Assembly: GCA_043732485.1 (NCBI GenBank)
Contig: JAYTHP010000173.1
Span: 1 to 10,807 of the forward strand
DNA: 10,807 nucleotides
From: Oligoflexia bacterium
Lineage (GTDB): Bacteria > Bdellovibrionota > UBA1018
Reading direction: 5' to 3'
Shown: positions 1 through 10,807 of the stretch, piece by piece
How positions within the stretch are numbered: the first letter of the stretch is position 1
How the letters are laid out: every line of letters starts with the position of its first letter
Position numbers and translations under genes: made by a program
The notes under the pieces: generated by a model
Told to the model about the DNA's origin: nothing
Databases searched by the model: none
The model's input: the letters and a program-made list of their open reading frames with translations, nothing else

Positions 1-118
1 AATTGTACTGTTGGGCAAAACTAAGGCTTGCCCAACAAGCGAATCACGCATTATTTCTACAACCGCTTGAAAAACTTTCTTGACAACCTCGATTGGATGT
101 GTCATTTCTACTCACCCC

Positions 119-1621
119 ATGAAAAATACAACCACCGCCTCCACTCACTTTACTACCAAAGTTTTTCAGTCGCTCTGCCAAGCTCTCTGCCAGCCTGGCA
201 AGCCCTTGCAGGGAGACAGCGCTCAAGGGGATGCAGCGACTCTCACTGCCAAAGTACCTGAAAATCTTGCGTCCATCGTCTCAAACAACTGCAAGCACAC
301 TGCTCTAGGCAATCTGCTGAAGCGGTTATTGCACGGTTTAAGAAAGGCGGTCGTAGCCATGCCATCATTGCCATTGTCATCGTCTTTGCCATCAACAGAA
401 CCCACAATAACAGCAAGGTCATTCACGCTGACTTCAGCCCCAAAGGCTTTGCTTGCAACCCTCAGTTTGACCCTTTTAGCGGTCGTTAGTCCCTCCCGCA
501 GTGCCCAAGCTGAAGGCTCAATCAGCGTCAGAGACGATTTAATCCGCATCAAGTCCCAGTTTTCTGAGATCCCAGGCATGCTCCACTGCGGCGATTTGCT
601 TGTTACCCTTGCTTCAGGTTCTTTCAGCAAGTTTCAGTTTGCTAGACTCTTTAAAACTAACGGGGCGAGGTCTTTTCCGCAGCTAAATCACAGCTTTTCA
701 AGAATTCTCCCTTCTCCCCACCTACCGACCGCTGCAGTCACCGAGAGCAGCGCGGCAGAGTGGGGGCAACTAGCACCAAGACGACCGAGCTGCCCTGCTG
801 GGCCGGCAATGGAACTCCTGTTGCTTAACCCTCTCGAATACGCCCTAAAATTTAGTCGCTCCGAAAACACGCTCACGCTTTTGCTTGAGCATTTTGAAAA
901 AAAAATCGCCAAGGAGTTTGTGACCCCAGGCTCGGCACATAATCTCGAACTGAGGCGGAGAAACTTTTACCGCTTCTGGACCGCCGAGTTTCGTCAGCCC
1001 CATCGGTACTCCCAGCTCTTAGCGCTCTTAAGTCCTCAAGCTAGCCATGCTCGGGCGCGCTCGCTCTTTTTTCAAAGAGGGGCCTTACACCTCACTCGTT
1101 TGTTGATCCTTGAGCAGTTGCAGTCCTACTCACTCTTAGACCGGGAACAGCTTTTTGAGTTGCACACCCACGCTGATTTCAGCAAAACGCTGGAAGAGGG
1201 CAACCTCATCCACGAAGTGGCCCAAGGCGTGATTAAGAGTTTTAACGGGTTTTCGCAACCGCAAGCAGAACGCTGGCTTAACCAATATTTAAGCTTTTAC
1301 TTTGAACTGGCCGTCAGTCCCCGGGTGCAAGAACCACTGATTGCCGCTGCTGCCAAAATGGCGCAACCGGCCCTTGCCTGCGCAGCCTTGCAAACCTTCG
1401 CGCACAAGCCTGAGCAAAAAACCTGGATGCTCGGGATGATCGAAGCAGCGGCCTACGAGATCAAGGATCAAGCCCGCGAAAATCAGACCCTGAACCGCCT
1501 CTTACCCATAGACCTGCTGGAGCGCCCGGACATGAACCCCCACGCAGGTGGCCGCGACGACGACTCCCCTTTCCCCTTGCTCTCAGATTTGCGAGTTTTT
1601 GGTATCAATGAAATGCCCTGA
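119..1621 (+). CDS. Hypothetical protein, probably exported or membrane-anchored, Leu/Ala-rich helical C-terminal region
   Basis: Open frame 80..1621 (513 codons). Start uncertain: ATG 119, or ATG 359 preceded by SD-like AAAGGCGG. Signal-peptide-like segment KALLATLSLTLLAVVSPSRSAQA|EG favours the later start. No family motif recognised. Confidence 0.7.
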   Translation: MKNTTTASTHFTTKVFQSLCQALCQPGKPLQGDSAQGDAATLTAKVPENLASIVSNNCKHTALGNLLKRLLHGLRKAVVAMPSLPLSSSLPSTEPTITARSFTLTSAPKALLATLSLTLLAVVSPSRSAQAEGSISVRDDLIRIKSQFSEIPGMLHCGDLLVTLASGSFSKFQFARLFKTNGARSFPQLNHSFSRILPSPHLPTAAVTESSAAEWGQLAPRRPSCPAGPAMELLLLNPLEYALKFSRSENTLTLLLEHFEKKIAKEFVTPGSAHNLELRRRNFYRFWTAEFRQPHRYSQLLALLSPQASHARARSLFFQRGALHLTRLLILEQLQSYSLLDREQLFELHTHADFSKTLEEGNLIHEVAQGVIKSFNGFSQPQAERWLNQYLSFYFELAVSPRVQEPLIAAAAKMAQPALACAALQTFAHKPEQKTWMLGMIEAAAYEIKDQARENQTLNRLLPIDLLERPDMNPHAGGRDDDSPFPLLSDLRVFGINEMP

Positions 1622-1734
1622 CAGAATGCGGGAAAAGAGTGCGAGAAACATGCCGTGACCGACCCAACACAACTAAGAGTGTGTCGCACGCCGCTTTCGC
1701 ACTTCTCTGCGCTCTTTGAGGCAGTTCAGGAAAC

Positions 1735-1768
1735 GTCAGGCCGCCACCGTGGACGCCGACTTTTTTTT
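1735..1768 (+). terminator. Putative intrinsic terminator downstream of the first ORF
   Basis: Imperfect GC-rich hairpin GTCaGGCcgCCA-ccg-TGGacGCCGAC followed directly by T8 (1761-1768), in the gap between convergent genes. Confidence 0.5.
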
Positions 1769-1816
1769 GAGAAAAAAGTGATCAGACTCCCCACTAAACC
1801 GAACTCACTGAATGAC

Positions 1817-2833
1817 CTAAAGGTCGGCCATGAGCAGCGCCCAGACTCGGTGCCGGGGACTAGCATTAAGCAAGACGCGGATCATCCCTAAGATCGGGAT
1901 CGCCACTAACATCCCGCCAATGCCCCACAAGAGATGCCCTGCAAATAGCCCTAAAAAAGTGAACAGCAAGTTCAAATTGAGTGAGCGCCCGAGGAATTTT
2001 GGTGTTAAAAAGTGCCCCTCAATGCTCGAAACGAGATACAAGAGCCCGTACAAAACCAGCAACGAGCCTGACTCCACCCCTGCTGCCAGGCCCGTGATCA
2101 TCGGCGGTGCTGCGGCGATAAAAAAGCCCACCGCCGGCACAAAGGTACTCGCGCCTAACAACACGCTAAACAGCGAGACATACTGCGAGCCGCACCCTTT
2201 TAAGATAATCGCATCCGTTACGGTGACCCAAACTGCAATAGCCATGCGGGTGAACAAAAACTTCTTCACTAAGGTGATCATTTGCTCCAGCACTTCGGCG
2301 TCGGGAAACAAAGCGTGCGCGGCTTTCTTGAAGTTCTTGCGCACCATCAAAATCAGGATCGAAAAGAGCAACACCAAGATAAACTCGGCGCCCCCTGAGG
2401 CCACCATCTTAAAACCTTCAAAAAGGGTGGTAAAAATCTTGCCTGAGTCCTCCGAGAGAAACACCGTCAGACTCTCGATGTCCAGCGAAGGGGTGAGGTT
2501 AAAAAACTGGGCAAAACTCGATTGATTGAGCTGACTCAGCAGCGACTTTAAGGCCTGCATGATGGCAGGAAAGTTGCGCACCAGCACGGTTGCTTCATGC
2601 ACCATCAAGCCTGCGGCCGCAAAAACCGGTAAAAAGAGTAAAAGCGCGCTTGCTAAAATGGCCACCCACTCAGGCACCTTCTTCGATTCTAGGAAGTTCA
2701 CCACAGGCGAGATCACAAAAGCCAGCAGCCCTGCGAGCAAAACAGGCACTAAAAAAGGGGAAGCCTCCCGTAAGCCCCAGACAATAACGACCCAACTGGC
2801 CCAAATCAGCGACTGTGGAATGGAATAACGCAT
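1817..2833 (-). CDS. AI-2E family transporter (PerM/UPF0118)
   Basis: ~340-aa multi-pass hydrophobic protein with family-typical segments PFLVPVLLAGLLAFVISPVVNFLE, IEGHFLTPKFLGRSLNLN and LWGIGGMLVAIP. Start ATG 2833 (or GTG 2848). Confidence 0.9.
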   Translation of the reverse strand: MRYSIPQSLIWASWVVIVWGLREASPFLVPVLLAGLLAFVISPVVNFLESKKVPEWVAILASALLLFLPVFAAAGLMVHEATVLVRNFPAIMQALKSLLSQLNQSSFAQFFNLTPSLDIESLTVFLSEDSGKIFTTLFEGFKMVASGGAEFILVLLFSILILMVRKNFKKAAHALFPDAEVLEQMITLVKKFLFTRMAIAVWVTVTDAIILKGCGSQYVSLFSVLLGASTFVPAVGFFIAAAPPMITGLAAGVESGSLLVLYGLLYLVSSIEGHFLTPKFLGRSLNLNLLFTFLGLFAGHLLWGIGGMLVAIPILGMIRVLLNASPRHRVWALLMADL

Positions 2834-2894
2834 AGCTTTTACTGCCACCTTTTTTCTTTCAAGAAGACCCCAAAAAACCCTTGTTTGTCTAGTA

Positions 2895-2923
2895 TCGATA
2901 AAATGTGCTTCTAGCTTTAAAAT
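2895..2923 (+). promoter_or_regulatory. Putative sigma70-type promoter for the 2964-5739 operon
   Basis: TCGATA (2895-2900), 17-bp spacer, TAAAAT (2918-2923), in the AT-rich divergent intergenic region, 40 nt before ATG 2964. Confidence 0.45.
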
Positions 2924-2963
2924 AACTAGCTGAAAGTTAAAAATTTGCTAACATCAGGGCTAT

Positions 2964-3371
2964 ATGAAGAAAAAAACCTCCGCCGCCGTCGCCGCTGCCA
3001 CCAAAAAGAAGAAGCCCGCCACCAAGCAAGCTGCCCCAAAACCCAAAAAAACCGTGAAAGCGCCTATCAAAAAACTTTTTGCCAGGGAAATCAGGCTCAA
3101 CTTGATTGACGACCTGTTGGACGAGATTTTTCATCTTTGTTGCCATGAGGTGGCCGAAGTAGGAGTGGCGCGCGATGCGATGTCACAAATTTTAAGCGCT
3201 GCTCTCACCGTCAGCAATCAACTGAAGCGCGAGTCCCAAAAGAAAGTCGCGCCTCACGCCCTCCACGTCAGCTCGCACCTCGCTTTGCACTGTGCGTGCA
3301 AGCAAGCTGCCCATCAGGAGCTGATTGTTCCGCTCCCTGAAGACGCTTGCTCCTCCGACGACGAGCATTAA
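2964..3371 (+). CDS. Small protein with histone-like Lys/Ala/Pro-rich N-terminal tail and His/Cys-rich helical domain (possible histone fold)
   Basis: 135 aa; 14 Lys in the first 37 residues; then amphipathic helices. Stop is 10 nt before the next ATG. The CDS itself is well supported, the fold call is tentative. Confidence 0.75.
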   Translation: MKKKTSAAVAAATKKKKPATKQAAPKPKKTVKAPIKKLFAREIRLNLIDDLLDEIFHLCCHEVAEVGVARDAMSQILSAALTVSNQLKRESQKKVAPHALHVSSHLALHCACKQAAHQELIVPLPEDACSSDDEH

Positions 3372-3381
3372 GCGTAAAACG

Positions 3382-5739
3382 ATGAAAGTCCTGATCATTG
3401 GAGCAGGAGCGGTAGGAGCGGTCTACGCCCACTTTTTGCAAAAAGGTGGAGCGGAAGTAGCCTTCTGGGTGAAACCGCATCAAGTCGACACCCTTTCGCA
3501 CGGGCTTACTTTGAAAAACCTGCGCCAGTTGCAGCGCCCAGTGGAGCGCCTGCAGCAGACCACCGCACTCTACAGTCAGCTCGCCGAGGTGCAGGGACAG
3601 GCGTGGGACTTCCTGGTCCTGGCGATTGCTTTTTCTGACCTCAAGACGGCTGCAGACTTGCGGGAGCTTTTTCTAGCCCTCACGCCTCGTGCCACCCCGG
3701 TGAGCTTATGCCTTGGGCTAGAAGACCGGGAGTCTTTGTTCCCGGTAAGCGACGCTTGGATCCACGGGATGGTGCCTTTTGTCAGCTTTAAGAGCCAAGA
3801 CAACGACGGCGACACTCCCTCTCCTCAAACCCTGCAAGCCGCAAAGGCTTCCGCTTGTTTTCATTTTTGGATCCCCCCCTTAGCGCAGGCTTTTTTTAGC
3901 ATGGCAGGCCTCCCCCACTCCGCGCAGCAAAGGGCGGCAAAAGCGTGGGTCCACTGCCTGCGCCAGGGTGGCTTTCCTGCAAGGCTCACCGCACAAGACG
4001 TCAGACACAAGGTGGTGATCCCCAACGCGGTGTTACTAGCGCTGGTGCTGACGCTTGAGCACGAGGGATGGCAACTCAAACCCGCGCTCACAGGCTTGCC
4101 GCTTGCGCGCATGGCACAAGCGGCGCGAGAAATTCTGCTGCTCACAGCCCGCAAAAGTCAAATGAAGCACTTTTGGCCTGGATTGCTGCAGCCTGTGCTC
4201 CTTAAGGGGCTCTTGCGCTTACTGTGTAGACCCTTGCTGGGTTTTCACTGGCTGGGGTTTGATTTTGAGGGGTTTTTAGTCAGCCATTTCACCAAAATTC
4301 GCAAGCAAACCCATCAAGAACTGGCAAGCTTGCTGCACTACGGCAAAACCCAAGGCATCGCAACCCCTGCCTTGCAAGGATTTTACCAGCCACTCCGGCC
4401 AGCCCGCCTCCTTGCCATGTGGGGCGAGCCAACCCACCCCACCGTGGAATTGCAAGAAGACGGCCAAGTCTTGCAACTCCACGTCAGTGCGAGGCGGACA
4501 ACAACCCTCCCGCAGCCAGGTGACTGGGTGGCTTTTTCCCTGAACCGCGCAGGCCAAGTGCAGGAGCTTGCGCAGCTAGCAAGGTGCGGTGCAGCCTGGA
4601 ACCCTGCAGATCCGGTCTTTTATGCGAGAAAAACAGCGACGGCGCACTTGAGTCGTTACGAGCGCCTCACTTCACGCGCCCGGCTGCTGCAATCCTTGCG
4701 CCAAACCCTGGAGCAAGACGGTTTCTTGGAAATAGAGCCTAAGACTTTAATCACCCATCCGGTGGTAGATCAGGCGATTGAATCTTTAGTCTGCGGAAGT
4801 CAGTTTTTACTCACCTCCTCTGAGTTTCAAATCAAACGCCTGATGATTGCAGGGTTTCCCCGGGTGTTTAGCTTGGCGAAGAATTTTCGTGCGGAAGGAG
4901 AAGATGCCTGGCACACGCAAGAGTTCACCATGCTGGAGTGGGCCAGGAGCTGGAGTAGCTTAGCGGACATTGAGCGCGACGCCCAGCGGCTGATCCAAGA
5001 CGCTTTTTTGAAGCTCTACCCCCTGCCTCCTGCCGGTTCACGTTCGTCTCCCGTCCCTTTCAGCTACCGCGGTCAGAGGCTGGATCTGATGGCAGCCGAT
5101 TGGCCGCGCCTGACGGTCAGTGAAAGTTTTGAAAAATACCTGAACTTTCCACCCTTGTCTGACTTTGAGATCCCCACGCTGCTTGCAGCTTGCAGCCAAG
5201 CAGGTTTGAACGTTCCTGAGCAGTTGATCCGCAGCACGCCGCAAGCGCCTATTGCATCCTTAAACGCACCCTTAAACGCACCCTTAAACGCACCCCTAGA
5301 CCCCCTCACCGACCAGCGCGGACTGCTCGTGTCCTACCTGCTCGATCAAGTCCAGCCTCACTTAGGCTTCCCACAGCCCGTGTTTCTCACCGAATGGCCG
5401 GCTTTTTTAACCTCATCTGCCCCCACCCTGAAAAACCGCCCGCTCTTAGCCTCCCGCAGCGAGTGTTACCTGGCAGGCGTTGAGATTGCCGATGGTTTCC
5501 CGTTCTTAACGGATCCGCACCAGCAAAAAGAGCTCTGGTTGCATGAAAACCAGCTGCGGCTTGCCCACCAGCAAGCCTGCGTGACCTTAGATCAACGCTA
5601 CCTGGAGGATCTCGCCCAAGGCTTACCCGAAGGTGCCGGCATGGCTTTAGGGGTCGATCGCCTGTTGATGATTTTGACGGATAGCGACGACATTGCCAAC
5701 GTCCAAAGTTTTTCCTCCCTCAACAGCGGTGAAATCTAA
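3382..5739 (+). CDS. Fusion protein: ketopantoate reductase (PanE/ApbA)-like oxidoreductase + OB-like linker + EpmA/GenX-like (LysRS paralogue) class II ligase
   Basis: N-terminus MKVLIIGAGAVGAVYAHFL (Rossmann GxGxxG, PanE type). The C-terminal ~360 aa carry EpmA-type motifs: RARLLQSLR..GFLEIE (motif 1), LLTSSEFQIKRL, KNFRAE..H.QEFTMLEW (motif 2), PVFLTEWP, GVEIADGF, GLPEGAGMALGVDRLLM (motif 3). One uninterrupted frame; ATG 3382 follows the upstream stop. Confidence 0.88.
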   Translation: MKVLIIGAGAVGAVYAHFLQKGGAEVAFWVKPHQVDTLSHGLTLKNLRQLQRPVERLQQTTALYSQLAEVQGQAWDFLVLAIAFSDLKTAADLRELFLALTPRATPVSLCLGLEDRESLFPVSDAWIHGMVPFVSFKSQDNDGDTPSPQTLQAAKASACFHFWIPPLAQAFFSMAGLPHSAQQRAAKAWVHCLRQGGFPARLTAQDVRHKVVIPNAVLLALVLTLEHEGWQLKPALTGLPLARMAQAAREILLLTARKSQMKHFWPGLLQPVLLKGLLRLLCRPLLGFHWLGFDFEGFLVSHFTKIRKQTHQELASLLHYGKTQGIATPALQGFYQPLRPARLLAMWGEPTHPTVELQEDGQVLQLHVSARRTTTLPQPGDWVAFSLNRAGQVQELAQLARCGAAWNPADPVFYARKTATAHLSRYERLTSRARLLQSLRQTLEQDGFLEIEPKTLITHPVVDQAIESLVCGSQFLLTSSEFQIKRLMIAGFPRVFSLAKNFRAEGEDAWHTQEFTMLEWARSWSSLADIERDAQRLIQDAFLKLYPLPPAGSRSSPVPFSYRGQRLDLMAADWPRLTVSESFEKYLNFPPLSDFEIPTLLAACSQAGLNVPEQLIRSTPQAPIASLNAPLNAPLNAPLDPLTDQRGLLVSYLLDQVQPHLGFPQPVFLTEWPAFLTSSAPTLKNRPLLASRSECYLAGVEIADGFPFLTDPHQQKELWLHENQLRLAHQQACVTLDQRYLEDLAQGLPEGAGMALGVDRLLMILTDSDDIANVQSFSSLNSGEI
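5258..5293 (+). repeat. In-frame 12-bp tandem repeat (CCTTAAACGCAC)x3 encoding LNAP x3
   Basis: Three perfect copies read directly, with a degenerate fourth (CCCTAGACCCCC) following. Confidence 0.95.
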
Positions 5740-6635
5740 AAGCGAGCGCTGCGTGCTTGCACGCCAGACGCAAACACCCGGTTCACCTTACCCTGCAGCA
5801 GGTGCTGAGCGCGTAGCTTTAGGCCAAAGCGCCCTGCAATCCGGTCGCCATCCTCAGAGACACTGCAGCAAACCAGGTTGACTCCAACTCTACCGCCACG
5901 CCTAGCCGCCTTCACCTTCTCTTGCTCCGCTTGGACTTGCGCTAGTTGCGCTGCAAAGTGGCGCATGAAGGCGCAAGAGAGGGCCGTTTTCCTCAAGGGG
6001 CCGACTAAGCTGTAATTAAACAGGTAGAGATGCAAATCGCGCCCCGGCTCCTTCCAAGCCTGCAGCTCCGGGCTATGGGGCCGCTGTTCCATGGGCGGCG
6101 GTAACGGCTGATGGTCGTGGGCGTGGTGATGACGCTGACGACGACGAGCTGAGGCGTCATCCCTCACCAGCCCGTCAAAGGTTTGTGCACTGATCGGAAA
6201 CCAGCCTGAATAACCCACCGGCATCCAGGCCCGGTGCTCGTTCCACGGTTCACGTATGCGGGCAAACCAGACGCTAAAGCCTTGCGGAAAATGCTGCAAC
6301 GCCCACAAGAGGCGAGCAAAGCTCACTTGATTCGAGGTCTCAGGGTAACTGGCGAGATCTGCCCAGTAACAAGCGCTGACCCACTTGCGAAACGCTTCAG
6401 ACGCACGCCCTCCTAACCCCGCGCCCGCACCCACTTGCTCTGTGAAACGCGCCCCTTCCCAGACGAAAAACGGACCCTCAACGGGCAGGCGATCTGGCAA
6501 CTCCCTCAAGCGCAACAAATTTGCCAAAAACTCTGTCCCCCGCGCTTCTTCGTGCCAGTCGGGTATCGCCTGTTGAATGGCCCGGAGACTTTCTAGCTCC
6601 CCCCACCCTTGAACCTCAAACCCCTCAAGACTCAT
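5736..6635 (-). CDS. Hypothetical protein with GNAT-like acyltransferase fold
   Basis: Open frame 5736..6773; start uncertain (ATG 6635, ATG 6716 or GTG 6773). Ordered GNAT-like elements: PVGYSGWFPI, LYLFNYSLVGPLRKTALSCAFMRHF (degenerate motif A), LVCCSVSEDGDRIAGRFGLK (motif B-like). Stop overlaps the stop of the fusion gene (5736-5739). Confidence 0.6.
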   Translation of the reverse strand: MSLEGFEVQGWGELESLRAIQQAIPDWHEEARGTEFLANLLRLRELPDRLPVEGPFFVWEGARFTEQVGAGAGLGGRASEAFRKWVSACYWADLASYPETSNQVSFARLLWALQHFPQGFSVWFARIREPWNEHRAWMPVGYSGWFPISAQTFDGLVRDDASARRRQRHHHAHDHQPLPPPMEQRPHSPELQAWKEPGRDLHLYLFNYSLVGPLRKTALSCAFMRHFAAQLAQVQAEQEKVKAARRGGRVGVNLVCCSVSEDGDRIAGRFGLKLRAQHLLQGKVNRVFASGVQARSARF

Positions 6636-6788
6636 CTTGCACCACGACTCAACCTTCCTCTCTCCTTGACTCTTTTGGACTCTCCTGGCCTCTCTCTTCT
6701 GGAGCGCGCAAATCATCAGGCACTCTCTCGTGCCAGGCGCGCTCAGCTCGATTGCCGAGTAAAACCCTGCCACGCAAGGCCCCGGAGT

Positions 6789-7163
6789 TTAATTACCGAG
6801 CTTTTTCAGCTCAGTTGCATGAATTTTTGCCTGATTCTCAAACCGACGCGCCTGAAAATACTGCCCTTGCCCTCTTGCCTCATGAGCCGCAGCCTTATTC
6901 TCGACGTAGGCGTCGGTGTGGAGCTGTGCTTTTTTCGAGTCCTGCTCACTCCATGCTTCTTGACTGCTTGACTGCCCGTTGGACAGGCGGCCGCTGGGTT
7001 GGGTTTCTGGCGCCACCGTCCTCGTCGCGCTTGCTTTGGCACCAAACCCGAACCTAGCGTGAGCCTCAGGCGGTAGCGCACCTGCCAGGAAAAAGAAAAC
7101 TACAGGCAAAGCGAACCATTGAACGGGGCGTTGCACGACGGGTAAGCTGGATGACATTAACAT
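6789..7163 (-). CDS. Small secreted hypothetical protein (124 aa)
   Basis: Strong SD AAGGAG 6 nt before ATG 7163; signal peptide WFALPVVFFFLAGALPPEAHA|RFG with A-x-A cleavage site; polar mature part. Confidence 0.75.
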   Translation of the reverse strand: MLMSSSLPVVQRPVQWFALPVVFFFLAGALPPEAHARFGFGAKASATRTVAPETQPSGRLSNGQSSSQEAWSEQDSKKAQLHTDAYVENKAAAHEARGQGQYFQARRFENQAKIHATELKKLGN

Positions 7164-7175
7164 AAAAAACTCCTT
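7164..7175 (-). promoter_or_regulatory. Shine-Dalgarno site of the small secreted protein
   Basis: Minus strand reads AAAAAAGGAGTTTTTT-ATG. Confidence 0.7.
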
Positions 7176-7412
7176 TTTTGTGGGATCCAAAATACACTTC
7201 TTACCCAACGCGCCCTTGTGGTGTTGGGATAAGGGGGAGCAACCACTGCTTTTCTTGCAAAAAAGGCAAAAAAAACATCTCTCTCTCTAGGCTCTACTGC
7301 TGCTGCTGCCGTTCTTTCATCTTACCGCACCTTGCTCCTTCCTGCCTAGCGGAGCTGTGTCGCGAAGGGCGTGTCAAAACCACCCCCCCCTTGCAGCCGA
7401 GTGCCACTCCCC

Positions 7413-7435
7413 ACGGCCCCCGGGCGCCGTTTTTT
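7413..7435 (+). terminator. Terminator-like hairpin with U-tract in the region upstream of the HDAC gene
   Basis: ACGGC (7413-7417) pairs with GCCGT (7426-7430), followed by TTTTT. The stem is short. Confidence 0.3.
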
Positions 7436-7615
7436 GCTTGAAAAAACTGGCCTGACCATTTACCGTCCTTTCATCCAGGGAGGCAAGCGCCTGATGAGCC
7501 CCGCAGGACTGTGCACCACCCTCACCACAGCTCCCACCCAAACAAACCTTTGAGGGTGGCAAGCCTGCACGCTCAAAGCAACTGATTCAATAATGCTACC
7601 GACAAACAAATCATC

Positions 7616-8821
7616 ATGCATGACCTAGCCCATGACCTAGCCGCAAACGCTCTCACCCCACCCCCTCGTTTCCAGATTCTTTCTCACCCTCAGTTATTGG
7701 AGCACGCAACCGCATACTCATCACCCTTAGGCTCCAGCTCAAGTTATCCTGAAAGCCCCGAGCGACTGCAAAGCGTTTTGCAGTCGCTGCAGCAAGGCCC
7801 GGCAAGTCGCGCTCTCGATGTGACTTGCACGCGGGTGGCGCAGTGGAGTGAACTTGCCTGGACCCATACGGCTGATTATCTGGCAAAAATTCAGCCCCTC
7901 GAAGGTCTTACAGGTGAATTTTTACCAGAAACCTTGTTCTCCCCGCACTCAGTGGAGGCCGCACGCCGTGCCGTCGGCCTAGGCCTTGAGCTGCTCGATC
8001 GCTGGCTGAGCCAACAGCTCGAGGGCGGGTTTGCCCTAGTGCGTCCCCCAGGCCACCACGCGACTGCCACTGCAGGCGGGGGGTATTGTATTTTTAACAC
8101 GCTTGGGGTGGTGGCCCACGCTGCCTTGCGGCAGGGCGTGCGGCGTATTTTAGTCTTAGACTGGGACGTCCACCATGGCAACGGCACCCAGTCGCTCTTT
8201 TACGCCGATCCCCGCGTGCTATTTATCGATTGGCATCAGGAAAACTTGTTTCCTGAGAACTCAGGGCGTCTCGAAGAGCAAGGTGTTGGCGAGGGACGAG
8301 GCTTTACGATCAACTTTCCCATGCCACATTCCTGCCAGGACAACGATTACCTTTTTCTCTTCGATCAAGGAGTCGCACCCCAAGCCCGTGAGTTTGATCC
8401 GGAACTCATTTTGGTGTCTTGTGGGCTGGATGCTCATGAGGCGGATCCTTTAGGATCCATGCGCCTCACCACCCAAGGCTTCACGCAGTTGTCTGGTCGC
8501 TTGCGCAAACTTCAGCGCCAACTCCCACTTAAAAAAGCCTGCCAAAACCCACAGCAACCAGGCGTGCTGTTTTTTCTCGAAGGCGGCTATGAGGTGTCGG
8601 ACTTAGCCAAAAACGTTGCAGCGGTGATTGCTCCCTTTTTAACGCAGCCAACCCCTGCAGCCTCCGGTCACGCCCCGGACCACCTCCTCACCGCCAGCGA
8701 CTTGCAGGCGGCGGCTGACAATGACGACGAGAACCACAACGCAAAGGCCATCGACCCCCAGCAAGTGCGAGAGGAGGTCAAGCTCCTGCTCAAGCGCGTG
8801 CAAGCGCAAAGAGCGTCATGA
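7616..8821 (+). CDS. Zn-dependent histone deacetylase family protein (AcuC/AphA, class II-like)
   Basis: Motifs YPESPERL, RPPGHHA, GYCIFN, LDWDVHHGNGTQ, GEGRGFTINFP, SCGLDAHEADPLG, LEGGY. Catalytic His pair, Zn ligands (D, H, D) and Tyr are all present. Confidence 0.95.
   Translation: MHDLAHDLAANALTPPPRFQILSHPQLLEHATAYSSPLGSSSSYPESPERLQSVLQSLQQGPASRALDVTCTRVAQWSELAWTHTADYLAKIQPLEGLTGEFLPETLFSPHSVEAARRAVGLGLELLDRWLSQQLEGGFALVRPPGHHATATAGGGYCIFNTLGVVAHAALRQGVRRILVLDWDVHHGNGTQSLFYADPRVLFIDWHQENLFPENSGRLEEQGVGEGRGFTINFPMPHSCQDNDYLFLFDQGVAPQAREFDPELILVSCGLDAHEADPLGSMRLTTQGFTQLSGRLRKLQRQLPLKKACQNPQQPGVLFFLEGGYEVSDLAKNVAAVIAPFLTQPTPAASGHAPDHLLTASDLQAAADNDDENHNAKAIDPQQVREEVKLLLKRVQAQRAS
7619..7642 (+). 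repeat. 12-bp tandem duplication (CATGACCTAGCC)x2 encoding HDLA x2
   Basis: Two perfect copies directly after the HDAC start codon. Confidence 0.9.
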
Positions 8822-8847
8822 GCGAGAGACGAGCGAGCGGCAAGGAC

Positions 8848-10080
8848 TCAGCACGTTGTCCCACCGCCACCTGCGCCAGGCGAAGGAGATTGCAAAGGCG
8901 GGCGTGAGGGCCGACGTAGTGAAGGAGTCGAGATGAGCATCGCACACAGCAACACGCCCCAAGACTTCACCGAGAGTCGTTGCAACAATGCACCCGTCGT
9001 GCTGCCTAGGGTCTTTTGCGTGAACGCGGCAATCATCAGGATCCCGAGCACGCTAAGCGCGATCAATGTCCTTTTTTCCGCTTTGTGGAGCGTCGGGTGA
9101 GAAGGATCATCATGCTCCTGACAGGCGTTGACACAACCGTGCAACGTCAGGGTTGCCAGCGGAAAGGCCAAGACAAAACTATGAAAGCCTGCCAGCGGTT
9201 GCACCGTGGCACTGAGCGCAAGCCAGCCAGCCCAGCGCTGATCTGCGCTTAAATGTTGCGAGCGGAGGCGCCAAAACACGGCAAGCACCAAGCTCAGCGC
9301 TAGGGTGAGCGCTAGCATCAAGCCCGTCTGCTGTTCATCCAGTTCGAAAAGGCGAAAGAGCATCGACACAAGCCCTTGCGCTTGACTCCCCTTCACGGAG
9401 ATTTTCACCACCCCTGCCGCATCGATGCCAGGACCTGTGGCAGCCCGGTAGGATGCCATTAAATCCGAAAAACTTTGATGATGGGCCAGGAAAGCCGGAA
9501 TCGAAAGCCCGGTCAAGAGCACGAGCAGGCAAGCCACCCTACGCACGTCCCCTCGTTTCCACTGAAAGCCCAATAACGGAAAAAGCGTTACCAGTTTGAT
9601 GCTAAGTGCGTAGCTGAGCAGTAAAGTTGCGCAGTTTCGTAGCTGATGTTGGTAGACTGGTAAAAGCGCTAACGCCAGTGCCGTCAGTGGGAGTGAGACT
9701 TGGCCATCAAAAGCGTGCACCGTCCAGATCCCACTCCAAGTGACAAGCGATAAGCTCAGTAAACCGAGTGAGACCCGTTTTTTTAGCCACAACGCCACAA
9801 AGACCAGGGACATTGCCTCAACCCCACCCCAAATCAGTTTTGCTGCCGCAAGCGGTAAGCACCCGAGCGGTAAAAACAAGGGCAAGATCCACGGCGGGTA
9901 TTTAAAGGTCATCATGCCGTCGCGCGCCACCGAGTAAATCGGTGCGCCTTCGGTGACAAAAAGGTGCGCCGTGTTCCAATAAACCGTAAAATCTGGTGCA
10001 TTTTTTGCGGTGTTGCTTGCTAATGCCACCGCCAAAAGGATCAGCAGCAGCCAAAAACCTCCGTTGCTCAGCCTGATCAT
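8848..10080 (-). CDS. Glycosyltransferase family 87 (DUF2029), GT-C membrane glycosyltransferase
   Basis: 410-aa polytopic membrane protein with DFTVYW after TM1, FKYPPW, GQVS and SIKL motifs in the order typical of GT87. Confidence 0.85.
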   Translation of the reverse strand: MIRLSNGGFWLLLILLAVALASNTAKNAPDFTVYWNTAHLFVTEGAPIYSVARDGMMTFKYPPWILPLFLPLGCLPLAAAKLIWGGVEAMSLVFVALWLKKRVSLGLLSLSLVTWSGIWTVHAFDGQVSLPLTALALALLPVYQHQLRNCATLLLSYALSIKLVTLFPLLGFQWKRGDVRRVACLLVLLTGLSIPAFLAHHQSFSDLMASYRAATGPGIDAAGVVKISVKGSQAQGLVSMLFRLFELDEQQTGLMLALTLALSLVLAVFWRLRSQHLSADQRWAGWLALSATVQPLAGFHSFVLAFPLATLTLHGCVNACQEHDDPSHPTLHKAEKRTLIALSVLGILMIAAFTQKTLGSTTGALLQRLSVKSWGVLLCAMLISTPSLRRPSRPPLQSPSPGAGGGGTTC

Positions 10081-10289
10081 CTCACCTCATCTCCCAAGAC
10101 TCAGGCTATCTGAACGCCCAGTCAGTTTCCAGCCCCAAATGCGCCAGCACTGAAGCTTGTGCTCGTTACAAAACGGGCGCAACATCGCCCAAAACCCAGG
10201 GGGCGGGCGGGGGGAAAATCAAAGGGCAATTACCGCTGATGAGATCCTGACACCTCTCAAAAATGGGTACAGCCCGGCGCGACGCTCCC

Positions 10290-10313
10290 TGAGTCTAGCA
10301 ATGATTCTAGCAA
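10290..10313 (+). repeat. 12-bp direct repeat TGA(G/T)TCTAGCAA x2 in non-coding DNA
   Basis: TGAGTCTAGCAA then TGATTCTAGCAA, 11/12 identical. Confidence 0.8.
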
Positions 10314-10807
10314 TCCTGCTCTCAGCCCATTAAGGCATCATCTCTAAAAAACCGACAGTTCAATCAGCACTGCGGGTATTATTGCGATTTCAAGGACTTA
10401 TCAAACCTATCCTCGAGAGCTTCTGGGATTTTGCAAGCTCGTCAAAAAACGTTTCTTGAACTCTCTCTCCTATTGAAATCTCGAAAAATTTTTTAGATTT
10501 TTGGCTCCCCAGAGTTCCCATTTCATCGGTATAGACTTATTTTCTTGCACTAAGAGCGCGACAACGATTGACTGATAAGGAATAGGCCTCGGCCCTCAAA
10601 ATAATTCTTTTCGCTCCTGACTAAACTCAGCTTAGCCTTTCTAGGTAGGCTACTTACTCTCGAAGGACTGGCTTGAGGGAACGGACCTCATCAGACGGTC
10701 ACCTCTTACACTTGAACCTTGCGCCAAAATCATAAAAAAAGATTAAGATCGGCCACCATGGCTTGGTTAAGCCGCTTCTAGCCTCGACTTTACCTGATAG
10801 CAGCGTT

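Follow-up and report, generated by a model that had tools for sequence, protein, structure and literature searches.

A class II LysRS/EpmA-like ligase, a GNAT-fold protein and an HDAC-family amidohydrolase of an Oligoflexia bacterium are encoded by a conserved gene trio, which appears to be a functional unit. In this unit the ligase most likely replaces canonical EpmA on EF-P, and the GNAT-fold protein and the HDAC would act on the appended residue or on its precursor; we assign this reading a probability of roughly 0.5. EF-P and eIF5A are universal rescuers of polyproline-stalled ribosomes, and the essential modification of their loop residue varies by lineage. We consider EF-P the most likely protein modified by the module because canonical EpmA is absent from the genomes that carry it, EpmB-like genes and an EF-P with a PGKG loop are kept, and efp, HDAC and GNAT-fold genes stand together at one locus.

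Genes of the window

The window (the whole 10,807-nt stretch of DNA that was analysed) contains all four genes that the initial annotation had combined into a lysine-acylation system. The first is an ORF of 135 aa with 14 Lys in its first 37 residues (2964..3371, + strand), and the ATG of a 785-aa fusion (3382-5739, + strand) lies 10 nt past its TAA, the spacing originally noted. The fusion is composed of a PanE/ApbA-like oxidoreductase half (aa 1-340; 3382..4401, +; PF02558 and a GAGAVG Rossmann motif), a short five-strand beta-barrel with a linker (aa 341-425; 4402..4656, +; from the predicted structure and the alignment of long forms), and a class II LysRS/EpmA-like ligase catalytic domain (aa 426-785; 4657..5739, +; from PF00152 and the tree). 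The GNAT-fold protein of 345 aa, with a predicted core at about aa 97-339, is encoded on the opposite strand (5736..6773, -), sharing 4 nt with the end of the fusion, in agreement with the abutment described earlier. A 139-aa ORF of uncertain reality (6789..7208, -), with a hydrophobic N-terminal stretch and an otherwise low-complexity sequence, ends 15 nt upstream of it; this ORF has no Pfam or NCBIfam match, and its coding score of 0.134 is the lowest among the candidate genes scored. The HDAC-family Zn-dependent amidohydrolase (7616..8821, +; PF00850) forms a separate, divergent unit, inverted relative to the usual order of HDAC before GNAT. The window genes are spread over at least two or three transcription units. 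A promoter-like site at 2895-2923 is a consensus match only, and terminator-like sites were not above chance (11 found, 9.9 expected).

The same 6 kb, identical at every position, is found in a 20,175-nt Logan contig that comes from two runs of a single study, possibly the source, and a run from a second study contains identical pieces of both halves of the fusion; no second-study contig spans the fusion joint (4067-4571), which therefore has no independent confirmation there. No RNA run was among those listed as containing the stretch. With the ApbA family PF02558 the PanE-like half scores 32.9 bits over residues 3-137, above the cut-off of 22.2, and with TIGR00745 it scores 34.5 bits, below the cut-off of 141; there is no ApbA_C match at E<=0.01, and PDB chain 3hwr_A matches at E 4e-4. 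Of the 115 other genomes of the order, 20 have stand-alone homologues of this half (27-36% identity over aa 1-339), none of them fused, and the PanE-ligase fusion occurs in this genome only (1/116 of the order). A search of the whole fusion against 5.8 billion proteins returned neither a fused relative nor the protein itself, and exact look-up found neither its 785-aa nor its 804-aa form, nor the 345-aa ORF, perhaps because start codons had been called elsewhere. The "reductase-ligase writer" that had been proposed as part of the system is a peculiarity of one genome.

The HDAC, which was found by exact look-up in the protein collection, matches PF00850 with E 7e-78 and 262 bits (cut-off 27.9). 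Its stretches PPGHHA (at 144), DWDVHHGNGTQ (182), GLDAHEADPLG (270) and LEGGY (321) are complete, as expected of the intact gene annotated initially, and presumably carry the His-His pair, the Asp-His-Asp zinc site and the Tyr. These stretches align with both catalytic domains of HDAC6, the nearest solved chain being HDAC6 9k91_A (E 1e-96 over two domains), and by sequence comparison the enzyme is closest to class IIb (HDAC6-like). Further matches included HDAH 1zz0_A (E 1e-49), HDAC15, HDAC10 (E 5e-46) and a lysine deacylase, all between 1e-49 and 5e-46, as well as APAH (E 3e-35); because these mixed relatives rank next after HDAC6, the sequence does not decide between a protein acyl-lysine and a small amide as the substrate.

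Neither the 345-aa ORF, nor any of 13 intact homologues (13/13), nor the two pieces of a stop-interrupted copy (L043) matched a Pfam or NCBIfam family at E<=0.01. The AlphaFold2 model of the ORF (pLDDT 73.7) has a GNAT fold, which bears out the earlier guess as far as the predicted structure goes: Foldseek gave probability 1.00 to NAA60, NAT10 and AANAT-like chains, and VIA-align placed 7uci_A first (Z 13.2, rmsd 2.8, 164 aligned), with Z scores of 13.2, 13.0 and 12.2 for the top three and GNAT-type proteins in all 50 matches listed. Single-domain N-acetyltransferases and GNAT-like decarboxylases made up the structural neighbours listed. The window copy is extended at its N-terminus and carries a His-rich insert, and the family comprises 191 cluster representatives among 1.84 billion (E<=1e-3). 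GNAT enzymes bind the CoA pyrophosphate with a Q/R-x-x-G-x-G/A loop after strand 4; at this place the family, as read by eye, has xPxLxKxxLS (PSLKKTxLS) following LYLFNYSV, with no conserved Gly. Because the glycines of the CoA motif are missing, the GNAT-fold protein may not use acyl-CoA or may be non-catalytic.

The ligase domain matches PF00152 (class II tRNA synthetase) over residues 427-779 with E 5e-37. The top NCBIfam model of the fusion is TIGR00462 (EpmA) at 199-200 bits, below the cut-off of 286.9; the other module ligases score 218-267 bits, all under this cut-off, and the canonical EpmA proteins of relatives score 288-344 bits. EpmA structures 3g1z, 3a5z and 3a5y are the top PDB sequence matches (E 2e-32 to 9e-31), and motifs 2 and 3 (FRxE...H..EFTMLEW and GxGxDR) are intact and invariant across the clade. 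A structure model of fusion residues 341-785 (m0df815fbea64; pLDDT 88) aligned over its residues 1-443 with residues 71-520 of LysRS 6ns0_A (Z 36.7, rmsd 2.9, 399 residues) and, only from model residue 67, with EpmA 3a5z_C (Z 36.6, rmsd 2.2, 313 aligned). A low-complexity, lineage-specific insert that includes NAPL three times (nt 5263-5298) falls on segment 280-299 of the model, where pLDDT is low. On this modelled superposition the predicted barrel at aa 341-425 is what is left, after truncation, of the LysRS N-terminal OB (anticodon-binding) domain, and the alignment shows it to be common to the window ligase and the long forms of the module ligase. The OB domain is missing altogether from the short forms (~330 aa), which occur in the chlamydial loci and L038 and keep their GNAT and HDAC partners.

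The 27 GNAT-linked ligases form one clade apart from canonical EpmA and LysRS (SH-aLRT 100) in a quick search of 36 rows, which does not settle the placement of the clade relative to EpmA and LysRS. At the position of E. coli A298 all 27 members have Ala (A755 in the window) and both LysRS rows have Gly. Of the 27 members, 25 have A and 2 have G at the position of E. coli EpmA Y118, and at E251 the clade has F (18), S (7), A (1) or G (1); both residues are invariant in the seven EpmA and LysRS rows compared. Y118 and E251 presumably contact the lysine side chain, and because they are replaced the substrate of the module ligase may not be beta-lysine. A298 itself has been reported, in the accessible part of a preprint (10.64898/2026.07.07.736966), as the beta-lysine (backbone-selectivity) gate of E. 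coli EpmA.

Conservation of the ligase, GNAT-fold and HDAC genes

We recovered 38 distinct loci through the GNAT-fold family. The ligase gene was present in 32 of these, 28 times convergent and just downstream of the GNAT-fold gene and 23 times within 400 nt, and the HDAC gene in 24, of which 22 had it directly upstream of the GNAT-fold gene on the same strand. Among the 14 loci without HDAC, the sequence stops within 1.1 kb upstream in 8, and there is enough room for the gene in the remaining 6. The loci belong to Bdellovibrionota, Chlamydiota, Myxococcota and others, with at least five phylum labels, and one protein (P0025) is a natural fusion of HDAC (residues 22-312) and GNAT-fold domain (315-559). 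Within the order, the GNAT-fold gene was found in 7 of 116 genomes; close HDAC orthologues (48-49% identity) occurred among 40 relatives only in G009 and G024, both of which are module genomes, and the three genes share a common phyletic pattern among relatives.

This conservation indicates that the ligase, GNAT-fold and HDAC genes are functionally linked and that their co-location is above chance. The initial annotation had proposed comparing neighbourhoods across genomes and had feared coincidence; the comparison upholds the co-occurrence of the trio across phyla, where the linkage is conserved, and does not extend it to the Lys-tailed ORF. Across 39 loci there was no tblastn match to the 135-aa ORF, the PanE half, the 139-aa ORF or the genome's own EpmB-like, DHS-like and GT87 genes, and no transporter or further biosynthetic gene recurs across loci. 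The trio is not described in the available text of the literature on clusters of EpmA, EF-P, HDAC, GNAT and LysRS genes, a statement to which Additional file 1 of PMC2821294 and the PMC11388002 figures on synteny may be relevant.

EF-P as the candidate target

Canonical EpmA, defined as a TIGR00462 match over the cut-off, occurred in none of 17 distinct module genomes and in 86 of the 116 module-free neighbours sampled, namely 32 of 38 module-less relatives and 54 of 78 GNAT-less genomes of a chlamydial order. Three relatives (G011, G020 and G031) have neither ligase type, and EF-P may therefore work without either. The window genome has EpmB/KamA-like genes, as do all 5 module genomes tested and 37 of 41 relatives. 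The matches of the order score 137-244 bits (39 of 43 at 202-244) against a cut-off of 369, and these genes may thus be ordinary lysine aminomutases. The EF-P N-terminus is near-identical in relatives with either ligase type, always with the PGKG loop. At one chlamydial locus (L034), efp (6219-6797) lies immediately upstream of the HDAC gene, the GNAT-fold gene and a convergent ligase gene.

Several observations run against the EF-P reading: efp adjoins the module in only 1 of the 38 loci, an EpmB-like gene in none of them, and the ligase clade forms its own branch, with no settled position relative to EpmA and LysRS in the quick tree, and stays below the EpmA cut-off. The replaced Y118 and E251, the missing CoA-motif glycines, the six loci with room for an HDAC gene but none in place, the relatives with neither ligase type, the separate HDAC unit of the window and the low scores of the EpmB-like genes count against it as well. 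A complex prediction for the ligase with the genome's own EF-P scored 0.40 (best of three controls, 0.00), with at least 75% of contacts shared between runs and a partner pLDDT of at least 79. Of 157 solved complexes, 116 reach the mark that this score passes, as do 2 of 215 mismatched pairs; with a score of 0.60 or lower, only 18 of the 157 and both mismatches reach it. The pass supports the pairing weakly, and it may reflect what the predictor had learned, because a like complex, 3A5Z, has already been solved.

Should EF-P be the target, the ligase would adenylate a lysine-type beta-amino acid and transfer it to the EF-P loop lysine (K32 in VSPGKGRAF). Less firmly, the GNAT-fold protein might add, and the HDAC remove, an acyl group on the appended residue or on its free precursor, and such an acyl cycle could serve as an on/off switch or as a protect-ligate-deprotect route; in the window genome the ligase is additionally fused to a PanE-like reductase. 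A more specific and speculative version, which we regard as rather unlikely in its full detail, is a new EF-P mark: the GNAT-fold protein would acylate the epsilon-amine of (beta-)lysine, the ligase would attach the neutral acyl-beta-lysine to Lys32, the HDAC would strip the acyl group, perhaps conditionally, and the PanE-like half would add a redox step here. If the HDAC stripped the acyl group on the protein, EF-P activity would become switchable. The ligase pocket that would do the attaching has lost the Tyr and Glu of EpmA and LysRS and keeps the beta-gate Ala.

The closest known system is the beta-lysylation of EF-P Lys34 by EpmA, EpmB and EpmC in E. coli and Salmonella (3A5Z, 3G1Z). The module ligase has the same class II LysRS-like fold, keeps the A298-type gate Ala and has EpmA as its top PDB matches, and, as in the EpmA system, the module co-occurs with EpmB-like genes and a PGKG-type EF-P. 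Unlike EpmA (TIGR00462 / NF006828), it belongs to a separate clade, below the cut-off, with Y118 and E251 replaced; its GNAT-fold and HDAC partners look obligate, whereas E. coli lacks them and none stands beside its epmA gene, and the long forms of the module ligase retain an OB remnant, to which the window adds the PanE-like fusion. A second parallel is eIF5A, whose hypusine is acetylated by SSAT1 and deacetylated by HDAC6 and SIRT enzymes, according to the available portions of PMC8705083 and PMC3831114. As far as those portions go, both systems would pair a GNAT-type writer with an eraser of the class IIb HDAC type, the two acting on the modified loop of EF-P or its homologue. The eIF5A system differs in being eukaryotic, with unclustered genes and hypusine as its modification, and acetylation of EF-P by the module is hypothetical.

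Competing explanations and related systems

Among the alternatives, a small-molecule pathway fares best, although we hold it to be unlikely. Here the HDAC would free an amine (of an amino sugar or polyamine), the ligase would add an amino acid, the GNAT-fold protein would acylate the product, and the PanE-like domain would reduce a feeding 2-oxo acid. Mycothiol and bacillithiol synthesis likewise brings together a deacetylase (MshB), a ligase paralogous to an aaRS (the CysRS-like MshC) and a GNAT (MshD), a logic discussed in the accessible text of PMC2922099. The relatives of the HDAC include the polyamine deacetylases HDAC10 and APAH, the altered pocket residues of the ligase permit a new substrate, and the module has sugar-nucleotide enzymes and GT87 as neighbours in L029, L031 and the window. 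These sugar genes are not kept in chlamydial or myxobacterial loci, however, and, unlike in mycothiol synthesis, no glycosyltransferase is conserved with the module. MshB belongs to the LmbE family, not to the HDACs, and MshC is a class I enzyme. The pathway is further weakened by the want of a recurrent transporter or further biosynthetic gene, and it leaves unexplained both the absence of canonical EpmA from 17 of 17 module genomes, whose neighbours commonly have it, and the efp-HDAC-GNAT order in L034.

A related precedent for a beta-lysine source combined with a GNAT is AblA/AblB, a lysine 2,3-aminomutase and a beta-lysine acetyltransferase (PMC2821294, in its available part); such a pair would supply the N-epsilon-acetyl-beta-lysine that the altered ligase pocket might take. 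Unlike AblB, the GNAT-fold protein of the module matches no NCBIfam model (E<=0.01) and is linked to the ligase, not to an aminomutase.

We think it improbable that the module performs a tRNA-dependent transfer, in which the ligase would charge a tRNA by means of the OB remnant, the GNAT-fold protein would pass on the aminoacyl group in the manner of Fem, MprF or L/F-transferase, and the HDAC would reverse or trim the product. The remnant does superpose on the anticodon-binding domain of LysRS, the GNAT-fold family is without the usual CoA-motif glycines, and EpmA A298G retains residual tRNA charging according to the part of the preprint (10.64898/2026.07.07.736966) that is accessible. In LysX/MprF, VlmL/VlmA and Fem, moreover, a LysRS-like paralogue stands beside or is fused to a GNAT-fold protein, LysX/MprF and VlmL/VlmA being the precedents for this idea in the available text of PMC2922099. 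Yet in those systems a complete aaRS with its anticodon-binding domain works with a GNAT of the MprF/Fem type, and the ~330-aa short forms of the module ligase lack any tRNA-binding domain but still keep their GNAT and HDAC partners. The OB barrel of the module is truncated where it exists. The structural neighbours listed for the GNAT-fold model include no Fem- or MprF-type chain, though such a kinship may still exist.

Similarly improbable is the proposal of the initial annotation that the Lys-rich tail of the 135-aa protein receives a non-standard acyl mark from the fusion and the GNAT-like protein and loses it to the HDAC. Protein-lysine acylation is the activity of EpmA-type ligases, and the ORF, 10 nt upstream of the fusion and probably co-transcribed with it, looks coding (codon-usage score 0.22; other window genes 0.13-0.30) and is present by exact look-up in the protein collection. 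Its N-terminus is rich in Lys, Ala and Pro, and at least 14 Lys per 37 aa were found in only 5 of 9033 genome ORFs (ORFs of at least 60 aa). The protein is nevertheless an orphan: its globular part had no homologue but itself among 5.8 billion proteins, it was absent from 40 relatives save for one chance-level match (E 0.0026), and it matched no Pfam or NCBIfam family and no usable look-alike in Protein Atlas. The histone-like identity first given to it finds no backing in homology to nucleoid-protein families, and only the composition of the tail resembles bacterial histone-like/H1-like proteins. A Lys-tailed ORF was found in none of the 38 other loci holding the module, which is older and far more widespread than this ORF, and the Lys-tailed ORF is outside the conserved module. 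EF-P is the likelier target than this neighbour because the trio replaces the usual EF-P-modifying enzyme.

Chance co-location of unrelated genes, to which the two or three transcription units and the inverted HDAC of the window might point, is very improbable and is contradicted for the trio by the adjacency kept across at least five phylum labels, the natural HDAC-GNAT fusion and the common phyletic pattern; this account survives only where the 135-aa ORF, the 139-aa ORF and GT87 are concerned.

About half (51%) of bacterial EF-Ps are "of unknown modification" in the available text of PMC11388002. A ligase clade that takes the place of EpmA in Chlamydiota, Myxococcota and Bdellovibrionota, accompanied always by a GNAT-fold protein and in most cases by an HDAC, suggests that there may be a new EF-P modification chemistry, or, alternatively, the trio may be a bacterial counterpart of the eIF5A acetylation switch. 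Our analysis also offers a testable role for a bacterial HDAC homologue and for a GNAT-fold family of 191 cluster representatives that has no Pfam or NCBIfam match, and, as the module is carried by cultured bacteria (Chondromyces apiculatus DSM 436 and Sorangium strains), a direct mass-spectrometry test of EF-P modification is possible.

Gene content of the window and support for its sequence

Family scans (Pfam and NCBIfam) and the coordinates of the genes bore out, in every particular, the gene set described in the initial annotation. A 135-aa ORF (2964–3371, forward strand) with 14 lysines within residues 1–37 is followed, 10 nt past its end, by a 785-aa fusion (3382–5739, forward strand) that combines an ApbA/PanE domain (aa 3–137) with a class II tRNA-synthetase core (aa 427–779) and has EpmA as its top NCBIfam match (200 bits, below the cut-off of 286.9). 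Convergent with the fusion, and overlapping its end by 4 nt, lies a 345-aa ORF (5736–6773, reverse strand), beyond which are a doubtful 139-aa ORF (6789–7208, reverse strand) and an HDAC-family gene (7616–8821, forward strand; PF00850, E = 7e-78). No Pfam or NCBIfam family was found for the 135-aa, 345-aa, or 139-aa ORF. The same scans characterized the pair at 80–1621 / 1817–2848 as a 513-aa ORF without a family match adjoining a divergent AI-2E family transporter.

The window belongs to a metagenome-assembled genome of 2.58 Mb with 89% completeness. Positions 2900–8900 recurred with zero differences in a Logan contig of 20,175 nt, found in two runs of a single study at depth 18–20; these runs may be the source data of the window's contig. 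A run from a second study held identical fragments from both halves of the fusion, none of which spans 4067–4571; support for the fusion joint therefore comes from one data set, assembled twice. Two glacier metagenomes of the second study (runs X3 and X4) yielded fragments at 0–3 differences from positions 2900–8900 of the sediment-derived window, and the organism or a close strain is present in glacier and sediment settings.

The 345-aa ORF was modeled using AlphaFold2 on an alignment of 17 homologues (mean pLDDT 73.7). Foldseek matched this model to NAA60, NAT10, and arylalkylamine/polyamine N-acetyltransferases with probability 1.00, and the best 50 rows of a Foldseek-independent search (VIA) were all GNAT-type chains (top chains 7uci_A, Z 13.2, rmsd 2.8, 164 aligned; 2ree_A, Z 13.0; and 6mfc_B, Z 12.2), with matches covering residues ~97–339. 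As modeled, the ORF thus encodes a GNAT-fold protein, in agreement with its earlier GNAT-like call. The family is small (a profile search of 1.84 billion representatives yielded 191 proteins with E ≤ 1e-3, of which 157 had E ≤ 1e-10), and a natural HDAC and GNAT-fold fusion exists (protein P0025, 560 aa). GNATs have a glycine-rich CoA loop motif; the family consensus at this position is PSLKKTxLS, and acyl-CoA use by the family is therefore not assured.

Conservation of the ligase, GNAT-fold, and HDAC genes

We searched 40 relatives with each window protein and found homologues of the 345-aa ORF only in two genomes (G009 and G024), both with an EpmA-like gene alongside; in G009, the HDAC gene sits between the other two. 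Among the same 40 relatives, a close HDAC orthologue (48–49% identity) also occurred only in these two genomes. The G024 copy lies on a separate contig (G024:C37:1607-2846) and has in-frame TGA stops, which may reflect pseudogenization, sequencing error, or recoding. Across the window's order, the GNAT-fold gene was present in 7 of 116 genomes.

Gene neighborhoods of homologues, a comparison suggested in the initial annotation, showed that the three genes recur together. The GNAT-fold alignment recovered 17 loci from genome_contigs and 22 from metagenome_contigs (38 distinct). The ligase is present in 32 of them (convergent and directly downstream in 28, at most 400 nt away in 23) and the HDAC in 24 (co-oriented with the GNAT-fold gene and directly upstream of it in 22). 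Among the 14 HDAC-less loci, 8 run out no more than 1.1 kb upstream, while the other 6 have space for the gene. By label, the carriers are Oligoflexia/Bdellovibrionales, Parachlamydiales/Chlamydiales, Sorangium, Chondromyces, Myxococcaceae, Verrucomicrobia, and one Methanobacteriota MAG. Two loci, L043 and L039, have the GNAT-fold gene without ligase or HDAC. The L043 gene (7782–8528) contains an in-frame stop, and a gene for a MobA/VirD2 relaxase lies less than 4 kb away, features suggestive of mobility and decay; the L039 gene (833–1489) has a subtilase and an AAA ATPase nearby.

The trio is conserved, whereas the Lys-tailed ORF and the PanE fusion are not. In a search of 5.8 billion proteins, the globular portion of the 135-aa ORF matched only itself, and the ORF had no relative in 40 related genomes and no look-alike in the Protein Atlas. 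Since no Lys-tailed ORF was found in any of the 38 loci either, these results argue against the Lys-rich tail as the target. Of the 115 other genomes in the order, 20 encode stand-alone homologues of the PanE-like half; none encodes it as part of a fusion.

Ligase clade and substrate pocket

The best PDB sequence matches of the ligase, ranking above LysRS, were EpmA/PoxA structures (3g1z, 3a5z, and 3a5y; E 2e-32 to 9e-31). A model of fusion residues 341–785 (pLDDT 88) superimposed on EpmA (3a5z_C) over the catalytic domain (model residues 67–442; Z 36.6, rmsd 2.2, 313 aligned) and on LysRS (6ns0_A) from inside the OB domain onward (model residues 1–443 to chain residues 71–520; Z 36.7, rmsd 2.9, 399 aligned). 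Residues 341 to ~405 are therefore a truncated remnant of the anticodon-binding barrel of LysRS; this remnant is common to the long forms of the clade (404–445 aa) and missing from the short forms (~330 aa, chlamydial loci). Canonical EpmAs of relatives (L011 1108–2388 and L018 1207–2490, both over the TIGR00462 cut-off) have N-terminal extensions of 80–105 aa too, and the remnant may be ancestral in the window's order and not peculiar to this clade.

The 27 GNAT-linked ligases formed one clade (SH-aLRT 100, stem 1.33) in a tree of 36 rows, from which L062, which duplicates L038, and tblastn fragments of <300 aa were left out. This clade is separate from 5 canonical EpmAs and 2 LysRS, and the tree gives no branching order among the three groups. 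The window's ligase has a long branch (1.04), has diverged at several positions kept by the rest of the clade, and alone among clade members carries a ~20-residue low-confidence insert with a NAPLNAPLNAPL repeat (5263–5298). The Methanobacteriota-labelled contig (Ga0207042_1029; L038/L062) carries the full HDAC-GNAT-ligase module, and its ligase falls together with one from Oligoflexia and with L063, a copy from a metagenome. This may mean mis-binning of the contig or transfer of the module.

At the site equivalent to E. coli EpmA A298, described as the gate selecting (R)-beta-lysine over alpha-lysine (2026 preprint, 10.64898/2026.07.07.736966), 27 of 27 clade ligases have Ala, and LysRS has Gly. 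The clade has lost two other E. coli EpmA residues that do not vary among the 7 rows of EpmA and LysRS: Y118 gives way to Ala in 25 and Gly in 2, and E251 to Phe (18), Ser (7), Ala (1), or Gly (1), with Pro preceding the latter position in 25. The LysRS counterparts of Y118 and E251 presumably grip the lysine side-chain amine, and if so, the pocket of the module ligase would be larger and less acidic. There are thus signs in the residues that the module's chemistry differs from that of E. coli EpmA.

EF-P as the likely target

We consider EF-P the likely target of the module. TIGR00462 gave no match above its cut-off in any of 17 distinct module genomes, whose sole EpmA-like gene apart from LysRS, AspRS, and AsnRS is the module ligase. 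Among 38 module-free relatives, canonical EpmA exceeds the cut-off in 32 and falls slightly short of it in 3, and the remaining 3 have neither type. This either/or pattern recurs in an independent lineage, the chlamydial order of module genome G041 (81 genomes sampled), where the 3 GNAT-bearing genomes have the module ligase only (249–255 bits) and 54 of the 78 without the GNAT-fold gene have canonical EpmA. EpmB/KamA-like genes occur in the window's genome, in each of the 5 module genomes tested, and in 37 of 41 relatives, all below the EpmB cut-off (the chlamydial ones nearest, at 332–345 bits). The EF-P loop is PGKG everywhere we looked, and EF-P residues 1–60 are near-identical within the window's family, whichever ligase type the genome has. 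At one locus (L034), efp lies directly upstream of the HDAC and GNAT-fold genes, with the ligase convergent. A predicted complex between the window's ligase and the EF-P encoded by the same genome scored 0.40 against 0.00 for the best of 3 controls, although a similar complex (3A5Z) is solved and the score may reflect memory. Of 157 solved complexes, 116 attained the mark used, as did 2 of 215 mismatches, but only 18 of the 157 did so at a score of ≤0.60, as did both mismatches. With contact agreement of at least 75% among runs and partner pLDDT of at least 79, the prediction supports the EF-P reading weakly.

Two side observations concern EF-P-related genes. Chlamydial module genomes G043 (L050) and G041 (L051) each have a second EF-P paralogue (163 and 156 bits, below the efp cut-off). 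The sole EpmB/KamA-like gene of genome G000 (contig C141, L019 1339–2715) scores 225 bits, short of the cut-off, and a 328-aa ORF (2888–3874) lies 170 nt beyond it. By eye, we take this ORF to resemble deoxyhypusine-synthase-like proteins; if so, a second EF-P/eIF5A-type modification enzyme would adjoin the aminomutase.

Several results count against EF-P: efp adjoins the module in only 1 of 38 loci and an EpmB-like gene in 0 of 38, the tree does not place the module clade as sister of EpmA, the GNAT-fold protein may lack CoA binding, 6 loci lack the HDAC despite room, the ligase of genome G077 is on a different contig, and three relatives are without any EpmA-type ligase. Within the window, the HDAC is inverted and in its own unit, the ligase diverges at clade-conserved positions, and this reading does not account for the PanE-like domain. 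The main rival is a small-molecule pathway of the mycothiol kind, whose logic includes a deacetylase, an aaRS-like ligase, and a GNAT (PMC2922099). It would fit the presence of sugar-nucleotide and GT87 genes next to the module in Bdellovibrionota loci, but such neighbors are not retained in the other loci, and it offers no explanation for the either/or pattern with EpmA. The GT87 glycosyltransferase genes themselves (window 8848–10080; Bdellovibrionales locus L031 10880–12130, there with UDP-sugar dehydrogenase and epimerase genes) may reflect local synteny or a sugar-pathway link.

The initial annotation proposed that the ligase and GNAT could write, and the HDAC erase, an acyl mark on the Lys-rich tail; this proposal is retained in outline, with EF-P better supported than the tail as the target. 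An EpmA-derived enzyme is reported to take N-epsilon-acetyl- and succinyl-lysine (10.64898/2026.07.07.736966), which, together with the GNAT-fold and HDAC partners, suggests that an acylated beta-lysine would be made, ligated, and later deacylated, or alternatively that the residue appended by the ligase would be reversibly acylated. A precedent for such a switch is eIF5A, the eukaryotic homologue of EF-P, whose hypusine is described as acetylated to an inactive form by SSAT1 and deacetylated by HDAC6/SIRT (PMC8705083, PMC3831114). Full-text searches, together with passages from papers on EF-P modification or aaRS paralogues, gave no description of an EpmA-like/GNAT/HDAC cluster. We class the system as an EF-P-type ligase with a remodeled pocket and two partners not reported before.

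Follow-up and report, generated by a model that had tools for sequence, protein, structure and literature searches.

Introduction

EpmA (GenX/PoxA/YjeA; TIGR00462; PDB 3A5Y, 3A5Z, and 3G1Z) is the (R)-β-lysine ligase of EF-P. Its residues H108 and R235 are required for EF-P aminoacylation (PMC3950694), residue A298 is its published α/β switch (10.64898/2026.07.07.736966), and the canonical EpmA core, as an A298G chimera, already takes Nε-acetyl- and succinyl-lysine. A 2026 review recognizes three bacterial EF-P modifications and describes β-lysylated EF-P as usually constitutively active (PMC12856214). Surveys infer the EF-P type of a genome simply from whether it has EpmA and EpmB (PMC11388002).

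Here we analyse a 10,807-nt stretch of DNA from an Oligoflexia bacterium (contig JAYTHP010000173.1; hereafter, the window) that encodes an EpmA-derived ligase, a GNAT-fold protein, and an HDAC-family deacylase. The finding that such a ligase travels with a GNAT and a deacetylase suggests an undescribed, possibly switchable, EF-P activation.

Results

Organization of the locus

All three genes of the module lie in the window, with the following features (coordinates, strand, description):

3382..4416, forward: ApbA/PanE-like Rossmann domain, N-terminal to and in frame with the ligase (Pfam PF02558, E 6e-8, aa 3–137)
4417..4650, forward: small β-rich N-terminal extension of the ligase (strands in residues 2–55 of the predicted model)
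4651..5739, forward: EpmA-derived class IIb ligase catalytic domain with a rewired side-chain pocket (TIGR00462, PDB matches, residue mapping, tree)
5254..5295, forward: tandem repeat within the ligase, 12 bp × 3.5 copies (TRF score 77)
5736..6635, reverse: unnamed GNAT-fold protein, 299 aa from the ATG at 6635 (profile A2 match, E 1.7e-61)
7616..8821, forward: HDAC-family Zn-dependent deacylase (PF00850, E 7e-78, 262 bits)

The initial annotation missed the GNAT and HDAC partners. Promoter and terminator scans gave results at or near chance.

A 785-aa ORF (3382–5739) ends in the ligase, whose top matches in a PDB sequence search are the EpmA/GenX entries 3g1z, 3a5z, and 3a5y; it scores 200 bits against TIGR00462, under the curated cut-off of 286.9, as do the ligase variants of carrier genomes (181–267 bits), and 131 bits against the class II LysRS model TIGR00499 (cut-off 427.6). 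Judged from homologue lengths, the β-rich extension is present in family members of ~410–440 aa and absent from those of ~330 aa. The 12-bp repeat encodes a loop insertion of low confidence (pLDDT <50, model residues 277–291).

The ApbA/PanE-like fusion appears to be particular to this genome and to lie outside the conserved module. Specifically, aa 1–345 have no homologue among the scored proteins of 431–1374 aa, and no ApbA/PanE-like gene is near the ligase in any other locus fetched; on these two grounds we set aside the fusion as a functional link to pantoate or β-alanine chemistry. Contigs of two glacier runs, which may be the source of the window, match at ≥99% in pieces, spanning the ApbA/PanE-like domain without differences and leaving the fusion junction uncovered; no RNA data set was listed as containing the sequence.

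The side-chain pocket is rewired around an intact adenylating site

To map residues, we aligned the ligase to the translated MG1655 (E. coli) sequences of EpmA and LysU, with LysU in mature numbering. The alignment assigns the following positions:

4819: Ser, EpmA P77
4822: Glu, EpmA E78
4888: Arg, EpmA R100
4936: Glu, EpmA E116
4942: Ala, EpmA Y118, LysU Y280
5482: Glu, EpmA E244
5491: Asp, EpmA N247, LysU N424
5500: Pro, EpmA H250
5503: Phe, EpmA E251, LysU E428
5644: Ala, EpmA A298
5659: Arg, EpmA R303

All residues cited in the initial annotation, including the LEWA motif and the changes N to D at 5491 and E to F at 5503, are where it had placed them; the changes at P77 and H250 and the retention of A298 are additional to it. 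The pocket of the window ligase thus differs from that of EpmA by P77S, Y118A, N247D, H250P, and E251F, and retains E78, R100, H108, E116, R235, E244, A298, and R303. The class IIb core, with ATP/Mg residues R100, E237, E244, and R303, is intact, and the catalytic residues are invariant among homologues, consistent with the earlier proposal of a retained adenylating site. In LysU, Y280 and E428 presumably bind the lysine ε-amine and N424 the carboxylate; a literature search for residue numbers and roles in the LysU/EpmA pocket found none.

The rewiring is shared by homologues. Among the best 120, Y118 and E251 occur in none, so the reported loss of both ε-amino ligands is a conserved property: position 118 is A in 94 and G in 26, position 251 is F in 98 and S in 22, position 247 is D in 86 and N in 34, and position 77 is T in 118 and S in 2. 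The residue at 251 is diverse across the aligned variants (F, S, A, G, T, D), with an acid in L041 and L045, whose genomes lack the GNAT. P77, Y118, N247, and E251 are kept in 32/32 canonical EpmA proteins, chosen by TIGR00462 score. Five residues never change across the 120 best homologues: the amino-group glutamates E78 and E116, the A298 gate for the β-backbone, and H108 and R235, which contact EF-P in EpmA. Position 103 is D or E in all 120, G in the window ligase, and P in 30/32 canonical copies; H52 is present in 70/120 and is A in the window ligase. Because E103, H108, and R235 are also conserved in LysRS, their retention does not point to a protein acceptor specifically. With the adenylating site intact and both ε-amino ligands lost, the enzyme probably ligates neither free lysine nor free β-lysine.

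The variants form one clade that displaces EpmA

In a LysRS-rooted tree of the kind the initial annotation had proposed, the pocket variants form one clade within the EpmA radiation (99 rows, SH support 100). The same clade is obtained with the seven pocket columns removed (18/18 rows; from an unfinished IQ-TREE run carrying no support values). The window ligase has a long branch (1.07), which, together with its repeat insertion and unusual fusion, could be taken as a sign of a decaying EpmA pseudo-enzyme. We consider decay, which the initial annotation had named as a possible refutation, extremely improbable and reject it: the same substitutions are present in 120/120 best homologues with catalytic residues invariant, and the ligase keeps its module partners in genomes that bear at least eight different phylum-level labels.

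The variant ligase replaces canonical EpmA in carrier genomes. In particular, canonical EpmA exceeds the TIGR00462 cut-off in 2/43 distinct carrier genomes; among 41 relatives, it does so in 32 (three more score 273–282 bits), and none of the three carriers has a copy over the cut-off. The rest of the EF-P system is retained: an EpmB/KamA-family aminomutase was found in 38/44 carriers (the six in which it was not seen are genomes of unstated completeness), EF-P with Lys34 in 27/28, and a PGKG loop in 26/26 aligned carrier EF-Ps. The same holds for the window's own genome (89% complete). As the initial annotation had noted, neither efp nor epmB is within the window; a search for separate copies located both elsewhere in the genome and found no canonical epmA, the second TIGR00462 match being a separate, intact LysRS (C196). 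These observations suggest that the acceptor is probably still EF-P.

The ligase, GNAT, and HDAC genes are linked

Across 79 loci with the ligase (window row removed), the GNAT is present in 52, the HDAC in 48, and both in 42. The family GNAT is encoded in 48/57 carrier genomes, and two of the nine that lack it also lack the HDAC (genomes of unstated completeness). The ligase and a full-length GNAT occur in the same six of 401 genomes from the phylum (6/6 versus 0/395), and the module-type HDAC is confined to the three carriers among the 41 relatives. In 32 short loci surrounding canonical epmA, neither the GNAT nor the HDAC was found. The gene trees agree: of 20 strong splits in the ligase tree, 18 are compatible with the GNAT tree and 19 with the HDAC tree. 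Scanning metagenomes with the GNAT as the starting point yielded two loci only: L231, in which an HDAC adjoins the GNAT on a 1.9-kb contig, and L232, with a weak partial match to the GNAT. In the literature searched, we found no published description of the module.

The surroundings of the ligase bear on its substrate. An efp gene lies within the cluster in two loci, L013 and L038, from two phyla; an aminomutase (kamA) gene lies in 0/79, and no other biosynthetic gene was found to recur nearby. The initial annotation had proposed an adenylating enzyme, not specific for lysine, for a neutral or hydrophobic acid. The first part stands, to the extent that free lysine and β-lysine are unlikely substrates; the generic acid is unsupported, with E78, E116, and A298 in 120/120 homologues. 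Activation of a neutral or hydrophobic acid, or of a β-amino acid other than lysine, possibly with an acceptor other than EF-P and with the GNAT and HDAC processing that compound, would fit F at position 251 in most homologues, the universal A/G at 118, the acid that N247D places near the presumed carboxylate site, and the missing aminomutase neighbour. We consider it quite unlikely: E78, E116, and A298 are invariant, the variety at position 251 is easier to reconcile with lost charge than with a hydrophobic pocket of defined shape, EpmA is displaced almost everywhere, efp is inside the cluster in two phyla, and no other biosynthetic partner recurs. Given the retention of E78, E116, and A298, the displacement of EpmA, and the retention of the aminomutase and EF-P, the more likely substrate is a lysine derivative whose side chain is masked.

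The partner proteins are a divergent GNAT and an intact HDAC

The GNAT gene is convergent with the ligase gene, and their stop codons overlap. The window protein has no match in Pfam or NCBIfam and matches only unnamed ESM Atlas clusters, weakly, at 0.90; searching PDB sequences with the GNAT profile returned a chance match only. The fold is assigned from a member of the family (159 proteins) at L013, the predicted model of which (pLDDT 91) matches GNAT folds at Z 12.9–13.7 (Foldseek E 1.5e-7; Z 13.7, rmsd 2.6 over 161 residues). The top matches are the decarboxylases CurA GNATL (Z 13.7), SxtA (13.6), and GphF (13.0); serotonin N-acetyltransferase is level with these (12.9), and N-terminal protein acetyltransferases are also among the matches. 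The window protein keeps the family-invariant residues D102, P143, Y146, and S190 and the near-invariant Y106, R117, and R170. The acetyl-CoA pyrophosphate motif of GNATs is usually R/Q-x-x-G-x-G/A; this Gly-rich motif is missing from the family, the consensus of 157 members being L-K/R-K-S/T-x-L-S instead. An identity with AblB was rejected (TIGR03827 matched by 0/37 members and over cut-off in 0/5 carrier genomes). For a second lead, an HlyC-like acyltransferase (one member, E 0.04), the family search was empty in five genomes and in controls alike and is uninformative for that reason. In two related Micavibrio-like loci without the family GNAT, L039 and L051, the same place is occupied by an unrelated GNAT whose RGQGxG motif is intact; its best PDB matches, weak at E 7e-7 to 2e-5, are SSAT2 and thialysine N-ε-acetyltransferases.

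The window HDAC has its His-His dyad, Asp-His-Asp zinc ligands, and catalytic Tyr intact, and H147, H148, D182, D184, H186, D272, and Y325 are invariant in 38 aligned module HDACs.

The fold matches raise the question of whether the acyl group is a transient acetyl. In one alternative, the functional mark is acyl-β-lysyl-EF-P, and free acyl-β-lysine is recycled by the HDAC; in another, the GNAT uses a different donor (longer acyl-CoA or acyl-ACP) or produces the substrate of the ligase as a decarboxylase-like enzyme. The decarboxylase matches and the atypical CoA motif favour such a departure, as does the activity of HDAC6 CD1 and SSAT2 on free acetyl-lysine and lysine reported in 10.64898/2026.05.22.727066. 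We nevertheless judge it improbable. Serotonin N-acetyltransferase scores equally, L039 and L051 have a standard acetyl-CoA-type GNAT in place of the family one, and known EF-P lysine marks terminate in a free amine (PMC12856214). In the GNAT family alignment, no His is conserved at ≥85% in 157 members, and Thr is at a strand end in 129/157. GNAT-like decarboxylases (CurA, GphF, SxtA) use a catalytic His with a Thr/Ser pair.

The two partners could also act on protein. GNAT-HDAC gene pairs often target protein lysines (AcuA/AcuC), and the ligase could use free β-lysine through a relaxed pocket, with the GNAT and HDAC as writer and eraser that switch EF-P off and on by modifying EF-P Lys34, the attached β-lysyl amine, or the ligase itself. 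This reading, which we consider unlikely, accords with the retention of EpmB/KamA in most carriers, an EpmA distal pocket described as permissive, the N-terminal protein acetyltransferases among the fold matches, and the acetylation of unmodified B. subtilis EF-P on a loop lysine (PMC5885033). It leaves unexplained the ligase/GNAT match of 6/6 versus 0/395 and the loss, exactly in the clade that gained the GNAT, of both ε ligands, which 32/32 canonical EpmA have.

Discussion

We propose, with a probability of about 0.5, that the three genes constitute a variant EF-P modification pathway of protect-ligate-deprotect type, the chemistry and acceptor of which we infer. In this pathway, the EpmB/KamA-family aminomutase would make β-lysine; the GNAT would acylate, probably acetylate, the ε-amine of free β-lysine; the rewired ligase would adenylate N-ε-acyl-β-lysine and pass the acyl-β-lysyl residue to, presumably, EF-P Lys34; and the HDAC would strip the acyl group to give active β-lysyl-EF-P. 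Specifically, the ligase would hold the β-amine through E78 and E116 with the A298 gate kept, while Y118 to A/G would open space and loss of E251 would remove the charge that selects a free ε-ammonium. Since the A298G chimera accepts acylated lysines, the rewiring would be unneeded for admission and could serve only to exclude the free substrate. Because the HDAC would unmask the β-lysyl group, EF-P activation could be tunable. Several observations count against the protect-ligate-deprotect proposal: the GNAT lacks an AblB match, has an atypical CoA motif, and has decarboxylases among its top folds; protein lysines are a common target of GNAT-HDAC gene pairs; H108 and R235 are shared with LysRS; the family GNAT was not seen in 9/57 carrier genomes, nor an aminomutase in 6/44; efp is adjacent in only 2/79 loci and kamA in none; and the replacement-GNAT case comprises two related loci with weak E-values. 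The wider claim, of an undescribed EF-P activation route in at least eight phylum-level groups, based on an aminoacyl-tRNA synthetase paralogue selective for an N-acylated β-amino acid and on unmasking by an HDAC-family enzyme, falls just short of even odds.

If the proposal is true, EF-P activation gains an acylated intermediate and an eraser, polyproline translation would be switched reversibly by the level of acyl-CoA, the unnamed GNAT family acquires a function, and the ligase is a natural enzyme for N-acyl-β-amino acids that would be useful for EpmA engineering in genetic code expansion. Because surveys score the presence of EpmA and EpmB, carrier genomes would probably be classed as ordinary. 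The existence of cultured carriers (Chondromyces apiculatus DSM 436, Sorangium So ce388, and Sorangium So ce1099) makes the pathway testable now.

Among known systems, EpmA shares with the variant the class IIb core, S76, D/E50, EWxR, A298, the motif-2 and motif-3 arginines, H108, and R235, as well as co-occurrence with EpmB/KamA and PGKG-type EF-P and the genomic place that the variant takes over. Unlike EpmA, the variant has P77, Y118, N247 (mostly), H250, and E251 replaced clade-wide, is below the family cut-off, and has a GNAT and an HDAC as linked partners. Class II LysRS (LysS/LysU) shares the fold (TM ~0.74) and the ATP-site residues; unlike LysRS, the variant has Ala rather than Gly at 298, is without a full anticodon-binding domain, and has lost the lysine side-chain ligands. 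AblA/AblB (TIGR03827), as described in PMC2821294, make N-ε-acetyl-β-lysine, the intermediate proposed here, with an aminomutase and a GNAT, whereas the module GNAT is without a TIGR03827 match and the compound would be a ligase substrate, not an end product. SSAT2/thialysine N-ε-acetyltransferase with HDAC6 CD1, and likewise AcuA/AcuC, pair a GNAT and a Zn-dependent deacylase on a lysine ε-amide; unlike these, the module pair is tied to an aminoacyl-tRNA synthetase paralogue and, in two loci, to efp.

Pocket residues of the window ligase

The rewired ligase, described in the initial annotation as EpmA-like and probably not lysine-specific, is the C-terminal part of a 785-aa ORF. In profile searches, this part matches tRNA-synt_2, with EpmA TIGR00462 as its top NCBIfam model (200 bits, below the 286.9 cut-off), and the ORF N-terminus matches ApbA/PanE; the top PDB sequence matches of the ligase are the EpmA structures 3g1z, 3a5z, and 3a5y. 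Alignment with EpmA and LysU translated from E. coli MG1655 and with 389 sequences places every previously assigned residue at its annotated coordinate (E. coli EpmA numbering):

Features of the fused ORF (domain by profile search, residues by alignment to E. coli EpmA)
3382-5739, +, ORF call of 785 aa holding the rewired ligase
3382-4416, +, ApbA/PanE-like domain fused to the ligase
4822, +, retained E78
4888, +, retained R100
4936, +, retained E116
4942, +, Y118A substitution
5482, +, retained E244
5491, +, N247D substitution
5503, +, E251F substitution
5659, +, retained R303

The alignment adds P77S, H250P, and a retained A298 (at 5644). From LysU and EpmA structures, we take Y118 and E251 to be ligands of the ε-amine, and E78 and E116 to be ligands of the α- or β-amine; a literature search found no paper on these pocket residue numbers. 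Judged from sequence, the adenylation site is intact, the amine ligands and β-gate are kept, and the side-chain amine ligands are lost. The accessible text of 10.64898/2026.07.07.736966 describes A298 as the switch between β- and α-lysine in EpmA.

According to the accessible text of PMC3950694, EF-P aminoacylation requires H108 and R235 and, in the enzyme studied there, likewise E103. We place no weight on position 103 (G in the window ligase), because 30/32 canonical EpmA copies have P there, and most of these copies belong to related genomes that may have another EF-P loop; the EF-P of the window's own genome has S in place of K31. EF-P contacts such as H108 and R235 are also kept in LysRS and are therefore no proof of a protein acceptor.

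The ApbA/PanE-like domain is the only PF02558 match in its genome, no such domain lies beside other ligase loci, and the N-terminal 345 aa have no homologue among scored candidates of 431-1374 aa. Contigs of two sequencing runs, a possible source, carry the same open frame, with the fusion junction outside them. We read the ORF as a local fusion of neighbouring genes. A 135-aa ORF (2964-3371) with a very lysine-rich N-terminus and no convincing family match in the profile search ends 10 bp before it.

Conservation and phylogeny of the variant

A protein search gave 538 matches. In the best 120 of these, E78, R100, H108, E116, R235, E244, A298, and R303 are present in 120/120, and the altered positions are shared: position 118 is A94/G26, position 251 F98/S22, position 247 D86/N34, and position 77 T118/S2. 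P77, Y118, N247, and E251 are kept in 32/32 canonical EpmA, an independent control picked by TIGR00462 score. Among 217 distinct variant rows (7 partial, unclassified rows left out), position 251 is also A, G, T, or D, and Y118 is retained in two; since the variant label in this set is defined by pocket residues, only the tree counts as independent. A single branch holds 99/99 variant rows with support of 100 (FastTree, 164 rows). In an interim IQ-TREE tree without bootstrap values (39 rows, 7 pocket columns removed), 18/18 variant rows group together, within EpmA when LysRS-rooted. The alignment and tree proposed in the initial annotation yield conserved pocket changes in one variant clade. 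By its sequence record, this is a conserved clade with no decay; that the ligase is a decaying EpmA is hardly credible against the invariant catalytic residues and shared pocket changes.

Replacement of canonical EpmA

The window lacks efp and epmB, as first noted, and its genome (89% complete) contains LysRS, a single efp carrying a PGKG loop, and a single EpmB/KamA-like gene; of the separate epmA, epmB, and efp sought, canonical epmA was not found at that completeness. EpmA scores above cut-off in only 2 genomes with the variant (carriers; 44 handles, or 43 distinct genomes, as G009 and G082 give identical matches). Among 41 relatives, it does so in 32, with 3 more at 273-282 bits and none in the three carriers (G000, the window's genome; G009; G024). 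Carriers retain a KamA-family gene (38/44), whose acidic residues, presumably lysine ligands, are present in most rows printed, and efp (27/28), with the PGKG loop in 26/26 aligned EF-Ps (second paralogues and one long ORF filtered out). The variant replaces EpmA in carriers. A non-lysine substrate, or an acceptor other than EF-P, is distinctly unlikely.

Canonical EpmA and the variant module occur together in two genomes, G083 (locus L108) and G060 (L109/L288); in G060, canonical epmA lies ~1.3 kb from efp. In the window's genome (G000:C141), a deoxyhypusine-synthase-family gene (PF01916, L289:5888-6871) follows the EpmB/KamA-like gene (L289:4339-5712) by 175 bp on the same strand, a pair not seen in the other fetched loci, which have short flanks.

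Association with a GNAT-fold protein and an HDAC

A scan of species genomes yielded 79 ligase loci, titled Chlamydiota, Bdellovibrionota, Myxococcota, Alphaproteobacteria, Spirochaetota, Patescibacteria, Chloroflexota, and Planctomycetota; two further titles, an archaeon and Bifidobacterium, may be mis-binned, as inferred from their tree places. Neighbour clustering gave two recurrent families, both in the window, which with the ligase form the module:

Other features of the window (80-2848 and 8848-10080 by profile search)
80-1621, 513-aa ORF without family assignment
1817-2848, AI-2E transporter
5736-6635, -, unnamed GNAT-fold protein
6789-7208, -, 139-aa ORF with a signal-peptide-like stretch, between GNAT and HDAC
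7616-8821, +, HDAC
8848-10080, GT87 glycosyltransferase

By profiles, the GNAT-fold family is in 52/79 loci, the HDAC in 48/79, and both in 42/79 (53, 49, and 43 of 80 with the window); the 513-aa ORF, transporter, and glycosyltransferase are not recurrent in the clustering. Gene order and strand differ between loci. efp lies inside the cluster in 2/79 loci: in L013, efp-HDAC-GNAT runs convergent to the ligase, and in L038 the order is GNAT-ligase-efp. kamA lies inside it in 0/79. In the window, the HDAC has the opposite orientation to that in the common HDAC-GNAT order. In-frame 12-bp tandem repeats lie at 5254-5295 (ligase loop) and 7619-7642 (HDAC start), and divergence or insertions mark each of the module's three proteins in this genome. 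Locus L084 apparently has two variant ligase copies ~8 kb apart (7917-9197 and about 15980-17185), a duplication or an assembly artefact.

In the profile search, neither Pfam nor NCBIfam names this GNAT-fold family, and AblB was rejected as its identity on a profile test. The structure model of its L013 member has a GNAT fold (pLDDT 91), with CurA GNATL, SxtA, GphF, and serotonin N-acetyltransferase as top matches (within ~1 Z unit). The Gly-rich CoA motif usual in GNATs is absent from the family. Family-conserved D102, Y106, R117, R170, N188, and S190 are all present in the window copy, and the likewise conserved D111 is N there; an amino acid acceptor would fit a pocket that has Asp and Arg. 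The module HDAC has every catalytic residue.

The variant ligase (E ≤ 1e-75) and full-length module GNAT occur in the same 6/401 phylum genomes, two others having weak partial GNAT matches only. Among the 41 relatives, the GNAT and a high-scoring HDAC type (at least 389 bits; next best 217) are confined to the three carriers, even where unlinked, and 48/57 carrier genomes have the GNAT. Co-occurrence of ligase and GNAT is very tight, with the caveat that related genomes do not count as independent and that ligase-adjacent loci supplied the profiles; a GNAT without the ligase could have turned up, but none appeared. Across 39 complete loci, the three proteins have pairwise distances that correlate at 0.71-0.76, and of 20 strong ligase splits, 18 fit the GNAT tree and 19 the HDAC tree, partly because hosts share descent.

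The HDAC is present in 7/9 carriers without the family GNAT. In L039 and L051, one such lineage, the ligase is immediately followed by an unrelated GNAT whose RGQGxG motif is intact. In the PDB, this GNAT best matches, at weak E-values, SSAT2, thialysine N-ε-acetyltransferases, and streptothricin acetyltransferase. Two variant ligases have Asp at position 251 (L041:7716-8975 and L045:3707-5059); no family GNAT was seen in their genomes, and in one of them no HDAC either. These may represent a return to free β-lysine after partner loss, or assembly gaps.

A possible acylation, ligation, and unmasking scheme

EpmA is displaced, the aminomutase and EF-P lysine are retained, and the ligase is tightly tied to the GNAT-fold protein and a deacylase. 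We infer, at even odds (roughly 0.5), a single scheme in which the GNAT would acylate the ε-amine of β-lysine, the ligase would pick the resulting neutral, longer substrate and join it to EF-P Lys34, and the HDAC would free the amine on EF-P. The scheme would explain pocket, partners, and EpmA displacement together. Counting against it, the canonical EpmA core already accepts acetyl- and succinyl-lysine, per the accessible text of 10.64898/2026.07.07.736966, so that rewiring would serve exclusion, not admission; moreover, the GNAT is distinct from AblB, and which donor it uses is uncertain. It is unlikely that GNAT and HDAC act instead as a protein-level writer and eraser with free β-lysine as ligase substrate. 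The accessible text of PMC5885033 treats EF-P acetylation as a side reaction. That another acyl group is used, or that the acyl mark is permanent, is quite improbable.

Comparison with EpmA

A literature search covering few subscription papers and no preprint supplements turned up neither the variant nor the module. By sequence, the variant descends from EpmA and probably works like it; it falls under the family cut-off and lacks the side-chain ligands, and should therefore not be filed as EpmA.
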